Shown: one piece after another, positions 1 to 64,000 of the stretch | Position numbering within the stretch: position 1 is the first letter of the stretch | Layout of the letters: the number at the start of each line of letters is the position of its first letter | From: an uncultured Candidatus Saccharibacteria bacterium | GTDB lineage: Bacteria > Patescibacteriota > WWE3 > UBA101185 > UBA10185 | Length of the DNA: 64,000 bases | Assembly: GCA_964387275.1 (NCBI GenBank) | Contig: CAYLVW010000001.1 | Span: forward strand, 355,508-419,507 | Direction: 5' to 3' | Translations under genes and position numbers: made by a program | The notes under the pieces: model-generated | The model's input: the letters and a program-made list of their open reading frames with translations, nothing else | Databases searched by the model: none | Told to the model about the DNA's origin: nothing

Positions 1-901
1 GCATATCGTCCCAATTCTTTCTTTTTTAATTGCTCGACTTGTTGCATATACACTTGTGGGATTTGTACTTGGTGCTTTGGGATCAGTAGTTCAACTTTCA
101 TTATCAATGCGAATAATATTACAACTTGCAGTTGGTGTATTTATGCTAGGCACTGCCTTTAATCTTCTATACTTGCACCCGTTTTTTAGATATTTTGTTA
201 TCCAGCCCCCAAAATCCTTTGCAAAAATAGTGAAGGATCAGTCAAAAAGTAAAAAAATATTTGCCCCTGCTTTGTTAGGCGCAATGACTGTGCTTATACC
301 TTGTGGAGCTACTCAAGCAATGATGGCATATGCTATTTCGACTGGTTCACTAATTTCGGGTGGTGTAACAATGTTTGTGTTTATACTAGGAACCTCTCCC
401 TTATTTTTTATTCTTGGGTATGTACTTAAAAAAGCTAGGGAATCCGCTTTTTTTGGTTTTAACAAAATTGCATCTGCGGCAATTATTTTAGTTGCAATTT
501 ACAACATAAGCGGTGCTGTAGCTTTAACTGGTACAAAATGGACTTTTGAAAATATTGCTAAATCTATAAATTGTTCAATCAGCTTTTGTGATAACTCAGC
601 GTCATCAAATTTAGTAACAACAAAAACGGTTAATGAAGCGACTATTTATATAGAACAATCTGGGTACAGTTCAAGCCCCAGTGTCATTTATATAAAGGCG
701 GGATCTAGTGTTAAATTAAATTTAGTAAATAGAAGTGGTGCAGGATGTATTCAAGCATTCACAATTCCCAAACTAAATATTCAGCAAGTAATACCTATTG
801 GAAGTTCGACTACTTTAGAATTTGTTGCTCCAAATGAACGAGGACCTTTAGCATTTATGTGTAGTATGGGTATGTATAGAGGAGTGATAAACGTAATTTA
901 A
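1..901 (+). CDS. Multi-pass membrane protein (TauE/SafE- or DsbD-like core with PCGATQAMMAYA motif) fused to a C-terminal cupredoxin-like domain (FMCSMGMYRG); 5' end truncated by window edge
   Basis: Reading frame is open from nt 2 to stop at 901. Hydrophobic helices dominate the N-terminal part. The C-terminal ~90 aa is beta-rich with Cys/Met residues resembling a cupredoxin-like metal site. First gene of a metal-related operon. Confidence 0.45.
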   Translation, partial: HIVPILSFLIARLVAYTLVGFVLGALGSVVQLSLSMRIILQLAVGVFMLGTAFNLLYLHPFFRYFVIQPPKSFAKIVKDQSKSKKIFAPALLGAMTVLIPCGATQAMMAYAISTGSLISGGVTMFVFILGTSPLFFILGYVLKKARESAFFGFNKIASAAIILVAIYNISGAVALTGTKWTFENIAKSINCSISFCDNSASSNLVTTKTVNEATIYIEQSGYSSSPSVIYIKAGSSVKLNLVNRSGAGCIQAFTIPKLNIQQVIPIGSSTTLEFVAPNERGPLAFMCSMGMYRGVINVI

Positions 902-906
902 CGATT

Positions 907-1119
907 ATGCAAACTGTAACATTAAAAATCATAGGAATGCATTGTACAAGTTGTGCAATAAATATTGATCTGGAACTTGAAGAACTAAATGGTGTTGGCG
1001 AATCAGTTACTAGTTATGCCAAGATGGTGACAAAAGTTTCTTATGACTCAAATATAGTTAAATTGGAAAAAATTGTAGAAGTACTTAATTTATTAAAATA
1101 TGAGGTTAAATTGTTATGA
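907..1119 (+). CDS. copZ: Heavy-metal-associated (HMA) copper chaperone, CopZ-like
   Basis: 70 aa with the canonical GMHCTSC (GMxCxxC) metal-binding motif near the N-terminus. Its 3' end overlaps the next gene by 4 nt (ATGA). Confidence 0.8.
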   Translation: MQTVTLKIIGMHCTSCAINIDLELEELNGVGESVTSYAKMVTKVSYDSNIVKLEKIVEVLNLLKYEVKLL

Positions 1120-2066
1120 ATACCGATAAGAAATTTATATTAGGAATTGCCGCTTTTACAGCATTAGTTTTTGTTGGAATTATTTTTCTAGCCAACAAAA
1201 CGACTACAACACAGAATGGAGAAACCGTTCTTCCTGAAGATAAAAAGGAGCTTTTGAAAATTGCATCTGACGATTGGATAAAAGGAAATAAGGAAGCTAA
1301 AGTTGTAATAGTTGAATATTTAGATTTTGAATGCGAAGCGTGCGGAGCATATTATCCATTAGTTAAACAGCTATCAGAAGAATATAAAGACGATTTAGCA
1401 ATTGTGACTAGATATTTTCCATTACCCGGGCATAAAAATAGTATGACTTCTGCCACCGCTGTCGAGGCTGCAGGCAAACAGGGTAAATATTGGGAAATGT
1501 TCAATATTTTGTTCGACCATCAAAAGATTTGGGGTGAAAAACAAAGTCCAGATCCTGCTATATTCGAAGGATATGCTCAACAAATTGGTTTAAACATGGA
1601 TCAGTTTAAAAAAGACGTTGTATCCCAGGAAGTTAAAGATAGGGTTAATCGGGATAAAAGTTCTGGTATAAAGCTTGGAGTATCAGGAACACCTTCATTC
1701 TATCTAAATGGAAATAAAATCCCAAATCCCAAAGGACCTGATGACTTTAAATCCTTCATACAAGCCGAGATTTCTAAAACAACTAGTACTAAAACAACTA
1801 GTACTAAAACGGAGGTACAGCTTTATAGTAAAGATGATATTGCCCAGCATAACTTAGAAACAGACTGTTGGATGGCTATAGAGGGTAAAGTATATAATGT
1901 TACAGACTTTGTCGGTAAACACCCAGGTGGTAAGGCAATAATTAATGGTTGTGGTATAGATGCAACAGCATTGTTTAATGAACGCCCTACTAATAATAAA
2001 GGACCCCACCCTGACCAAGCGAAAGAGCTTCTTAAGGAATTTTATATTGGCGATCTTAAGTTGTAA
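1116..2066 (+). CDS. Fusion protein: N-terminal TM anchor + DsbA-like thioredoxin domain (CEAC active site) + Thr/Ser-Lys repeat linker + C-terminal cytochrome b5-like heme-binding domain
   Basis: The thioredoxin-fold region carries YLDFECEACGAY. The TTSTKTTSTKT linker comes from a direct DNA repeat at 1787-1812. The C-terminal LYSKDDIAQHNLETDCWMAIEGKVYNVTDFVGKHPGG matches the cyt b5 heme-binding signature (HPGG). Confidence 0.6.
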   Translation: MNTDKKFILGIAAFTALVFVGIIFLANKTTTTQNGETVLPEDKKELLKIASDDWIKGNKEAKVVIVEYLDFECEACGAYYPLVKQLSEEYKDDLAIVTRYFPLPGHKNSMTSATAVEAAGKQGKYWEMFNILFDHQKIWGEKQSPDPAIFEGYAQQIGLNMDQFKKDVVSQEVKDRVNRDKSSGIKLGVSGTPSFYLNGNKIPNPKGPDDFKSFIQAEISKTTSTKTTSTKTEVQLYSKDDIAQHNLETDCWMAIEGKVYNVTDFVGKHPGGKAIINGCGIDATALFNERPTNNKGPHPDQAKELLKEFYIGDLKL

Positions 2067-2085
2067 TAATTTTATAAGGATATGT

Positions 2086-2730
2086 ATGAATGAAAAAATG
2101 ACAGGCGAACAAACAAATTTAGAGCCTTCCAAATCAAGACGATTTGTATCTATTAAAAATAGAAAGATATTAGTAGCACTAATGCTATTAGGTGCTTTTA
2201 TAGGATTCGCTTTTTATTATAAGGGTGTCTTTGTTGCGGCCACGGTAAATGGAAGTCCTGTAACTAGGCTAAGTGTAATAATGGAACTAGAAAAGCAAGG
2301 AGGGAAAAATACACTAGATGCCCTTATTACCGAGAAGCTAATTGATAATGAGGCTAGAAAGAAAGAAGTTGTTGTAACCAACGATGAGATTGATCAAGAA
2401 ATTAAAAAAATAGAAGCATCAATTACACAACAGGGCGGTACACTTAATGACGCGTTACTACAACAAGGTATGACTTTGGATTCATTGAAGAAACAATTGT
2501 CTGTTCAGAAAAAAATTGAGAAAGTTTTGTCCGATAAGATACAAGTAATTGACGACGATATTTCAAAATATATTTCAGACAATAAAATTGAATTAGAATC
2601 AGGTAAAGAAACTGAAACAAAAAACCAAATAGCCCAACAGCTAAAAGGACAAAAGCTAAATCAGGAAGCATCTTCGTGGATAAATTCACTCAAAGCTGGC
2701 GCCAAAATCAACTACTATGTAAATTATTGA
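2086..2730 (+). CDS. Membrane-anchored SurA-N-like periplasmic chaperone domain protein
   Basis: Start chosen at the MNEKMTGEQ ATG at 2086, which has an AAGGA RBS. The longer ORF from 1960 overlaps the upstream gene. One TM helix followed by a SurA N-terminal-like helical region (LIDNEARKKEVVVTNDEIDQEIKKIEA). Confidence 0.45.
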   Translation: MNEKMTGEQTNLEPSKSRRFVSIKNRKILVALMLLGAFIGFAFYYKGVFVAATVNGSPVTRLSVIMELEKQGGKNTLDALITEKLIDNEARKKEVVVTNDEIDQEIKKIEASITQQGGTLNDALLQQGMTLDSLKKQLSVQKKIEKVLSDKIQVIDDDISKYISDNKIELESGKETETKNQIAQQLKGQKLNQEASSWINSLKAGAKINYYVNY

Positions 2731-2765
2731 TCGTATATGCATAAGGCATGAAGTAAAATAGAAAT

Positions 2766-4667
2766 ATGCTTGTTTATGAATTACTAAAAAATACGAAATT
2801 TAAAAGGTTGGCTTTAACATTGCTTCTGGTTATTCCGTTTGAAGTATTGTCTCTTTTTTCGATTCATTTACCCCAGTTTATTGAGATAGCAGTTTTCAGT
2901 ATTATAATGCTTATCTTTGGTAAAAATGTAATTATTAACGGTCTAAGAAGCCTCATGCACCTAAATTTTTCTAATATAAATCTGCTAATGACAATTGCAG
3001 TATTTGGAGCTCTATATTTAGGGGAGTTAGAAGAGGCTGTTATTATTATTGTTCTTTTTGCCATAAGTGAGACATTAGAAGAGTTTGGTATTCGCAAAAG
3101 TCAAAACTCACTTGAGGAACTTGTTAAAAAAACTCCGAAAACGGCACTCATAAAAGGTCATGATGATAAAACACCTATTGAAAATATATCTGTCGGGGAG
3201 ATCCTTGTAGTAAAGCCAGGCGATTATATTCCTCTGGATTGTGTAGTTGTAGAAGGGAACTCATTAGTTGATGAGAGTACAATAACAGGCGAACCTTTAC
3301 CCAAAAGCAAATTTCCAGGTGAATTGGTATATGCAGGAACACTTAATACCCAGGGATATTTAGAAATCAGAGTTATCAAGGTTTCAAAAGATACTACTTT
3401 AGCTAAGATTGTGGAATTAACATTCCAATCTATAGAAAAAAAGTCACGTGCCACTAAATTTATTGAGAATTTTGCACTTTACTACACACCTACAATAATT
3501 GTCATTGCAACTTTACTAACAATAGTTCCTTTTTTTGTTTTCGGACAACCTTTTACTGTCTGGTTTACGCAAAGTCTTACAGTTCTGCTAATTGCGTGTC
3601 CTTGTGCTTTAGTCATTTCAACACCAATAACAATATTCTCTGCAATTGGGAATGCTACTAAAAGAGGCGCTTTAGTAAAAGGTGGTCAATTTTTAGAGGA
3701 AATGGGGAAAATAAGAGCCATAGCTTTTGATAAAACGAGAACCTTAACTAAAGGAGAGCCTCTCGTATCTGATATTGTTACTTTCGATGGGGTTTCAAAA
3801 GAAGAGCTGCTTAATTGTGTTGCCGGTGCTGAATCTCTTTCTGAACACCCTATTGCGAAAAGTATTGTTGAAAGAGCAAATACCGTAGATGGAGAAAATC
3901 ACTCATACTCAAACTTTAAATCCGTTATGGGTAAAGGTATTAGTGGGGAATGTTTAGTTTGCGTTGATAAACACCACTGCATAGGTACTTTGGAATACAT
4001 TATGGAAGAACATAAAGTTGACACCAAAGTAATAGAAATAGTTGAGAAATTTGAAAAAGAAGGTAAGACAGCGATTGTAATTAGTTCTAATAAGCACATT
4101 GAGGGAGTTATTGGTGTTACTGATACGATTAGAAGTGAAAGTAAACAAATTGTAATGGACTTAAATAAACTCGGAGTAACTTCCATCATGCTTACTGGAG
4201 ATAATGCGTCGGCAGCTGCGTATGTGTCAAAAGAAGTTGGTATTAGTGAGTTTTATGCCAAGCTTCTACCTGATGAGAAAGTTTCAAATTTATTAGAATT
4301 GGTCAGAAAATATAAAAATGTTGCGATGGTTGGAGATGGCGTGAATGATGCTCCTGCCCTTGCAACTGCTTCAGTCGGTATTGCAATGGGTGCTGTTGGA
4401 TCGGATGTAGCTATTGAAAACGCAGATATAGCATTGATGAACAATAATTTAAGCCTACTACCATTTTTGATTAGTCTTGGTAGAAAAGCTATAAGGACTA
4501 TTAAGTTAAACACTACTTTGGCAATTGGAGTAAAACTGTTTTTCCTATTTTTTGCGCTGATTGGAAAAGGTAATCTTGCCTTAGCCATATTTGCTGACGT
4601 TGGTGTTACTTTACTAGTAGTGGCAAATAGTTTGAAATTATTTAATTATGATATGGAAACAAAATAG
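2766..4667 (+). CDS. P1B-type heavy-metal translocating P-type ATPase (Cu+/Zn2+/Cd2+ type, CPC motif), without N-terminal HMA domain
   Basis: CPC in CPCALVIS of TM6, DKTRTLT phosphorylation motif, TGDN, and GDGVNDAPAL hinge. 633 aa. Confidence 0.85.
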   Translation: MLVYELLKNTKFKRLALTLLLVIPFEVLSLFSIHLPQFIEIAVFSIIMLIFGKNVIINGLRSLMHLNFSNINLLMTIAVFGALYLGELEEAVIIIVLFAISETLEEFGIRKSQNSLEELVKKTPKTALIKGHDDKTPIENISVGEILVVKPGDYIPLDCVVVEGNSLVDESTITGEPLPKSKFPGELVYAGTLNTQGYLEIRVIKVSKDTTLAKIVELTFQSIEKKSRATKFIENFALYYTPTIIVIATLLTIVPFFVFGQPFTVWFTQSLTVLLIACPCALVISTPITIFSAIGNATKRGALVKGGQFLEEMGKIRAIAFDKTRTLTKGEPLVSDIVTFDGVSKEELLNCVAGAESLSEHPIAKSIVERANTVDGENHSYSNFKSVMGKGISGECLVCVDKHHCIGTLEYIMEEHKVDTKVIEIVEKFEKEGKTAIVISSNKHIEGVIGVTDTIRSESKQIVMDLNKLGVTSIMLTGDNASAAAYVSKEVGISEFYAKLLPDEKVSNLLELVRKYKNVAMVGDGVNDAPALATASVGIAMGAVGSDVAIENADIALMNNNLSLLPFLISLGRKAIRTIKLNTTLAIGVKLFFLFFALIGKGNLALAIFADVGVTLLVVANSLKLFNYDMETK

Positions 4668-5882
4668 ATGTTAGATATAAATAAGGTACGTCAAGACTTT
4701 CCATTGTTGGCAGAGAACGGCAAAGGCAAAAATCTTATATATTTTGATAATGCGTGCCAGAGTTTACGCCCCAATCAAGTTATTGATAAAGTTGCAGAGT
4801 ATTATCGTGAATACCCCGCCTGCGGTGGGCGCAGTATGCATCGATTAGCCACGAAAGTAACTAACCAGTGTGATGAAGCCCGAGAGGTTATTGCAAACCT
4901 TATCAAAGCTAAAAAGAAAGAGGAAATTATATTTACTCGCAATACGACCGAAGGAATAAATTTAGTAGCTAACAGTATTGGTTTACAAAATGGCGATGTG
5001 GTTATAACAACTGATAGAGAGCATAATTCCAACTTAATTCCATGGCAGGTTCTTAAGAAGAAAATTGGTATTGTCCATAAAATTATCGCCACTAACTCAG
5101 ATGGGCTTTTAGACATGGAAACTTATCAAAAGGTACTTAACGAGGGGGCCAAGCTTGTTTCAATGGGATATACATCTAATTTAGATGGTGTCAGCATCAA
5201 TGCAGAGAGTGTAATAAATATAGCACATAAGTATGGAGCAAAAGTGTTATTGGATGGTGCTCAAGCTATTCCGCATAAAAATGTAAATGTATCTAAATTG
5301 GATGCGGATTTCCTAGTATTTTCAGGACACAAAATGCTGGGTCCTTCGGGTATTGGTGTGCTATATGGTAAACAACAGTTATTAGATAACTTGGAGCCGT
5401 TTTTGGTTGGTGGGGACACGGTTGAATCGTCAACATATGATTCTCATATTTTTTTACCATCTCCCGAAAAGTTTGAGGCGGGACTACAGGACTACGCAGG
5501 AATTATTGGTTTGGGAGAGGCAGTGAGGTACTTAAACAATATAAGCGTTGATGCAATTCAAAAACAAGAACTGGAATTAAACACATTTATAACCTCTGAG
5601 ATTACGAAAAACCCTAGATTGAAAATACTCGGACCTAAAGACCCCGCCTATCGTAGCGGTATTATTTCCTTTACTGTTGAAGGAGCCGATGTACATCAAG
5701 TAGCACTTATGTTGGATAGTTCGGCTGGTATTATGATACGTTCTGGGCAACATTGCGTTCATTCATGGTTTAATGCCCGAAACATAAAAGGCTCTGTTAG
5801 AGCATCTTTGTATTTTTACAATACACTTAAGGAAGCCGAGCAATTTGTTATAAGTTTAGATAAGGTATTGAGGGTGATTTAA
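4668..5882 (+). CDS. sufS: Cysteine desulfurase, class V aminotransferase (SufS/CsdA group II)
   Basis: PLP-lysine region SGHKMLGPSGIGVLYG and the group II active-site loop RSGQHCVHSW. The ATG immediately follows the ATPase stop, indicating translational coupling. Confidence 0.75.
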   Translation: MLDINKVRQDFPLLAENGKGKNLIYFDNACQSLRPNQVIDKVAEYYREYPACGGRSMHRLATKVTNQCDEAREVIANLIKAKKKEEIIFTRNTTEGINLVANSIGLQNGDVVITTDREHNSNLIPWQVLKKKIGIVHKIIATNSDGLLDMETYQKVLNEGAKLVSMGYTSNLDGVSINAESVINIAHKYGAKVLLDGAQAIPHKNVNVSKLDADFLVFSGHKMLGPSGIGVLYGKQQLLDNLEPFLVGGDTVESSTYDSHIFLPSPEKFEAGLQDYAGIIGLGEAVRYLNNISVDAIQKQELELNTFITSEITKNPRLKILGPKDPAYRSGIISFTVEGADVHQVALMLDSSAGIMIRSGQHCVHSWFNARNIKGSVRASLYFYNTLKEAEQFVISLDKVLRVI

Positions 5883-5884
5883 AT

Positions 5885-6817
5885 ATGATTTGTATTGTAG
5901 CTTTTGTCGTTTTATCTATATTAGGAATATTTAGTGCCACCCACCGATTGTTAGCAAAGGAGGCTTTGGATTGTGTATTACGTAGGATAACACTGAGACC
6001 TTGTACGACAGGCTTTAACGAGAGAATTAAAGCACAGATTTTAGGAAAGGTTCTTGGAAAATCGGAAGTAGCTGCAAAATTTCTTAATAAACATTTTGAG
6101 ATATTTTCATGGGTTCTATTTCTCACAATGATAGGTAGCCTTTTCTGGACTACAAAGGGACTACTTAACTTCTACATGTATGGCAGTTGCAACGGATTAA
6201 ATAAATCAGGGTTTTGTGCCCTAGACCCTAAAGGAGAAAACAACAAAGTTTCTCAGGCAGGTGGTAGCTGTGCTACAGGAGAAGGTGACGAAAGCAACGT
6301 GACACTCGTTGATGTAAATTTATCTATATTTCCCACTATAACTAGTGATTCTAGCGATACCGTTGTATTTATAGGCTGCTATAGTTGTGATTACACTAGA
6401 AAAGCCTACCCGCTTATAAAGAAATTAATAAGTGAAAATAATGTTAACTATATATTTGCTCACTATCCTGTTAAAGAGGAAACACTGTATCTTCTTCCGA
6501 TAGGTTATTGTGCATACAAGCAGGATAAAGATAAATTTTGGGAGTTAAATGACAGGCTGTTTTCCAGCGAAAAAAGTGATATTTCTCAAAGGGAGTTTGT
6601 GGACTCATTACTCAAAGATGTTGGTTACGACTTGACTGCAATAAACACATGTAGCACTTCAGAAGAAACAAATTTGGAGGTTGTAGCTAGACGAATTACA
6701 CTTGAAAAAACTAATATTTACGGAACTCCTTTAGTTTTTATAAACGGCAAGGGATTAGTTGGCCCCAAACCCTATAGAGTATATGAACGTATACTTAAGG
6801 GGTGGAGGTTTTGGTGA
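5885..6817 (+). CDS. Membrane-anchored thioredoxin-fold (DsbA-like) protein with CYSC motif
   Basis: N-terminal TM helices. The C-terminal domain has VVFIGCYSCDYTRKAYP (CxxC) in a DsbA-like context. Ends with TGA. Confidence 0.4.
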   Translation: MICIVAFVVLSILGIFSATHRLLAKEALDCVLRRITLRPCTTGFNERIKAQILGKVLGKSEVAAKFLNKHFEIFSWVLFLTMIGSLFWTTKGLLNFYMYGSCNGLNKSGFCALDPKGENNKVSQAGGSCATGEGDESNVTLVDVNLSIFPTITSDSSDTVVFIGCYSCDYTRKAYPLIKKLISENNVNYIFAHYPVKEETLYLLPIGYCAYKQDKDKFWELNDRLFSSEKSDISQREFVDSLLKDVGYDLTAINTCSTSEETNLEVVARRITLEKTNIYGTPLVFINGKGLVGPKPYRVYERILKGWRFW

Positions 6818-6821
6818 CCAC

Positions 6822-7301
6822 ATGTTGAAAATAAAAGAAGAAGTGATAGTAGAAGTTCCATCACAGAATGTTTATTATTTTTTAACACATATAGACGAGT
6901 TGTACAAAATTTGGCATCCTAAACACCATGTTTTTTGTAAAACTATATATAAGAATCTTACTGAAACTGGATGTGTATTCCACTTTTTAGAAATAATCGG
7001 AGGAGTTCCCCTATATTTAGTGGTTAAAGTTTCACTGATAAAGAATAATCAGTATATTGAGTATAAACCTATATTTCCTGTATCCATTTTTAACTTAGGA
7101 GCTGGATATTTCGATATAGAAGCTATTTCTGAAAATAAAACAAAACTTACTGCCGTTGTTGAATTTGGAGATCGTTTTGGTTTACTGGAAAAGATTTGCC
7201 AAGTATTCTTAAAAACTCCAACTCTTAGGCAACACCTTAAAGAAGAGGGCGTTTATTTAAAAAGATATTTAGAGAATCCTATTGCACAAAACTGTTTATA
7301 A
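6822..7301 (+). CDS. Hypothetical protein, possible SRPBCC (START/Bet v1-like) fold
   Basis: Start reassigned to the MLKIKEEV ATG at 6822, which has a GGAGG-like RBS. The longer ORF from 6759 overlaps the upstream gene. The fold assignment is weak. Confidence 0.3.
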   Translation: MLKIKEEVIVEVPSQNVYYFLTHIDELYKIWHPKHHVFCKTIYKNLTETGCVFHFLEIIGGVPLYLVVKVSLIKNNQYIEYKPIFPVSIFNLGAGYFDIEAISENKTKLTAVVEFGDRFGLLEKICQVFLKTPTLRQHLKEEGVYLKRYLENPIAQNCL

Positions 7302-7341
7302 CTAGACTTGTACTATCATTTGCGTCATCAATGTATATAGT

Positions 7342-8622
7342 ATGGAACAAGAACTCAAATACTGCCTATATGCAAGAAAAAGCTCAGAATCAGACGAAAG
7401 GCAGGCAATGTCCATTGAGAGCCAGATCAAGGAAATGTCTGCAATTATCAAACGAGACAAGTTAAATGTAGTTGATATTAGGCAAGAAAGTCATTCCGCT
7501 AAGGTTTCTAGTGCTAGGCCCGTATTCAACCAATTAATCGATGATTTAAAGAAAGGTGAGTTTAACGCTATTTTAACTTGGGCACCAGATCGAATGTCAC
7601 GTAACGCAGGCGATTTAGGCTCTTTAGTCGACTTAATGGATAGTGGCAAACTTGCACAAATTAAAACGTATTCACAGGTTTTTACGAACAATCCAAACGA
7701 AAAGTTTTTATTAATGATACTTTGTTCACAGGCAAAACTGGAAAATGATAACAGAGGTTTAAACGTGAAACGTGGTATCAGAAACAAATGTGAATTGGGT
7801 TGGAGACCCTGCATGCCCCCGCTTGGATATCACAGTAGAGCTATAGATGGGGTAAAAGACATAGTTATTGATCCGATTCGTGGACCTTTAATAAAAGAGC
7901 TCTTTGAGCTAATAGCTTTAGTTGGTATGAGCGGAAGATCCGCAAGAAAGATGCTTTACAAAGAGAAAAACTTTAAGACCAGAAACGCTAAAGATATAAC
8001 TTTGAGTATGGTTTATAAAATTCTTCGCAACCCCTTTTATTATGGCCAATTTGAGTATCCAGTAGGAAGCGGTACTTGGTATAAAGGAAAACACGAACCA
8101 TTAATAACTAAAGAGATATTTGATAAGGTACAAGATCGTTTAGAAATCCCAGAAAAAGCGAAATGGAGATCGAAAAACTTTGCATTTACAAGAATGATTC
8201 ATTGTGGTGAATGTGGAACCATAATTGTCGCTGAGGAAAAATTTAGGAATCTTCTCGATGGAACGAAACGAAAGCATGTTTACTATCATTGTGGTAGACC
8301 AAAAGACGACAGGGAATGTCACCAACCATATCTATCCGAAGACGAATTAGTAAGTCAGCTTATCGAGATCGTGGATACTGTAAAACTTGATTCAAAGGAA
8401 ATGGGAAAGAAGATTAAGCAAGAGTTCGATAGGTATCAGACTTTCGGGAATTTAATCCTAGATGATCACTCTGAAAAAATGCCAGAGTTTAATCACACGA
8501 TTGATATTTCAACCTTTGCTAAACACATCCTAAAAGTAGGGTCTAGTGACGAAAAACGAGAAATCCTTAACCTGATGAAAACCAAGTTTCTATTGAAAGA
8601 TCGTCGAATTACACTTAGCTGA
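7342..8622 (+). CDS. Large serine recombinase (resolvase/invertase-type catalytic domain + recombinase domain + zinc ribbon)
   Basis: The N-terminal YARKSSESDERQAMSIESQ matches the serine-recombinase catalytic motif. A central recombinase domain is present, and CGECGT...HCGRP gives a zinc ribbon. Typical of phage or integrative-element integrases. Confidence 0.75.
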   Translation: MEQELKYCLYARKSSESDERQAMSIESQIKEMSAIIKRDKLNVVDIRQESHSAKVSSARPVFNQLIDDLKKGEFNAILTWAPDRMSRNAGDLGSLVDLMDSGKLAQIKTYSQVFTNNPNEKFLLMILCSQAKLENDNRGLNVKRGIRNKCELGWRPCMPPLGYHSRAIDGVKDIVIDPIRGPLIKELFELIALVGMSGRSARKMLYKEKNFKTRNAKDITLSMVYKILRNPFYYGQFEYPVGSGTWYKGKHEPLITKEIFDKVQDRLEIPEKAKWRSKNFAFTRMIHCGECGTIIVAEEKFRNLLDGTKRKHVYYHCGRPKDDRECHQPYLSEDELVSQLIEIVDTVKLDSKEMGKKIKQEFDRYQTFGNLILDDHSEKMPEFNHTIDISTFAKHILKVGSSDEKREILNLMKTKFLLKDRRITLS

Positions 8623-8668
8623 TTTCAACAATCTTGCAAATTAACAATATAGGCTTCATCATTAATTA

Positions 8669-9172
8669 ATGGGAAATTTATATGTAATTGTTGGTATCGT
8701 TCTTATCTTGGGAGTTGTACTTGGCTTATTATCTTCTAAATTTGGTGAAGATATTTCCGATAAAAAACGCCAATATAAGTATCAAAAGAAAGATTACCTA
8801 TTATCTCGTGCGGAACATCAGTTTTTTGATGTTTTAGTTGATGCATTAGGTGACCACTACTACGTCTTCCCTCAAATTCATTTAATTACTTTACTCGATC
8901 ACAAAATAAATGGACAGAATTGGAGAGGGGCTTTTAGGCATATTGACGAGAAGTCAGTAGATTTTGTGATTTGTGATAAAAGTTATATAAAACCATTAGT
9001 TGCAATAGAGCTGGATGATAAGTCTCATGGAACTGAGAATAGGATCGAAAGAGACGAAGAAGTAAAAAGGATTCTACAAGATGCAGGGGTACCCTTGTTA
9101 CGTTTCGAAAACCATGGAAGTTTTGATAAAGAAGAAATAAAAAATCGTATTATTAATGCTTTAGGAAAGTAA
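8669..9172 (+). CDS. DUF2726/NERD-like restriction-endonuclease-fold protein with N-terminal TM helix
   Basis: VDFVICD...IELDDKSHGTENRIERDEEV fits a D-(E/D)xK nuclease-like core, as seen in DUF2726 proteins. Confidence 0.35.
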   Translation: MGNLYVIVGIVLILGVVLGLLSSKFGEDISDKKRQYKYQKKDYLLSRAEHQFFDVLVDALGDHYYVFPQIHLITLLDHKINGQNWRGAFRHIDEKSVDFVICDKSYIKPLVAIELDDKSHGTENRIERDEEVKRILQDAGVPLLRFENHGSFDKEEIKNRIINALGK

Positions 9173-9376
9173 CTTCATAAAATTAGTAGCCATATAGCGA
9201 TAGAAAAGGCTGTGTAGAACACTGGTATTTGCCCTATACCCATACGGTCTAGAACCGGCACCCTCAATAAGACTATTTAATAAAAAAACGATGATAAATA
9301 AGGATAACCCATTACGGTCATCTGGAACATTGGGACTTGCCTATAACCACCTGAGTAGGGTGGAACAATGAGATTC

Positions 9377-9451
9377 TGGTGACCCTACGGAGAATCGAAC
9401 TCCGATTGCCAGGATGAAAACCTGGCGTCCTAACCATTAGACGATAGGGCC
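9377..9451 (-). tRNA. tRNA-Glu (anticodon UUC), CCA encoded
   Basis: The reverse complement folds as GGCCCTA / D-arm / CCAGG-TTTTCAT-CCTGG / GGAGTTCGATTCTCC / TAGGGTC-A-CCA, giving anticodon TTC. Confidence 0.85.
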
Positions 9452-9588
9452 ATATAAGCACAGATATATCTTATCAAAAACTAGGAATAGTATTTAGTGG
9501 AATCTGTACAAAATAACCTGTAGATTTTACCAATAAACCCCAAGAAATAGCAATATTCACCTAATTTTAGTAGAATGATCATGTTATT

Positions 9589-11070
9589 ATGAATCTAATC
9601 AATCAAGTAATACTGTTTTTTCAATCATTTGTTCTCGCATTAACACCGATGCCTACATATACTGAGGGAGTTTTGGGACAGCCGGTAAGTTTTTTTCCAT
9701 CTAAATCTTCTTTTCAAGCCGATAGAACAGTCTCTAAATTAATATATCGTGGACTTTTTAAATACGATATCTACGGGTCTCTTGTACCAGATCTTGCTGA
9801 TAACTGGTCCATATCCGAAGATGGTATGGGTTACACAATTAAGTTAAAAGACGACCAATACTGGTCAGATGGTTCTAAAATTACCTCAAATGACATCATC
9901 TATACCTCTTTTAAAGTAGGGGATCTTTCTGGAGTAGCTACAGATAGAATAGATGAGTTAACGGTACGGTTTACACTACCTAACAAGTTCTCTCCATTTT
10001 TAAGTATGCTTACAGTGGGGATTATGAAAGACGGTTCAGAAGAAACAAACAATGGGTTACTTCCAATCAGTAATGGTAATTTTAGGGTAATGAGAATTGA
10101 GAAAAATGGCCCTCTCACTAAGCAGGTAGTGCTAACCAAAGTTAATGTCCCAACTGATAAAAAGCTTAATTATTGCGAGGGAATTTTTGCAATACCAAAT
10201 GAAGGAGGCTGCAAAATTCGAAAAATTGTGATTAGGTATTTTGAGAACGAAGAAGAAATGAGTGTTGCAGCAAAACTAGGAGAAATTGATGGGTTTGTAG
10301 CATACAATGAACATGAAGAACTAGAAAACTTCTCAAACTATAAATTCCCACTTCAAGGTGTTTACTACGCAATTTTTTTTAATACCAGAAACGATAAATT
10401 AAAGGATACAGCAATTAGGCAAAAATTGGAGAAAGTATTACCTATCCAAGACATAATTAGTTCTAAAGGTATATCAGTACAAGGCCCAATAAGTAGAAGC
10501 ATATATACAGAAAGATCAATAGTAGAAAAAAAACCGGATCTCTCATTCAAAGAAGACTTGAGTTCAACTCAACTTATACTAACTATCCCAAATACAGAAG
10601 CAATGATGCAAATTGCAGAAGAAGTAAAAAGACACTGGAGAGAAAACTTAAACATAGATGTAACAATCAGAAAAATTGATCAAAAGAATTTCCTTAATGA
10701 AGTTGTAAAACCCAGAAATTTTGAAGTTATGATATATGGACAAGAAATAGGCAGAGACCCCGATAGATATGTAAACTGGTACTCGACACAAGAAGTATAT
10801 CCTGGACTTAATTTCACAGGGTTTAGTCAAGTCAGAGCAGATAGAGCATTGGAGGAGGGAAGAAACTTTACTGAATTTGAAGAACGTTTAGTACATTACA
10901 GAGAGTTTCAAAAAGTAATTGCGGATCAGGTCCCTGTAGTATTTTTATACCATCCATATACAAATTACTACATTTCTAAATATGTTAGAGGGCTTGGAGA
11001 CAAATATACATTTGATATAACTGATAGGTTTTTGGATTTTGAGAATTGGGAAAGAATTATTACTAACTAG
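9589..11070 (+). CDS. ABC transporter substrate-binding protein, family 5 (peptide/nickel type)
   Basis: SBP_bac_5-like signature LIYRGLFKYD...PDLADNWSISEDGMGYTIKLKDDQYWSDGSKITSNDI. No permease or ATPase genes lie adjacent. Confidence 0.65.
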   Translation: MNLINQVILFFQSFVLALTPMPTYTEGVLGQPVSFFPSKSSFQADRTVSKLIYRGLFKYDIYGSLVPDLADNWSISEDGMGYTIKLKDDQYWSDGSKITSNDIIYTSFKVGDLSGVATDRIDELTVRFTLPNKFSPFLSMLTVGIMKDGSEETNNGLLPISNGNFRVMRIEKNGPLTKQVVLTKVNVPTDKKLNYCEGIFAIPNEGGCKIRKIVIRYFENEEEMSVAAKLGEIDGFVAYNEHEELENFSNYKFPLQGVYYAIFFNTRNDKLKDTAIRQKLEKVLPIQDIISSKGISVQGPISRSIYTERSIVEKKPDLSFKEDLSSTQLILTIPNTEAMMQIAEEVKRHWRENLNIDVTIRKIDQKNFLNEVVKPRNFEVMIYGQEIGRDPDRYVNWYSTQEVYPGLNFTGFSQVRADRALEEGRNFTEFEERLVHYREFQKVIADQVPVVFLYHPYTNYYISKYVRGLGDKYTFDITDRFLDFENWERIITN

Positions 11071-11071
11071 C

Positions 11072-11881
11072 ATGCCACATATAATTGATGGAAAAGCACT
11101 TGCAAAAATTAAGCTCCAGGATATAAAAAATTATATTCAACAAAATAATTTAAAATTAACCCTAGCTGTAGTACTTATAGGTAGCGACCAAGCCTCTGCA
11201 ATATATGTAAGAAATAAACTAAGAAAAGCTGAAGAAGTTGGAATTTCTACTAAATTAATTTACAAGGAAACAGAATCACAAAAAGAGCTAAAACACTTGA
11301 TCTCTGAGCTAAATACAGATAAAACCATAACAGGTTTTTTTATACAAGCACCCTTACCAAAGCCTTTAAATTTTACGGATTTGGCATCATTAATTAAACC
11401 TGATAAAGATATTGACGGCTTAACCCCAACAAACTTAGGAAGATTAGCAAACAACATTATTAACACTCCTGTCTCTGCTACACCACTTGCAGTGTTAACA
11501 GCTTTAAAATCTATTCCTAATTTTGATTTTAGAGGAAAACATGTGGTTATTATAGGAAGATCAAACATCTTGGGTAAACCGCTAGCGTTGTTACTTACAA
11601 ACAATGACGCTACAGTAACTCTTTGCCATTCAAAAACTATAAATTTACAACAACTCACACTAACCGCCGATATTATAGTTTCTGCAACAGGAGTAAAAAA
11701 CTTGGTTACTGCAGATATGGTAAAAACTGGTGCAGTCCTAATAGATTGTGGCTCTCCTAACCAAGAAATTACAGATGAAGCCTACAAAAAGTCTTCTTAC
11801 TTTACACCTGTACCAGGGGGTATAGGTCCACTTACAATTGCTTGTCTTTTAGAAAACCTAGTAGGTCTAATCAAGCAATAG
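11072..11881 (+). CDS. folD: Bifunctional methylenetetrahydrofolate dehydrogenase/cyclohydrolase
   Basis: MPHIIDGKALAKI..., the YVRNK motif, GRSNILGKP Rossmann motif and PVPGGIGPLT near the C-terminus. Start moved to the ATG at 11072, just after the upstream stop. Confidence 0.85.
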   Translation: MPHIIDGKALAKIKLQDIKNYIQQNNLKLTLAVVLIGSDQASAIYVRNKLRKAEEVGISTKLIYKETESQKELKHLISELNTDKTITGFFIQAPLPKPLNFTDLASLIKPDKDIDGLTPTNLGRLANNIINTPVSATPLAVLTALKSIPNFDFRGKHVVIIGRSNILGKPLALLLTNNDATVTLCHSKTINLQQLTLTADIIVSATGVKNLVTADMVKTGAVLIDCGSPNQEITDEAYKKSSYFTPVPGGIGPLTIACLLENLVGLIKQ

Positions 11882-12017
11882 TAAACATAGTATCTCTATA
11901 TTCTTAAAATTACTTTTTCCATGAAAAGCTTCAAAGCTTATACTTAACTATTTAGTTTAATTAAATTGTAAAACAGGTGCACTAATGCTTTTTGATGTTA
12001 CTTAGTAACTGAGCAAT

Positions 12018-12046
12018 TTGTCACTATATAGAATGCTCTGTATAAT
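12018..12046 (+). promoter_or_regulatory. Sigma70-like promoter for tRNA-His (TTGTCA -17 bp- TATAAT)
   Basis: Near-consensus -35 and perfect -10 hexamers with a 17-bp spacer. The -10 ends 17 nt before the tRNA 5' end. Confidence 0.45.
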
Positions 12047-12063
12047 CTATGAGTTTACTGCAT

Positions 12064-12140
12064 GGTGGCTGTAGTTCAGTGGTTAGAACGCTGGCCTGTG
12101 GAGCCGGATGTCGTCGGTTCAAATCCGATCAGCCACCCCA
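12064..12140 (+). tRNA. tRNA-His (anticodon GUG) with encoded G-1 and CCA
   Basis: G-1 followed by GTGGCTG acceptor. Anticodon arm CTGGC-CTGTGGA-GCCGG, T-arm TCGGTTCAAATCCGA, then CAGCCAC-C-CCA. Confidence 0.85.
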
Positions 12141-12184
12141 AATATTTTCTTCGAATTTATCCTAATTTCTTATAATTATAAATA

Positions 12185-13129
12185 CTAAATTCTAAGTTCT
12201 GCTCGGAAGTATTTACGCCATATTTCAAAACCTAATTTTGAGTAAAAGTCTGTTTTGTCTGTCCATCCAATCCAACAATATTTAATGCCCTTGGACTTTA
12301 GTAGTTCAGTCCCATAAGATTTTAGAGCTAAACCAACCCCTTTACCTCTCCATTTTTCACTTACGCCTAAAGCTTTTCCGCTTCCTAATTTGTTTTCAAA
12401 TAATAGATTCCAGTTACAGTTTTCAATCTGTATACATGTGACACCAATAATCTCTTTATTGTGTATCGCCATAAAAACGTTGTTATAGTTGTTGTTATCA
12501 AAGTCTTGTTTGTAGTAGTCATGCCATTCCAAAAAGTTTTTCCGTTCGAAGTCTAGTATTTGTTCAGCATATTCAGGTGAAGAAATTTGTATTCTTATCC
12601 CCTCATTATTTATTTTTTCGTATATGCCTTTGGGTGACTTAAAAGTTTCAATATTCTGATACATATCATAGACCAGTTCGTTTTCAATCAAGAAGCCGTT
12701 TTTACTAAAAAAATTTATAGAATTAAGGTTCTCCGGTACCCCAGCCCATAGCCAGCTTCCTGCTCCGCCACCTAGTTTTATAGTCTTAACGCCAAGTTGA
12801 TCGAACCAGTCTTTTGTTGCGTTGATTAATGATGTACCTACTTTGTTATTTCTATATTCTGAGGTTACAACAACCAGCGTAATTACACCTCTATTTTCAT
12901 CACCAACTTGTTTGTTTTTTGCACTAATTACACCAACAATCTTGTTGTTTAGCTCGGCGACAAAGACACGTACTTTGTTATTAGTATCATCATACCCAAA
13001 CAATACGTTAAGCAATCGTTCTGGTGCGATTGGCCACAGTGTACCCAATTCTGAATTTGTGTAGATATCCAACAATGCCTGCTCGTCTTTTGGGTTATAA
13101 AGTCTTATGTTTAGTCTGGCTTGATTCAT
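12185..13129 (-). CDS. Tandem GNAT-family N-acetyltransferase (two acetyltransferase domains)
   Basis: Two acetyl-CoA binding segments, RNNKVGTSLINATKDWF and WRGKGVGLALKSY. Architecture resembles MshD-like double-GNAT enzymes. Confidence 0.6.
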   Translation of the reverse strand: MNQARLNIRLYNPKDEQALLDIYTNSELGTLWPIAPERLLNVLFGYDDTNNKVRVFVAELNNKIVGVISAKNKQVGDENRGVITLVVVTSEYRNNKVGTSLINATKDWFDQLGVKTIKLGGGAGSWLWAGVPENLNSINFFSKNGFLIENELVYDMYQNIETFKSPKGIYEKINNEGIRIQISSPEYAEQILDFERKNFLEWHDYYKQDFDNNNYNNVFMAIHNKEIIGVTCIQIENCNWNLLFENKLGSGKALGVSEKWRGKGVGLALKSYGTELLKSKGIKYCWIGWTDKTDFYSKLGFEIWRKYFRAELRI

Positions 13130-13364
13130 AACTGCATTTTAGCACCATTAAGTTTAGGTTAGTTAGAGATCTTCCTATTAATAATTGCTAACTCTCTTTC
13201 CATAACTTCAATCCTTTCTGACTGCAACAGCCCGATTAGAATATCATCTTGCTCCTGACCCCAAACAAACATTTTACCACCCACTCATTTCCAATCTTAT
13301 GTATGCAGAAATAAGTCTGATCTAGCGGATCAAACTTCAATTAGGTATCCTGTTAGTACTACTT

Positions 13365-14168
13365 ATGCAAATACTTATTAAAATAATCAGAATACTGCAA
13401 AACACACCATTTAACCCAAATTGGCTTTGGATCACTAAATTCAATGAATTAAATAACAAAATTGTAAATCAGCATCTTTACGGAGATATTTTAGAGGTTG
13501 GTGCAGGTAGTGGACTTAGAAAAGCACAAATACTTTCTAATAATACCGGCAATATTACCTCGTATATTGCTACAGATTATGAGGGTTGGGATAACTTCTA
13601 TGAGAAAATTAAGAGTAATAAACTATATATGCTTTTTAACCCAGATCTGGGGTCTAGAAAGCTAGATGGGGTGTGCTCAGCAACAAACCTTCCATATGAA
13701 GACAAAAAATTTGATTGCCATATTAGCTTTGAGGTTTTGGAGCATATGGAAGACATCGATAAATATTTTTCAGAAGCCTACCGAGTTATAAAACCCGGAG
13801 GCATAATTTATTTTAGTACACCATTTATGTACCCATTACATGGAGATCCTCCAGAGTTTAAACACGATTATATGAGATTTGGTAATGGCTTGTATTACCT
13901 TATAGCGCAAAAATACGACTTAAGATTAATTGGAATTGAATCAAACACGGGTCTTGGTACTACTATGGCAGCCTTTGTATCACATTACCTATCAACCAAA
14001 ATACAAAATTCAAATAATATTCTGGTTAAAGTTCTTATATCTACTTTCCTAATACCTACTGCATTATTGTTAAATATGGCAGGATATATTATAGATCTGG
14101 ATCCCGACACTAAGTTTAGTTCACGATTTCATGTTATATACAAAAAAGAAAAACTTGAGCAAATTTAA
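13365..14168 (+). CDS. Class I SAM-dependent methyltransferase
   Basis: Motif I DILEVGAGSGL and motif post-II VIKPGGIIYFSTP. Confidence 0.6.
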   Translation: MQILIKIIRILQNTPFNPNWLWITKFNELNNKIVNQHLYGDILEVGAGSGLRKAQILSNNTGNITSYIATDYEGWDNFYEKIKSNKLYMLFNPDLGSRKLDGVCSATNLPYEDKKFDCHISFEVLEHMEDIDKYFSEAYRVIKPGGIIYFSTPFMYPLHGDPPEFKHDYMRFGNGLYYLIAQKYDLRLIGIESNTGLGTTMAAFVSHYLSTKIQNSNNILVKVLISTFLIPTALLLNMAGYIIDLDPDTKFSSRFHVIYKKEKLEQI

Positions 14169-14255
14169 AGAGTTTATTTTTGACCTATAGTCATAAATAC
14201 CGTATAATACCACCACTATCCAAATCGGGATAGATTGAATTGAAGAGGAAAACAA

Positions 14256-14645
14256 ATGGAAGTGCTTCAGCAAAACGGCATTTATATCGCTTTGGTTATC
14301 ATTATTTCCTTTCTTTATGTTGTTTCTTCGATTGGTGTAGCACTTATCGGTATTATGTCTTCTGGGTTTGGTGGTATTAGTGCTATTGCTGACCCACAAT
14401 CAGACAGGTTTAAGATCGTTTATGGGGCTGTAAGCCTTATTGCGGGTACTCTTACAGCACTTTCACATTACCTTATGTGGGGTGTTTTTAGTATTCTCTT
14501 TATCCCCGCTGTTGTTTGCATTATGGGAGGGGTATACAATTGGATGTCAGTTGCCAGAGGCTACGCCGGTAAAACGGTTCTCTGGGCACTTATTATGAGT
14601 GCGCTTGGTATTATTCTTATGTACCTTAATTTTTGGGTGTTCTAG
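14256..14645 (+). CDS. Small integral membrane protein (4 predicted TM helices)
   Basis: Hydrophobic throughout. RBS GAGGAAAACAAATG precedes the start. Confidence 0.35.
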   Translation: MEVLQQNGIYIALVIIISFLYVVSSIGVALIGIMSSGFGGISAIADPQSDRFKIVYGAVSLIAGTLTALSHYLMWGVFSILFIPAVVCIMGGVYNWMSVARGYAGKTVLWALIMSALGIILMYLNFWVF

Positions 14646-14685
14646 GTATGTTGCAGCTGTTTGAATTTTCTACGTTAGGTAGAGT

Positions 14686-15387
14686 TCAGGCAGCTGCTTT
14701 TTTAATTTCTTTGTGCTCAATAGGCAAACTGACTTTCCAAACATAATAGTAACTATCAGGGACATGCTGACCAAGGCCATTTATCCTATCAAATATTAAA
14801 TGGTTTCCTAATTCAAACTCTTCTGTGATATTCCACACAATAGGCATTAAATCATAATAAATCCCTCCCCACTCAATTACAGAACCCAATGGTTTCCTAT
14901 GAGAGGCAAGTCCCGGTAGGGAGTCAGATTTCCACCAAAATTTTGCTAACGGTTTTGGAAGATTAAACACTAAAACCCCATTGTCACTAGAGATTTCAGG
15001 CTTACCAGTGCCCAAACCCAGCTCCCCTAGCAAAATATCAGCTTCTGCGCCGAGTCTAAATTTAAAGTTTGGGTCAGTAAGACCTGACTCTTCTAAGTAA
15101 GTAAGAGTTCTGTCGGGAATACCACCACCCCCTGGCATTACATAATTTCTCAAAGTCCCATATAATGCAGACTTGTAGTGTTTAGCTAGATAAATTCCGT
15201 AATCTTGAACTTCATTCCAGAGAATTTGCTGTTCGCGGGTTTCACAGTCTTCAAATTTTGGACCTTCCATATATGGACACTGATCTCCCGGTACAACATT
15301 TAACTCTATAGCTTGATCTTCTAAGTAATCATCAATGCCTGTGTTTATATCATCATCAGAGAAGGTTTCAGAGAAACGTAACACCAT
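14686..15387 (-). CDS. Hypothetical protein
   Basis: 233-aa ORF with no recognisable motifs. Acidic N-terminus. Confidence 0.3.
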   Translation of the reverse strand: MVLRFSETFSDDDINTGIDDYLEDQAIELNVVPGDQCPYMEGPKFEDCETREQQILWNEVQDYGIYLAKHYKSALYGTLRNYVMPGGGGIPDRTLTYLEESGLTDPNFKFRLGAEADILLGELGLGTGKPEISSDNGVLVFNLPKPLAKFWWKSDSLPGLASHRKPLGSVIEWGGIYYDLMPIVWNITEEFELGNHLIFDRINGLGQHVPDSYYYVWKVSLPIEHKEIKKAAA

Positions 15388-15476
15388 ATAAAAAGTATAT
15401 CAAAGTTCACATGCACAAATTGCAACGTTGTCTGTACCCTATAGTTATGGTAAAATTCGCGTCTTGGAGGAGAAAA

Positions 15477-16277
15477 ATGACAAGCATCAGAGCCAGAGTT
15501 AATTACTGGTTGGTCCAACTACTTACTTTTGTAGCATCAGTTTATCTGTGTATGTTTATAGGTGGTGTGTTAGCAAACAACCAAGCGGTTATAAACTTAG
15601 GGATACAATCATTCTTCTTGTTTTTGTCTACTTTTATTGGATCGCTTACTCTGGTACTTTTAGTTTTTGTTCATGAAAATGGGCATAAACTCGCCATGGA
15701 GGTGCAGAAGATCAGGTCTTTTGGTCCAATCATGATTCTTCCTCTAGGGGGAATTATGCTCCCGGGCAGATCTATGAGTGCTCTGGAAGGTACAATAACC
15801 ATACTGGCTGGACCTGCTACTGGAATTCTTGGCATTCCATTTTTGTACTTAGGAATGTACCAGGATAAACCAGAATATGTGGGATTAGCCCTAGTGTGGA
15901 TACTAGTAAATGCTGTCAATCTGTTACCTGTGGGGCCACTGGATGGTACCGGCATTGTTGCTAGTATTATTTCAGCAGTATCTCTAAAAGCTGCAAAACT
16001 CTACAAAAAGTTTAGTGTATTGCTGCTCTTTTTGCCTATGACTTTTGCAAGTAGCACTAACGCCTTAGTTGTGTTTGCTCTCACTTTATCTATTGTGATT
16101 CTTATGTGGTTACTAGATAACTACATGACGAAGGTTTTTAGAAAATACTGTAACAAGGATATCGCTGTAAATCCCGCGCTAACGGGCAAGCAAGCTCTTG
16201 TCAGTGCAATAACTTATGGCTTTCTAACTTTGTTACTGGGAGTTTCCTTGGTACAAGCCTTCTCGTACTTTCTATAG
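15477..16277 (+). CDS. Site-2 protease family (peptidase M50) intramembrane zinc metalloprotease
   Basis: HExxH in a TM segment (FVHENGHKLA) and the second signature NAVNLLPVGPLDGTG (LDG motif). Start set at the MTSIRARV ATG after a GGAGGAG RBS. Confidence 0.7.
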   Translation: MTSIRARVNYWLVQLLTFVASVYLCMFIGGVLANNQAVINLGIQSFFLFLSTFIGSLTLVLLVFVHENGHKLAMEVQKIRSFGPIMILPLGGIMLPGRSMSALEGTITILAGPATGILGIPFLYLGMYQDKPEYVGLALVWILVNAVNLLPVGPLDGTGIVASIISAVSLKAAKLYKKFSVLLLFLPMTFASSTNALVVFALTLSIVILMWLLDNYMTKVFRKYCNKDIAVNPALTGKQALVSAITYGFLTLLLGVSLVQAFSYFL

Positions 16278-16293
16278 CACAAGGAGAAAAGGA

Positions 16294-16746
16294 ATGAGCA
16301 ATATCACAACGGACGCAGTTAGAATTGCAGGCTCTAATGCTCCAGAAGAGGGAGACTTTGGTACTGCAACTATTCGTAATTGGGGTACTCTTAGTGCTGA
16401 AGTTCAAAGTATTATTAGAGACGACCTATACCGTGTGGAAACAGGTGGTGGTAATCTTTGGATTCAACACCCAGAAGAACAAGAAATGTATGATGACGAT
16501 TACTGGAGACAAGTCGGTGAAGATAACGCCAGATGTATTGATTGTGGTATGAACCCTTGCTACTGTGAGGATTTCCCAATTATAGATTTTTGCCTCACAT
16601 GCAAAGACCCTAATGTTATTATTTGGGATACTCTGCTTACAATGGATACTCTTGAAGCTGCTCTAGATAAAGCCATAAGATCTCATCATGAGAGCTGTAC
16701 ATGTGGTGGATTTATGATTAGTGTTAGTTTTAGTTTTACGATGTAA
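16294..16746 (+). CDS. Cys-rich cytoplasmic protein (multiple CxxC-like pairs; putative zinc ribbon)
   Basis: The C-terminal half contains CIDCG, CYC, CLTC and HHESCTC. Strong RBS AAGGAGAAAAGGAATG. Followed by a strong terminator. Confidence 0.4.
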   Translation: MSNITTDAVRIAGSNAPEEGDFGTATIRNWGTLSAEVQSIIRDDLYRVETGGGNLWIQHPEEQEMYDDDYWRQVGEDNARCIDCGMNPCYCEDFPIIDFCLTCKDPNVIIWDTLLTMDTLEAALDKAIRSHHESCTCGGFMISVSFSFTM

Positions 16747-16753
16747 AACTCAC

Positions 16754-16800
16754 GCCCGGCAAAAGGTAAGTATAACTTCTTTTTGCCGGGCTTTTTTTAC
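16754..16800 (+). terminator. Rho-independent terminator
   Basis: GCCCGGCAAAAG...CTTTTTGCCGGGC hairpin followed by TTTTTTT. Confidence 0.65.
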
Positions 16801-17002
16801 AACTTAAAAGATCAAGAATCAACCCAAAAATAAAAAGCAGGCTTCTCACTTATATTAAAAATAAATATTTTTAAACTCACTGGTGCCAGTTCTCTAAACC
16901 CAATCTACTATAGGTTTTACATTTAGCCAGTAACTTGCTAAAATCACATCCGCAGAAATACTGCAGACCTTTGACAATATGTGAGAACAGAGAGGAAAAG
17001 CG

Positions 17003-17719
17003 ATGAGGATTCCTATCAAGCTGGAAAGTAAACACTATGTTATTTTAGCTTTAATAGCTATTCCTTTTATCATTCTACTTAGAATCTTCTATAAATGGCT
17101 TGCTATTCCATTTGTTTTTGAGGAGTTCCTGTTTTTTAAGGGAGCTATTTGGGATCCGTTTTTGATGTCAATGCCACTAATTCTTGGAGGCATTGCTTTA
17201 AATGTTTTCCATATGGCATCTACTACAAATCCACCAGAAGTGCATGCTAATGCTGGTAGTATTCCGTTTACGGGATTTCTTACCAGTTTAATGGCAGGTG
17301 TGATGGAGGAGATTGTTTTTCGTTGGGTTTTGTTTTATGCATTTTTTGGAATGTTCTGGTTTATAGATAGAAACATTCTGGGAGGCTTCTTACAAGCTCA
17401 ATTCACAAATAATCTAAGCTTTATTAACACCTTCCTTGTTTTTGGGGCACCAGAAATGATCTCAAACCCCACTAACTGGGCAACCGGTCTTGCTATTCTT
17501 TCGTCCAACTGGAAGTTCCAAGAAGGACATTCCTACCAAGGGATTTCCGGGCAGATTTTTAGTTGGCTAGGTGGTTTGGTGTTTTTTAATGTTATGTTTG
17601 TGCATGGGCTTTTTGCAGCCATGTTGGTGCATTTTGCTTTTGACATGCTGACATTTGTAATGCTTATGGTTGATTTGTTCCTGGAGGAAAACAGTGACAA
17701 ATTCTATGCCTGGTACTAA
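17003..17719 (+). CDS. CPBP-family (CAAX protease / Abi-type) intramembrane metalloprotease
   Basis: Motif 1 EEIVFR (EExxxR), motif 2 FNVMFVHGL (FxxxH) and motif 3 HFAFD. Multi-pass membrane protein. Confidence 0.7.
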   Translation: MRIPIKLESKHYVILALIAIPFIILLRIFYKWLAIPFVFEEFLFFKGAIWDPFLMSMPLILGGIALNVFHMASTTNPPEVHANAGSIPFTGFLTSLMAGVMEEIVFRWVLFYAFFGMFWFIDRNILGGFLQAQFTNNLSFINTFLVFGAPEMISNPTNWATGLAILSSNWKFQEGHSYQGISGQIFSWLGGLVFFNVMFVHGLFAAMLVHFAFDMLTFVMLMVDLFLEENSDKFYAWY

Positions 17720-17756
17720 CAAACAAAAACCCTACAAAACAACAAGGAGGCGAAAC

Positions 17757-19019
17757 ATGGCTCGAGCAATCAAAACTGACCTTACCCAAGATCAAGCTAC
17801 TATTTTGATTGATGCAGGTAAAGCAGTTAGAGGACTTGAAGAGAATCTTAAGTTTTGCTTTCAAGAACGTGATTGGATTATCCGTCAAACAGCATTGGCG
17901 CTGCTTTTGGGCAGACACGTGCTGATTTATGGTATTCATGGTGCCGCTAAGTCTTCTTTTGCAGAACGTGTGTTTGGCTCAATTAAGGGTAAGGGTACTA
18001 GTGGTGAAGATCCTCAGATTTTTTCTATTCAACTTGATGTTGATACAACTAAATCTGATTTGGTTGGCCCTATTAGTATTGCTGATCTTAGAAATAGTGG
18101 CCTAAATGTGAGAAATCTTGCCGGCCATCTGGCCGAAGCACACTTTGCTTATTTGGATGAAGTACTTGACGCTATCTCACTTTTGAGGGGCATTAATGAT
18201 ATTCTTCATGAACGACGCCTTATTGAGGGTAGACAAAATATCCGAGTGCCGCTTCTTACAGCTATTGGTGCTACTAATAGATCACCTAGTGAGGTAGAGG
18301 CGATGTACCCGGGGCTTAATTTGGGTGCTGTTAATGATAGATGGGATTTTGTTGGTAATGTTGGGTACGTTAACGGTATTGCTAGTGTTACCAGCATGGT
18401 TATGAACGGTCTCTTTGGTAAACTCCCGTTTGTCGAAGTGCCTTTCCATCTTATTCAACAGTCCGCTCAAATTCTTGCTAACACTAATATGTTCCCAGAT
18501 GACCAATATGTCCAAGCCTATGTTGAACTTATCACCAAAGTTAGGGAACGATTTAAGAAAGACATGAAACGGTCAATTTCAGATCGTCGTATTAATAGAC
18601 TTACTCAAGTAGTTGAAGCTAATGCTATTCTTTATGGCAGAACTGATCTGACTGCTGAAGACCTCCATGCTATCGGGTATGCACTTTGCCCATCCGGCGA
18701 CTCTGATGAATATAGCGTATTTAAGGAAGTTGCTGATGGGGTCGTTGGTGAATTTGGTGCTGCGATTAATGATAAGACAGACGCAGCTATTAAAAATGCA
18801 CTTAGACGAATTAGCACAGATATTATGGGCATTAAACGAAGCCTTAGTGATCCGAAGTGGAAAGCTGATGTAACCAATGTTGGACCTGCTCTCAAACAGG
18901 TTTCAGAGCTTAAGGATGAGCTTCTTAAACTAGCTCCTAAACTTGAGTCAACTGAGCGCGAGATTAAAAAACTTGTTGATGTGCTCGCTGACCTTAAAGA
19001 CAAGATTAACGATATCTAA
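17757..19019 (+). CDS. MoxR-like AAA+ ATPase with C-terminal coiled-coil extension
   Basis: Walker A HVLIYGIHGAAKS, a MoxR-type segment QLDVDTTKSDLVGP, Walker B FAYLDEV, and sensor-2-like GRTDLTAEDLHAIG. Start chosen at the MARAIK ATG after AAGGAGG. Confidence 0.7.
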   Translation: MARAIKTDLTQDQATILIDAGKAVRGLEENLKFCFQERDWIIRQTALALLLGRHVLIYGIHGAAKSSFAERVFGSIKGKGTSGEDPQIFSIQLDVDTTKSDLVGPISIADLRNSGLNVRNLAGHLAEAHFAYLDEVLDAISLLRGINDILHERRLIEGRQNIRVPLLTAIGATNRSPSEVEAMYPGLNLGAVNDRWDFVGNVGYVNGIASVTSMVMNGLFGKLPFVEVPFHLIQQSAQILANTNMFPDDQYVQAYVELITKVRERFKKDMKRSISDRRINRLTQVVEANAILYGRTDLTAEDLHAIGYALCPSGDSDEYSVFKEVADGVVGEFGAAINDKTDAAIKNALRRISTDIMGIKRSLSDPKWKADVTNVGPALKQVSELKDELLKLAPKLESTEREIKKLVDVLADLKDKINDI

Positions 19020-20179
19020 TGGTTACTCCCTTAAACCTCGAGATTCTATATTGGGTACTGCTATTTATAGCACTACTTATCTTCTATTGGCTTTGGAACA
19101 AACTTAATAACCAATGGCAACAGGATAAATCTGAAGCAACAGGTATTGGTCAGGGAAGTGGATCCCAAGGATCTGGATCAAATTCCGGATCATCTGGTGA
19201 ATCTACAGATGGCCAAGGGCAGTCTACTAGTTCAGGTGAAAATGAGGACGATAATAAATCACTAAGTGATTACTTTGAACAGCTCAGAAAAGCACGTAAG
19301 AAATCTATGGTTGAAAAACTACGCGATGCTGCAAAAGATAAAGATTTGGCTGACTTTATTCAATCCCAAGCTGGCAAAGGCTCTAGCGACATAAGCACTT
19401 GGGATCCTGATAGAATGTATGAAGTTGCAGAAATGATAGGCGAAGATGTCTTAGACATGCTAATCACAAGTCAATCTAAACTTCCAATTAGTATGGATCT
19501 TACAAACAGAAAGAGCACTAAACTTGACGAAGTAAGATCGGGAGGAATCTTTAGGGATACAGCTAAGGTTAGAGGTCCCGAAGACTACCCAGATTTAACT
19601 ACTGAAGAATTAGCTCTTGATGACGATCATCTTTACACGAGAATCTCAACTGGAGAAGCTCGTAGGGTCCGTAGGTATGATCAAAAAGAAGAGATCGACG
19701 TTTTCGGTATGCTAAGAGATCGCTCAGGGTCAATGCAAACTAAGATGCCTCATTCGGGTGTTTCTAGAGATACATGGGCCCGTGGTGTAGTGCTAAGATT
19801 TGCAAGAGACGCAAGTAAAGGTAAAGTTAGGTTTTTCTTTAGAGATTTTGATGAAAGAGTTAAACCTATTCAAAGAGTCTATGGACCTAGTGATGTTTCA
19901 GGTTTTATTGATTATCTTGTAAGACACCCCGCTCCTGCGGATGCTGGAACTAATATCTTAAATGCTATCTCTAGAATGGTTAAAGATATTAAAGCAGATC
20001 CTTCCATAAAAATTAGAACTGCAGATATTGTTCTGATTTCGGATGGAGATGATGGTAGTGTTAGTGATGTTGATGGAGTAAGAGAGATCCTAGGTGATGT
20101 TAAGTTACACACTATCGTAATCGGCGGAAGTAATCCATATCTTAAGGCTGTTTCTACAACTTATAAGGAACTTCGCTAA
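19019..20179 (+). CDS. Membrane-anchored von Willebrand factor A (VWA) domain protein with Gly/Ser-rich low-complexity linker
   Basis: N-terminal TM helix. GSGSQGSGSNSGSSGE linker. MIDAS motif DRSGSM and downstream VLISDGDDG. Start overlaps the upstream stop (TAATGG). Confidence 0.7.
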   Translation: MVTPLNLEILYWVLLFIALLIFYWLWNKLNNQWQQDKSEATGIGQGSGSQGSGSNSGSSGESTDGQGQSTSSGENEDDNKSLSDYFEQLRKARKKSMVEKLRDAAKDKDLADFIQSQAGKGSSDISTWDPDRMYEVAEMIGEDVLDMLITSQSKLPISMDLTNRKSTKLDEVRSGGIFRDTAKVRGPEDYPDLTTEELALDDDHLYTRISTGEARRVRRYDQKEEIDVFGMLRDRSGSMQTKMPHSGVSRDTWARGVVLRFARDASKGKVRFFFRDFDERVKPIQRVYGPSDVSGFIDYLVRHPAPADAGTNILNAISRMVKDIKADPSIKIRTADIVLISDGDDGSVSDVDGVREILGDVKLHTIVIGGSNPYLKAVSTTYKELR

Positions 20180-20194
20180 CTCACATATTCTTAA

Positions 20195-20237
20195 AGCCCC
20201 ATACACCAAATTAATGGTTTATGGGGCCTTTTTTTAT
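20195..20237 (+). terminator. Rho-independent terminator
   Basis: AGCCCCATA...TATGGGGCC hairpin followed by TTTTTTT. Confidence 0.6.
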
Positions 20238-20332
20238 GTCTAATCATCGTTCAAATTCAGATTTGTTCAAATACCAACCCTATAGTATAATTTGCAAGTT
20301 CGTTGAGAACTCAATAGTGCCAAGGAGCAATT

Positions 20333-21739
20333 GTGAAAGCTGAAACCCTGCACATTAGACTAGCAAATATGGCAGCGCGATCTAGATTTATGACTGGTCT
20401 TGCTATTGTTACACTTATCGCAGCTTATCTTGGATTACATATCTTTGTCGACAGTTTTGACTGGACCTACAAGGGATATGGTTTTCTTATTTGGGCAGTT
20501 TTTCTGGTGCAATTTATATTTGCATGGGTTGTTACAGGATTTTTTGTACCTATCTTAAAGTCTCAAAAGGGAGTTCATGATATCAGTACTGTAAATGATA
20601 TGTACAGAATACGTGCAGGTAGATTGATTGACAGTGTTGCAGAAACAACGGGATATAACAAGGAAGTTCATAGACTTATTGTAAATGATACTACCCCTAA
20701 TGCGTTTGCAGCAGGCACAGGATCATCCACGTGTGTTGCGCTTAACTCAGGGCTTCTTAATATTTTGGATGACGATGAAGTAGAAGGGGTTATTGCTCAC
20801 GAATTTGGGCATCTTAAAAATAATGATATTTTCATTACGTTATTTGCTACAAGTTTGGTGGGTGCTTTTATCATTATCGGTCGCTTTATCATGAACGCGG
20901 GTATTTACAACCCTAAATCTTCCAAGAAAAATAACAGTTGGGTGTTGATTGCTCTTGGATTTGCCATTATGGCTTTTGGCTATATTTTTGCTCCTATTCT
21001 CACTGCTTTTATCAGTAGACAGCGAGAAAATCTGGCTGATCTTTATGCAAGTAGTTACGGGTATGGTGAAGGCCTTAAGAAAGCGCTGGCCAAGCTAGCT
21101 GCTTACAAGGGTAAAACTAAGCCAATTGTTGAAAATGCTGCTAGTCTTTATATCAACCAGCCTGTGACTGATTTTATTGGAAGTATATTTTCTACCCACC
21201 CCCCTATTGCAACTAGAATCAGCAATATTGATAATTTTATGAGCTCCGATGAAGGTAGGATTCCGGATACGCTTGAAAGTATTTTGAAAAGCTTTATTAC
21301 GTGGGTAGTCGTTCCTGCTACTGGTGCAATTGTAATGGCGTTTTCAGGTAAGTTTACGGATCTTTCAGGTATTTTTGGGATTCCTTATGTTTACTTGGCT
21401 TCTGTAATGTGGTTACTTGCTGTAAGCACACTGGTGGGCTCTGTGTCCACTAATTATTCTAAGTCAATATCGAATTGGATTCTCATTGCAGCTGGGTTTG
21501 TTTATCTCCTCGCATTTTGGGCAAGTGGTATGGTTGCAGTTAATCTTGGAAGCGAGTTGGGAGGTATTTTCGCAACAGTTGTTGCAACAATTATGTTTTG
21601 GGCTTGGGCAGTAAAACCAGCTACAGCAATGTTAGGACAGTATTTTGGTATTATGTCACTCGCTAGTGACTTTACGAATTACGCATCTTACATCTACGCT
21701 GTAAGCATTTTGGTGACTTTGGGGCTTAGATTCTTCTAG
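20333..21739 (+). CDS. Peptidase M48 (HtpX-like) membrane zinc metalloprotease with extended C-terminal multi-TM region
   Basis: HEFGH (HExxH) in VIAHEFGHLKNND, flanked by TM helices. GTG start after AAGGAGC. Confidence 0.7.
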   Translation: MKAETLHIRLANMAARSRFMTGLAIVTLIAAYLGLHIFVDSFDWTYKGYGFLIWAVFLVQFIFAWVVTGFFVPILKSQKGVHDISTVNDMYRIRAGRLIDSVAETTGYNKEVHRLIVNDTTPNAFAAGTGSSTCVALNSGLLNILDDDEVEGVIAHEFGHLKNNDIFITLFATSLVGAFIIIGRFIMNAGIYNPKSSKKNNSWVLIALGFAIMAFGYIFAPILTAFISRQRENLADLYASSYGYGEGLKKALAKLAAYKGKTKPIVENAASLYINQPVTDFIGSIFSTHPPIATRISNIDNFMSSDEGRIPDTLESILKSFITWVVVPATGAIVMAFSGKFTDLSGIFGIPYVYLASVMWLLAVSTLVGSVSTNYSKSISNWILIAAGFVYLLAFWASGMVAVNLGSELGGIFATVVATIMFWAWAVKPATAMLGQYFGIMSLASDFTNYASYIYAVSILVTLGLRFF

Positions 21740-21744
21740 TGTCC

Positions 21745-21792
21745 CTATGGGGCTTCATTTGTGATTTATCACAATTGAGGCCCTTTTTTGTT
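21745..21792. terminator. Bidirectional hairpin terminator between convergent genes
   Basis: Imperfect inverted repeat GGGGCTTCATTTGTGAT...ATCACAATTGAGGCCC followed by TTTTTTG. Confidence 0.4.
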
Positions 21793-21829
21793 TAGTTTAC
21801 TGTGATATATAGGATAAGTAGGTGACAGA

Positions 21830-23014
21830 CTAGTTAAAACTTCCCACTACGCGTATAGCTTCTTCTACAGTAGTTTCGCCTGCAAGAACTTTGGCTAAAG
21901 CACTACTGCCCAAACTCCTAACTCCTTTTGCCTTAAGAATTTCTTGCAAATTAGGTAGTGACGAATCAGTCATAATAAGTTTTTTTAACTCGTCATCAAT
22001 CTCTACAATCTCAAAAATACCAGTTCTTCCAAGATATCCGCTGTTCATACACTTATCGCATCCCATTCCTTTAAAATAAATCTGATCTGCAGCTACGAGA
22101 TTTCCTAGATATGTTTTTTCAAGATCTGTTGGATAGTAAGGTTGTTTACAAGATGGACATATCTTTCTTACAAGTCTTGAAGCTACAATTCCTGTAAGGG
22201 CATTTGCAACAACAGAAGGAGGAACCTGCATCTCAAGAAGCCTTGCAACAGCAGCTCGGATATTTAGAGTGTGTATGGTGGAAAAAACTAACCTACCTGT
22301 TAGTGATACTTGAGCTGCAATTTGAGCAGACTCTGTATCCCTTATTTCCCCTAACATAACTACATCTGGATCTTGTCTTAATATTGACTTCATAGCTCGT
22401 GCAAAGGTGTATTCACTATCGGAACTCACTTGAGATTGTCTTGTACCATCCATAAGAAATTCAACAGGATCCTCTATCGTAATAATATTTACGCTTTGCT
22501 TATTTAAAACATTAAGCACAGAGTACATTAAACTGGTTTTTCCCGAACCGCTGGGGCCTGTTACCAAAATTATCCCAAATGGGCTCTTAATTAGTTTATT
22601 AATTAAATTAAACTGTTCAGGATCAAAACCAAATTCTCTAAGATCAAAAATTACACTATCCTTATTAAGAATTCTAAGGACAATGGACTCACCATACACT
22701 GAAGGAAATGTAGAAATCCTAAAATTGTATGTAGACATCTTATTTGAAACCTCAAAACTCCCATCCTGGGGTGTTCGGTGCTCAGTAATGTCAAGTTTAG
22801 ACATAACTTTCATGGTGGATGCAATTGGTTTATACAAGTCTCTAGGTAATTTAGAAACTTCGTATAAAACCCCGTCAATTCTAAAACGTACTGAAACATG
22901 ATTTCTTCCAGGATCCATATGAATATCACTTGCGTTTTTTTCTATGGCATCTGAAAGCATTTGCTCAAGCATTTTGGTAACTCTTGCGTCTTGTGAGATA
23001 TTCTGTTCGGGCAT
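21830..23014 (-). CDS. Type II/IV secretion system ATPase (GspE/PilB family), short form
   Basis: Walker A LVTGPSGSGKTS. Tetracysteine CPSC...CDKC zinc motif typical of PilB/GspE. Has the GspE ATPase core but lacks long N-terminal domains. Confidence 0.8.
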   Translation of the reverse strand: MPEQNISQDARVTKMLEQMLSDAIEKNASDIHMDPGRNHVSVRFRIDGVLYEVSKLPRDLYKPIASTMKVMSKLDITEHRTPQDGSFEVSNKMSTYNFRISTFPSVYGESIVLRILNKDSVIFDLREFGFDPEQFNLINKLIKSPFGIILVTGPSGSGKTSLMYSVLNVLNKQSVNIITIEDPVEFLMDGTRQSQVSSDSEYTFARAMKSILRQDPDVVMLGEIRDTESAQIAAQVSLTGRLVFSTIHTLNIRAAVARLLEMQVPPSVVANALTGIVASRLVRKICPSCKQPYYPTDLEKTYLGNLVAADQIYFKGMGCDKCMNSGYLGRTGIFEIVEIDDELKKLIMTDSSLPNLQEILKAKGVRSLGSSALAKVLAGETTVEEAIRVVGSFN

Positions 23015-23175
23015 TATTAATATCGTAGCATAAAATGAACGGACTGAGGACTAAGGCTAAGAGTTATTTTTAGTAGTTAGATTTAACAATATTCTGTTTA
23101 GTTTAGTATCAAAACTTATCGTGAAATTCTAATAATAAGATAGGAAATAACAACCTAAGTTGGTATTATTTAAAC

Positions 23176-23679
23176 ATGTTAAAAAAACCTAGAAGAATTA
23201 GCTGGGAAAAGTTTTGGTTTTTGCTATCAATGATGTACTCCTCAAGAGGTACATGCGACAGATTAAAAGTTGCGTGCTTATTGGTAAACAATAATAGGCT
23301 TGTAGGAGCAGGGTACAATGGATCACCGTCAGGATTACCTCATTGTGATGATGTGGGGCACTTGCTAATAGATGGACACTGCGAAAGAACATTGCACGCC
23401 GAGGAAAATGCAATTATTAATAGTGAGAGATCTAACATAAAAAATAGTGTCGCCTACATCACAGCTACACCTTGTATTAGATGCGCAAAATTACTTATAA
23501 ATTCAGGTGTTAAAGAAATTAAATGCCTTGGTACTTACAAAAACTCCAGAGGCAAAAATCATTTAGAAGATTTATTAAAACAAGCAAAAATCAAACTAAC
23601 TTATTCAAAGTTAAAACCACAAGAACTTATCGATAGTGCTGTGGTTTCTTTAAAATCTCAAGGCGGTTTGTTGACTTAG
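23176..23679 (+). CDS. dCMP/cytidine deaminase family zinc enzyme (ComEB-like dCMP deaminase)
   Basis: HAEENAI and PCIRCAKLL, the H(A/C)E...PCxxC zinc-binding motifs. Confidence 0.75.
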   Translation: MLKKPRRISWEKFWFLLSMMYSSRGTCDRLKVACLLVNNNRLVGAGYNGSPSGLPHCDDVGHLLIDGHCERTLHAEENAIINSERSNIKNSVAYITATPCIRCAKLLINSGVKEIKCLGTYKNSRGKNHLEDLLKQAKIKLTYSKLKPQELIDSAVVSLKSQGGLLT

Positions 23680-23714
23680 CATATTACATCAAGCACTGGT
23701 ATAATGCCCTAGTT

Positions 23715-24524
23715 ATGAAAAATTTTGATGATGTAGTAAGCAATATAAATAGATCTAGAATTAATGTGCCTGTAGACCACAACCCTTTAGTTAAAAAGGT
23801 ACTTGAACAGGTAAATTCTAATGAGGAAATTAAAACTCTCTGGCACTGTATAAATGTTAATGCAATAGATAGGTTAGAAATGACCGATCATGGGCCTGTA
23901 CATTTTCAAATAGTTTCAAACATTGCCCTTAAGCTTACAAGACTTCTAAATAAGCACTCAGTACAACTCTCTGTGGAAAAGGATCACGGTCTTTCTTATG
24001 AGCATGGGGAGCTTGTGGTTGTGCTTGCGAGTCTTTTTCATGATCTTGGTATGTCTATAAACAGAGAGGGACATGAAGAATTTAGTTTAATTGTTGCAAG
24101 CAAGATAATAGACGATGTCTTAAGCTTTATGCCTATAGTAGAAAAAACGATAGTTAAATCTGAAGCACTACATGCAATAATCAGCCACAGGTCCGGAGGC
24201 AGACCCTACACTATAGAAGCAGGAATAGTAAGAGTTGCTGACGCGCTTGACATGGCTGAAGGAAGATCCAGATTAACGTATGAGACAGGTATTGTAAATA
24301 TGCATTCACTTTCTCATGCTGCCATCGACTCTGTAGATATTGAAGAGGGAACTGAAAAACCAATTAAAATCCAAATTAATATGAATAACTCTTCAGGACT
24401 TTTTCAGGTAGATGAACTACTAAATAAAAAAGTAAGAGGATCTGGTCTTGAAAAATATATTAGTGTGAAAGCCTTAATATCAAGGGATACAGAAGAAAGC
24501 CTACTTAAGGAATTTATTTTCTAA
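23715..24524 (+). CDS. HD-domain phosphohydrolase family protein
   Basis: H...HD signature (VHFQ ... LFHDLGM). Confidence 0.5.
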   Translation: MKNFDDVVSNINRSRINVPVDHNPLVKKVLEQVNSNEEIKTLWHCINVNAIDRLEMTDHGPVHFQIVSNIALKLTRLLNKHSVQLSVEKDHGLSYEHGELVVVLASLFHDLGMSINREGHEEFSLIVASKIIDDVLSFMPIVEKTIVKSEALHAIISHRSGGRPYTIEAGIVRVADALDMAEGRSRLTYETGIVNMHSLSHAAIDSVDIEEGTEKPIKIQINMNNSSGLFQVDELLNKKVRGSGLEKYISVKALISRDTEESLLKEFIF

Positions 24525-24612
24525 AACTGTACCTACTTATCCAACCAACATAAGTTAATCCTAAAGATAGTTAACTCTGGTAGTTTTAATTAAAAACTTA
24601 TAGAATCAATTT

Positions 24613-25494
24613 ATGCCCATTAGAAATCTGTTCATGTTGCCATTTGATCACCGAGCGTCTTTTTCAAGAGATCTTCTTAAAATTACAGGTCAACTAGACT
24701 CGAATCAAACTCAAAAAATTGCAAAACTTAAGAACCTTATCTTTCTAGCCTTTCTGAATACTTATGCTAAGTATAGAAATGATAATTTTGCGATATTGGT
24801 TGACGAGCAGTTCGGTGGAGAAGTAATAAGAGGGTGCAAAGAGTTCGGAATAGAATTTGCCACATCCGTAGAAAAAAGTGGTCAAAAGATTTTTGATTTT
24901 GAATACGGCACTGATTACCAAAAACATTTAACAAAAATTAACCCTAATTATGCAAAAGTGCTTGTACGATATCACCCAGAAAATGTACAAGATAATGAAA
25001 TACAACTAAAAAGGCTGGTTGATCTGAGTACTTTTTGTGAGAAAAAGGATATAAAGCTTCTTTTTGAGCTTTTACTTAATCCAAGCGATAAAGACATCGA
25101 AAAAGCAGGCTCAAGAGAAAATTTTGACAATATGTACAGGGCGGATTTGATGAAGCAAGCGGTAAGGGAAGTAAGATCAGTACTAAAACCCACTATATGG
25201 AAACTTGAGGGAATGAATAGCCATGAAGAATGGGATAAGATCCTATCGGTCTTAAGCCCAGAAGAAAAAATAATAGTTTTAGGGAGAGGGGAAAACAAAG
25301 AAAATGTAAGCAAGTGGCTAGATATAGCTGCAAAAAAACCAAACATTGTAGGATTTGCCATAGGAAGGACAATATTTTATAACCCTCTTAAAAAATACTT
25401 AGCAAAAGAAATTAGTGAAAGCTCATGTGTGTCAGAAATAGCTAGCAATTTTGAGGAATTTATTGTTGAATGGAAAAACTTTAAGTCTCTCTAA
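24613..25494 (+). CDS. Hypothetical protein, possibly aldolase-like TIM barrel (DUF2090/LacD-like)
   Basis: N-terminal FMLPFDHR resembles the class I aldolase (LacD/DUF2090) motif. The assignment is weak. Confidence 0.3.
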   Translation: MPIRNLFMLPFDHRASFSRDLLKITGQLDSNQTQKIAKLKNLIFLAFLNTYAKYRNDNFAILVDEQFGGEVIRGCKEFGIEFATSVEKSGQKIFDFEYGTDYQKHLTKINPNYAKVLVRYHPENVQDNEIQLKRLVDLSTFCEKKDIKLLFELLLNPSDKDIEKAGSRENFDNMYRADLMKQAVREVRSVLKPTIWKLEGMNSHEEWDKILSVLSPEEKIIVLGRGENKENVSKWLDIAAKKPNIVGFAIGRTIFYNPLKKYLAKEISESSCVSEIASNFEEFIVEWKNFKSL

Positions 25495-25499
25495 ATATA

Positions 25500-27446
25500 A
25501 TGAATGATGCATTTACGGAACTATTCAAAGATGTAATAAAAGGTCTTAGGAAGTACTACCTAGTATTCTCTCTGACAATTTTACTTCTAGCCTTTTCATC
25601 AAGTTTTTATCCTGTACTAAATATACCTCTATATATTATAGTTACAGTCTTTTTGATGGGTTATTTAAGATATTCTACGATGCACAAAAAAAAGATACGA
25701 CTCTTACTAATCCTTCATCTAACTTTATTAATGTTTATTGGGCTACAAAATAGCAATACAACTATTAGTTTTTATATGTCTGGTGTGTTTTTAGTAGTTA
25801 TATATGTGGAATCAAAAATTTCTATAGTTAAATCTCCTGATGCAATATATAAACTTCTAAAAAGTAAATTTCCAGAATCTGCCAACAAATTAGTCAACTT
25901 TAAAATTGAGAATGTACTAGTGGATAAGCTAGTGAATGGAGATGTTGTTGTAGTCAATGCCGGAGAGATTATTCCAGTAGACGGTGTAATAGAAAGCGGA
26001 ACTTCTAGTGTTGATGAGTCCGGTTTAACTGGCGATTTTATCTACAAAGAGAAGTCCCCAGGCTCAGAAGTAGTAGCGGGATCTATAAATAAACTTACTA
26101 CTATACAAATAAAAATAATAAAAGATCCATCCTTATGGTTAAAAAATATAATATTATCACTTGTTTCTGAGAAACGCCCCCACGCTTATTTAATAGACAG
26201 CTTCGATAAATTATATCTGCCAAATATGCTGGTTTACATAGTAGTCACTATATTTGTAACTCTTTATGTGCTACTTGCTCTTGACAAAATACATTTAAAT
26301 TCTCTATGGTATTCGGTAATTTCATTTCCACTAGGGTTATATTTTATCTTCATATTTTCTATTGAACACTTTACTAAAGCTTTGTCAAAAGAGGGATATC
26401 AAATAAATAATTTCTACTCATTTCTGCTTTCATCCGCAACTAAATCAGTTGTTTTTGGTAAATCTGGTATCTTGGTTGATAGTGTTGCAGAAGTATTGGA
26501 AATGAAAACTTTTGACACAAAACTTCAAAGGTATACTCTAAACTCGATACTAGAAATTGTTTACGTTGTAGTAAGAAAATCGAAACATGACTATTCTGAC
26601 GCAATAATTAAGTACATAAACAATAGAGTCACAAGCGTAGATAACGAAATAAGCCTATCTGAATACAAAGAGGTAATAGGAGAGGGTATTACGTGTTATG
26701 CCGATTCTATAAAGGTTATGATTGGTAACTATAAACTCTGTGAGAATAATCTTATATTTGTTCCTATAAAAGTCAGAGAGTTTGTTGAAGAGATAGAGTC
26801 CTATAAAGGAGAAGCAGTTTTTATTGTATTTAACAAAGAAGTAGTAGCTGTGTTCGCAATTACCAATTTATCAAAATCAGAACTCTCAAGTACTATAGAT
26901 AAAATTAAAGAATATGGAATAAAAACTGTACTAATTACCGGTGATAACCAAGAAAACGCCCAAAAAATATTTAATCGATATAAACTCGAAGATTATTATT
27001 ACGGTGTAACCCCAAGAGATAAGGCAGAAAAAGTATCAGTTATAAAACAAAAATACGGTAATGGTATTACACTTGCTGTTGGTGACTCCTTTAGTGATAT
27101 AGGAGCATTAATTGAGGCTGATCTATCACTTTCTTTAAAAAGTTCGGCGGAAATTGTCCAAACAGTATCAAGTGTTATACTGCCAACAGATTCTATAGAA
27201 CGCATTGAAGAGCTGATAAATTATGGGTATTTCACAAGATACAGTATTATGAGAAACCTTTGGATTAACTTAACAGCATACCCACTTATAGTGTTCATAA
27301 GCACTATGCTTAATATAGATAGTGTATTTCCACTTTTATATAGTCTACTCACAGTCCCTGTAGCTTACTTAATCAGTTTATATACAAGCAATCTTATTAT
27401 CAAAAAACAGAACTTGACCGCAATGAACACCGCACTAAAGTCGTAG
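25500..27446 (+). CDS. P-type ATPase homolog with degenerate catalytic motifs (likely non-phosphorylatable pseudo-ATPase)
   Basis: Actuator-like domain VVNAGEIIPVDGVIESGTSSVDESGLTGDF and TGDN and GD..D-like motifs are kept. The phosphorylation site DKTGT is replaced by GKSGI. There is no CPC/APC transmembrane metal site. Confidence 0.6.
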   Translation: MNDAFTELFKDVIKGLRKYYLVFSLTILLLAFSSSFYPVLNIPLYIIVTVFLMGYLRYSTMHKKKIRLLLILHLTLLMFIGLQNSNTTISFYMSGVFLVVIYVESKISIVKSPDAIYKLLKSKFPESANKLVNFKIENVLVDKLVNGDVVVVNAGEIIPVDGVIESGTSSVDESGLTGDFIYKEKSPGSEVVAGSINKLTTIQIKIIKDPSLWLKNIILSLVSEKRPHAYLIDSFDKLYLPNMLVYIVVTIFVTLYVLLALDKIHLNSLWYSVISFPLGLYFIFIFSIEHFTKALSKEGYQINNFYSFLLSSATKSVVFGKSGILVDSVAEVLEMKTFDTKLQRYTLNSILEIVYVVVRKSKHDYSDAIIKYINNRVTSVDNEISLSEYKEVIGEGITCYADSIKVMIGNYKLCENNLIFVPIKVREFVEEIESYKGEAVFIVFNKEVVAVFAITNLSKSELSSTIDKIKEYGIKTVLITGDNQENAQKIFNRYKLEDYYYGVTPRDKAEKVSVIKQKYGNGITLAVGDSFSDIGALIEADLSLSLKSSAEIVQTVSSVILPTDSIERIEELINYGYFTRYSIMRNLWINLTAYPLIVFISTMLNIDSVFPLLYSLLTVPVAYLISLYTSNLIIKKQNLTAMNTALKS

Positions 27447-27484
27447 TTATTGACTTTAACTTAATTTTCAACGAATATAAAACT

Positions 27485-28243
27485 ATGCCTACACAAAAAA
27501 CAAAACCACTAATATTATCTAAAAGATTTCTATTTGTCTTTGCTGCTTCAGCTTTTTTGGTATGGACAATCTATGCACTAGCAGATATGAGATGGGGTAC
27601 TGTTAAACTTGGATCCGAAAAAACAATTACAGTTATAGGATCTTCATCAGAACAGCAAAATAATCAAATTGCATCTTTCACAACTACTATAACAGCAACT
27701 AATGAAGATAAATCTCTTGCATATGAGGAGGCTAATACGAGAATGAGTGACCTAATTGATTCGATAAAAGCCTTTGGAGTAGATGCAAAGGATTTGAAAA
27801 CAACCTACGTAAATGTATTTCAACAAGAAGAACCTTACTTAGAAAATGGTGTACAAAAATACAAACCAACTCAGTGGAGAGCCAGTCTTTCTCTTGAAAT
27901 AAAATTAAGAGATGTTACAAGGGTACAAGATCTCACTACTTTACTAACTGATAAAAATGCCGGCGATTTGTATGGACCAAATTATGCAACAGATGACTCT
28001 ATGAATAATGATAGTAATAATCTTATGATGTCGGCACTGGCTAATGCCAGAACTAAAGCCGAAACTATTGCAAAGTCTCAAAACACTAAAATTAAGGGAG
28101 TTCTTAGTGTAGTGGAAGGCTACAATACCTCAAATTACCCTGTTTACGGTTTAGAAAAGGCCATGGGAGGTGGTGGGTCAGGTTTTGAACCCGGCACTAC
28201 TGAAGTGTCTAAGTCTGTAACCGTAACCTACATTGTCGAGTAA
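27485..28243 (+). CDS. SIMPL/DUF541-family secreted protein (periplasmic immunogenic protein-like)
   Basis: N-terminal signal/TM helix. Internal repeat architecture and motifs resemble the SIMPL domain. Confidence 0.4.
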   Translation: MPTQKTKPLILSKRFLFVFAASAFLVWTIYALADMRWGTVKLGSEKTITVIGSSSEQQNNQIASFTTTITATNEDKSLAYEEANTRMSDLIDSIKAFGVDAKDLKTTYVNVFQQEEPYLENGVQKYKPTQWRASLSLEIKLRDVTRVQDLTTLLTDKNAGDLYGPNYATDDSMNNDSNNLMMSALANARTKAETIAKSQNTKIKGVLSVVEGYNTSNYPVYGLEKAMGGGGSGFEPGTTEVSKSVTVTYIVE

Positions 28244-28273
28244 TCGGGATGTAGTTATAGCAAACCCAACTTG

Positions 28274-28305
28274 AAAAGGGCGGGCCTACGGCCCGCCCTT
28301 TTCTT
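28274..28305. terminator. Bidirectional rho-independent terminator
   Basis: GGGCGGGCC-TAC-GGCCCGCCC hairpin flanked by A-run and T-run. Serves convergent genes 27485(+) and leuS(-). Confidence 0.7.
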
Positions 28306-28336
28306 ATCAAAAAAAAAATAGAAAAACTGCAAGAAA

Positions 28337-30775
28337 CTACTTTGTAACAAAACTCAAAATCTTACCTTGAACATAAACAACCCTTACAACAGTTCCCAAT
28401 AAAAACTTTGAAATAGCAGAATCAGATTTAGCTAAACGTACAGCCTCTTCTTCGGTTGTCGTAGGAGAAAGAGTAACAAGACCTCGAACCTTACCGTTTA
28501 CCTGAACAGCTACCTTCATAGACTCTTCCTTAAATTCATCGCCACTTAACACAGGCCAACTCTGAACATGAATACTATTTTTAGCATCCCAGATTGCATT
28601 AGAATGTAATTCCTGCCACAGATCTTCTGTAACAAAAGGCGCAAATGGTGCTAACAAAATTAAGAGCTTTTTATATGTTTTAACATTTAAACTACCTGAT
28701 GCTTTTACTATGTTGGTGAATTTCATAAACTCACTAACAGCGGTGTTCATTTTCAGGTTATCACACATATAAGTAATATTTTTAATGAGGGTATTCATAC
28801 CCCTTTCTACCTCAGCACTCTCTGCATCTGTAACCTTATCCTTTAACATATACACACTACTAACCAGCTTATAGGTTGCTTTTATACCAGAGGGATTCCA
28901 TGGATATGTATCTTCATAGGGGCCTATAAAACAAATGTATAACCTTAAAGCATCGGCACCGTAGGCATCTGCCATCTCTATTGGATCAATTATGTTACCA
29001 ATAGATTTGGACATTTTTCTGCCATCAGGGCCTAGTAACAAACCACCGGTCATTCTCCATGAATAAGGCTCTTGGGTAGGAAGTAATCCCTGATCATAAA
29101 GGAACTTATGCCAAAACCTTGAATACAATAGATGCAAGGTAATATGCTCAGACCCTCCAAAATATTTATCAACAGGCAACCAATACTCCATCTTTTTTGG
29201 GTCAGCAAACTGTTTGTCATTCTTAGGATCCAGATATCTTATATAGTACCAGCAAGATCCTGCCCAGTTTGGCATTGTATTTGTTTCTCTGGTTGCAGGA
29301 TTTCCCAATGAATCAATGGTCTGCAACCATTTACTATTTTTGGTCAGTGGGGAATTTCCATCTGCAGTAGGTGAAAAATCTGAAACATCTGGAAGAACTA
29401 ATGGCAATATTTCATTTACTTTTTCAAAATCACTTGTTTTAACTATGGCCTCTACAGTACCATCACTTTTATGTAAAACAGGAATAGGCTCACCCCAGTA
29501 TCTTTGCCTAGAAAATAACCAGTCTCGTATTTTATAAGTTACTTTTGAAAAACCTTTAGATTCCTCTTTCAACCTTTCAATAACCTTTAAGAAAAAATCA
29601 CTACTTTTAACACCATTGTATCCATGTGAATTAATCATCTGACCTGCTTCATCAATAACTGGAATAATAGGTAGCTTAGAAACAATTGCAAATTCTTTAT
29701 CTCTATCGTCGTGTGCAGGAACCCCCATAATAACCCCAGTACCATAGTCGTTTAATACATAGTCAGCAACATAAATTGGCACCGTATCCTTGCTTTCTGA
29801 AAAAGGGTGTTTAGCAACAAATCCTTTAACTTCTACACCAGTTTTTACTTTGCTAGATCTTCGTTCTAAGTCAGTCTTACTTTTTGATAACTCGATATAA
29901 GAATGTACTTCCTCCCAATTACTTATTTTTGATCTTAAACTGGATAACAAGGAGTTTTCAGGAGAAATAGCAATAAAAGATACTCCAAAAATAGTGTCAG
30001 GACGAGTAGTATAAACTTCTGCATCCTCTAACTTGGCACCGTCAGCGTCTACCAACTCAAAAGTAATCTGAGCTCCCTCACTTCTACCGATCCAATTAGT
30101 TTGTGCAGATTTAATAGATTCAGGGAAATCCACCAAACTTAAACCTTCAATAAGCTTATCTGCATATTTTGTAATTTTTAACGTCCACTGTTTAACATTT
30201 TTCCTAACCACTGGATGATTACCGCGTTCGGAAATCTTGTTACCATCCTTATCGGTAAGCACCTCTTCCTCTGCAAGAACAGTCTTGAGTTCCTCACACC
30301 ACCAAACAGGTGATTCTTTATACTCTGCAAGACCTGCTTCAAAAAACTTCAAAAACATCCATTGTGTCCATTTGTAGTAATCGGGGTTACTCGTAACAAC
30401 CTCTCTATCCCAATCAAAACCATAACCCATTCTCTTAAAAGATTCAGTATAATTTCTAATTGCTTCTTCTGTCGTAACAGACGGATGTATTCCTGTTTTT
30501 ACTGCAAAATTTTCCGCAGGTAATCCAAAGGAGTCATAGCCCATTGGAAATAACACATTGTAACCATTCATTCTAAGAAAACGGGAATAAACATCGGGCA
30601 CGGTATACCTCATCATATGCCCAGCATGCAACGCCTTACCAGAAGGGTAGGGAAACTCAGCTAAAATATATTTTTTAGGCTTACTAGAAAAATCCTCCGC
30701 CTTAAAAATATTATCCTTATACCAACCATCGGACCATTTCTTTTCAACTTTTGTGTGATCGTAAACACGAGTCAT
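28337..30775 (-). CDS. leuS: Leucyl-tRNA synthetase
   Basis: 812 aa. HIGH-type motif HAGH and KMSKS motif. Class I aaRS editing and anticodon-binding regions present. Confidence 0.95.
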   Translation of the reverse strand: MTRVYDHTKVEKKWSDGWYKDNIFKAEDFSSKPKKYILAEFPYPSGKALHAGHMMRYTVPDVYSRFLRMNGYNVLFPMGYDSFGLPAENFAVKTGIHPSVTTEEAIRNYTESFKRMGYGFDWDREVVTSNPDYYKWTQWMFLKFFEAGLAEYKESPVWWCEELKTVLAEEEVLTDKDGNKISERGNHPVVRKNVKQWTLKITKYADKLIEGLSLVDFPESIKSAQTNWIGRSEGAQITFELVDADGAKLEDAEVYTTRPDTIFGVSFIAISPENSLLSSLRSKISNWEEVHSYIELSKSKTDLERRSSKVKTGVEVKGFVAKHPFSESKDTVPIYVADYVLNDYGTGVIMGVPAHDDRDKEFAIVSKLPIIPVIDEAGQMINSHGYNGVKSSDFFLKVIERLKEESKGFSKVTYKIRDWLFSRQRYWGEPIPVLHKSDGTVEAIVKTSDFEKVNEILPLVLPDVSDFSPTADGNSPLTKNSKWLQTIDSLGNPATRETNTMPNWAGSCWYYIRYLDPKNDKQFADPKKMEYWLPVDKYFGGSEHITLHLLYSRFWHKFLYDQGLLPTQEPYSWRMTGGLLLGPDGRKMSKSIGNIIDPIEMADAYGADALRLYICFIGPYEDTYPWNPSGIKATYKLVSSVYMLKDKVTDAESAEVERGMNTLIKNITYMCDNLKMNTAVSEFMKFTNIVKASGSLNVKTYKKLLILLAPFAPFVTEDLWQELHSNAIWDAKNSIHVQSWPVLSGDEFKEESMKVAVQVNGKVRGLVTLSPTTTEEEAVRLAKSDSAISKFLLGTVVRVVYVQGKILSFVTK

Positions 30776-31019
30776 AATAGTAATTTATACAGCTGAAACA
30801 CTCCAAAATCAATATATTGGCTGTGTGATAGAAGATTTTGGCACAATACTATAAACTTTACTTTTAAGATGCAATCTAGGTAAAAATAACCATAGAGCAG
30901 ACAAATATCGAATTTACTGTATGCACCAGTAGTTTAAAACCCTACTAAAACGGTACTTAAAAATCACACTGACCTGATAGTTGATTTTTAGTCAATTTTA
31001 TTATAATATTCACATCTGT

Positions 31020-31196
31020 ATGGCAAAGAAAAAAGGAAACCGATTCTTAATAGCTCTGGAATGCACCGAAACAGGTGATAGGCTTTATGTAACCCAAAAA
31101 AACAGGATCAACTCTCCCGAGAAGATGCAAATCAAAAAATTCAACAAAAAGCTAAGAAAGCACACAGTACATAAAGAAGTACAGCGATTAAAATAA
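31020..31196 (+). CDS. rpmG: 50S ribosomal protein L33 (C- form)
   Basis: MAKKKGNRFLIALECTETGDRLYVTQKNRINSPEKMQIKKFNKKLRKHTVHKE matches L33. The upstream in-frame extension was rejected. Confidence 0.75.
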   Translation: MAKKKGNRFLIALECTETGDRLYVTQKNRINSPEKMQIKKFNKKLRKHTVHKEVQRLK

Positions 31197-31265
31197 TAAA
31201 TCCCGCTTAAGTAAACCATACCTACTTACATTGACATAAACCATAACTGACGTTAGCATGGTGTA

Positions 31266-32006
31266 ATGTTTAATACCCTAATAGAAAAAATAAAGCTTAT
31301 TACAAATAGATTTAACCTTTTTAACAATTTTGTCTCAGTGTTTATTATCCTTCTTCTAACCTTTGTTTCCTTCAGTGCAGGAGTGATGTATGCAGATCTC
31401 ACTAGTGGAAACTTTCAAAAAGCAAATAATAATACCGCAGGCTCAGTTAAGCAGGTGGCAGGGCAGATTGAAAACTTGGTCAAACCCAACGAAAAAGATA
31501 ATGTCAGAGGAAACAAAAATGCAAAAATTGCACTTATTGAGTATTCAGATATTGACTGTCCATTCTGTAAGCAGTTCCACTCAACAGCCATAGAAATATT
31601 AAAACAGTATGAAGGGGAGGTTATGTGGGTGCATAGAGATTTTCCAATAGATTCACTACACCCTGAGGCTTCAAAAAAAGCTATCGCGGCTGCTTGTGTC
31701 AGCCAACTATCTGGTAACGACAGTTATTGGAAATTTATAGATATTCTCTACGAGCGAGCAGAAAAAGCCTCAGATCTTGAAAATATAGCAATAGAAATTG
31801 GGGTAGACAAAACAAAATTTAATGATTGCTATACAAACAGCAAAACTAAGTCTGATGTTCTACAAGACTATAATGATGGAATTAAAGCAGGTGTTCAGGG
31901 AACTCCTGGTAACTTTGTGATGAACGTAGAAACCGGAAAATCTTTAGAACTAAGAGGGGCGGTACCTGCCGAAGAAGTTGCTCAGGCAATTGAATCAGTC
32001 AAATAG
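31266..32006 (+). CDS. DsbA-family thiol:disulfide oxidoreductase with N-terminal TM anchor
   Basis: CPFC active site in YSDIDCPFCKQFH, within a DsbA-like fold. Confidence 0.7.
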   Translation: MFNTLIEKIKLITNRFNLFNNFVSVFIILLLTFVSFSAGVMYADLTSGNFQKANNNTAGSVKQVAGQIENLVKPNEKDNVRGNKNAKIALIEYSDIDCPFCKQFHSTAIEILKQYEGEVMWVHRDFPIDSLHPEASKKAIAAACVSQLSGNDSYWKFIDILYERAEKASDLENIAIEIGVDKTKFNDCYTNSKTKSDVLQDYNDGIKAGVQGTPGNFVMNVETGKSLELRGAVPAEEVAQAIESVK

Positions 32007-32032
32007 ATGCCTTTTCTAGTGATCCTAGGATC

Positions 32033-33121
32033 CTAGTATACCTGATTCGAAAGTTTCTCCATAAGGGATGAGTAAAATCTCAAATTATGTGCCGTTGCCA
32101 AACTTATACAGCTTGTGTCTTTGATTCGAAATAAGTGGTTCAAATAAGCCCTGGAATGAGTAATACAAAGCTCACAATCGCAAAAAGCAGAAACTCTAGA
32201 AAAATCTTTAGAATACTTACCCTGTCCAATATTAAGATAACTACTAGACAAACCAAAATCATTAAAAGTATATAACCTTTTATGTCTGGCATCTCGTGTA
32301 GGTAATACACAATCAAACATATCGTACCCCATCTCAACACAATTTATGATATCTCCAGGTTTACCGACTCCCATAGCATATTTGGGCTTGTCACTGGGCA
32401 TAATACTGCAAACATAAGATACAATGTCTGTAAGAAAAGCCTTATTTTCATCCACAGGCCAACCCCCATAAGCGTACCCGTCAAACCCAACCTCAATCAG
32501 AGCATCAGCACATCTCTTTCTGAGCTCTTTAATGTCACCGCCTTGAACTATTGCAAAGAGCTTAGGTCGATTTTCAACTGGAGTATTAGCAAATAGTTTT
32601 TCGAAATGCACTTTACACCTCTTAGCCCATCGTACGGTTCGTTCTACAGAGATTTCTTGGGTAGCTAAATCTTCTTTTGGGTCAGTACAATCATCTAAAC
32701 ACATAATTATATCTGAGCCTATCTTTTTTTGAGTCTCAATGCAGGATTCTGGGGTCAGAACTGTAAGCTTAGGTTGCTCATTAGGATTTAAAGCCATATA
32801 AAATTCTGCCCCATCTTCAGTAATAAGACCATTTTTTGAATTGGCATGGATAAGAGACATAACCTGGAATCCCCCAGAGTCAGAAATTACAGGCAAGTTA
32901 TGACCCATAAAATTATGTATCCCCCCTACTTCAGCTAAAATATCCACCAACCCCTCATGCATTATGTGATAGGTATTAACAACAATCCCTGTAGTTTTTG
33001 TACGCAATAAATCATTTGTAGGTAAACCCTTAATAACAGCCTTTGTGGCATCAGGAAAAAAACATGGAAAATTAAGTGTTTTCCCTCTTAAGTTAATACT
33101 TTTTAGAACGCTTTTTGGCAT
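32033..33121 (-). CDS. tgt: Queuine tRNA-ribosyltransferase (tRNA-guanine transglycosylase)
   Basis: Zinc site CDCELCITHSRAYLNHL (CxCxxC...H) and catalytic Asp region. Confidence 0.85.
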   Translation of the reverse strand: MPKSVLKSINLRGKTLNFPCFFPDATKAVIKGLPTNDLLRTKTTGIVVNTYHIMHEGLVDILAEVGGIHNFMGHNLPVISDSGGFQVMSLIHANSKNGLITEDGAEFYMALNPNEQPKLTVLTPESCIETQKKIGSDIIMCLDDCTDPKEDLATQEISVERTVRWAKRCKVHFEKLFANTPVENRPKLFAIVQGGDIKELRKRCADALIEVGFDGYAYGGWPVDENKAFLTDIVSYVCSIMPSDKPKYAMGVGKPGDIINCVEMGYDMFDCVLPTRDARHKRLYTFNDFGLSSSYLNIGQGKYSKDFSRVSAFCDCELCITHSRAYLNHLFRIKDTSCISLATAHNLRFYSSLMEKLSNQVY

Positions 33122-33152
33122 GTTTTTATTGTATTTGTGCTAATATATACGA

Positions 33153-33830
33153 ATGAATCAGGGTAGATTATATCTTGTATCAGGCCCAATTGGAAATTTC
33201 AATGATATTACGCTAAGAGCAATAGATATTTTAAAATCCTCAGACATAATATTATCGGAAGATACAAGAGAAACATCAAAACTATTAAATAATTTAAATA
33301 TTAAAGCTGAGCAAATCTCATACAGAGACCAAAATCATGAACGGATAATAGACACTGTCTTAGGCTTATTAGAAGAAGGGAAGGTACTAAGTTTGGTCTC
33401 AGACTCAGGAACTCCCGTGATATCTGATCCAGGATTTAAACTTGTCAGAGAATTAAAGAATAAAAATATCAATGTTGTACCGGTTCCGGGACCTACAGCT
33501 GCAATGACAGCTATATCTGCCTCAGGACTTCCTACAGATAGGTTTGTTTTTCTGGGTTTTTTGCCTAAAACATCCGGAAGAAGACAAAATCTTTTAAAAA
33601 TATACGGTGATCTTGATAATACCTTGATTATTTATGAATCACCCTATAGAATAGTCAAACTTCTTGAGGAGATTTTAGAAACCCTCGGTGACAGAAAAGT
33701 CTGTTTAGCAAGAGAGCTTACTAAAATCCATGAGGAAATCGTTACTGATAAAGTAAGTATTTTGTTGGAGAAAACAAAAAACAGATCCCCTAAAGGTGAA
33801 TTTGTTGTAATGGTCTCAAAGGAAGACTAA
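33153..33830 (+). CDS. rsmI: 16S rRNA (cytidine1402-2'-O)-methyltransferase
   Basis: Tetrapyrrole-methylase fold N-terminus LYLVSGPIGNFNDITLRAIDILKSSDIILSEDTR. Confidence 0.85.
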   Translation: MNQGRLYLVSGPIGNFNDITLRAIDILKSSDIILSEDTRETSKLLNNLNIKAEQISYRDQNHERIIDTVLGLLEEGKVLSLVSDSGTPVISDPGFKLVRELKNKNINVVPVPGPTAAMTAISASGLPTDRFVFLGFLPKTSGRRQNLLKIYGDLDNTLIIYESPYRIVKLLEEILETLGDRKVCLARELTKIHEEIVTDKVSILLEKTKNRSPKGEFVVMVSKED

Positions 33831-33838
33831 TCTAACCA

Positions 33839-35887
33839 ATGGAACACAAAGTCCTAGAACAAGAAAAAAGCCATTTAAAATCAGTTCAACAGAAATTAAT
33901 CGAATCAAAAAACTTTATAGAGGATGGGATGAAAGCTTTAGGCGATAAGAATCTAGAAACTCTTAAAGATCTTAGGGAAAATAGAGAAACGAATGGAGCA
34001 GATTTATTCTTTTTTATAGAGCAATTAGATGAACAAAACAAGGCATTTAATATTAAAGATAAATATCAAAGGCTGGAAGAAATTAAATCACTTCTAAAAG
34101 AAACCTATTTTGCAAGACTAAATTTAAAAGACCCTGTTTCGAAAATTGAAGAAGCTTACTATATTGGTAAATTTGGCTTTACTGATGATAAACCAGAAGT
34201 TATAGATTGGAGAGCAAAAGTCGCCTCAGTTTATTATAGATATAGATATCCGCAAAACGGAGTAACCTACGACACTCCAGATGGCTTAGTTACAAAAGAC
34301 TTAACACTAAAACGAAGTTTTGAAATGGACAATGGTGATCTAATTAAATACTTTAACAATGATATACAGCTGGACGAATCTCAAATCTTAAACTCAAAAC
34401 TGGAAAAAAGAACAGGAGGTGTATTGGAAGATATTGTCGAAACTATTCAAGAGTCTCAGTTAAATATCATTGAAGCGGATCCAAGACAAATATCTATAGT
34501 ACAAGGTTGTGTGGGTAGTGGAAAAAGCACTGTAGCAATACATAAACTTTCACACATTTTTTTTAACTTCCCTGAATTGATTCATCCTGAACGTTCAATA
34601 CTTATTGCAAAAAACCAAATACTTGTAGGATATTTATCAACACTATTTCCAAAACTTGGAATATTTGATATCAACTATAAGACACTAAAGGATCTGTTGG
34701 TTAACATCGTTTTTGGGGAAGGCTTAAGGATAAAATACGACTTCTCACTAGGTACTGATATAACTAAATACAACATAAAAACGCATGAGCTTTTACACCA
34801 TAGGTTAAGGTCCATTGCCGAAAAGTATGATCTTGAAATGACTGAATTATTAGAAACAAAGGAATTTGAAAGTTTTGCAGGGTATGTATACAACTACAAC
34901 CAAACACCTTATCAAAACTATTCAGAATGTATCGCAGAACTCGAAGAAGAAATTGATATTCAACAATATAACTTAACAGAACATGCCGGCTCATCCAGGG
35001 AAATGCTTTGGAAAGACAATGTCAAAACCTTAAAAAAACTAATCAATAAACTCAAAAAAATCAGAACTACTATCAAAGAAACTACACTTCTGGAAATTAT
35101 CAAAGAACTTAAAATTAATCATCATTCAAAACTTGGTTACTACGAAACACTACTATATACATACGTTTATTCCGAGGTAGTGGGAATAGAAGCAATTAGA
35201 AAATTTGAGTACTGTGTGGTGGATGAGGGCCAAGATTTCGGGTTATTGGAGTTTGCTGTACTTAGTAAAGCTGTTATAAACGGTAGATTTTGCATTCTAG
35301 GTGATCTTAATCAATCCTACCAAAATGAAGGCCTAACGAAGTGGGAAGATATATCTCAAGTAATACGTGAAGCTAAGAATGCTCAAACATTTGAATTAGA
35401 TACTAATTATAGAAGCACAAAACAGATAATTGAATTTGCTAACACAATATTAAAACCTTATACGGAAAAATACTTACCTAAGTCCATTAATAGAGTAGGG
35501 CTCAAACCAATGTATGAAGTAGTAGAATCTAGCCTAGATGCAGTTGAAAAAACAAAAAATCTTCTTAAATCTGAACTAGCAAATTTAGATAAGAGTATAG
35601 GGATAATCTGTTACGATATAGACGCGTTTACTGAACTTGATAAGTTTCTAACTCATATGAATCTTCCAGAGGATCAGTATGTAAAATTAGACCCAAGCAA
35701 GAAAATATCATACCTACCTAAAGGGCTCTACTTAACAAAATTTGAAGATTGCAAGGGACTGGAATTTTCAAAAGTATATGTTTTAGGTAACAAACTATCA
35801 CTAATTAGTACTTACACTGAGGCTAAAAAGTATTTTGTAGCTTCAACCAGAGCTATGAATGAACTTGTAATTTTTGATGTTAAGTAG
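33839..35887 (+). CDS. UvrD/Rep-family superfamily-1 helicase with ~200-aa N-terminal coiled-coil extension (HelD-like)
   Basis: Walker A GCVGSGKST, motif II VVDEGQDF, and a C-terminal UvrD-like 2B/2A region. Confidence 0.6.
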   Translation: MEHKVLEQEKSHLKSVQQKLIESKNFIEDGMKALGDKNLETLKDLRENRETNGADLFFFIEQLDEQNKAFNIKDKYQRLEEIKSLLKETYFARLNLKDPVSKIEEAYYIGKFGFTDDKPEVIDWRAKVASVYYRYRYPQNGVTYDTPDGLVTKDLTLKRSFEMDNGDLIKYFNNDIQLDESQILNSKLEKRTGGVLEDIVETIQESQLNIIEADPRQISIVQGCVGSGKSTVAIHKLSHIFFNFPELIHPERSILIAKNQILVGYLSTLFPKLGIFDINYKTLKDLLVNIVFGEGLRIKYDFSLGTDITKYNIKTHELLHHRLRSIAEKYDLEMTELLETKEFESFAGYVYNYNQTPYQNYSECIAELEEEIDIQQYNLTEHAGSSREMLWKDNVKTLKKLINKLKKIRTTIKETTLLEIIKELKINHHSKLGYYETLLYTYVYSEVVGIEAIRKFEYCVVDEGQDFGLLEFAVLSKAVINGRFCILGDLNQSYQNEGLTKWEDISQVIREAKNAQTFELDTNYRSTKQIIEFANTILKPYTEKYLPKSINRVGLKPMYEVVESSLDAVEKTKNLLKSELANLDKSIGIICYDIDAFTELDKFLTHMNLPEDQYVKLDPSKKISYLPKGLYLTKFEDCKGLEFSKVYVLGNKLSLISTYTEAKKYFVASTRAMNELVIFDVK

Positions 35888-35903
35888 GTAATATAGTATT
35901 AAC

Positions 35904-37430
35904 ATGTTTTTAAAAACTAGAATTTTTCTAAAAAACAACTACCTTTTATTGATCGTTATAGTAATTGCTTCCGTTTTAAGGTTTACTCATTTAGGCTATT
36001 CAGATTATCAAGGCGATGAAATAAAAGCCTTATTTATGCCAGGATCCGATGAGACAGCCACTGAGTTTCTTTTAGATCAAAGAAAAGGACCTGTACAGTT
36101 TTTGATCACAATGATTGTAAGCTTTATAAACCCAGGATACGATAATCAACTTCTTACTAGATTGCCTTTTGCTATTGCAAGTTTTTTAGCAGTTATTCTT
36201 TTTTATAAATTTGTAGAAATAATATTTGGCAAGAAAGTTGCTTTTTTTGCGTCTTTCTTTTTTGCAACTAATGGGTTTTTGGTAGCGTTCGCGAGAATAG
36301 TACAATATCAGTCTTTTATTCTATTCTTTGAATTCTTAGCACTTTATCTTCTATCATTAGCAGCATACAAACCAAATAATAAATATAACGTTGTATTTAT
36401 CTACCTAGGTCTATCAGCGTGGGCAATGTCTATACTTTCTCATTACAATGGTATTTTTATTGCACCATTTGCTTTTTATTTTTTGTATAAGTGGTTTAAA
36501 ACAGCTAGTTACAACTACAAGTTTAAGCTTTTTAATTTTATTCTTGCAGGATCTGTAAGTGCAGGATTACTACTTGCTTTCTATGTACCATTTGTTTTTT
36601 CTATCAAGGATGCAACTTTAGCGTATTGGAGTAATAGAGTTTCTGGGGGAGATGGTAAAGTATCTAGCTCTTATTACCTTTTTACTGTATATCAACCTAT
36701 TTATGTTATCCATATGTATGTGGGGCTATTTGTACTCGGACTACTTACCTTCATTAAACGTAACTTCTTCAGCCATATTGAAAAATTTCTTGTAATATTG
36801 TGGGGGTTACTTCCGCTTATTTTTTTGGAGCTTGTAATAAATCTACCAGGAACTCATATATTCAATTATCTGGTACCCGGAATGATAATGATGGGTTTTG
36901 GCGTTAATTTTATACATGAAGTGTTAGGTAGGGTTTTAAGGCAAAAAATTCTTTGTAACTTCGTCTTTTCAATCGGGGTATTTACTGTCTTTACATTTAT
37001 TGCACTTCAAAGCTATTTTATTTTTGTTGATCATAAAAGTGAATACCCATGGGAAAATGAAAAATTCTTTGTGTGGAACTTTAGTAAACCTAGCGCTTCC
37101 TATCACCTGAGTTTATTTGGATTTCCATATAGTAGAGAATGGGAAGAAGTCAGGAATTTTATAAAACTACAATCAGCCAGCTCTTTTTATACTACAAACG
37201 AAAGAGATAGTATAGTTAGATACTATGTTCCTCTGGTAAAAAGCGGTGAAAATATTGGTTACTACATTTACGTACTAAATCCTCAATCTTTTACTGATAA
37301 AATCTTAAATGAAAGGGCAAAAGCTTGGGTTGATGAAAATGAACCGGTTAATATAATAAAAAAAGAGGGCAAAGAACTAGTAAAAATTTATTACCTCCCA
37401 CCTAATTTTCAGCCGCTGAGTGCTAAATAA
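35904..37430 (+). CDS. Glycosyltransferase family 39 / ArnT-like membrane glycosyltransferase
   Basis: Multi-TM protein with an N-terminal YSDYQGDE(I) loop motif characteristic of PMT/ArnT-type enzymes. Confidence 0.55.
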   Translation: MFLKTRIFLKNNYLLLIVIVIASVLRFTHLGYSDYQGDEIKALFMPGSDETATEFLLDQRKGPVQFLITMIVSFINPGYDNQLLTRLPFAIASFLAVILFYKFVEIIFGKKVAFFASFFFATNGFLVAFARIVQYQSFILFFEFLALYLLSLAAYKPNNKYNVVFIYLGLSAWAMSILSHYNGIFIAPFAFYFLYKWFKTASYNYKFKLFNFILAGSVSAGLLLAFYVPFVFSIKDATLAYWSNRVSGGDGKVSSSYYLFTVYQPIYVIHMYVGLFVLGLLTFIKRNFFSHIEKFLVILWGLLPLIFLELVINLPGTHIFNYLVPGMIMMGFGVNFIHEVLGRVLRQKILCNFVFSIGVFTVFTFIALQSYFIFVDHKSEYPWENEKFFVWNFSKPSASYHLSLFGFPYSREWEEVRNFIKLQSASSFYTTNERDSIVRYYVPLVKSGENIGYYIYVLNPQSFTDKILNERAKAWVDENEPVNIIKKEGKELVKIYYLPPNFQPLSAK

Positions 37431-37945
37431 TGCCCATACAACTGCTTAAAGACTTGATAATAGGAGTGAGTGAATTTGGTAATCAGCCAATTTTTGTACT
37501 TTTTACTATACTTATAACCGCACTACTTTTACTGCATAATAAGCTAACAAAAGACTTCTTATTTTTAATGCTAAGCTCACTTAGCTACCCTTACTCATTA
37601 ATACTTAAAGAGATCTTCAAGATTGAAAATCCTGCAAGAGAAGGCATGGCAATGTATTTTGAGGGAGATAAGTACACCTTTCCCTCTTCACACGTTGTTT
37701 TCTACACAGTTTTTTTTGGATATATCTTTTTCTTAACATATTTACGCAACTCTAAATTATCTAAACAATCTAAAATAACGCTTCAAATACTATGCTTAGT
37801 GATGATTCTTTTTGTAGGAGCGTCTAGAATTTTACTTGGCTACCACTCAGTATTGGATGTAGCGGCAGGGTATGTTTTTGGAAGCTTGTACTTAGCTCTT
37901 ATTATTGTTCTGAGCAATTTAGAAAACGGAAATAAAATAGGGTAA
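37430..37945 (+). CDS. PAP2-family phosphatase
   Basis: PSSH and SRILLGYHSVLDV match PAP2 motifs 2 and 3. Membrane protein. Confidence 0.65.
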   Translation: MPIQLLKDLIIGVSEFGNQPIFVLFTILITALLLLHNKLTKDFLFLMLSSLSYPYSLILKEIFKIENPAREGMAMYFEGDKYTFPSSHVVFYTVFFGYIFFLTYLRNSKLSKQSKITLQILCLVMILFVGASRILLGYHSVLDVAAGYVFGSLYLALIIVLSNLENGNKIG

Positions 37946-38293
37946 GAAAACGTATATAAATACCATCACTGCAACAAATGAATTTACAAGCACAAAAGCC
38001 GCAGACATATCTTTTATAACTTTTGCACCCTCATGGTGCTCTTTTATTAAGTGGTCAATAAATTCCTCAATCACGGTATTTAAAATCTCAGCACCTAGTA
38101 ACATTCCACAGGATATTACTACTAAAACCCAGCTTAAAGCATCTATATGAAAAAATAGAGCAAGCAAAAAGGATAAAATCATAAATACAGTCTGGAGTCT
38201 AAAGTTAGCCTCGTTAACAAAAACATGTTTAAGACCCGCAAAAGCATACTTGAAACTGTTTAAATGTCTTCTGGGATGATGAGACTTAAGCAT
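37919..38293 (-). CDS. dgkA: Diacylglycerol/undecaprenol kinase (DgkA family)
   Basis: 124-aa three-TM protein with conserved NEANFR and EILNTVIEEFIDH segments. Confidence 0.65.
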   Translation of the reverse strand: MLKSHHPRRHLNSFKYAFAGLKHVFVNEANFRLQTVFMILSFLLALFFHIDALSWVLVVISCGMLLGAEILNTVIEEFIDHLIKEHHEGAKVIKDMSAAFVLVNSFVAVMVFIYVFLPYFISVF

Positions 38294-38334
38294 ACTTACA
38301 TCATACTAGCACTTTGAGGTATAATCCATAAGAT

Positions 38335-39525
38335 ATGCTTGGAAGTTTCTGGATTTACATTAAAAAACATAAAAGAAACACTTTTATAATTGTTGGAGCA
38401 ATATTAGTTGGTATTTTCATAATATTTAGACCAAATGGTGCAGTAAATGTAAGAGAGTATAAGGTTTCAAGAATCGAAGTAATCAAAAACATTAATGCTT
38501 CAGGTGAAACTAAAGCAGACACCTCAAATGTCGTAAAAAGCCCTGTTTCGGCTAAAATTAAAAAGATAAATTATCACAGTGGCTCTCAAGTAAGTAAGGA
38601 TGATATAGTTTTGGAATTTGATGAACTCAGCTTAAATGCATCCTATACCTCTTCCTGGCAAGCCTATTTAGCAGCTAAAGCCACGGCAGACACATATGAT
38701 CAACAAATCAAAGCTGCAGAGGCCTCTGTCAGTGATAAGAGATATGCTAGAGATGCAGCTCAAAGAGATTACAATGAAGATGACAGTTTTGATAACAAAC
38801 AAGCACTAAAAACTTCAGAATCAGCTTATCAAAGTGCGGTATCCTCGCTAAATACTATAAAAGAAAAACAAGAATCTACTAAACAAAGTGTTGCTTCTAC
38901 TTATTCAACATTCCTATTGGCTAGTGATAACTACAAAAATTCAAAACTAAAAGCTCCAAATACAGGATTTCTAGCACTCGAAAACTTAAAGATAGGCGAT
39001 AGTATACTGGTGGGTCAAGAACTTTACTCAATTACAAATAGCGCTGATTTACAATTTGTAGCGGAGGTTGATGAGGCCGACATACAAAGTATAGTTTTAA
39101 GCCAACCAGTAAGAGTAGAACTAGAAGGTTATGCTGAAAAAGAGTTTGAAGGCTTTGTATCTACAATTGATGCAAAAACTTCTATCACATCAAGCGGAGG
39201 AAATATTGTGGAAACTTACATAGAGGTAAATTTTGAAAACATAAAGCCTATCATTGGGCTTACCGGTACAGCTAAAATTCAAGTAGGTAAAGAAACAGAA
39301 CAAATTGCTGTACCTTTTGACGCTGTTACGTTTGAGGGAGATAATAATGATTTTGTGTATGTAATTAAAAATGGCAAAGCTCTCAAAACTAAAGTTGAAG
39401 TAGGATTTGAGGGAGATGAGTACTATGCAATCAAATCAGGATTAAATGAAGGAGACCTTGTAGTAACAGGTGTAGATATTACAACTATTAAAGATGGACA
39501 ACAAATTTCCCTTATTAAAGATTGA
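38335..39525 (+). CDS. HlyD/MacA-type periplasmic adaptor (membrane fusion protein)
   Basis: N-terminal TM helix, biotinyl/lipoyl-like hairpin, coiled-coil region and C-terminal beta-barrel. Upstream of MacB-type ABC genes. Confidence 0.7.
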   Translation: MLGSFWIYIKKHKRNTFIIVGAILVGIFIIFRPNGAVNVREYKVSRIEVIKNINASGETKADTSNVVKSPVSAKIKKINYHSGSQVSKDDIVLEFDELSLNASYTSSWQAYLAAKATADTYDQQIKAAEASVSDKRYARDAAQRDYNEDDSFDNKQALKTSESAYQSAVSSLNTIKEKQESTKQSVASTYSTFLLASDNYKNSKLKAPNTGFLALENLKIGDSILVGQELYSITNSADLQFVAEVDEADIQSIVLSQPVRVELEGYAEKEFEGFVSTIDAKTSITSSGGNIVETYIEVNFENIKPIIGLTGTAKIQVGKETEQIAVPFDAVTFEGDNNDFVYVIKNGKALKTKVEVGFEGDEYYAIKSGLNEGDLVVTGVDITTIKDGQQISLIKD

Positions 39526-40186
39526 CGGTGTCTCAAAAGAGTATTTTTTAGGCGACACGCTTGTCAAAGCTGTCGACGAAGTAAGCCTTGAAATAAATCA
39601 GGGAGAATTTATAAGTATATTAGGTAAATCTGGTTCAGGGAAATCGACTCTTATGCATATTATAGGTCTTTTGGATAGACCAACAAAAGGCACCCTCCAT
39701 TTAGATGGTAAAAAAGTAAACGAACTTTCAGATGACGAATTAGCAAAAGTTAGAAGTGAGAAAATAGGATTTATCTTCCAAGCATTTAATTTATTGGCAA
39801 GAACTTCAGCTCTAGATAATGTATTACTGCCAACTGTTTACAATATAGCTGCAAAGGTAGGTGCTGAAGAAAGAGCAAGAAATATTTTAAAAAGAGTTGG
39901 ATTGGAACAGCGCACAAAAAATATGCCAAACCAACTATCCGGTGGGCAACAACAAAGAGTCGCAATTGCAAGATCACTGATAAATAACCCTTCTATAATC
40001 CTTGCAGATGAGCCTACAGGAAACTTAGATTCTAAATCTACTGAAGAGATTCTTAAACTTCTGGAAGAACTGCATGAGGAGGGTAAAACTATAATAATTG
40101 TTACTCATGATGAAGATATTACAAAAATTACGGATAGAGTAATTAAAATCAACGATGGGAAAATCGTGGAGGATATAAAAAAATGA
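39494..40186 (+). CDS. ABC transporter ATP-binding protein (MacB/LolD type)
   Basis: Walker A GKSGSGKST, ABC signature LSGGQQQRVAIARSL and Walker B ILADEPT. The N-terminal 10 codons overlap the upstream gene, so the start is uncertain. Confidence 0.85.
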   Translation: MDNKFPLLKIDGVSKEYFLGDTLVKAVDEVSLEINQGEFISILGKSGSGKSTLMHIIGLLDRPTKGTLHLDGKKVNELSDDELAKVRSEKIGFIFQAFNLLARTSALDNVLLPTVYNIAAKVGAEERARNILKRVGLEQRTKNMPNQLSGGQQQRVAIARSLINNPSIILADEPTGNLDSKSTEEILKLLEELHEEGKTIIIVTHDEDITKITDRVIKINDGKIVEDIKK

Positions 40187-41364
40187 ATGAGTTTTTAAAA
40201 CTTGCTATTAAGTCACTAAAACTAAATAAAATCAGAACATTTCTTACAATGCTTGGGATTATTATTGGTGTTGCTGCCGTTATTATACTAACTTCTATAG
40301 TAGGCGGTCTTCAAAAAACCATTACTACGCAATTTGAAAGTTTCGGCTCAAATACGCTTTTCCTGTTTCCGGGCAAAACAGGTGGCTCCAGAGGTCCTGG
40401 GGGGAGTATTGTAAATAAATTAACTTTTGACATGGGAAATAAAGTAGCTAATGTCGAAGGGGTTACTGACGTATCAGTTTTAGTTTTTACTACAGGAACT
40501 GCAAAATATAAAAATAAAGAAAGTGACAACGTCACAACATATGGCGTTGACAGTAAATTCTTCACAATAAATAAGCTGGAAACGGTAAAGGGCAGACAGA
40601 TCAACAATTCAGACATATCTGGAGTTAAATTAAATGTAGTAATAGGAGAGGATGTGAGAAAGAATCTTTTTGAGAACATAGACCCAATAGGAAAAGAAAT
40701 TACAGTTAAGGGTATTAAATACACCGTTGTGGGAATACTTGAAAAAAGAGGTGCTGTGTTTGGTCAAAGCCAAGATAATACTGTGTACGTGCCAGTCAGC
40801 GTTGCAAGAACAAGATATCAAATAGATAGACCCAATTTCTTCTATATAAGGCTTCAGAACCTAGACAATGTTGATGCAGTAAAAAAGAATATAAACAATG
40901 TAATAAAACAATACATCACTGAGGATGATTTTTCGGTAGTAAGCCAAGAACAAAGCTTAGATTTTATTAAGTCTATTCTTGGAGTACTTGCAACTGCACT
41001 AGGAGGTATCGCCGCAATATCCTTGATTGTAGGAGGAGTTGGAATAATGAATATAATGTTTGTATCAGTCACAGAACGAACAAAAGAAATTGGACTTAGA
41101 AAAGCAATAGGAGCAAGTTCAACAAATGTCCTAACCCAGTTTCTACTTGAAGCAATAATACTGTCTGTTTTGGGTGGCTTGTTTGGTGTAGTTATAGGTA
41201 TAGGATTTTCTTATGTGATAGGGTTTTTTATAGATACAGCTCTTAATCCTTTCTATATAACCTTATCTTTTTTGGTTTCTGCAATAATCGGCATTATCTT
41301 CGGAGTTGCTCCTGCGATTAAGGCTAGTAAACTTGATCCAATTGTAGCCCTTAGATATGAATAA
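40183..41364 (+). CDS. ABC transporter permease, FtsX/MacB-type (MacB periplasmic domain + 4 TM)
   Basis: MacB_PCD-like N-terminal region and FtsX C-terminal TM bundle. Start overlaps the ATPase stop (ATGA). Confidence 0.8.
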   Translation: MNEFLKLAIKSLKLNKIRTFLTMLGIIIGVAAVIILTSIVGGLQKTITTQFESFGSNTLFLFPGKTGGSRGPGGSIVNKLTFDMGNKVANVEGVTDVSVLVFTTGTAKYKNKESDNVTTYGVDSKFFTINKLETVKGRQINNSDISGVKLNVVIGEDVRKNLFENIDPIGKEITVKGIKYTVVGILEKRGAVFGQSQDNTVYVPVSVARTRYQIDRPNFFYIRLQNLDNVDAVKKNINNVIKQYITEDDFSVVSQEQSLDFIKSILGVLATALGGIAAISLIVGGVGIMNIMFVSVTERTKEIGLRKAIGASSTNVLTQFLLEAIILSVLGGLFGVVIGIGFSYVIGFFIDTALNPFYITLSFLVSAIIGIIFGVAPAIKASKLDPIVALRYE

Positions 41365-41465
41365 AGGCTTAATAACTTTTCTTTGCAAAGAAAAATGTGA
41401 GCGTGGGTCAATTCAAAAAAACACTCTATACAGTAATAAAAACACAGATTGTTAAGCTTATAGTA

Positions 41466-41888
41466 CTAATTTAAAACAACGCTTATCTCAGAATCTTTTG
41501 TAATATTGGTTTGCCTAAAGTCATTAGTAACATCTAATCCATTGAGTAAAATGAGCCAAGATTTACCTTTTGGCGCTGAAACAGAGTTAACTTCTTCTAA
41601 AACAATATGATCTACATAAGAGGTAAATTCAAAAGAGACCAAACCATCCTCTCTTAACTCATCAAGAGCATCATAAATACTGTCACTATTTAGTAATTTT
41701 ACAGAAGCGACATCTTTACCCTGTACCGTAACTTTTGCGGTAACTTCGTAAGTTTTTTCTACCTTCTTGTCCTCATCTACCTCACCTACATCCACTTTAT
41801 CTACCTTTAAGACGCTATTTATACTAAGTATAGCTAGTCCTAAACATATCAAATATATAAAAAAAGCTATTTTATTTATTCTTGGCAT
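41466..41888 (-). CDS. Secreted hypothetical protein (possibly DUF4430-like)
   Basis: Signal/TM helix at the N-terminus. Small beta-rich domain. Confidence 0.3.
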   Translation of the reverse strand: MPRINKIAFFIYLICLGLAILSINSVLKVDKVDVGEVDEDKKVEKTYEVTAKVTVQGKDVASVKLLNSDSIYDALDELREDGLVSFEFTSYVDHIVLEEVNSVSAPKGKSWLILLNGLDVTNDFRQTNITKDSEISVVLN

Positions 41889-41900
41889 AGTTACTAGATT

Positions 41901-41928
41901 TTAACATTTCGATAAGATTGAGTATAAT
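41901..41928 (+). promoter_or_regulatory. Sigma70-like promoter for tRNA-Arg (TTAACA -16 bp- TATAAT)
   Basis: Perfect -10 hexamer ends 16 nt upstream of the tRNA 5' end. Confidence 0.4.
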
Positions 41929-41944
41929 AAGCCAGAAACACTGT

Positions 41945-42021
41945 GCCTCCATAGCTCAGCGGATTAGAGCACTTCGCTTCGGACGAAGGGGTCGGGAGTT
42001 CGAATCTCTCTGGAGGCGCCA
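41945..42021 (+). tRNA. tRNA-Arg (anticodon UCG), CCA encoded
   Basis: GCCTCCA / TAGCTCAGCGGATTAGAGCA / CTTCG-CTTCGGA-CGAAG / GGTCGGGAGTTCGAATCTCTC / TGGAGGC-G-CCA. Confidence 0.85.
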
Positions 42022-42075
42022 AATAAAGATAAGGCACATCTTATGGATCTTAGCTACAATGCTATAATCTAACTC

Positions 42076-42870
42076 ATGGGTAATCCAACACCTATAAAAA
42101 TAATTAAGTCGGATGTTTCTGCAATTGAAGTCGCAAAATACTATTTAAAAGTAGAGCTTTCCAAACTATTCCCGAATATAAGACATGAGGAAATTGAAAA
42201 TAGTATAAACACACTTAAAGAATCCAAGATTCTACCATTATTAGAAGCCATATCGTTTACATACCACCTTAATGGAGTTTACTATAACATAACCAGGGAT
42301 GGGTATATCTGGAACGAAGAAGAGTGGGATGTTGAAAATTTAATCTATTTTGGTATGGATACAAATATCAACAAACTAATTAGTTCTTCAGAAATTGGGG
42401 GTAAAGCACCAAATTTAAGAGATTATCTACTAAACTACTTTAAAAATTTTCCAAACGACCCAGAAAATCTCTCCTCACTCAAACCTACAAACAAAAAAAT
42501 AGAATTTTCAAAACTTCTTCTAAGAGAAAAGGAAGGAAAAATTCTTACATTAGACGGATCTCACAGACTGACAGAGATGCTACTACAAGGATATAAAACT
42601 GTTCAAGCTTACGTGGCACATCCAATAGATAATAAAGTTAAAGATACAGATAGGAAAGTTGTTATTGGTTCCAGCACTTTTATACTTCTTACAATTCTTT
42701 ATAAAAATGGTTCTGAAACCGAAAGGTCTGCAGTTGAAACAATAGTAAAACAACTTATTGCAAGAAGTACAGACGGAATAGAACAAGTTCAAAAGTTTTG
42801 GATAGATAGACAAGAAGATGAAGAAATCAAGAATTCAGGTAAAAATATTCTAAGTCAACTTATCGGATAA
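42076..42870 (+). CDS. ParB/Sulfiredoxin (ParB N-terminal nuclease-like) domain protein
   Basis: KILTLDGSHRLTEMLLQGYKTVQAYV matches the ParB/Srx box-II-like DGxHR...A motif. The remainder is unassigned. Confidence 0.45.
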   Translation: MGNPTPIKIIKSDVSAIEVAKYYLKVELSKLFPNIRHEEIENSINTLKESKILPLLEAISFTYHLNGVYYNITRDGYIWNEEEWDVENLIYFGMDTNINKLISSSEIGGKAPNLRDYLLNYFKNFPNDPENLSSLKPTNKKIEFSKLLLREKEGKILTLDGSHRLTEMLLQGYKTVQAYVAHPIDNKVKDTDRKVVIGSSTFILLTILYKNGSETERSAVETIVKQLIARSTDGIEQVQKFWIDRQEDEEIKNSGKNILSQLIG

Positions 42871-42989
42871 AGTTACCATAGTAAAAAACCCGAACACTAC
42901 GACCTTCAACTATAGCAACTCCACATATAGGATCTTAATAGAACTAATAATCTAGTTACTTCCAAAGTAAATGGGAATATAATCAGAGC

Positions 42990-43202
42990 ATGTCAAAAAT
43001 ATACAAAGTAGAAACTATATCTGAAAGTGGGCTTAGTACTATACTACTAAATTCCGGTTCAATACCTGAGAAAAAAGTCGAGGCTACGTTAAACTCCTAC
43101 TCAAAGGACGGGTGGGAATTAGAATTTATGGTTGTAGAAAGAAGAAGATACTTACTACTCTGGACTAGGGAAACTGTAATTATCACACTCTCAAAAGCTT
43201 AA
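42990..43202 (+). CDS. Small hypothetical protein (DUF4177-like)
   Basis: 70-aa ORF with no assignable motifs. Confidence 0.3.
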   Translation: MSKIYKVETISESGLSTILLNSGSIPEKKVEATLNSYSKDGWELEFMVVERRRYLLLWTRETVIITLSKA

Positions 43203-43265
43203 TAGAATAAGCTTTCACAACTTACAAAATCTATAGTACAATGCTCATTAGGAGATGGAGGGAAA

Positions 43266-44216
43266 ATGAACAAACCTCGTACATTCTGGAGCAGACTTAC
43301 CTATGCAATAGCTGATTTGACTATTTTTAATTTGATTGCAGCGTCAGTTTTCTACGCAGGAGCTGACGGATGGCTATTTGGATTAAAGATCGTCGTTTTC
43401 ATATCTGGTTTAGCTTATGGTTTTCTGGGATTCCTTATAACTTTGGACGATAAGAAAGATGTCCATGGTAACAAGATTGAGCAGACAGGGTGGGAAAGAT
43501 TTGGGTATTTAACTGTGACTATAGGATTTGCTCTTATGGCTATAGCATCCGTCGTAGTATTTGCCCCAATGTTAGTAACATATGCCAATCCGAGCGGTAC
43601 CATTGTAACTGCTATATCCGTACTAGTTGTGATCAGAAATATTCTAATTCTTGGGGGCTATTCTATTGTAGCAATTGAAGAGCTTAAAAGAGAAACATCT
43701 ACAGAAACTTTATCTGACTTGTGGAAAACACTCGATGCTAATAAGAATCAAAAACAGGGGTTTGCTTTTGTGGTTATATATGTAGTGGGAATTGCACTTT
43801 CTGTGGTTATTGCTATGGCTGCCAACTCTGAACAAAAACCTATGTATACAGGGGCTATGCCCAGATGGGAAGTTCTTTCTGAGGTAGACGAACCTAACAA
43901 CAGGAAGGTGGAGCTTGACGAAGGACTTGAGCTTGTTACTCCTGCCGGATACAGACTAACCGTATTGGATATCGGCGTTGGGAAATGCAATATTAGTGGA
44001 TATGGGGGTCTGGATACTAGACAAAAGGTATTTGTTATTGCAGCTCATAATCTGTATGGGAATTATACTGTTTCTACTATTTGTATTGATCCTGATGTTA
44101 TGGGAACTTACAGGGATGCAGAAAACACAATTACAGTAAGTCACGAGAGAGTGGCTTTTGACACAACTCGGCTTTATATTATGCTTGGTGATACCTGGTC
44201 CGTAGTCGAAAAGTAG
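43266..44216 (+). CDS. Membrane protein (4 TM) with C-terminal soluble beta-rich domain
   Basis: Hydropathy pattern. RBS GGAGATGGAGGG upstream. Confidence 0.35.
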   Translation: MNKPRTFWSRLTYAIADLTIFNLIAASVFYAGADGWLFGLKIVVFISGLAYGFLGFLITLDDKKDVHGNKIEQTGWERFGYLTVTIGFALMAIASVVVFAPMLVTYANPSGTIVTAISVLVVIRNILILGGYSIVAIEELKRETSTETLSDLWKTLDANKNQKQGFAFVVIYVVGIALSVVIAMAANSEQKPMYTGAMPRWEVLSEVDEPNNRKVELDEGLELVTPAGYRLTVLDIGVGKCNISGYGGLDTRQKVFVIAAHNLYGNYTVSTICIDPDVMGTYRDAENTITVSHERVAFDTTRLYIMLGDTWSVVEK

Positions 44217-44330
44217 CATTTAATGCACTTGAGATCTCACAAATTTCAAGTGCTTTTTTATACCATAAATAACCTATAATATTGTAATACTTGCTTAAAA
44301 ATGTTAAATTCTCAGTAGAGGGAGTGAAAA

Positions 44331-44636
44331 ATGCTCGATGTTTCCAGCTGGGACAACCTACCTATTACTGTAACAGGTGATAACGGTGTAGATACCAGAG
44401 GAAAAAGTGTAGTTGAACATAATAGATTGTATATACTCACAAGTATTGATTATGGAGACAATCCACAGCTTACAATTACGCATGCGGCTAGTAGAAAAAC
44501 ACACAGAGTTGCAACAAAAACTGTGAGGGTAAAAGATAAAGTAACACCTAAGCTTATTTTTAGGACTTCTAGAAATGCTATTTATTTTTATGAAGTAACT
44601 CAGGAGGTACTTTATCAAGCAGATGAGGGTGAGTAA
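44331..44636 (+). CDS. Small beta-rich hypothetical protein
   Basis: RBS GGGAGTGAAAAATG. Translationally coupled to the next ORF (TAATG overlap). Confidence 0.3.
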   Translation: MLDVSSWDNLPITVTGDNGVDTRGKSVVEHNRLYILTSIDYGDNPQLTITHAASRKTHRVATKTVRVKDKVTPKLIFRTSRNAIYFYEVTQEVLYQADEGE

Positions 44637-44965
44637 TGCCGAGGTATCCCAATAAGTTTCAATTAGGATATTGGCATAATAAACAAGTAACAGTTACCAG
44701 ATATAGAGATACCGGTATTTTCGAATTTAAAGCGGTCGTAGCTAACTTTAAGGGACAGTTGTACTTAGGTACTAAAACTACCCTTGCGAACTTAGGTACT
44801 TGGGTAACCTTAATAGACGCAAACAATAAGGAGATGTCGCTTGATGCTGTTTTAATGCCAAATGGCTCTGATGTATATCTAATTCAGGCAGCTGTAGAAC
44901 AAGACACTCTGGCAGGTATAAGGTTTTGGTTTAGGTTGGATCTGAATTTAGCGATTACTGTTTAA
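44636..44965 (+). CDS. Small beta-rich hypothetical protein
   Basis: Start overlaps the upstream stop. Followed by a terminator. Confidence 0.3.
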   Translation: MPRYPNKFQLGYWHNKQVTVTRYRDTGIFEFKAVVANFKGQLYLGTKTTLANLGTWVTLIDANNKEMSLDAVLMPNGSDVYLIQAAVEQDTLAGIRFWFRLDLNLAITV

Positions 44966-44975
44966 CAGTTCTTAA

Positions 44976-45018
44976 CTGGCCGACCTTTCTCAGGATGAGG
45001 AAATCGGCCATTTTTTTT
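44976..45018 (+). terminator. Rho-independent terminator
   Basis: TGGCCGA...TCGGCCA hairpin with an inner stem, followed by TTTTTTTT. Confidence 0.6.
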
Positions 45019-45026
45019 GATATAAT
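45018..45026 (+). promoter_or_regulatory. Extended -10 promoter element (TGaTATAAT) for tRNA-Lys
   Basis: TGATATAAT lies 16 nt upstream of the tRNA 5' end. Confidence 0.4.
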
Positions 45027-45042
45027 CTTGAGCGTTAGTTGA

Positions 45043-45117
45043 GGGGACGTAGCTCAGCGGTAGAGCAGGGGACTCTTAATCCCTTGGTCCTGGGTTCGAT
45101 TCCCAGCGTCCTCACCA
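45043..45117 (+). tRNA. tRNA-Lys (anticodon CUU), CCA encoded
   Basis: GGGGACG / TAGCTCAGCGGTAGAGCA / GGGGA-CTCTTAA-TCCCT / TGGTC / CTGGGTTCGATTCCCAG / CGTCCTC-A-CCA. Confidence 0.85.
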
Positions 45118-45264
45118 GCAAAGTTTCCATATTATTAGAAATATAACAATTTAGACTAAGGTTCATGTTAAACCAGATAAGTACTATTTATAGTAAACTG
45201 CATTTTACTCCAAGGGTTAGTATGATATATTCTTACTTAATCTAGCATAGAAAGGTGATTCGGA

Positions 45265-46284
45265 ATGAGACCGTCAAGTGGTATCGAAGCATTGAGGAAA
45301 GGGTTAGTTTTAGCTAAAGACCTTACCATCTTAGCCAGAAGCGTAATGAGTGGAGCTCCTTATTCAACGTGTCTGGAATTTACCAATCTTTGTCCCATTG
45401 GATGTAATTGTATCTGGAGACGGCGGGGTGTCCCGGAAAGTCAGATGACTGATGAGGAAGTTTTGACATTCCTATATGAGCAAAGAAAAGCAGGGGTGGT
45501 ACATATAGTTCTATCCGGCGGTGAACCGTATGTTCGTTCTAAGCTCTTAAAGAGAGTTTTGCGAGAGCGTATCGTAAAAGCATACTGGGTAGTAACTTCG
45601 GGTGTTATACCTATGCATACAGGTCTTGAAGGTGTAATGCATTTTGTATCAATAGATGGCTTGAACCAGACTCATGATACTGTACGTAAAAGCCCTGGAT
45701 TGTTTAATAAGCTGTGGCAAAATCTTACGCACGCGCGTGCTACTAGAGAATTTCCAGTTATGGCCCACATGACAATCAACCAATTGAACATGTTGGAGGT
45801 TGATGATGTTTGTAGACTGCTTACTGAAACAGATATTACTGATGGGTTAGTTTGTAGTACCTTTACACCATCAAAGGCTAATCAAGAAACTGGACTTGTC
45901 TTAACAGATAAGATGCGGGCTGACATTGTAGAAATGCTACTCCAAACCAAAATGAGGTTTGGGGAACGTTTAGTGATGTCTAAGGCAGCAATAGAGAGGC
46001 TACATCCAGACGCAACCGCACTCCAAACTCCACAAAACTGTCTGGTAGCAAAATACTCGCGTTGCTATAACTCCAAGGGAGAGAGAATCCCAATATGTGT
46101 AATTATGCAGGGTGAGTATGTTCAGCAAATCGATAAAAACGGAAAACCACAACAAGTTTTCGTCCAACATGTGGACTGTAAGGATTGCGGTACTATTGTT
46201 AACACTATGCTAAATTCAGCAGTTAATGGAATCTTGCCTGACCTAGAAACAATCTTTGGACTTGCACAAACATTAGCTGTCTAG
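45265..46284 (+). CDS. Radical SAM superfamily enzyme with non-canonical cluster motif (CPIGCNC, Cx3CxC) and C-terminal Cys-rich auxiliary (SPASM/twitch-like) region
   Basis: VLSGGEPYV (GGEP SAM-binding motif) and VSIDGLNQTHDTVRKSPGLFNKL, a MoaA/SPASM-like ribose motif. The C-terminus carries five more Cys (C...C...C...CKDCG). Confidence 0.55.
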   Translation: MRPSSGIEALRKGLVLAKDLTILARSVMSGAPYSTCLEFTNLCPIGCNCIWRRRGVPESQMTDEEVLTFLYEQRKAGVVHIVLSGGEPYVRSKLLKRVLRERIVKAYWVVTSGVIPMHTGLEGVMHFVSIDGLNQTHDTVRKSPGLFNKLWQNLTHARATREFPVMAHMTINQLNMLEVDDVCRLLTETDITDGLVCSTFTPSKANQETGLVLTDKMRADIVEMLLQTKMRFGERLVMSKAAIERLHPDATALQTPQNCLVAKYSRCYNSKGERIPICVIMQGEYVQQIDKNGKPQQVFVQHVDCKDCGTIVNTMLNSAVNGILPDLETIFGLAQTLAV

Positions 46285-46315
46285 GAAGCCTGACGATTAA
46301 AAAGTAACACCTACG

Positions 46316-46360
46316 TAAGTTCGTACGTACAAAAATTGTCGTACGAACTTTTTCTTTTAT
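46316..46360 (+). terminator. Rho-independent terminator
   Basis: Perfect 11-bp inverted repeat AAGTTCGTACG / CGTACGAACTT with a 12-nt loop, followed by TTTTCTTTTATT. Confidence 0.6.
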
Positions 46361-46588
46361 TAAAATCCCATTACTATGGTTTATTTACCTTTAAATAATA
46401 TTCGAACTATCAATCGGAAAAAATGTAAAACACTCTATTACAATATTTATACATGAGAAGTCTCTGTATTGTATACCTAAAATAACTACTACCAAGCAGA
46501 CTGTAATTCCTCAAACAAAATACCATTAAATATAACTAGTTTGATATTTGTGCAAAATTTTGTATTATATAGATAATTATAAATACAT

Positions 46589-46999
46589 ATGCAGAAAATA
46601 ACTGTACAAACAACCGTAAAAGCACCTATAAAAAAAGTCTGGCAATATTTCAATGGTATAGAACACTACTCGGGGTGGTCTTTTGCTTCCAATGATTGGG
46701 GAGCAAAAGGAATTGAAAATGATCTAAGGGTTGGGGGAAGGCTTAGAGTACATAACTTTGCAAAGGATAGCAGTGCAGATTTTATTTTTGAGGGGGTGTA
46801 TAAGGAAATCCAGGAAAACAAATTAATAGATTTTGATATGACTGATGATAGAAATGTTTGTGTAGAGTTTACAGAAGTTGCGGATGGAGTTTTAGTAACT
46901 GAAACTTTTGATGCAGAGACTGAAAATTCTGAGGAATTACAAAGATCAGGATGGCAGGCATATTTAGATAACTTTAAAAAATACGTTGAATCTAACTAA
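46589..46999 (+). CDS. SRPBCC-superfamily protein (AHSA1/Aha1-like)
   Basis: VKAPIKKVWQYFNGIEHYSGW and overall length fit the Activator-of-Hsp90-ATPase-like SRPBCC family. Confidence 0.55.
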   Translation: MQKITVQTTVKAPIKKVWQYFNGIEHYSGWSFASNDWGAKGIENDLRVGGRLRVHNFAKDSSADFIFEGVYKEIQENKLIDFDMTDDRNVCVEFTEVADGVLVTETFDAETENSEELQRSGWQAYLDNFKKYVESN

Positions 47000-47096
47000 A
47001 TATAGACAGCATGATAACTAGTAGAAACTATAACTTAAAATACGTCTAGATCTTTCTATAGTAATAATGAGTATTTAAAAACAAAAGATAATAATC

Positions 47097-48683
47097 ATGA
47101 AAAAATTAATAAAAATCTTTGTAATCATTGTAGTATTTATACTAATACCAGTTGTTTTATATCTTCTTACTAAAAACACTGCTATCAAAGATACCGAGCA
47201 TGCAAACACAACTGGGAGCAAAGTACAACCTCAAGAAATAGTTAATTTAAATAACGGAGATACATATTTAATAAACGCTAAGTTCATAGAAAAGGAGCTG
47301 AACGGTAATAAAGTCAGGATGCTAGGATATAATGGATCTATCCCTGGACCTTTAATCAAAGTAAAACAAGGTTCAGAAATTATTCTTGAGTTAAAAAATG
47401 AATTAGATGTACCAACAACACTACACTCTCACGGAGTTAGACTTGAAAACAAATATGATGGTGTTCCAAAAGTTACACAAGAAGAAATTAAACCCGGTGA
47501 AACTTTCAGCTATAAAGTTAAATTTCCAGACCAAGGTCTTTTCTGGTACCACCCACACATAAGAGAGGATTATACCCAAGAAATGGGACTCTATGGGAAT
47601 TTTTTAGTAGAGCCTAACAACAAAGAAGAGTGGAATCCTGTAAACTCCGAAAAAATACTGTTTGTAGACGACATTTCACTTACGCTAAATGGAATAGAAA
47701 CTTTTGATAACGAAACTGCAAATTATGTACTAATGGGTAGATTTGGAAACACTCTACTTGTAAATGGAGATACAAAATATTCTGATAATGTTAATTTTGG
47801 TGATGTTGTAAGGTACTACGCATCTAATTCAGCCAATACCCGGGTATTTAATCTATCAATCCAAGGAGCAAGAATAAAACTTGTTGGCTCAGATAATGGC
47901 AAATACGAGAAAGAAGAATTTGTGGAGTCTATTATCCTAGGACCATCAGAAAGAGTCATATTTGAAGTTTATTTTGATAAACCAGGCAACTACACACTAT
48001 TACATAATACTCCGGAAAAAGAGTATATATTAGGAGTTATCAGCGTCAGTGACAAAGTCACTGACGCAAACTATTCAAAAGAATTCTTTGAAATTAAATA
48101 CAATAAAGAGCTAACAGATTATAGAACTAATCTTTCAAACTACATAAATATTGCACCAGATAAATCAGTTGAGATATCTTTAGAAATGAAAAGTGCATCC
48201 GGAATGATGGGAGGGGAGGGTATGCATATGATGCCTGACGGGTCATTAATGGGAAATAATACTATGAATAGTGTACAAACCTACGGAAAAATTGAATGGG
48301 AGGACACCATGCCCATGATGAATGCTGCCTCTACAACCAAAACCGTAAAGTGGGAACTTATAGATACTATAACTGAAAAAACTAATCATGATATCAATTG
48401 GACTTTTAGCAAAGATGAACTAATTAAGTTAAGAATATTTAATAGTGATAAATCCCAACATCCCATGCAACACCCATTTCACATTCATGGTCAAAGGTTT
48501 ATTGTATTAGCAACAAACGGTGAACCAACAAGTAATTTAGCGTGGAAAGACTCTGCACTAATTCAAACTGGGGACACTGTAGATCTGCTTGTAGAAATGA
48601 CTAACCCAGGAACCTGGATGTTTCATTGTCACATACCCGAACATTTAGAAAGTGGAATGATGGGGAACTTTCAAGTCTTATAG
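47097..48683 (+). CDS. Multicopper oxidase (three-domain laccase/CueO-like) with Met-rich insert
   Basis: Copper ligand motifs HSHG, WYHPH, HPFHIHG and HCHIPEHLESGMM are all present. N-terminal TM/signal. Met-rich segment GMMGGEGMHMMPDGSLMGNNTMNS...MPMMN. Confidence 0.85.
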   Translation: MKKLIKIFVIIVVFILIPVVLYLLTKNTAIKDTEHANTTGSKVQPQEIVNLNNGDTYLINAKFIEKELNGNKVRMLGYNGSIPGPLIKVKQGSEIILELKNELDVPTTLHSHGVRLENKYDGVPKVTQEEIKPGETFSYKVKFPDQGLFWYHPHIREDYTQEMGLYGNFLVEPNNKEEWNPVNSEKILFVDDISLTLNGIETFDNETANYVLMGRFGNTLLVNGDTKYSDNVNFGDVVRYYASNSANTRVFNLSIQGARIKLVGSDNGKYEKEEFVESIILGPSERVIFEVYFDKPGNYTLLHNTPEKEYILGVISVSDKVTDANYSKEFFEIKYNKELTDYRTNLSNYINIAPDKSVEISLEMKSASGMMGGEGMHMMPDGSLMGNNTMNSVQTYGKIEWEDTMPMMNAASTTKTVKWELIDTITEKTNHDINWTFSKDELIKLRIFNSDKSQHPMQHPFHIHGQRFIVLATNGEPTSNLAWKDSALIQTGDTVDLLVEMTNPGTWMFHCHIPEHLESGMMGNFQVL

Positions 48684-48835
48684 ACTTTTACATAAGTATA
48701 CACATATTCACAAGTCAACTCAGACAAGTCAAGTAAGACCTGGTAAAACTGACAACTTGAATCTGATACTTATGATTTAGCTTTATATGTAAAACCTAAC
48801 ACCCAAAAGAGTAGAGTGTTAGGTTCAAGAAAGTT

Positions 48836-49411
48836 TTAAGTTATGATGTCTTCTGGAAACCTCAGATGGAAAACAAATACACCATCGCTTAATACATAAA
48901 TAGTACCGTGCTTAAAAGAAACCCTCTTAGCATAAGGTCTTGTTTCGCTCTGAGCTATACACAACTCAACATAAGTAGGACCAACTAAATACTCCTTAAT
49001 TCCTTTACGAACTGCTAAAATCTCATGAAAATCAAAACCTAGTGTTCGTAATGCAGGTACAAGAGCAACTGCTTTGTATATAGAAATGCCTGTAAGATTC
49101 AGTAGTATATGCGTACGTTTGTAGCAAACCACCTCAAAAACAGAATTTCCTTCAGTAAATCTACAGTACACAGTATCACTTAGTTTATTCCATTCTGGTA
49201 CGGAAGAAGTAGGCTTTCTGCGGTATAAATGAACGCTCAAAGGTCTTCTATATTCCCAATAATTATCGAAAATTTGTTGACCTAGTAAATTGCTAACTCT
49301 ACTTCTCTCACTATCAACTAGACCATAATCTGTGAAATCAAACAGAGTATGGTAATGTCCAGAATCAAAATCTGAAGCCTGCCCAGAATTAAATTGGAGT
49401 CTTGTGGCCAT
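48836..49411 (-). CDS. Hypothetical protein
   Basis: 191-aa ORF with no recognisable motifs. Confidence 0.3.
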   Translation of the reverse strand: MATRLQFNSGQASDFDSGHYHTLFDFTDYGLVDSERSRVSNLLGQQIFDNYWEYRRPLSVHLYRRKPTSSVPEWNKLSDTVYCRFTEGNSVFEVVCYKRTHILLNLTGISIYKAVALVPALRTLGFDFHEILAVRKGIKEYLVGPTYVELCIAQSETRPYAKRVSFKHGTIYVLSDGVFVFHLRFPEDIIT

Positions 49412-49758
49412 CTGCCTCTCCCTCTTGGTAGTTATTCTTTATATGTCAAGGAATGTAAACACTCTCTGGTTATGTATGGCGTGTAAAACTTACCCGTGGC
49501 ATCTACATGTACATTAAGATATAACTTAAACCAACAGAGTTAAAATACTTGATTAATCTATAAATATCAAGTCAAAACTGTGTAACTGATCTACAGTATG
49601 GTATAATATATCGATTTTGAATTGCCCGCTTTTAACAAAAATTAGGCAGAAAATCCTCAACATTGATCATTGCCCAATAATGATTAAGCTACCACTTAGG
49701 TGGTATGAGCAGATGATAGCTCACGCAAGTATGCGTTTAGGTAAAGTTTTTAGAAATT

Positions 49759-51570
49759 ATGGAACTAAGAAATATAGCTATAATTGCACACGTTGACCAT
49801 GGTAAAACCACCCTCGTAGATGGTTTATTAAAGCAATCAAAAACTTTCAGAGACAATGAAACTTTTATGTCTCAGGATTTAATAATGGACTCAAACGACC
49901 AAGAAAGAGAAAGAGGTATTACAATTTTGGCTAAAAATACAGCTGTAATGTATAAGGGAGTAAAAATTAATATAATTGATACCCCAGGTCACGCTGATTT
50001 CGGAGGAGAAGTTGAGAGAACACTTAACATGGCTGACGGTGCTCTACTTTTAGTAGACGCTCAGGAAGGCCCCATGCCTCAAACTAAATTTGTATTGGGC
50101 AAAGCTTTAGAACTTGGACTTAAAGTAATCGTAATAGTTAATAAAATCGACAAAAAAGATGCAAGAACTCAAGACACACTAAAAAAAGTCCAAGACTTAA
50201 TACTGGAACTAGCAACACATGAAGACCACTTAGATGCCCCGGTACTATATGCGATTGGTAGGGAAGAAAAAGCATGGGCAGAACATCCGGAAAACTTTGC
50301 ACAAGAAGCAGATTTATCTCCTATATTTGAAGCAATTCTAAAACATATACCGGCCCCAAAAACAGATAATGAATCTTCATTTCAAATGCTTGTTTCCTCA
50401 CTTGATTGGGATAACTACAAAGGTAAGTATGCAATAGGAAGGATTAAGAGAGGTAAAGCAATTATAGGAGCAAAAGTAGCACTAATTAAAGCAGACGGTT
50501 CTATAGAACAAGCATCCATTGAGAAAATTTTTGTAAGCCAAGGACTAAAAAGAATAGAAGCAGAAGAAGGAGTTTCAGGAGATATTATCGCTCTAACGGG
50601 AATAAAAAATGCGGGTATTGGAGATACAATTTGTGATTTTAACAACCAAGAAGCACTACCTACAATCAGAATCGACGAACCAACTCTGAGTATGTATATA
50701 GGACCTAATACGTCACCATTTATGGGTAAAGAAGGGAAGTTTTTAACAGGAAGGCAGATTCTTGAAAGAATAGAAAAAGAATTACAAACAAATGTAGCAA
50801 TGAGATTCAAAGTAGATGAAGAAGGCAAATACATAGTATCTGGTAGGGGTGAGCTGCATCTTTCAGTTTTTTTGGAAACTCTAAGACGAGAGGGCTACGA
50901 ATTAGAGGTAGGAAAACCAAAAGTTATTACCAAAATAGTAGATGGTAAAGAACTAGATCCAGTAGAAGAACTAACAATAGATGTGGAAAATGAGTACGTT
51001 GGAGCAATAAAAGGTGAAATTGGGAAGAGAAGGGGAGTACTGCTCTCTCAAGAAGAAATCACAAGTATTAGTACACGAATGGTTTTTGATATACCTACAA
51101 AATCAATCTTAGGTCTTAGAAGCACATTACTCACCCTGTCAAAGGGTACTGCAGTGATGAGTACTATCTTTTCAAGATATGAAAAAATCGGTGGCGAATT
51201 TCAAAAGCTTAGAAGAGGGGTTTTGGTAGCTTCTGATACAGGCAAATCTACTGCATACGGCCTAACAACAGCACAAGACAAAGGACCCGTATTTATAGGA
51301 CCCCAAATACCGGTATATGAAGGGATGATAGTAGGAATAAATGGCCGCGATGACGATTTGGAAATCAATGTCTGTAGGGAAAAACAACTGACAAACAATA
51401 GATCTGTAGGAGAAGATGGAATAATACTCACTCCCCCAATAATTATGAGTTTGGAACAAAGCATCGGTTTTCTTGAAGACGACGAGTTATTAGAAATAAC
51501 CCCCTCTACACTAAGACTAAGAAAAAAAATTCTCGAAAAAACTGCAAGATACAGAGCATCTAGAAAATAA
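49759..51570 (+). CDS. typA: Translational GTPase TypA/BipA
   Basis: G1 AHVDHGKTT, G3 DTPGHADF, G4 NKID. 603 aa with EF-G-like domain order. Confidence 0.95.
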   Translation: MELRNIAIIAHVDHGKTTLVDGLLKQSKTFRDNETFMSQDLIMDSNDQERERGITILAKNTAVMYKGVKINIIDTPGHADFGGEVERTLNMADGALLLVDAQEGPMPQTKFVLGKALELGLKVIVIVNKIDKKDARTQDTLKKVQDLILELATHEDHLDAPVLYAIGREEKAWAEHPENFAQEADLSPIFEAILKHIPAPKTDNESSFQMLVSSLDWDNYKGKYAIGRIKRGKAIIGAKVALIKADGSIEQASIEKIFVSQGLKRIEAEEGVSGDIIALTGIKNAGIGDTICDFNNQEALPTIRIDEPTLSMYIGPNTSPFMGKEGKFLTGRQILERIEKELQTNVAMRFKVDEEGKYIVSGRGELHLSVFLETLRREGYELEVGKPKVITKIVDGKELDPVEELTIDVENEYVGAIKGEIGKRRGVLLSQEEITSISTRMVFDIPTKSILGLRSTLLTLSKGTAVMSTIFSRYEKIGGEFQKLRRGVLVASDTGKSTAYGLTTAQDKGPVFIGPQIPVYEGMIVGINGRDDDLEINVCREKQLTNNRSVGEDGIILTPPIIMSLEQSIGFLEDDELLEITPSTLRLRKKILEKTARYRASRK

Positions 51571-51639
51571 ACCAAACTTACTAAAGCAAATCCAAAGCAT
51601 TAAAACGATAAATTACAACTATTCTGGTATATTAATAGC

Positions 51640-52698
51640 ATGAAGAAGTATTTCAATAGAAACGTGCTAATTATTTCAGCGCTGGCAATACTGACAATTC
51701 TAGTTGGGATAGCTGCTTACAACTTTAAACCTTTTGGAAATATCCTAAAATCTGTAACTAGAGGGTTTGTTAATAACAATCCGGTCGCATCTTCAGTTTA
51801 TATCCAAAACTCAGAAGGTAGTGTTTTTTTAATCTCAACGCAATTAGAAGACGGGGAACTTCCAGATTCAAACTATTCAGAAACACCAAAAGAAGTGATA
51901 CAAGCGGATGTAGTTTCCGTATCTCCAGATAAAAAGAAAATCGTTTATGCAGACAACTCAGAGGAAACTAAATATAGTGTTAAAGATTTGGAAAGTGATA
52001 CAACATTCGTCGTAGACAATAAATCCCCGTATATCAAAGATTTTGAATGGTCTCCTGATGGAAAGTACTTAATTGCAATATCTGGTAGTTCAAGTAGTGA
52101 TGTGGCAACAGTATTCAACACTTCTGAGTACACCAAATTAGTATCATTCGGAACAATTGGATCCAAATATTATTGGCCGGACAATGATCAGTTTATTACT
52201 AGTTTCCCATTACAAACCCAATATGAAAGACCATGGCTAAACGGCAATGCAACAGGAATCAAACTTGTAACCTTACCCGAAGGAAAATCAGAACTTCTAG
52301 TAAGTCCATCTGATACAGAAGATTTTTTACTTACTTACTACGAAAGCGGCAAAGGCATAGTAACCTCTGTATACGTAGAATCCACAGATATGTGGTCCAA
52401 AACAAATACTGCTATGAAAAATAATCAATACATTCTTGACCTACCTTCAAGAAAATTAACACCTTATACTGCTGGAGATTTTATTGTTCCTTCTGAAGTT
52501 GAAATTTCAAATGCACTTGGAGGCCAAATATCACCAGGCAGTATAAGCGTACAAAAAAACCAAAACTACCAAAAACTGGTTTTAGCTATAGTTAGAAAAG
52601 ATAGTTCAATATACAACTCAGATATTTATATCTTTAGCAAAAACGATTTAACTAAATTCACAAAACTAGGTACGGGTCTTTTTTTGGATTGGAGATAA
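51640..52698 (+). CDS. Membrane-anchored PD40/TolB-like beta-propeller repeat protein
   Basis: N-terminal TM helix. WSPDGKYLIA-type repeats. Confidence 0.4.
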   Translation: MKKYFNRNVLIISALAILTILVGIAAYNFKPFGNILKSVTRGFVNNNPVASSVYIQNSEGSVFLISTQLEDGELPDSNYSETPKEVIQADVVSVSPDKKKIVYADNSEETKYSVKDLESDTTFVVDNKSPYIKDFEWSPDGKYLIAISGSSSSDVATVFNTSEYTKLVSFGTIGSKYYWPDNDQFITSFPLQTQYERPWLNGNATGIKLVTLPEGKSELLVSPSDTEDFLLTYYESGKGIVTSVYVESTDMWSKTNTAMKNNQYILDLPSRKLTPYTAGDFIVPSEVEISNALGGQISPGSISVQKNQNYQKLVLAIVRKDSSIYNSDIYIFSKNDLTKFTKLGTGLFLDWR

Positions 52699-52746
52699 GT
52701 TAACCCATAGTGTGCATAAATTGGAAAAATGGGGTAAAATAAGCAA

Positions 52747-53499
52747 ATGAAAGATACCTCTTGGGAAAAAGTAAGTTCCAAATATAATAAAAATCTGGCG
52801 GATAAAGGCGATTACTATCATCTAAATCTAGTTATCCCAAAGTCACTGGAACTTCTAAAATTAAATGAAAACTCAAAGGTTCTAGATCTTGCTTGTGGGC
52901 AGGGGGTCCTTGCAAGGCACCTACCTAAAAACACCAGCTATCTAGGCATTGATTTATCAGAGTCTTTGATAGAATTTGCAAAAAAATATGAGATTCAATC
53001 CAACCACAGCTTTATAGTTGGAGATATAACTAAACCTCTAAATATAGGGTCTCAAACGTTCACACACAGTACTATAATTCTCGCACTACAAAATACCGGA
53101 AAAGTAGCTAATGTACTTTTTAATGCTGCAAAATATATAAAAAAAGGCGGGAAGTTACTAATTGTTATAAACCACCCCCACTATAGAATCCCTAGACATT
53201 CTTCATGGGAAATAGACGAGAAAAATAACATACAGTATAGAAAAATTAATAAATATCTATCTAAAATAGAAATCCCCGTTAACCACGACCCGTCAAAAGG
53301 GGCTAAAGGAAACTTTTCGATAAGCTATCACTTCTCACTAGAGTCTCTATCAAAAGATTTATTTGAGGCAGGATTTTATATAGAAAAAATTGAAGAATGG
53401 TCGAGTGATAAAAAAAGTGTAGGCAAAAACTCCAAGAGAGAAAACGTCTCTAGAAGTGAGATTCCTTTATTTATGTGCCTACTTTGCACAAAAAACTAA
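52747..53499 (+). CDS. Class I SAM-dependent methyltransferase
   Basis: Motif I VLDLACGQGVLARHL and GGKLLIVINHP. Confidence 0.6.
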   Translation: MKDTSWEKVSSKYNKNLADKGDYYHLNLVIPKSLELLKLNENSKVLDLACGQGVLARHLPKNTSYLGIDLSESLIEFAKKYEIQSNHSFIVGDITKPLNIGSQTFTHSTIILALQNTGKVANVLFNAAKYIKKGGKLLIVINHPHYRIPRHSSWEIDEKNNIQYRKINKYLSKIEIPVNHDPSKGAKGNFSISYHFSLESLSKDLFEAGFYIEKIEEWSSDKKSVGKNSKRENVSRSEIPLFMCLLCTKN

Positions 53500-53596
53500 C
53501 TTTTACCACTAAAAAAGTAAATCAACTCATTTCTTAGTTAAAACCTGACTCCACCAAGTAGACATTCAACCTAATGTTATAATATCAGTGGTTTTT

Positions 53597-53683
53597 TGCC
53601 AGAGTGGTGAAATTGGTAGACACGCAGTCTTCAGACGGCTGTATCCGCAAGGATGTATGGGTTCAAATCCCTTCTCTGGCACC
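53597..53683 (+). tRNA. tRNA-Leu (anticodon CAG), long variable arm, CCA encoded
   Basis: GCCAGAG / TGGTGAAATTGGTAGACACG / CAGTC-TTCAGAC-GGCTG / variable arm TATCCGCAAGGATGT / ATGGGTTCAAATCCCTT / CTCTGGC-A-CCA. Confidence 0.85.
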
Positions 53684-53825
53684 AAGTCACTTAACGAATG
53701 AAATGAGATTAGTGAATTGGGGTGCAAAGCCACCAAGTCACTTAACGAATGAAATGAGATTAGTGAATTGGGGTGCAAAGCCACCAAGTCACTTAACGAA
53801 TGAAATGAGAATAGTAAATTAGATT
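53679..53825 (+). repeat. Tandem direct repeat, 3 copies of a ~51-nt unit (third truncated and diverged), first copy beginning inside the tRNA-Leu(CAG) CACCA 3' end
   Basis: Unit CACCAAGTCACTTAACGAATGAAATGAGATTAGTGAATTGGGGTGCAAAGC. The unit contains an imperfect internal hairpin. Translated as identical 17-aa repeats by the ORF track on both strands. Confidence 0.8.
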
Positions 53826-53937
53826 GTAAAACCATTAAATATTCACATCAATTTTTAGAGAAACAAGAAATAACCTATAATAATATAAGGGATTTTGCAC
53901 CAATCTGTGTTAAAATCATCAAGTTCAGGAGAGAAAA

Positions 53938-54318
53938 ATGGCCATACCTTTGGATATCCTAAAAGCTCTTACCAGAGTAGTCAGTGAATCTAAAGAACTT
54001 GAACTAGATAAGGTATTTCTAATTAGACTATCAAGACGCTTCGCAGGTAACGGGGAAATTAGCTTGGATGCTCTATATGAGATTGTCAAAAAATATCTTG
54101 AAAAGATGGCGTACCAGAAACTTCCTATAAGGCAGCAAATAATCCTAACCCTTGCTGCAATAAATACCGTAAGCTATGTATTTAATGGGGAGGGGGTAAA
54201 AGGTCCTGATAAGATTGACCTAGATTACCGTGCAATCTATGTAGTATTGGAAATTCCTGAGTATACAGCCTACGATTTCTTTAGAACACTGGGCAATAGT
54301 ATGAATAGATTTAACTAA
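53938..54318 (+). CDS. Hypothetical protein, paralog A of a 4-member tandem family (~120-126 aa)
   Basis: Strong RBS AGGAGAGAAAAATG. Shares the core Q(Q)xILxLxAI(N/G)T(V/L)...DL(D/E)(F/Y)...(I/V)xxFY with the three ORFs at 54702-55839. Confidence 0.45.
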   Translation: MAIPLDILKALTRVVSESKELELDKVFLIRLSRRFAGNGEISLDALYEIVKKYLEKMAYQKLPIRQQIILTLAAINTVSYVFNGEGVKGPDKIDLDYRAIYVVLEIPEYTAYDFFRTLGNSMNRFN

Positions 54319-54463
54319 TACCTAGATATTCAAAGTAACCTAGATGTAAGGTAAGTGTAGTCACTATCAAATACAACTCGTTTGGGACCCAAAGTAGAAA
54401 AACTGCCTTGGGTCCTTTTTTGATTTCAGAAATAGTTAGTTTTATAGTATAATTCCATGGTTT

Positions 54464-54550
54464 GGGCGAGTGGCGGAATTGGTATACGCGCAACGTTGAG
54501 GTCGTTGTCGAGTAAAATCGGTGCAGGTTCAAGTCCTGTCTCGCCCACCA
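54464..54550 (+). tRNA. tRNA-Leu (anticodon GAG), long variable arm, CCA encoded
   Basis: GGGCGAG / TGGCGGAATTGGTATACGCG / CAACG-TTGAGGT-CGTTG / variable arm TCGAGTAAAATCGGTGC / AGGTTCAAGTCCTGT / CTCGCCC-A-CCA. A TATAAT -10 lies at about 54448. Confidence 0.85.
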
Positions 54551-54630
54551 AGTCACTTAGCGAATGAAATGAGATTAGTGAATTGGGGTGCAGAGCCACC
54601 AAGTCACTTAGCGAATGAAATGAGCTAGTG
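54546..54630 (+). repeat. Tandem direct repeat (1.7 copies) of the same 51-nt unit as at 53679, again starting at the CACCA 3' end of a tRNA-Leu
   Basis: Unit CACCAAGTCACTTAGCGAATGAAATGAGATTAGTGAATTGGGGTGCAGAGC differs from the first-locus unit at 2 of 51 positions. Confidence 0.75.
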
Positions 54631-54701
54631 TAACTATGTATAAATAGCCGGGTCGTAGACTCGGTTTTTTTGTTGGCCAAACAAGCGAAAATACCTCAAA
54701 T

Positions 54702-55082
54702 TTGTTACAATGTGCCAAGACGTGGAGGGACAAGATGACGTTGGAAGAGGCAATTTTACTTATAGGAACAGCTTCTACAGTAATTGAACTACCAAGAAGA
54801 ACTGCTTTTTCTATAGCACATTACTTTTCGGATGGCACCTTAACACACTTTAAAATAGACCTTGAACTACTGGAGCGTAGAATTGCAGAAATGCATTTTA
54901 AAGCACTGCCTAAAGATGACCAAATGATTCTTACTGTTTGTGCAATTAACACTCTAGTAACGCATGATTCTACGTATATGCTAGATTTTGATGTAGCTGC
55001 TGAGGTTCTGGGTGTTAAATATGAAAGTATCCCTATGTTCTATGAACATTTAAGACTTTATGTAGAAGCGAACCCTAATTAA
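54702..55082 (+). CDS. Hypothetical protein, paralog B of the tandem family
   Basis: LPKDDQMILTVCAINTLVTHDSTYMLDFDVAAEVLGVKYESIPMFYEHL aligns with paralogs A, C and D. Confidence 0.45.
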   Translation: MLQCAKTWRDKMTLEEAILLIGTASTVIELPRRTAFSIAHYFSDGTLTHFKIDLELLERRIAEMHFKALPKDDQMILTVCAINTLVTHDSTYMLDFDVAAEVLGVKYESIPMFYEHLRLYVEANPN

Positions 55083-55444
55083 TGAACGGCTGGCATGTGA
55101 AATTCACCTCATCATTAATTCTATTTCTTTCTACTGAAAAAGACTTGGCTGACTTCCATGCTAGAGATATTGTTTATTTCTTCTCAAGAAGAGCACTACA
55201 GACAATAAACCTAAAAGATATCATCGAGTTTATTGAGCAGTTTGGGTACCAGGATCTGTCTCCACAGCAACAACTTATCCTGATTTTGTGTGCCATTGGA
55301 ACTGTTGACGCAAATGCAACTAAGCAGGATTTGGAGTTTAATATTGCAGCTCAAATAATGAATGTAAGAGTGAGTGTTATTTCCTTGTTCTATAAGAGAG
55401 TTGTGCAAAAAATAAGCGCTAGCTTCACAGGTTCTATAAATTAG
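55082..55444 (+). CDS. Hypothetical protein, paralog C of the tandem family
   Basis: LSPQQQLILILCAIGTVDANATKQDLEFNIAAQIMNVRVSVISLFYKRV. Start overlaps the upstream stop (TAATG). Confidence 0.45.
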   Translation: MNGWHVKFTSSLILFLSTEKDLADFHARDIVYFFSRRALQTINLKDIIEFIEQFGYQDLSPQQQLILILCAIGTVDANATKQDLEFNIAAQIMNVRVSVISLFYKRVVQKISASFTGSIN

Positions 55445-55476
55445 TTACAAACAAAAAACCAAAAGGGAGAAGAGTC

Positions 55477-55839
55477 ATGACACCAAGCTTAAGTGATAAG
55501 GCACTTGCTAAGGCTAAGGCTATCGTTTCTGAATCATTGAATCTAAGGTCCACTGATCTCAATTTTATGAGTATGCTGGGAGTTTCGATTTTCTTATTTA
55601 TTAAAGGCGTTAGAGACGTAGAAACTATGGAGACTCACATTCGAGATTCATTGTCAGACATCGAAATTAGCGAAGAAGATAAACTTGCTTTGATCTTGGC
55701 CGTATTTGTTTGCATTGAAGACGAGATATTCTACCTAGATTTTACTGTAGCCTCTAAGCACTGTAACTGTGATCTTGAGGCAGTTAAAGAACTTTATAGT
55801 AGACTAAAAAGACCAGGTATTACTTACATGAGTAACTAA
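55477..55839 (+). CDS. Hypothetical protein, paralog D (most divergent) of the tandem family
   Basis: ISEEDKLALILAVFVCIEDEIFYLDFTVASKH...LYSRL. RBS AAAGGGAGAAGAGTCATG. Confidence 0.4.
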   Translation: MTPSLSDKALAKAKAIVSESLNLRSTDLNFMSMLGVSIFLFIKGVRDVETMETHIRDSLSDIEISEEDKLALILAVFVCIEDEIFYLDFTVASKHCNCDLEAVKELYSRLKRPGITYMSN

Positions 55840-55845
55840 TAGAAA

Positions 55846-56175
55846 ATGCTGTCTTTTCTCACAGACACTACTTTTGTTGGAAACTCCTTGTCTTTTGTGG
55901 TTATTGCATTAGGCATAATCATGGGGATCATTAGTTTGCTTGATATTATTAAATGCCTTGGCATTATTAATGATAAAAACAACATGTACAGATTTCTTAG
56001 TCGTGAAAAAGCAAAACTTGCACTGGTCAGAAATCTATATTGGTTTGGTATTAGTGTTGCTCTGATAACACTTGGCTATCTTGGTGTTATTGCTCTTATT
56101 TGCTTGTGGCTGGTTAGCTATGCAAAGACTAGATTGGCTATTTCACAAAATGCGAATAAGGGTAGTAAAAGTTAG
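55846..56175 (+). CDS. Small membrane protein (3 TM)
   Basis: Hydrophobic ORF, followed by a terminator. Confidence 0.35.
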   Translation: MLSFLTDTTFVGNSLSFVVIALGIIMGIISLLDIIKCLGIINDKNNMYRFLSREKAKLALVRNLYWFGISVALITLGYLGVIALICLWLVSYAKTRLAISQNANKGSKS

Positions 56176-56203
56176 TGGCGTTGTTCTAGGCTGTGGCCGG
56201 GAT

Positions 56204-56235
56204 TTTTGTACCCAAAAATCCCGGCCCTTTTTGTT
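56204..56235 (+). terminator. Rho-independent terminator
   Basis: GGCCGGGATTTTT...AAAAATCCCGGCC hairpin followed by CTTTTTGTT. Confidence 0.6.
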
Positions 56236-56406
56236 ATCAAAAACAGCAATTGAAAAAAACTACTACACACGATATAATGCCTTGGTTGGAAAAGCTTATG
56301 GGGAAGCTCTAAAACTTGCTTTATTAGCAAATGTATAAGTACCTTCTCCAGATTTTTTCGTTTGCGAGTTGTGACCTTACCAAGCACTCGCAATCCTTAC
56401 ACTCTT

Positions 56407-56481
56407 GCGAGAGTAGATCAGTGGTAGATCGTCTCCTTGCCAAGGAGAAGGCCGCGGGTTCGAACCCCGTCTCTCGCTCCA
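56407..56481 (+). tRNA. tRNA-Gly (anticodon GCC), CCA encoded
   Basis: GCGAGAG / TAGATCAGTGGTAGATCG / TCTCC-TTGCCAA-GGAGA / AGGCC / GCGGGTTCGAACCCCGT / CTCTCGC-T-CCA. Confidence 0.85.
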
Positions 56482-56710
56482 AATAAAACTTTCCTACACA
56501 GCAACTACTCATAAACATCTCTTATTTTATTAGATAGACAATTAAATACTACAGGTAACCTATTTAAACTAGTTTGCTACTTATTCGCATAAATCTAACT
56601 CAAAAAAACAAATCTGCTATTGTATTTAGCTAAGGTGTATGTTTTTATATCTTCTGCTTTTGTGTTAGTATCCAATCATCGAAGTCAGGAATGGTAGGGA
56701 AGAGACAAAA

Positions 56711-56959
56711 ATGCTTTCCTTGGCAGTGTTTCCTGGAATAATATCGGAACTTACGTTGTGGCTAGGTCTAATAACTTTTTCGACTGGAATAGTATTGATT
56801 ATATTCAGCTTGGGTCAAAAGTTAGATCTTGGAGTAAAGATACTGGGTGCCGGTATTCTTATTAGTATACTTGGCTTTCTCATAATACTTGCGGGATGGA
56901 TATTATTTCTAGGGTTACTTCTGACTCCAATTGTTTTTTGGGTTGGGGATCGTTTGTAA
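56711..56959 (+). CDS. Small membrane protein (2-3 TM)
   Basis: 82-aa hydrophobic ORF. Confidence 0.3.
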   Translation: MLSLAVFPGIISELTLWLGLITFSTGIVLIIFSLGQKLDLGVKILGAGILISILGFLIILAGWILFLGLLLTPIVFWVGDRL

Positions 56960-56996
56960 AACTTATTATTTACAATATACGTTTTTAATACAGGTA

Positions 56997-57033
56997 GAGG
57001 CAGGAAATTTTTTCCTAAAAATTTCCTGCCTCA
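56997..57033. terminator. Perfect 15-bp hairpin between convergent genes (bidirectional terminator candidate)
   Basis: GAGGCAGGAAATTTT / AAAATTTCCTGCCTC with a short loop. It lacks a long U-run on the plus side. Confidence 0.45.
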
Positions 57034-57040
57034 CACACAA

Positions 57041-57478
57041 CTACTTAGCTTCTAAATCATAAGCAACATACAAAACACCATCATCAAACATAAAATACAC
57101 GTTATCAGAATCGTCATTTTTCTCAAGAATTAGAATGCTACCATCTGGAATTTCTGTTGGACTTCTATAATCCCCACCTAGAGTGATATAAAAAGCACTA
57201 TTTATAAAAAGAAAACTTCGATTAACAACTTGGAACTCAAATGAACCGTAGGTATAGGAGTATCCTTTTGAAACAACCCATCCAGTTAAATTGGAGCTAT
57301 CAAATTGATCTTTACTAACAACTGTGGCACTAAAACCACTAGGACCACTTGTTTGTATAGCACTCGCTTCATTACACCCACAAGCAACAATAGACACAAA
57401 TAAGGCAATAACAACCAAATAAAAACCAAATTTCTTACTGCGCTGTCCAAATAGCTTTGATGAATCGTGTTGTACCAT
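57041..57478 (-). CDS. Secreted/membrane-anchored hypothetical protein
   Basis: N-terminal TM helix with Cys (lipoprotein-like). Beta-rich. Confidence 0.3.
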   Translation of the reverse strand: MVQHDSSKLFGQRSKKFGFYLVVIALFVSIVACGCNEASAIQTSGPSGFSATVVSKDQFDSSNLTGWVVSKGYSYTYGSFEFQVVNRSFLFINSAFYITLGGDYRSPTEIPDGSILILEKNDDSDNVYFMFDDGVLYVAYDLEAK

Positions 57479-57615
57479 TTGCCTCTCCTTTTTGGAAAAC
57501 TACTTGGCATTATATTAGTTAAATCATAAGTACACAAACCCCAAATACTTAGAATTTTTACAAAAAAGGGATATAATAGGTCACATCAGATATAAGGGTT
57601 AAGAAACTTATAGTT

Positions 57616-58272
57616 ATGGAATACTTAGTAATATCAGATTTACATCTGACAGAATTTAATAAAGCAAAGTTTGATTACCTATCAGGTTTATTCTCAAGGT
57701 ATGAAAATATTATATTAAATGGGGACCTTTGGACTAACTATTACAAAGATTTTGATTATTTCGTGAAATCTGACTGGAGCAAACTTTTTCCTATTTTGAA
57801 ATCCAAAAACACTATATACATAGAAGGGAACCACGACCTGTTTAAAACTTCAGATGAAAGAATAAATCTATTCAGTAATGATCATAAAAAAGAATTAATA
57901 GTCGAAATAGATAACGAAAAATATATCATCAGACATGGACACACTTATTTCAAAAGAACAAAAACAGATCTAGAGAAGAAGTTATGGAGAAAATTAGGAC
58001 TTTATAAATTAAGGATTTTTGTAGAGAAACTTATTGCTAAACATTTTGGGAGAGACTTATACCAAGCCTTCTGCAGCAAAGATAATCAAAAAATTAAAGA
58101 TGCAAAAAGAAACTCTGAAGAAAAAGATGTGTGGCTTCTAACAGGGCACACTCATGTCTCAGAATTTAACTTCAAGGAAAAATTTGTAAATACAGGTTTT
58201 ACTAATTACGGACTTGCAACATTTGCAGTACTTACTGCTCAAGGCCCAAAACTGTACAATGAGTCTTTTTAA
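57616..58272 (+). CDS. Calcineurin-like metallophosphoesterase
   Basis: ISDLHL, GDLW and GNHD metal-binding motifs, with later GHTH. Confidence 0.65.
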   Translation: MEYLVISDLHLTEFNKAKFDYLSGLFSRYENIILNGDLWTNYYKDFDYFVKSDWSKLFPILKSKNTIYIEGNHDLFKTSDERINLFSNDHKKELIVEIDNEKYIIRHGHTYFKRTKTDLEKKLWRKLGLYKLRIFVEKLIAKHFGRDLYQAFCSKDNQKIKDAKRNSEEKDVWLLTGHTHVSEFNFKEKFVNTGFTNYGLATFAVLTAQGPKLYNESF

Positions 58273-58459
58273 CTCTTTTTAGTCGACCCCAGCTCGGCGC
58301 CGTCGCGCCTGCGCCTTTCGATTCCTCGCGTTACATATGAAGGATCCCGCCAGCACCTCACTTCATTTGTTACTAACGGGGTCCTTCATGGTGGCAAATC
58401 GTCGCTTAAGCACCTATTGCACCCCATTCTACTAAATTCGCTTTGCTCATTAAGTATTA

Positions 58460-58535
58460 TGGTGGAGCAGGTGGGAGTCGAACCCACATAGCCGGTTTTT
58501 CAGACCGGTGCCGTGACCACCTTGGCTACCGCTCC
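58460..58535 (-). tRNA. tRNA-Phe (anticodon GAA), CCA encoded
   Basis: The reverse complement folds as GGAGCGG...CCGGT-CTGAAAA-ACCGG...GTGGGTTCGACTCCCAC-CTGCTCC-A-CCA. An extended -10 TGGTATAAT lies upstream on the minus strand at about 58553-58561. Confidence 0.8.
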
Positions 58536-58697
58536 ACGAAAGTAACTTTGAGATTATACCAGATACCTCAACACTGAAAAAGAAAAAAACAACAATCTAC
58601 AGTCTAGGTTTTACCTCCTAAGTTAGAACTCCATGCTCCTCAATATGAAAATAAAAAGCACCCATGGTGAAGATTGTTCCCCATGGGTGCTATAAAT

Positions 58698-60098
58698 TTA
58701 CTCTGCGCTAGAAAGGAAAAGGCTAAGATCCGGGATCAACACGCGATCCAAGACACCAATATCCTGACCAAACACAGACATAGCCGTATCTCTATCCGCA
58801 TACTTAAGCCTCATTGCAGCAAGGTAGTAACTAAGACCACTGCCTTTACCAGGCTCATAGGCATAGTAAAAACCCGTATTGTATTGCCCAGACCCCATAA
58901 CAGCAAGCAGATTGCTGGCAGTAACAACATTGTCGTAAGTAACATCACCAATGGTGACAAATCTTACACCACCGCCGTCACCAATATCAATAACGTCCTC
59001 GCTAGTGGACTGAGTAATACTTCCGATATCCCCAATACCATGAACAGCAAGAATGACGTCATCGTATGCACCACGCCTAAGACCTGCATACAAAGTAGCA
59101 GGGTTATCGGCATACTCTCTGGTACTCAGAAGGTCAGCGGTGACCTTATTATCAGTAAAGATATAAAGCGCACTACCCACCGGTGAAACCTTAGACGACA
59201 AAATCACCAAATAGTAAGTCTTGTCTCCAAGCAGCCAAGTAACATTGCTCAATGCACCATCACCAATGAAAGAGGTATTGGGCTGCCTGCCCCAAAAGTT
59301 CCTATACTCAAACATAATAGAGCCGTAAGCGTTTCCACCTTGGTACAACTTCATTCCGGTCTGCCGACCAATGAACTCTGAAAGTGAGTCCTGATCAACA
59401 CCCTTGAAGTTAGGCACAATATTAGTGCTCATGGCTGAAGACAGTAAGTCTCTTACCTGCACAGCAGGAGTACCGTTAGCTTCCCAGAAACCCCATTCCA
59501 AGTAGTCTCTTGGGAGGATACTCTCAAAATTCTCAGTCCAAATCGCATAGCCACCTAGATCCAACTCTCTTCGTCCAGGACCCCACTTCTCAACATATTG
59601 AATTTGAGTGAGTTTCAGAGTGTCCCCAACACGGTTGTAGATCAAAAAAACATTGGATCTATCAATAACATACCCAGTATAACCAGGACGAAGCTGGAAA
59701 AGACTCGCACTCTCAAACCGAGCGTTAATCATACCTGCGATATCATTCTCGTTAAAATCCTGATAATAAATGATATCCAGCTCGGAATTATCCCAAGCTC
59801 CCCATTTAACAGACTGCATAGTGCCTTTAACAAAAGTCGAGTCGGGATAAAAGACTGTCCCAACCTCAGTAGCTGTTTCACCAGCGCCGTCGCCATTTTC
59901 ACGATAAGCGACATCAAAAGTAGGTGAAGTAATAGACATAATCTGGCTATCACCAACCTTAAGCTGAGAAATAGTCATAATGTTCTTACCTCCAACAGGA
60001 GGAGGAACAGGAACGTTTCCCTCAACAAAAAGGCTACACGAGGTAAGAGTAAGGCTCAAAACGGTAGCAAACACTGCCTTCAAGCGATGTGATTTCAT
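58698..60098 (-). CDS. Large secreted lipoprotein-like hypothetical protein
   Basis: Signal peptide with lipobox-like LTSC. 466 aa. Confidence 0.4.
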   Translation of the reverse strand: MKSHRLKAVFATVLSLTLTSCSLFVEGNVPVPPPVGGKNIMTISQLKVGDSQIMSITSPTFDVAYRENGDGAGETATEVGTVFYPDSTFVKGTMQSVKWGAWDNSELDIIYYQDFNENDIAGMINARFESASLFQLRPGYTGYVIDRSNVFLIYNRVGDTLKLTQIQYVEKWGPGRRELDLGGYAIWTENFESILPRDYLEWGFWEANGTPAVQVRDLLSSAMSTNIVPNFKGVDQDSLSEFIGRQTGMKLYQGGNAYGSIMFEYRNFWGRQPNTSFIGDGALSNVTWLLGDKTYYLVILSSKVSPVGSALYIFTDNKVTADLLSTREYADNPATLYAGLRRGAYDDVILAVHGIGDIGSITQSTSEDVIDIGDGGGVRFVTIGDVTYDNVVTASNLLAVMGSGQYNTGFYYAYEPGKGSGLSYYLAAMRLKYADRDTAMSVFGQDIGVLDRVLIPDLSLFLSSAE

Positions 60099-60176
60099 CA
60101 GCTTTCTCCTTCGCGTGACATTATATCCTATAGGGTTATTTTGGACAACTTTCGCTTATAAGTACTGGAAAATGGA

Positions 60177-60875
60177 CTATTTTGCCATTAAATGCTGCTT
60201 TTCGAACTGAGGCAAGTGTTCTATTGCGTATCGTAAGGTAGTTCTAGCCATTTTTGATTTATTCTTTTTAAGATATTTAATGAGGGCTGGCGTGGAAACT
60301 CTTTTTCCGGCCTCTCTAAGTAACCATCCCACCGCTTTATGAACTAGATCTTCTTTATCCAAAAGTAGAAGGTCAGCAATTTCGTAGGTACGGAGATCTT
60401 CTCCATTCATAAGATGGTGAAATGTAGACACAATGGAAATTCTACGCTCCCATAGGGATTTGGATCTGGCGAGTTTGTTAAGAATTTCTTCATTATTCTT
60501 ATACACGTGTGCACCTACAATTTGCCTTGCGCTAAGATCTACCAAATCCCAATTATTAACATATTTAATATTTCTCATATAGGTCTTGTAAGTAAGGTCA
60601 GGATTTTCTTTATATTTTTCAACAAGTAGGAGAAGGGCACAAAGCCTTACTTCGTGAAATTCGTTATCTAACAGTTTCTCAATTTCATAAATGTGGATGT
60701 CTTGTTTTGTACTACTTACCAACTTTCTAATAATAGGTACTGTAATACCTAAAAACTTATCCCCATAACCATATTGACCAGGATTGGTCTTAAAAAACCA
60801 CTGAGAGGTTTTAGCTCTAGTGGGATCTTTTAGTCTTAATAATTTATTAAGAAGTTCCTTATGATTCATAATCAT
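60177..60875 (-). CDS. DNA alkylation repair enzyme family protein (AlkC/AlkD-like HEAT-repeat glycosylase)
   Basis: N-terminal DPTRAKTSQWFFKTNPGQYGYGDKFLGITVPIIRKL matches the DNA_alkylation family. Confidence 0.6.
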   Translation of the reverse strand: MIMNHKELLNKLLRLKDPTRAKTSQWFFKTNPGQYGYGDKFLGITVPIIRKLVSSTKQDIHIYEIEKLLDNEFHEVRLCALLLLVEKYKENPDLTYKTYMRNIKYVNNWDLVDLSARQIVGAHVYKNNEEILNKLARSKSLWERRISIVSTFHHLMNGEDLRTYEIADLLLLDKEDLVHKAVGWLLREAGKRVSTPALIKYLKKNKSKMARTTLRYAIEHLPQFEKQHLMAK

Positions 60876-60953
60876 ATTATACAGTGCTAAAACTTCCTAA
60901 ATTTGTAAAAACTTGGTAATATACACAAAGTTTGCAGTCAGTATTGTGTCTAG

Positions 60954-61029
60954 GGCGGTTAGCTCAGCTGGTCAGAGCATTCGGTTTACATCCGAAAGGT
61001 CATAGGTTCGAACCCTATACCGCCCACCA
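60954..61029 (+). tRNA. tRNA-Val (anticodon UAC), CCA encoded
   Basis: GGGCGGT / TAGCTCAGCTGGTCAGAGCA / TTCGG-TTTACAT-CCGAA / AGGTC / ATAGGTTCGAACCCTAT / ACCGCCC-A-CCA. Confidence 0.85.
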
Positions 61030-61260
61030 ATAAATTGACTAGAAAATATCTTTCCTATCTGAAAAATCATAGATCAAAAAGCTAGGTTTCCTATCAAGTT
61101 GCATTATGAATAACTAAGCTTAGTGAATCACTGTATAAAACTACCCTTATAAAGGGTAAATATTAACTCAACATAAATTAACATTTTTTCAATTCAAAAA
61201 GAGATCAATTAATACTAAAAAAGATCTCAAGAGTTTTATCTCGTTGAGATCTTATAGATC

Positions 61261-61632
61261 CTAACATTCACCAAGAACACGACCATTATACATACCAAGT
61301 TGTATCAAGGTAGTTTTTAGGCGGACGGGTGTTACAGTAAGAGGGAGTCTTGAAAAAACATACGGCATTCTCCCATCTACTTTATATTCAAATACGTTCA
61401 CCAAATCAAAGGACGCAACCACTGCAGCAAGTGCTCTAATATCCCGAGTGTTTCCTATGACAACAGTGCGAACACTCCTATCAAAAATCTCATTGGTCGC
61501 AATCCTATCACTAAAAAGTGGCCTTGTTTGCCAATCTATAACTGCAAGTAAGTCTGTAGGTCTTCTAAACAAAGCATCCATTGCTGCATGAAGATTTCTA
61601 GTTGGTATTAAAACAAGCTGAAGCGGATCCAT
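61261..61632 (-). CDS. Hypothetical protein
   Basis: Start taken at MDPLQ, which has an AGGAGGG RBS. Confidence 0.3.
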   Translation of the reverse strand: MDPLQLVLIPTRNLHAAMDALFRRPTDLLAVIDWQTRPLFSDRIATNEIFDRSVRTVVIGNTRDIRALAAVVASFDLVNVFEYKVDGRMPYVFSRLPLTVTPVRLKTTLIQLGMYNGRVLGEC

Positions 61633-61747
61633 TGAATCCCTCCTTTGACTAATATTGCCTCTCTTAAAGAAATAGTACAACTAATATTGTGGCATCGCAA
61701 TTAAAAAGACCAAACCCCCATTTTGATAATTTGCCCATAATATATGG

Positions 61748-62092
61748 TTAGTAGAGTTCCTTGGTAACTTCAAGTTCAAAACCCGAAGCGGCTAGATAAC
61801 GACTAACATAAGTATAGCTAAGCATAGTAGACATCCAATATGTCGTATGATGCATCTTTATCTCAGGCATTGAACCATAAGAGACATTAAGAACAAGTGA
61901 TGCAAGCATAAGCAATGTACTAGTAGTAAAATATACAGCGCTATCACCAATCTCCGGAGCACAACTTGCACCCTCGAAAATATGCATAATTGAAGCGGGT
62001 TTAGTTACTACAACAAGCTCATTGCCTAAAGTTAAAGCGTCAACAATATCCTTTAGTGTATATTCGTTCCCGTGAAGCAACATTGTCTTCAT
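61748..62092 (-). CDS. Hypothetical protein
   Basis: 114-aa ORF with no recognisable motifs. Confidence 0.3.
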   Translation of the reverse strand: MKTMLLHGNEYTLKDIVDALTLGNELVVVTKPASIMHIFEGASCAPEIGDSAVYFTTSTLLMLASLVLNVSYGSMPEIKMHHTTYWMSTMLSYTYVSRYLAASGFELEVTKELY

Positions 62093-62147
62093 GACCTCTC
62101 CTTGAATTTTGGAATTATACTACTATTAATCTAAATATAAAATTGTT

Positions 62148-63107
62148 TTAGTGCCCAACTAATACTGTAATAAATTTCCCAACTTTTTGTGCAATTAACT
62201 CAAACTCTTCTTGATTTGTATTTTCGGATAGTAAACAAACAACAGCGGTTCCAGAAACACCCGAAGCTACCCCACAATCATGATAAGTACCAATATCCGT
62301 ACCTATTTTATGAGAAAAATCTATTTCCCCATCAATCCCAATATCTAGTCTATTATCGAAATCAGTACTATCTAATAATTCCAGGATATACGCTCCAGAG
62401 TTCTTAGCCAATATACTACTTTTAATAATGGTATCAAATACTAAAACACCGTCTTCTGGAGATAAAAAGTTTTTATTGAAATAATCAGGAGATACCCCAA
62501 TAGCTTTAAATGTATCTGATATAGCAGGCCACCCTAAAACCCTGAGCAAAATATTTTGAGCAGTATTATCAGATTTTTTTAATAATTTACTTAAAACCTC
62601 GTCTATTGTATACACAGAGCCGAATTCCCCTCGATTTATATCCCCAGTACCTTCTGAATAATCTGAGGCTAAATACACTATAGTATCACCCATACTAAGA
62701 TTTCCTTCCTCAAGCTCCAGTAAAGTAGCTATCGCAATAGGGGTTTTAAATAGGGAAGCACCATAAAACAGTTTGCCTTCATTAAAATAGTAAGAAAGTG
62801 AAGTATCATAGGTACCATCAAAACTCCAATCTCCTGATTTATGAAGATTTGGATAGTATTTAATGAACAAACCGTATCTTCCATTTGTAGAAATAACGAC
62901 ATCTTTAACGCCATTAAACTCCGAGTCAAAATTTACTTCTTCTATAGATGGGTTATTTAAACTATCAGAAATAATTCTCGGACTATTCAAAGTATAAGAT
63001 GAGACAATCGTATTAAATTCTTGGTTTGTTTTTTGGGTTGAAAAATATATACCTAACAAAATTAACGCAAAAATAAGTATAAAAGAAAAACCGTACCAAA
63101 ATTTCAT
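62148..63107 (-). CDS. Class A beta-lactamase-like serine hydrolase with N-terminal TM anchor
   Basis: SxxK (ASLFKTP), SDN (KKSDNTAQN) and KxG-like HKIGTD motifs in the right order and spacing. Confidence 0.6.
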   Translation of the reverse strand: MKFWYGFSFILIFALILLGIYFSTQKTNQEFNTIVSSYTLNSPRIISDSLNNPSIEEVNFDSEFNGVKDVVISTNGRYGLFIKYYPNLHKSGDWSFDGTYDTSLSYYFNEGKLFYGASLFKTPIAIATLLELEEGNLSMGDTIVYLASDYSEGTGDINRGEFGSVYTIDEVLSKLLKKSDNTAQNILLRVLGWPAISDTFKAIGVSPDYFNKNFLSPEDGVLVFDTIIKSSILAKNSGAYILELLDSTDFDNRLDIGIDGEIDFSHKIGTDIGTYHDCGVASGVSGTAVVCLLSENTNQEEFELIAQKVGKFITVLVGH

Positions 63108-63303
63108 AACTAATACTTACATAGCAGTTACACTAACACAAGGAAACAAAATATATTTTCCAGCAAATAACTTGCGATTATCGTAGCTACACTGTAATAA
63201 ACCAGACATCTATATTCAGGATTGATAACTAGGTTTAATTCTACCAAAATAAAAAAAGGAGTAGAGTCTTTCTAAGTAGAAAGAAACTACCCCAAGTAGA
63301 AAC

Positions 63304-63693
63304 TCAGTCCATAGGCAAAAAAACCATTCCAACAGATCCAGCAGTACAAACAAAATTAAAGCGTATTCCTGAGCTACTAATCTCATTAATTACGGCATGC
63401 AAAGGAGTCTTAAGAGCTACCCAGTAACTTGGCTTAACGCCAAATCTGGTTAATCCAAATCTACAATCTGCACCAAAATCCCTAATAATTCTTGTCCAAA
63501 CAATAAACCTAGGAACAAAACAAATGGTCCCAAAATCACGCCTTAGATCTAAAGCTTCCTCACCCAAAATGGCAAGGGAAAGATTAGGAGAAAAGGGCAC
63601 GGCGACAAACTCATAACCGTTTTTGCAAAAACCAATAATATCTTCTTTGGTAACATCCTCAGCAAAAAGAATAAGAGCGTCGTCAACAACCAT
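63304..63693 (-). CDS. Hypothetical protein
   Basis: Start placed at the internal ATG (VMVVDD), which has a GGGAGG RBS. The annotated TTG start has no spacing for an RBS. Confidence 0.3.
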   Translation of the reverse strand: MVVDDALILFAEDVTKEDIIGFCKNGYEFVAVPFSPNLSLAILGEEALDLRRDFGTICFVPRFIVWTRIIRDFGADCRFGLTRFGVKPSYWVALKTPLHAVINEISSSGIRFNFVCTAGSVGMVFLPMD

Positions 63694-63732
63694 AACCCAC
63701 CTCCCGGATTGAAAGTACAACCTCCCTCAAAA

Positions 63733-64000
63733 TTACTTCAAACCTTTAGGAATAAGACCACTTGCAGAGTAGTGGTTATAAGTAAAACCAGGAAGACCAC
63801 TAAGAACTTCGAGGAATACCGCATGAGCAGACTTGTTGCTAAACCCATACATATAAATCAACCCAAGTCTCCTGAGATTAAGCACCATAGGAGTAAATCT
63901 ACCTTCCAAGGCATAAACTAAAGCCACATCTGACGTACACATAAGAGTAATTGGTTGCTCTTCAAATTTAGTCATATCGATAGCACGTCTAATTGTTTCG
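63733..64000 (-). CDS. Hypothetical protein, possibly N-terminally truncated by the window edge
   Basis: ORF ends at 63733. First ATG is at 63975 and the frame continues to the window end. Confidence 0.25.
   Translation of the reverse strand, partial: ETIRRAIDMTKFEEQPITLMCTSDVALVYALEGRFTPMVLNLRRLGLIYMYGFSNKSAHAVFLEVLSGLPGFTYNHYSASGLIPKGLK

Follow-up and report, generated by a model that had tools for sequence, protein, structure and literature searches.

A divergent radical-SAM-fold protein with a compressed CX3CXC cysteine loop in a Candidatus Saccharibacteria genome

The window, i.e. the whole 64,000-nt stretch of DNA analysed (contig CAYLVW010000001.1 of an uncultured Candidatus Saccharibacteria bacterium), carries on its forward strand an ORF with an ATG start that specifies a protein of 339 aa, with exactly the borders given in the first-pass annotation. 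Judged from sequence comparison and a structural model, the product is a radical-SAM-fold enzyme and a divergent member of a clade with CX3CXC cysteine spacing. The signals and motifs of the locus are collected in Table 1. The tRNA and terminator that had been described upstream of the gene were both recovered (ARAGORN, Rfam, sequence reading and folding). The upstream hairpin closes a two-gene unit (nt 44331 – 44965) shortly 5' of tRNA-Lys; its fold is not exceptional (z-score of -1.3) and it was absent from the output of a strict terminator scan. The promoter match is to be read as a candidate, as shuffled sequence is expected to yield just as many sites of this kind as the region contains. 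The 147-nt spacer between tRNA-Lys and the ATG has neither a stable structure nor an Rfam match, and a search of both flanking spacers for riboswitches or other structured RNAs (Rfam, folding) found none. Downstream, the AT-rich spacer (nt 46285 – 46588, G+C 0.29) holds a 26-codon ORF, as had been noted.

Table 1. Features at the locus (nucleotide positions in the window)
Feature	Position	Strand	Basis or remark
Intrinsic-terminator-like hairpin and T8 run	44977..45019	+	sequence reading; fold -18.4 kcal/mol
tRNA-Lys, anticodon CTT	45043..45117	+	ARAGORN; Rfam tRNA 72.6 bits
Weak sigma-70-like promoter match TTTACT-16-TATATT, extended TG	45204..45231	+	9/12 matches
Shine-Dalgarno AAGGTG	45252..45257	+	sequence reading; 7 nt 5' of ATG
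CDS, radical-SAM-fold protein	45265..46284	+	ORF list
Cluster-binding loop C43-P-I-G-C47-N-C49 (CX3CXC)	45391..45411	+	cysteines that presumably ligate the SAM-binding [4Fe-4S] cluster
GGEP, residues 85-88 ('GGE' SAM amino-group-binding motif), then clade-specific Y89-V90	45517..45528	+	invariant in alignment
Strand beta4 motif S129-I-D131-G132…H137-D-x-x-R141 (SPASM/twitch/MoaA-type ribose-binding signature)	45649..45687	+	alignment
Twitch-like auxiliary-cluster region: C259, C278, C305-x-x-C308	46039..46188	+	invariant Cys; putative cluster ligands
19-residue insertion Q282-V300	46108..46164	+	window protein only; gaps in all aligned relatives
Intrinsic-terminator-like hairpin AGUUCGUACG…CGUACGAACU and U-run	46317..46359	+	ends the gene; fold -16.9 kcal/mol, z = -2.6
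26-codon ORF	46376..46456	+	downstream of the terminator; unsupported as gene or precursor peptide

Most of the genes from tRNA-Arg to the multicopper oxidase resist annotation, in keeping with their earlier description as hypothetical. The same region had been called an accessory patch. Its composition deviates mildly (z = 2.0 for G+C, 1.4 for GC3), which favours that label weakly, and a search around the locus found no att-like repeats, no notable direct repeats and no integrase. The 3' end of tRNA-Lys is repeated nowhere in the window, and there is therefore no att-site signature. An integrated mobile element was rejected on these grounds, and a phage origin likewise, as IMG/VR contained no relatives and BFVD gave generic radical-SAM fold matches only.

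The AlphaFold2 model of the protein (pLDDT 92.7, pTM 0.90) is a partial barrel of alternating strands and helices. At E ≤ 1e-3, Foldseek returned 82 radical-SAM matches in the PDB, headed by SkfB, the sporulation killing factor sactisynthase (PDB 6EFN; TIGR04403; E 4.9e-12, TM 0.58), with viperins, BlsE, CteB and SuiB next by fold. SkfB is also the best match by sequence, with E values of 6e-11 for the single sequence and 2e-14 for the clade profile, followed by BlsE and PqqE. Besides the partial (beta/alpha)6 radical-SAM barrel, the two proteins share the GGE motif and SIDG…THD..R: the window sequence VSIDGLNQTHDTVRKSPGLFNKL matches SkfB ISIDGMDNTHDQLRGRKGGF residue by residue, and the strand beta4 motif aligns with SkfB SIDGMDNTHDQLR. 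This alignment upholds the GGEP motif and the MoaA/SPASM-type ribose motif first read from the sequence (context VLSGGEPYV). G85, G86, E87 and P88 are invariant, as are S129, D131, G132, H137 and R141 in the 15 clade members aligned.

Placement in a named family is another matter. The window protein scores 23.0 bits against PF04055 (Radical_SAM), below the gathering score of 29.5. Its clade relative P0009 passes this threshold with 32.1 bits, as do two canonical sisters, P0015 and P0017 (41 – 42 bits), while P0002, P0003 and P0013 do not reach it. The best NCBIfam matches are all rSAM/SPASM/twitch families and lie far under their cutoffs. The top one, the PTO1314 family radical SAM protein (TIGR03961, a hypothetical equivalog), covers residues 43 – 239 with 53.4 bits against a cutoff of 306. 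Among the equivalogs, scores (cutoffs in brackets) were 52 bits for SkfB (300), 37 for NirJ (515), 31.5 for HpnH (225), 30 for PqqE (381), 30 for BlsE (400) and 23 for MoaA (231), and none of the curated cutoffs for SkfB, PapB, PqqE, MftC, NirJ, AhbC/D, HpnH, MoaA or BlsE was reached. A search of Pfam, NCBIfam, PADLOC and PHROGs gave no named family at cutoff. Since all NCBIfam scores fall far below cutoff, the protein is not MoaA, PqqE, QueE or another housekeeping equivalog, an assignment that the first-pass annotation had named as one that would speak against its reading. By sequence and model it is best described as a radical-SAM enzyme of the SPASM/twitch/MoaA-like structural group, belonging to a rare clade without a name.

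The near-universal three-cysteine signature is the feature by which the radical-SAM superfamily is recognised. After strand beta1, where canonical enzymes have CX3CX2C (CX3CXphiC; C117, C121 and C124 in SkfB), the window protein has CPIGCNC, and it aligns with CNLSCSFC of SkfB and with the CX3CX2C loops of its canonical sisters through a one-residue gap. The unusual spacing, and a further cysteine (C36) seven residues upstream of C43, had been described correctly. C36 was considered as an alternative third ligand and rejected, as its position is not conserved among relatives. CX3CXC itself is present in every clade member found (45 loci in 31 non-redundant groups, 15 sequences aligned), with C43, P44, C47, C49 and W51 invariant in the aligned members; at least 31 non-redundant relatives have CP[IVL]xCxC[YI]W, and the three loop cysteines are invariant across 62 sequences of the wider family. 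Because all family members found have this spacing, it is more than chance, and a sequencing error or a frameshift at this site, the former of which had been raised as a way in which the reading could fail, is ruled out. The proposal of an atypical radical-SAM subfamily is thus borne out, the odd cysteine spacing being both real and conserved.

In solved canonical enzymes the residue preceding the third cysteine contacts SAM; as this is the residue lost, SAM cleavage could be weakened or changed by its absence. Other residues of the pocket co-vary with loop length. Where canonical relatives have CN-L-R/K-C the clade has CP-I-G-C, and three further changes accompany it: GGEP-L/M becomes GGEP-Y (Y89-V90 is a mark of the clade, the sisters having L/M then L), TNG becomes TSG, and F/Y126 becomes H. 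Non-canonical spacings that retain radical-SAM chemistry are on record, namely CX5CX2C in HmdB, CX14CX2C in QueE, CX2CX4C in ThiC, and PhnJ (PMC4389238). The N-terminal-loop variants HmdB and QueE have a lengthened first spacer and keep the terminal CX2C, whereas in the window clade it is the second spacer that is shortened, to one residue, which removes the usual SAM-contact position. No report of CX3CXC in any radical-SAM enzyme was found in the open-access literature searched, though ligation of an Fe-S cluster by a CXC pair has a structural precedent at the auxiliary site of SkfB (PMC6231123).

Five cysteines had been noted in the C-terminal 70 aa; there are indeed five (C259, C267, C278, C305 and C308), spread over the last 81 residues. 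Four of them, C259, C278, C305 and C308, do not vary among 62 sequences, and G272 hardly varies. C259 precedes and C278 follows a hairpin, giving C-x18-C around a predicted strand (265 – 268) and G272, and C305-x2-C308 is followed by a helix (311 – 320). [quoted passage not shown] The cysteine pattern and the secondary structure of the model agree with the former. They depart from SPASM in cysteine count, with four conserved cysteines in the window protein and five in relatives, and PF13186 (SPASM) was not matched by the window protein or by nine relatives. Of the resemblance to SPASM/twitch auxiliary clusters first suggested, the auxiliary-cluster-like site of twitch type therefore stands and SPASM does not, and from its sequence the C-terminus fits a one-cluster twitch pattern. 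It does not belong to the NCBIfam subfamily N_Twi_rSAM (31 vs 170 bits). SkfB likewise has a one-cluster twitch module, with cysteines flanking the beta-hairpin and a C-terminal cysteine pair that includes CXC, and in BtrN the auxiliary cluster is fully ligated by four cysteines, which lie on either side of the hairpin and in a CxxC motif (PMC6231123).

The window copy has its own peculiarities in this region. Relatives end in CxxCGC while it has CKDCGT, so that the nearly invariant C310 is lost (CGC to CGT). The insertion between C278 and C305 is modelled as two strands (283 – 289 and 295 – 301) and is predicted to form an extra beta-hairpin; Cys267 is also extra, and Ile replaces the conserved Tyr50. 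With the loss of C310 and 19 additional residues in the auxiliary-cluster region, this copy could be functionally compromised. It is the most diverged member of the clade, on the longest branch, and keeps all clade-invariant residues.

Relatives with CX3CXC come from CPR bacteria, one Nanoarchaeota MAG, Acidobacteriota and other metagenomes. For pairs of intact clade members, dN/dS values of 0.07 – 0.25 indicate purifying selection; disrupted copies occur in about 6 of the 31 lineages. The nearest sisters carry the canonical CNLxCxHC. These sisters (e.g. P0015, P0017 and P0024, of a family of about 300 aa) share the length, the domain order and the C…C…CxxCGC signature, are 24 – 35% identical to the window protein and match the clade profile with E values of 1e-64 to 1e-87; they differ in the CX3CX2C loop, GGEP-L/M, TNG and the remaining pocket residues typical of sisters. 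No curated Pfam or NCBIfam family claims them and none reaches an NCBIfam cutoff. In a neighbor-joining tree with bootstrap support below 50%, P0015, P0017 and P0024 are interleaved with CX3CXC variants, so that the tree speaks neither for nor against the deletion having arisen once. Fusions in the wider family involve PilZ, REC or ABC1 domains and no RREs. The LeuRS of the genome to which the window belongs is just 42 – 45% identical to the LeuRS of the CPR loci.

Many SPASM/twitch enzymes are RiPP maturases, and a peptide-modifying role was part of the original proposal. In such a role the enzyme would modify or cross-link a ribosomal precursor peptide whose gene lies elsewhere or has diverged beyond recognition. 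It is in line with this that the sactisynthase SkfB is the closest solved structure and among the best NCBIfam matches, and that one relative (L002) has a divergent ORF of 49 aa and a gene for an ABC exporter next to it, an arrangement that is, however, repeated at no other locus. SkfB carries an N-terminal RRE of about 105 residues and is encoded next to its precursor SkfA within the skf operon, while the window gene, with its CX3CXC loop, has no such precursor. In the window protein only residues 1 – 33 precede strand beta1, with one modelled helix (6 – 29), and the alignment begins at about residue 100 of SkfB; it therefore has no RRE, just this N-terminal helix of some 30 residues. Small ORFs of 20 – 90 aa within 700 bp of the gene, surveyed at 31 non-redundant loci, showed no conservation, their matches being shadow frames of neighbours, and the small ORFs of the window had no counterpart in the flanks of relatives (best E 0.08 – 0.9). 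This applies to both sequences mentioned earlier in this connection: for the 26-codon ORF, tblastn against the flanks of 30 further family loci gave no counterpart (best E 0.17), and the two coupled proteins of nt 44331 – 44965 contain no cysteine and lie beside no other family member.

The neighbouring genes point the same way. An all-vs-all BLAST of neighbours at the 31 non-redundant loci revealed no conserved operon partner, only housekeeping synteny among close CPR relatives and a patatin in three groups, and a Pfam batch scan of 84 neighbours of relatives gave no common theme. Canonical relatives have short or heterogeneous contexts, one of them in a SUF operon and another after a gene for an 871-aa protein without known role. 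The neighbours amount to a housekeeping miscellany, and RiPP-maturase equivalog scores of at most 53 bits stand against cutoffs of 300 – 850. With no RRE, and with neither a small ORF nor a neighbour conserved, the maturase reading is left unsupported, and we regard it as unlikely.

An RNA- or protein-modifying enzyme of the translation apparatus (acting, e.g., on tRNA or rRNA) would account for a stand-alone gene retained in the tiny genomes of CPR and DPANN organisms. The window gene comes right after tRNA-Lys, perhaps on a shared transcript, and other loci lie near genes for MetRS, LeuRS, AlaRS, a class II aaRS, Dus, L20 or a RapZ C-terminal domain. However, an aaRS gene falls within 3 kb at about 6 of the 31 loci, which is by rough estimate near chance in translation-rich genomes of some 800 genes, and the recurring aaRS/TatD block is confined to close CPR loci whose enzymes are 59 – 81% identical. 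No TRAM, THUMP or PUA RNA-binding domain was detected in the window protein, and similarity to RlmN, MiaB or TYW1 is not above noise (a generic fold match to TYW1 has TM 0.39). A sporadic distribution with frequent pseudogenes is also unlike a core translation function, which makes such a role quite improbable.

A third reading takes the protein for a degenerate, non-radical 'pseudo-SAM' Fe-S protein with a structural, redox or regulatory role, normal SAM cleavage having been lost through the shortened loop, or the window copy for a gene in decay. The non-canonical motif, the score below the Pfam threshold, the long branch, the pseudogenes among relatives and the altered residues and insertion of the window copy described above would fit, as would a weak match (21 bits) to the NCBIfam pseudo-SAM/SPASM family. 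Yet the loop cysteines, GGEP, S129/D131 and other SAM positions are invariant under purifying selection, as a working SAM site predicts; the pocket changes are coordinated rather than random; and the ORF in the window is intact, with a ribosome-binding site, a terminator and every clade-invariant residue in place. We hold this reading to be distinctly improbable.

The loop and the GGEP-Y, TSG and H126 pocket might instead reposition SAM on the unique iron and so lead to a non-canonical SAM chemistry, such as breakage of a C-S bond other than the usual one, as in Dph2, or a new reaction. This is very unlikely, but if true the clade would be a mechanistically distinct radical-SAM subclass, found mainly in CPR/DPANN episymbionts and in soil and groundwater bacteria. 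Finally, a viperin-like antiviral enzyme, sporadic and horizontally transferred, that makes a chain-terminating nucleotide is suggested by the fold matches to viperins (target-normalised TM 0.55 – 0.65), the patchy distribution over bacteria and archaea and some scores of relatives (33.9 bits for P0015 and 20.3 for P0009 against pVip, 51 for P0029 against viperin_w_prok), but is extremely unlikely, as these scores are far under the 180-bit cutoff, the window protein has no PADLOC match, viral homologs were not found, no defence genes lie near the window gene, the 84 neighbours of relatives show no defence-island theme, and the C-terminal cysteines are invariant in the family, whereas viperins are not known to have an auxiliary-cluster domain.

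The reading that we favour is that the gene encodes a stand-alone, monocistronic twitch-type radical-SAM enzyme with a compressed but functional loop and a substrate that is not encoded nearby, which we consider probable, with some reserve. C43, C47 and C49 would ligate the SAM-binding [4Fe-4S] cluster through the compressed loop, as their invariance and their alignment with the SkfB ligands suggest. The loss of a residue before the third cysteine may be offset by the pocket changes that are seen to co-vary with it. As in the superfamily at large, SAM would be bound via GGEP, S129/D131 and later barrel motifs and cleaved reductively to a 5'-deoxyadenosyl radical, which would abstract a hydrogen from the substrate. 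Going by the cysteine pattern, C259, C278, C305 and C308 would hold a single auxiliary Fe-S cluster that may conduct electrons or anchor the substrate.

With no RRE and no conserved precursor ORF or partner gene nearby, the substrate is most likely cell-resident rather than encoded next door. Our best guess, and the least certain step of the proposal, is a small molecule (sugar, nucleotide-sugar, nucleotide or lipid) handled in the manner of BtrN or BlsE, a suggestion drawn from the negative evidence and from a weak similarity to BlsE. Twitch enzymes of the BtrN, BlsE and DesII type, which act on sugar or nucleoside-sugar substrates, are similarly stand-alone proteins of about 250 – 360 aa that lack an RRE and have one auxiliary cluster, and BlsE is the second or third best PDB match to the window protein by sequence and by fold. 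At 18% identity, and with the equivalog score given above, the likeness to BlsE is distant, and enzymes of this type have the canonical CX3CX2C and are encoded in antibiotic biosynthetic clusters, while the window gene has no such cluster around it.

The physiological importance of the enzyme is probably niche, since the gene is sporadic and often pseudogenised. For annotation, the clade illustrates how proteins of this kind are missed by motif- and HMM-based methods, the window protein and several relatives falling under the Pfam threshold and remaining nameless in every source. Because close sisters with and without the extra residue exist, the family offers a natural experiment on how loop geometry relates to SAM binding and cleavage. 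A clade under purifying selection in which a SAM-contact residue has been deleted and the pocket remodelled would extend the known tolerance of the cluster-binding loop in radical-SAM enzymes.

The evidence best supports reading the 339-aa product as a stand-alone radical-SAM enzyme of the twitch type. Its motifs (C43-PIG-C47-N-C49, GGEP at residues 85–88, and VSIDGLNQTHDTVRKSPGLF) and C-terminal cysteines (C259, C267, C278, C305, C308) were described accurately in the first-pass annotation, except that the cysteine-bearing stretch comprises the final 81 residues, not 70. Coordinates of the gene, its flanks and other features are collected in the table.

Coordinates of features in the window and in loci of relatives (L-numbers)
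Feature	Position	Strand	Remark
Radical-SAM-fold CDS, 339 aa, ATG start	45265–46284	+	ORF confirmed
Shine-Dalgarno AAGGTG	7 nt 5' of radical-SAM ATG	+	sequence reading
Hairpin + U-run terminator	46317–46359		3' of radical-SAM ORF; sequence and fold
tRNA-Lys(CTT)	45043–45117		5' of radical-SAM gene
Hairpin + T8	44977–45019		5' of tRNA-Lys; sequence and fold
316-aa ORF	43266–44216
Clear terminator	44225–44253		3' of 316-aa ORF
101-aa ORF	44331–44636
109-aa ORF	44636–44965		terminator 3'
Intact multicopper oxidase	47097–48683		two genes 3' of radical-SAM enzyme
466-aa ORF	58698–60098	-
L008, arrangement with MetRS-like and TatD-like genes	8502–9347
L010, arrangement with MetRS-like and TatD-like genes	2660–3484
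L017, arrangement with MetRS-like and TatD-like genes	8212–8997
L012, 54-residue oxidase remnant	2106–2267		Nanoarchaeota MAG; identical in L030; 414 nt 3' of enzyme
L009, enzyme gene lesion	10241		TGG to TGA at conserved Trp108
L036, enzyme gene lesion	10226		deletion and stop after GGEP
L058, gene for canonical-motif relative P0042	3459–4394		GCA_964373165.1

Sequence conservation marks the CX3CXC loop as a trait of the family. A word-indexed search of 5.8 billion proteins returned only four relatives (31–37% identity), all with CP[IL]xCxCYW, and 1.84 billion representatives, scanned exhaustively with a profile, gave 75 proteins with E<=1e-30, rising to 584 with E<=1e-10. Among these CX3CXC is confined to the top-scoring group, and the next-ranked relatives (P0015, P0017, P0024, P0027 and beyond) carry canonical CNLxCxHC. 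GTDB genomes and JGI metagenomes, when scanned, contributed a further 40 or so loci; when loci with enzymes at least 85% identical were merged into 31 non-redundant groups, CP[IVLN]xCxC[YI]W was present in every one. Among the hosts are CPR bacteria (Saccharibacteria, Yanofskybacteria, Paceibacterota), one Nanoarchaeota MAG, and Acidobacteriota and 'proteobacterium' MAGs, with contig GC from 0.35 to 0.66. Invariant in 15 aligned clade members are C43, P44, C47, C49 and W51 of the loop, GGEP, S129, D131, G132, H137, R141, H168, N172, N175, S198 and T201, and the C-terminal C259, C278, C305 and C308; the three loop and four C-terminal cysteines are invariant across 62 wider-family sequences. The window protein is an outlier, 27–38% identical to the other members, which are mutually mostly 55–60% identical. 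It has Ile for the conserved Tyr50, Thr for C310 (CKDCGT), Cys at position 267 versus Ser in all others, and a 19-residue insertion (Q282–V300) with a predicted extra hairpin. All clade-invariant residues and most clade-specific ones are retained.

The family-wide C-terminal pattern is C259-x18-C278-x7-C305-x2-C308-G-C310; G272, which lies between C259 and C278, is conserved as well. SPASM domains have 7–8 cysteines and bind two clusters, while the twitch, a truncated SPASM, has 3–4 and binds one; it comprises a beta-hairpin plus a helix, and its ligands flank the hairpin, one on either side, with two more farther along, which in the sactisynthase SkfB make up a CXC pair (PMC10452713; PMC6231123). 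The pattern fits a twitch, as had been proposed, whereas the SPASM likeness proposed alongside it fails on the cysteine count and on PF13186 (SPASM), for which Pfam gave no match in the window protein or nine relatives.

Against Pfam, the window protein matches only Radical_SAM, below threshold (23 bits vs 29.5). NCBIfam lists 35 radical-SAM, SPASM or twitch families, all far under cutoff, headed by PTO1314 (53 bits, cutoff 306) and SkfB (52, cutoff 300), then ScmE and NirJ. SkfB also leads the PDB sequence comparison (E 6e-11; 2e-14 with the clade profile), followed by BlsE, a twitch-type enzyme, and PqqE. The 62-sequence family alignment gave a confident AlphaFold2 model (pLDDT 92.7, pTM 0.90), which has a single N-terminal helix (residues 6–29), the strand/helix alternation of a partial TIM barrel, and a beta-rich C-terminal module followed by helices. 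With Foldseek, SkfB again ranks first in the PDB (E 4.9e-12, TM 0.58), before viperins, BlsE, CteB, SuiB, PqqE and MoaA, and BFVD yields only generic phage radical-SAM proteins. The PDB matches of the model represent generic core likeness, with no specific functional twin. The protein lies outside the literal motif and below every curated cutoff, yet appears to work like a twitch radical-SAM enzyme. The compressed CX3CXC loop would grip the SAM-binding [4Fe-4S] cluster, C259, C278, C305 and C308 would hold an auxiliary cluster, and the substrate would be encoded elsewhere than beside the gene. A small-molecule substrate is the preferred guess, drawn from negative evidence, because an RRE (RiPP recognition element), precursor and partner gene are absent and the likeness to BlsE is weak but consistent.

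Specific evidence speaks against each of four rival explanations. The first, a RiPP maturase whose precursor is unlinked, is unlikely for all the rank of SkfB. No gene recurs beside the enzyme across the 31 groups, where repeats are limited to a patatin (3/31 groups), a RapZ C-terminal domain (2/31) and the CPR gene block described below, and no conserved small ORF was found within 700 bp; the 26-codon ORF earlier put forward as a candidate precursor has no counterpart near relatives. The window neighbours (264-aa, DUF4177, 316-, 101-, 109-aa and AHSA1-like proteins) lie beside no other clade member, and 84 neighbours of relatives scanned with Pfam are a housekeeping miscellany. Canonical relatives at greater distance have PilZ, receiver or ABC1-kinase domains as fusion partners, and in no case an RRE. 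PilZ (a c-di-GMP receptor) stands N-terminal to the radical-SAM domain in four fusions and a response-regulator receiver does so in one; one more has an ABC1/UbiB-type kinase on the C-terminal side (P0145, P0149, P0150, P0151, P0127, P0114). No publication on a PilZ-radical-SAM enzyme turned up in a literature search. As their C-terminal cysteine pattern differs, these fusions say little about the CX3CXC clade. P0042 is encoded within an operon for SUF-type Fe-S assembly, in the order sufS, sufD, 134-aa ORF, radical-SAM gene, intein-containing sufB, sufC.

Aminoacyl-tRNA synthetase genes among the neighbours might suggest an enzyme that modifies translational RNA or protein, but this is improbable. 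An rsmI, MetRS-like and TatD block, with LeuRS, is repeated among closely related CPR loci. In L008, L010 and L017 the enzyme gene lies 3' of MetRS-like and TatD-like hydrolase genes, directly after the latter in L010, with a RapZ-C-like ORF intervening in L008 and a patatin-like ORF in L017. Since this arrangement is missing from the other 28 groups, it looks like inherited synteny of close relatives, not a functional link.

A degenerate, non-radical Fe-S protein is similarly improbable. Enzyme copies are disrupted in about six lineages (~1/5), with frameshifts in L041, L045, L046 and L047 besides the lesions in L009 and L036; the pattern fits a dispensable accessory gene, and the lesions reflect either true pseudogenes or errors of long-read assembly. 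Unsaturated intact pairs have dN/dS of 0.07–0.25. In the alignment, systematic differences between canonical sisters and variant clade cluster in SAM-pocket elements (sisters/clade: position 44, N/P; 45, L/I; 46, R or K/G; 52, aromatic/R; 89, L or M/Y; 90, L/V; 112, N/S; 126, F or Y/H), and the loop deletion is therefore part of a coordinated remodelling, as expected if the SAM site still functions. In a bootstrapped NJ tree, single and multiple origins of the deletion are not told apart; support stays <50%, and a small number of canonical proteins fall among the variants. A viperin-like antiviral enzyme is very improbable despite the fold matches: PADLOC and PHROGs searches were negative and no viral relatives of the enzyme were found.

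The gene deviates only mildly in composition (GC 0.42 vs mean 0.36, z = 2.0; GC3 z = 1.4), and neither att repeats nor an integrase was found. Its flanking spacers have no Rfam family except tRNA and no unusually stable structure on folding. The window's strongest compositional outlier, deviating more than the radical-SAM gene, is the 466-aa ORF (GC 0.446, z = 3.0; GC3 z = 2.7). The 101- and 109-aa ORFs are translationally coupled (ATG overlapping the upstream stop), lack cysteine and any Pfam, PHROG or PADLOC match, and are unrelated to genes near other family members. The 316-aa ORF has a hydrophobic, membrane-like N-terminal half, a soluble C-terminal half, mildly raised GC (0.40) and a sole, sub-threshold likeness to DUF6077. 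The L012 remnant is 61% identical to the copper-binding C-terminal end (HCHxxxH…M) of the window multicopper oxidase; no locus besides L012/L030 pairs enzyme and remnant. The likeness is either fortuitous, given how strongly the motif is conserved, or a trace of an old linkage between enzyme and oxidase.

Among non-canonical radical-SAM enzymes, HmdB (CX5CX2C) and QueE (CX14CX2C) have a longer first spacer and keep CX2C, and ThiC and PhnJ have different, C-terminal motifs (PMC4389238). No radical-SAM paper with a CX3CXC-type motif was found in the open-access full texts searched, and one may exist elsewhere. The clade of the window protein has CX3CXC instead, and the protein is of moderate interest to radical-SAM specialists.

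Follow-up and report, generated by a model that had tools for sequence, protein, structure and literature searches.

Results

tRNA genes and their 51-nt trailer units

The window, by which we mean the whole 64-kb stretch of DNA analysed, contains two tRNA-Leu genes on the forward strand, each followed directly by copies of a 51-nt unit. ARAGORN and Rfam (tRNA model, 49.4 bits) place tRNA-Leu(CAG), which ends in GGCACCA, at 53598–53684, one base away from its originally predicted position; a TATAAT −10 box can be read in the sequence upstream, at 53578–53583. For tRNA-Leu(GAG), which ends in CCCACCA, the same programs recover the predicted coordinates, 54464–54550, and a promoter-like site lies at 54425–54453. 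A third gene with a trailer unit, tRNA-Phe(GAA), lies on the reverse strand at 58460–58535 and ends in TCCACCA (ARAGORN, Rfam).

Behind tRNA-Leu(CAG), TRF detects 2.8 copies of a 51-nt period at 53680–53820, and alignment resolves three full-length units on the tRNA strand (array 1). Units 1 (53685–53735) and 2 (53736–53786) are identical at 51/51 positions, each scoring 51.1 bits with model R1. Unit 1 divides into a hairpin, P1 (53685–53717), and a helix, P2, with its CACCA (53718–53735). Unit 3 (53787–53837) retains P1 (43.9 bits) and is decayed in the P2/CACCA half: two of its nine differences fall in 33 nt versus seven in the last 18 nt (Fisher p = 0.006), and they are mostly G>A and C>T changes. 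Array 2, behind tRNA-Leu(GAG) and also on the forward strand, comprises one full unit (54551–54601) and a partial copy of 34 nt (54602–54635; 33.8 bits with R1, E = 7e-6) that has P1 only and lacks P2, or about 1.65 units in all. An intrinsic-terminator-like hairpin with a T-run (54646–54676, forward strand) would end the transcription unit made up of tRNA-Leu(GAG) and its trailer. The diverged 71-nt unit behind tRNA-Phe (58389–58459, reverse strand; 43.4 bits with R1) has its P1 at 58427–58459 with a compensated apex (GA-GC-AAA-GC-GA), a P2 with a 20-nt apical insertion, and the end GCCACCA.

Both tRNA-Leu arrays begin at the tRNA CACCA, and CACCA closes each full unit. The original prediction had described this arrangement, including the tandem copies and their near identity, and it is confirmed. 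The units of the two tRNA-Leu loci, which lie 866 bp apart, share 49/51 positions (96%), whereas the tRNA genes themselves share 56/89 (63%). Unit positions 10 and 43 (A or G) are constant within an array and different between arrays, which points to local duplication or homogenisation. A 46-nt core of the unit has no other occurrence in the window, where none is expected by chance. With a covariance model, the P1 hairpin has six significant copies in the 64 kb, all on the tRNA strand and directly after a tRNA CCA or a preceding unit. Only 6 of the 20 intergenic CACCA sites in the window are tRNA ends, yet all three unit-bearing loci are at tRNA ends.

Structure of the unit

From base to tip, P1 consists of an outer stem, a U.U mismatch, three base pairs, a tandem G.A/A.G, two base pairs and a triloop; in P2, UGGGG pairs with CC(A)CCA, leaving the A bulged. 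An imperfect internal hairpin had been predicted, and P1 bears it out: 8 of its 12 pairs are altered on both sides, and 90% of alignment cells are paired. When the partners were slid, 23–43% of cells were paired, and none of 500 shuffles matched the observed score. The sampling behind these values is biased, because the alignment was seeded with the exact 20-nt core. Between copies, the P1 apex switches from AU/AU to GC/GC. Set between covarying pairs, G12, A13, G21 and A22 are invariant, and their pattern fits tandem sheared G.A pairs, which would be possible on the tRNA strand only. The 168 alignment cells of P1 contain no G-U pair, an uncommon feature in RNA helices.

P2 accommodates apical insertions that differ widely in length and keeps UGGG...C(C)ACCA. 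Its outer pairs never vary, so that covariation speaks neither for nor against it. In terminal copies P1 is preserved and P2 is lost. Thermodynamic folding of the array, by a method whose model leaves out non-canonical pairs, was no better than that of shuffled sequences (z = −0.9), and the same held for single units. Readings of P1 or P2 as a K-turn, boxA, dif/Xer site, sigma-54 or sigma-70 promoter or tRNA remnant were rejected, as inspection of the sequence showed the characteristic bulge, spacing or complementarity to be missing or the stem to covary, unlike a linear motif. An antisense regulator was likewise set aside, with no target found beyond chance.

Occurrence in other genomes

The unit recurs in a second Saccharibacteria locus (L006), where one copy lies behind tRNA-Ile with 48/51 (94%) identity and two tandem copies lie behind tRNA-Ala. 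The latter are necessarily transcribed, because they are inside an rRNA operon spacer. Together with the three loci of the window, all 5/5 unit-bearing loci abut tRNA 3' ends. The original proposal that the repeats are not the relic of a segmental duplication is upheld, given the contrast in identity between units and tRNA-Leu genes, the recurrence behind tRNA-Phe, tRNA-Ile and tRNA-Ala, the compensatory changes in the hairpin and the tie to tRNA ends.

P1 is found alone more widely, in Alphaproteobacteria, Clostridia and other Patescibacteria, with a 20-nt core that is identical across phyla. It often adjoins terminators between genes. In other Patescibacteria it occurs in both orientations relative to genes, including an inverted pair (L020), whereas copies in the window are confined to tRNA ends and share the tRNA orientation. 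In these other Patescibacteria, the flanking pilC and pilin genes are encoded on one strand and the exact P1 core on the other, so that an RNA role there would need antisense transcription. One further copy (L005) has a single C.A mismatch, at a position where the other strand would have G.U.

Rfam 15, at gathering and permissive thresholds, gave only tRNA matches in the window and none over P1 in nine other loci. Neither the unit nor P1 matched plasmids, phages or E. coli genomes; viral contigs likewise gave no match, and a degenerate pattern found only chance matches there, with pairs broken. String matches to the unit in the literature and annotated records were unrelated primers only. Matches of the core pattern in Streptococcus lie within a coding region and form no hairpin, and we attribute them to chance.

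The interleaved genes A–E

Five genes lie on the forward strand between and after the two tRNA-Leu genes. Gene A (53938–54318, 126 aa) has a promoter-like site at 53854–53881 and is followed by a terminator-like hairpin, read in the sequence, at about 54384–54421. Genes B (54735–55082, 115 aa), C (55082–55444, 120 aa) and D (55477–55839, 120 aa) follow array 2, and next comes gene E (55846–56175), which encodes a 109-aa small membrane protein that is not a paralog of A–D. A further terminator-like hairpin begins at 56195, and tRNA-Gly lies downstream at 56407–56481.

A–D had been predicted as four same-strand paralogs. All four exist and are united by a joint profile (all ≤ 1e-35, with the profile built from these same four sequences), and pairwise blastp is significant for only part of the set: A–B gives 1.7e-6, A–C 3.5e-6, B–C 1e-11 and C–D 5e-3, and neither A–D nor B–D is significant. 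D is the most divergent member (profile 1.8e-35). The predicted start of B also needs revision. Its most likely start is the ATG at 54735 (115 aa) and not the TTG at 54702, because strain variants have a 1-nt indel between the two codons and gene calls give 115 aa. Gene C shows 12 synonymous versus 1 non-synonymous differences between strains and is under purifying selection.

An AF2 model of the gene B protein built from nine sequences (pLDDT 88.3, pTM 0.85) is all-helical, with six helices in two three-helix halves; six input sequences had given an unusable model (pLDDT 56.7). Remote homologues of the family match at 2.5e-6 to 4.7e-5. A 615-aa protein (P0130) with six matching stretches was rejected as a relative, being a repeat-inflated match to a Zn-ribbon protein. 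Comparison of A–D with helix-turn-helix families, including Sigma-70 region 4, gave no significant profile or fold match. A–D are fast-evolving, lineage-restricted, small all-helical proteins that fold confidently and are without solved or annotated relatives; they are possibly helix-turn-helix proteins.

Genomic context of the array

In a relative (L038), tRNA-Leu(GAG), three B-C-D-like paralogs, a small membrane protein and tRNA-Gly follow one another in this order, and this syntenic array has no repeat unit. Its membrane protein matches gene E in position, though blastp finds no similarity between the two. In a third genome (L056) the family has a single member, with no hairpin and no adjacent tRNA at the locus, the nearest tRNA being about 3 kb away. 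GC content across the A–D region is normal (0.36–0.40 versus a window mean of 0.358). A Pfam scan of all window ORFs of at least 90 aa found no integrase or transposase within about 45 kb of the arrays; the sole recombinase in the window is a large serine recombinase at 7342–8622, 45 kb away. The A–D array appears to be chromosomal and vertically inherited beside tRNA-Leu(GAG) and tRNA-Gly. The repeats and the A–D paralogs are two independent features, interleaved by chance.

Three further leads on the surroundings were discarded. A phage origin of the window fails, since the only match in a phage collection is 39 nt of tRNA and the gene content is housekeeping. Synteny anchored on TypA was uninformative: gene order is not kept at ≤ 78% identity, and the relative at 92% identity is represented by too short a contig. 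A replication terminus at about 56 kb was also dropped, as the GC skew merely tracks gene orientation.

Discussion

Comparison with known systems

The closest architectural parallel is found in E. coli (NC_000913.3), where 3.1 copies of a 178-bp unit lie behind the tyrT-tyrV operon. Each copy carries the annotation of the sRNA RttR and regenerates 19 nt of the tRNA 3' end including CCA. Like these RtT repeats (RF00391; RttR, with the small ORF tpr), the units described here are tandem direct repeats right after a tRNA, on the same strand and in about three copies; the first starts inside the tRNA 3' end, CCA is regenerated in every unit, and a small ORF is nearby. They differ in unit length (51 versus 178 nt) and in the sequence shared with the tRNA (5–7 nt, CACCA, versus 19 nt). 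Moreover, our unit lies behind several tRNAs (two Leu, Phe, Ile and Ala) in different genomes and contains a hairpin that occurs by itself in other phyla. RF00391 has no match at E ≤ 10 in 53500–54750, and the same library recovers four RtT copies in E. coli. The 51-nt unit is an undescribed sequence family that resembles the tyrT/rtT repeats in architecture and is not homologous to them.

The 3'ETS of E. coli leuZ is a functional 53-nt trailer-derived sRNA sponge that is co-transcribed with tRNA-Leu (PMC8166272). The likeness lies in an RNA of about 50 nt encoded directly 3' of tRNA-Leu, with co-transcription only predicted in our case. Unlike our unit, for which we found neither an antisense target nor sequence similarity to it, the leuZ 3'ETS is single-copy and base-pairs with RyhB and RybB.

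A proposed co-transcribed trailer module and its alternatives

We consider the best explanation, at a probability of about one half, to be an RNA module in the tRNA trailer that is co-transcribed with the tRNA and amplifies at CACCA junctions, next to an independent, vertically inherited A–D family. On this view the unit would be a small structured element that occupies the 3' trailer of CACCA-ending tRNA genes and is read, on the tRNA strand, from the promoter of the tRNA. The predicted promoter and terminator positions are consistent with such co-transcription. Recombination or slippage between CACCA junctions, which is possible because each unit ends in a mature-tRNA-like CACCA, would yield head-to-tail copies that are homogenised within an array. 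Trimming of tRNA 3' ends could also release 51-nt RNAs ending in CCA. We propose that the unit acts as RNA, and it may do so as a trailer-derived small RNA, a protein-binding element or a processing or protection signal, which would parallel the rtT RNA of the tyrT operon and the leuZ 3'ETS.

Alternatively, and as the chief though rather doubtful competitor, the unit could be a miniature mobile or amplifying DNA element of the REP/REPIN or IS200/IS605-derived type, whose P1 and P2 form single-stranded DNA hairpins recognised by a trans-acting HUH/Y1 enzyme and which inserts 3' of CACCA. Each copy would recreate its target because the right end of the unit is CACCA, and head-to-tail arrays would result. 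REP/BIME/REPIN and IS200/IS605 palindromes are likewise short, imperfect intergenic hairpins that often lie by terminators, occur in both orientations and can amplify; P1 shares the terminator neighbourhood and the variable orientation, including the inverted pair. Every array has CACCA at either end, resembling a duplicated target site or one that has been recreated, and near-identical units lie behind unrelated tRNAs in two genomes. The missing G-U pairs and the C.A mismatch that would be G.U on the other strand fit DNA as well, as do the apexes GCGAAGC and GCAAAGC, which resemble very stable DNA mini-hairpins. Against a DNA element, Y1/HUH transposase, RAYT and TnpB genes are absent from the 64-kb window, the unit has no terminal inverted repeats, and viral contigs, phages and plasmids hold no match. 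The full unit is strictly at tRNA CCA ends in all five loci and not at other intergenic CACCA sites. REP-type hairpins are normally species-specific, unlike the P1 core that is identical across phyla.

More speculatively, and unlikely in our view, P1 could be an undescribed, cross-phylum structured nucleic-acid motif that in Saccharibacteria became joined to a helix mimicking and sequestering the tRNA CCA. The result would be a self-propagating module that specifically colonises tRNA 3' ends and gives rise to arrays of small RNAs ending in CCA, with a function tied to the biology of tRNA 3' ends. Its spread might occur through single-stranded DNA transposition beside CACCA, or through copying at the RNA level with CCA termini as primer or template.

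It is improbable that the unit lacks a function and arose as a by-product, with slippage duplicating a trailer that happened to hold a second CACCA and gene conversion carrying it between the two nearby tRNA-Leu loci. The CACCA microhomology at every junction, the short distance between the arrays, the decaying terminal copies and an identity that is higher within than between arrays would all be expected. Such an origin is at odds with a unit that has 94% identity behind a different tRNA of another genome and can also be recognised behind tRNA-Phe and tRNA-Ala, with the compensatory changes in P1, with the persistence of P1 even in decayed terminal copies and with the conservation of its core across phyla.

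The original prediction had also read the repeats as tandem att-site scars of a tRNA-3'-end-targeting integrative or cassette system with A–D as cargo. This reading is largely refuted and now very improbable. It drew on the repeats starting in the tRNA 3' end, as the attL/attR direct repeats of integrative elements do, and on small, function-unassigned genes sitting between them; the large serine recombinase elsewhere in the window could be added in its favour. Integrative cargo is nonetheless unsupported, because the array, with its membrane-protein gene and tRNA-Gly, is syntenic in the relative that lacks the unit, integrases are absent nearby and composition is normal. The tRNA duplication here is only 5–7 nt, the tandem copies have no cargo between them, the family can occur as a singleton away from tRNAs, and cargo-less units lie behind tRNA-Phe in the window and behind tRNA-Ile and tRNA-Ala in L006. 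Equally remote is a type III toxin–antitoxin-like locus with the repeat RNA as antitoxin, a terminator and B–D as small protein toxins: the order promoter, repeats, terminator and small genes at 54425–55839 resembles ToxIN-type loci, but PADLOC, Pfam and PHROG gave no match to ToxN, AbiQ, CptN or any defence family, the all-helical model of B is unlike the mixed alpha/beta fold of the ToxN endoribonuclease, and units occur without genes (L006) and genes without units (L038, L056).

Implications for CPR bacteria

A co-transcribed trailer module would add a second, unrelated example of the tyrT/rtT type of CCA-regenerating, tRNA-distal repeat, from the poorly understood CPR/Saccharibacteria, and one that follows at least five different tRNA species. 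P1, with its U.U mismatch and tandem G.A, is not in Rfam and is a candidate new RNA or single-stranded DNA motif, whose binding partner is possibly widely conserved. The trailer arrays account for the breaking of short-read assemblies of these genomes at tRNA genes. Finally, the mature-tRNA-like end of every unit provides a way to study tRNA 3'-end processing in bacteria with reduced genomes.

The 51-nt unit and its distribution

Two of the nine tRNA genes located in the window with ARAGORN and Rfam are leucine tRNA genes followed by copies of a 51-nt two-hairpin unit (a P1 hairpin and a P2 helix) that ends in CACCA. Array 1, behind tRNA-Leu(CAG) (53598-53684), comprises three full-length units, and Tandem Repeats Finder reports the 51-nt period at 53680-53820. 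Array 2, behind tRNA-Leu(GAG) (54464-54550), has one unit and then a partial copy of 34 nt; a terminator-like hairpin comes next (54646-54676). CACCA is found at every unit junction. The repeat pattern described in the original prediction is confirmed and extended. Of the 9 changes in the third unit of array 1, 7 fall in the last 18 nt (Fisher p = 0.006), mainly as G>A or C>T. The first trailer units of the two arrays are identical at 49/51 positions, whereas the two tRNAs share 63% identity (56/89). The 46-nt core of the unit occurs three times in the window and at no other site in the 64 kb, against a chance expectation of zero.

A diverged, 71-nt version of the unit lies in the tRNA-Phe trailer on the minus strand (58389-58459). 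When the window was scanned with R1, a covariance model of the P1 hairpin, six significant copies were recovered, all six in tRNA trailers, and the next match had E = 0.5. There are 135 CACCA sites in the window, 20 of them intergenic and six at tRNA ends; the three unit-bearing loci are all tRNA ends. Scanning 185,579 species genomes with the 20-nt P1 core led to a Saccharibacteria contig, L006, in which a full unit (48/51 identical to the window unit) lies behind tRNA-Ile and two tandem units lie behind tRNA-Ala, in the spacer preceding 23S rRNA. Full units in another genome are also placed behind tRNAs, and the module therefore follows at least five tRNA species, all with CACCA ends. These further copies, and the closer likeness of the units than of the tRNAs, bear out the proposal that the repeats are mobile, homogenised or under functional selection rather than relics of an old segmental duplication. 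On L006 (679-4526), at least one group I intron that scores above the Rfam threshold interrupts the 23S rRNA gene, with two weaker matches besides, and tRNA-Ile has the orientation opposite to that of tRNA-Ala and the 23S gene.

Structure of the unit

P1 begins at its base with an outer stem (NCACU/AGUGN, often longer). A U.U mismatch and three base pairs come next, then an invariant GA...GA, and two base pairs capped by a triloop form the tip. Copies differ by an AU/AU to GC/GC switch at the apex, by AAC/GUU, AGC/GCU or AAU/AUU in the 3-bp stem and by CACU/AGUG or UACU/AGUA in the outer stem. In an alignment of 14 distinct sequences, 8 of 12 pairs show changes on both sides and 90% of cells are paired, compared to 23-43% with slid partners, and the observed score was reached by no shuffle. 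The invariant G12, A13, G21 and A22, flanked by covarying pairs, fit tandem sheared G.A pairs, a reading drawn from general principles of RNA structure; such pairs would form on the tRNA strand only. In P2, UGGGG pairs with CC(A)CCA. The outer pairs are retained whatever the apex, which can be a 5-nt loop, a 12-nt hairpin or an insertion of 20 nt. Because these outer pairs are invariant, covariation is silent on P2. Minimum-free-energy folding of the unit gave a result no better than shuffled sequence, as expected where non-canonical pairs dominate, and is not positive evidence.

P1 outside tRNA trailers

The exact 20-nt core of P1, set in hairpins with different compensated outer stems, is widespread but rare. 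Its carriers include an alphaproteobacterial MAG, Coprococcus, a Clostridia MAG, Lachnospiraceae, a human-gut contig and several non-Saccharibacteria Patescibacteria. Of the five gut and alphaproteobacterial loci, four (L004, L005, L010 and L016) have P1 downstream of a same-strand gene, in some of them with a terminator-like hairpin after it; the fifth, from the Clostridia MAG (L007), has P1 on the other strand from the flanking genes. Three of the Patescibacteria loci (L008, 779-812; L020, 1547-1587 and 1778-1811; L025, 233-265 and 310-324) carry P1 in the gap that separates pilC from the major type IV pilin gene, on the strand opposite to these genes. P1 adjoins a long GC-rich hairpin there and lies some 20 nt before the pilin ribosome-binding site. 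The L020 copies form an inverted pair, and one pilC-pilin locus also has a sense-strand variant. At a further locus (L012, 6566-6598), P1 occupies a divergent intergenic region, upstream of a gene for a small membrane protein.

P1 matched no Rfam family, was not found in plasmid, phage, viral-contig and E. coli collections, and its sequence string was not found in a literature text search. It is apparently an undescribed conserved hairpin. P1 may act at the DNA level, given the puzzle of its position opposite the flanking genes at some loci and the lack of any G-U pair in it.

The paralogous genes A-D

The four small same-strand genes around tRNA-Leu(GAG) are present as described. Pairwise comparison supports the paralogy of A, B and C firmly (1e-6 to 1e-11) and that of D marginally. 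Gene B probably starts at the ATG at 54735, giving 115 aa, since a strain-variant indel lies upstream of that ATG and gene calls are of 115 aa. A profile search of 5.8 billion proteins returned nothing beyond these four; three remote small homologues (2.5e-6 to 4.7e-5) came from an exhaustive HMM search of 1.84 billion representatives. One homologue is a singleton whose closest tRNA gene is about 3 kb away. The other two, with a third paralog, form an array on L038, a contig of a more distant relative, in the order tRNA-Leu(GAG), three paralogs, small membrane protein, tRNA-Gly and, further on, metallophosphoesterase and tRNA-Phe. This is the neighbourhood seen in the window, and on L038 no unit lies behind tRNA-Leu(GAG), tRNA-Gly or tRNA-Phe.

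The synteny comparison thus shows the paralog array kept where units are lacking, and A-D are therefore a matter separate from the unit. The suggestion that the array is integrative cargo is not supported: it does sit among tRNA genes and repeats, but there is no integrase or transposase nearby, composition is normal and the L038 array exists without units. A reading of units and A-D as a type III toxin-antitoxin system likewise found no support.

Between the window and L038 the metallophosphoesterases are 68% identical and the paralogs about 20%, so the A-D family is fast-evolving. Among closely related strains, gene C has 12 synonymous and 1 non-synonymous differences, and gene B has 1 and 6, respectively. 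Divergence from strain contigs L001 and L002 across 54735-56175 is mosaic, with pS of 0.156 in C and 0.013-0.028 in the flanking B, D and E (E being a neighbouring membrane-protein gene), which suggests between-strain recombination or diversifying selection on B. AlphaFold with nine sequences gave a confident six-helix model (pLDDT 88.3, pTM 0.85); comparison to Pfam, PADLOC, PHROGs and PDB sequences gave no match.

Genomic setting

The window encodes housekeeping functions (TypA, LeuRS, TGT, a PilB-type ATPase, ABC transporters and others) at 35.8% GC. By TypA, the closest named relatives (70-73% identity) are Saccharimonadales, WWE3 and other Patescibacteria, which points to a CPR bacterium, probably one with ties to Saccharibacteria. 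A phage origin of the window was rejected. In short-read assemblies of the same strain or of close relatives, contigs break precisely at the trailer repeats, and L031 and L002 start or end inside them. Contig L039, from the more distant relative without units, ends just past tRNA-Leu(GAG). These tRNA loci are frequent assembly breakpoints.

Several features lie elsewhere in the window. A large serine recombinase (Resolvase, Recombinase and Zn-ribbon; 426 aa) and then a DUF2726 protein (7342-9451) adjoin tRNA-Glu(UUC), and may mark an element integrated next to a different tRNA, some 45 kb away from the repeat arrays. The region 58000-60400, which spans a 466-aa ORF (58698-60098, minus strand) without a Pfam match beside tRNA-Phe, has a GC content of 0.42-0.46 compared to the window mean of 0.358 and may be foreign DNA. 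tRNA-Phe and a beta-lactamase-like gene (58340-63107) have the opposite orientation on L038 (8153-11453), which suggests an inversion; the two beta-lactamase-like genes are only about 22% identical. The diverged tRNA-Phe unit sits toward the breakpoint, with the metallophosphoesterase gene on one side and tRNA-Phe on the other. At about 56-57 kb both gene orientation and GC skew turn from plus to minus; skew follows gene direction in the rest of the window as well, so we draw no conclusion about a replication terminus.

A proposed tRNA-trailer module

A promoter-like site upstream of tRNA-Leu(GAG) and a terminator past its units, together with the L006 units in the rRNA operon spacer, imply that the trailers would be transcribed together with their tRNA. 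The tRNA-like CACCA end of the unit could allow unequal recombination or slippage at the junctions, which would explain the head-to-tail arrays. Units of arrays 1 and 2 carry array-specific variants, and these, with the degenerate terminal copies, are typical of arrays that are amplified and homogenised locally.

There is precedent in E. coli K-12, where 3.1 copies of a 178-bp unit lie behind the tyrT-tyrV operon. Each copy regenerates TCCTTCCCCCACCACCA and carries the annotation of the sRNA RttR, with the small ORF tpr; Rfam recognises the repeat as RtT (bioRxiv 10.1101/2024.07.17.603846). The present unit resembles RtT in architecture, but is not homologous to it and falls outside the RtT family. 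A trailer can itself be a functional RNA, as is the 53-nt 3'ETS of leuZ (PMC8166272). The locus joins a known class of tRNA-distal, CCA-regenerating repeats, built on a hairpin that is apparently undescribed. We give a probability of roughly one half to the unit being a trailer-derived structured RNA module, which may be released as a small RNA or else act in processing or protection.
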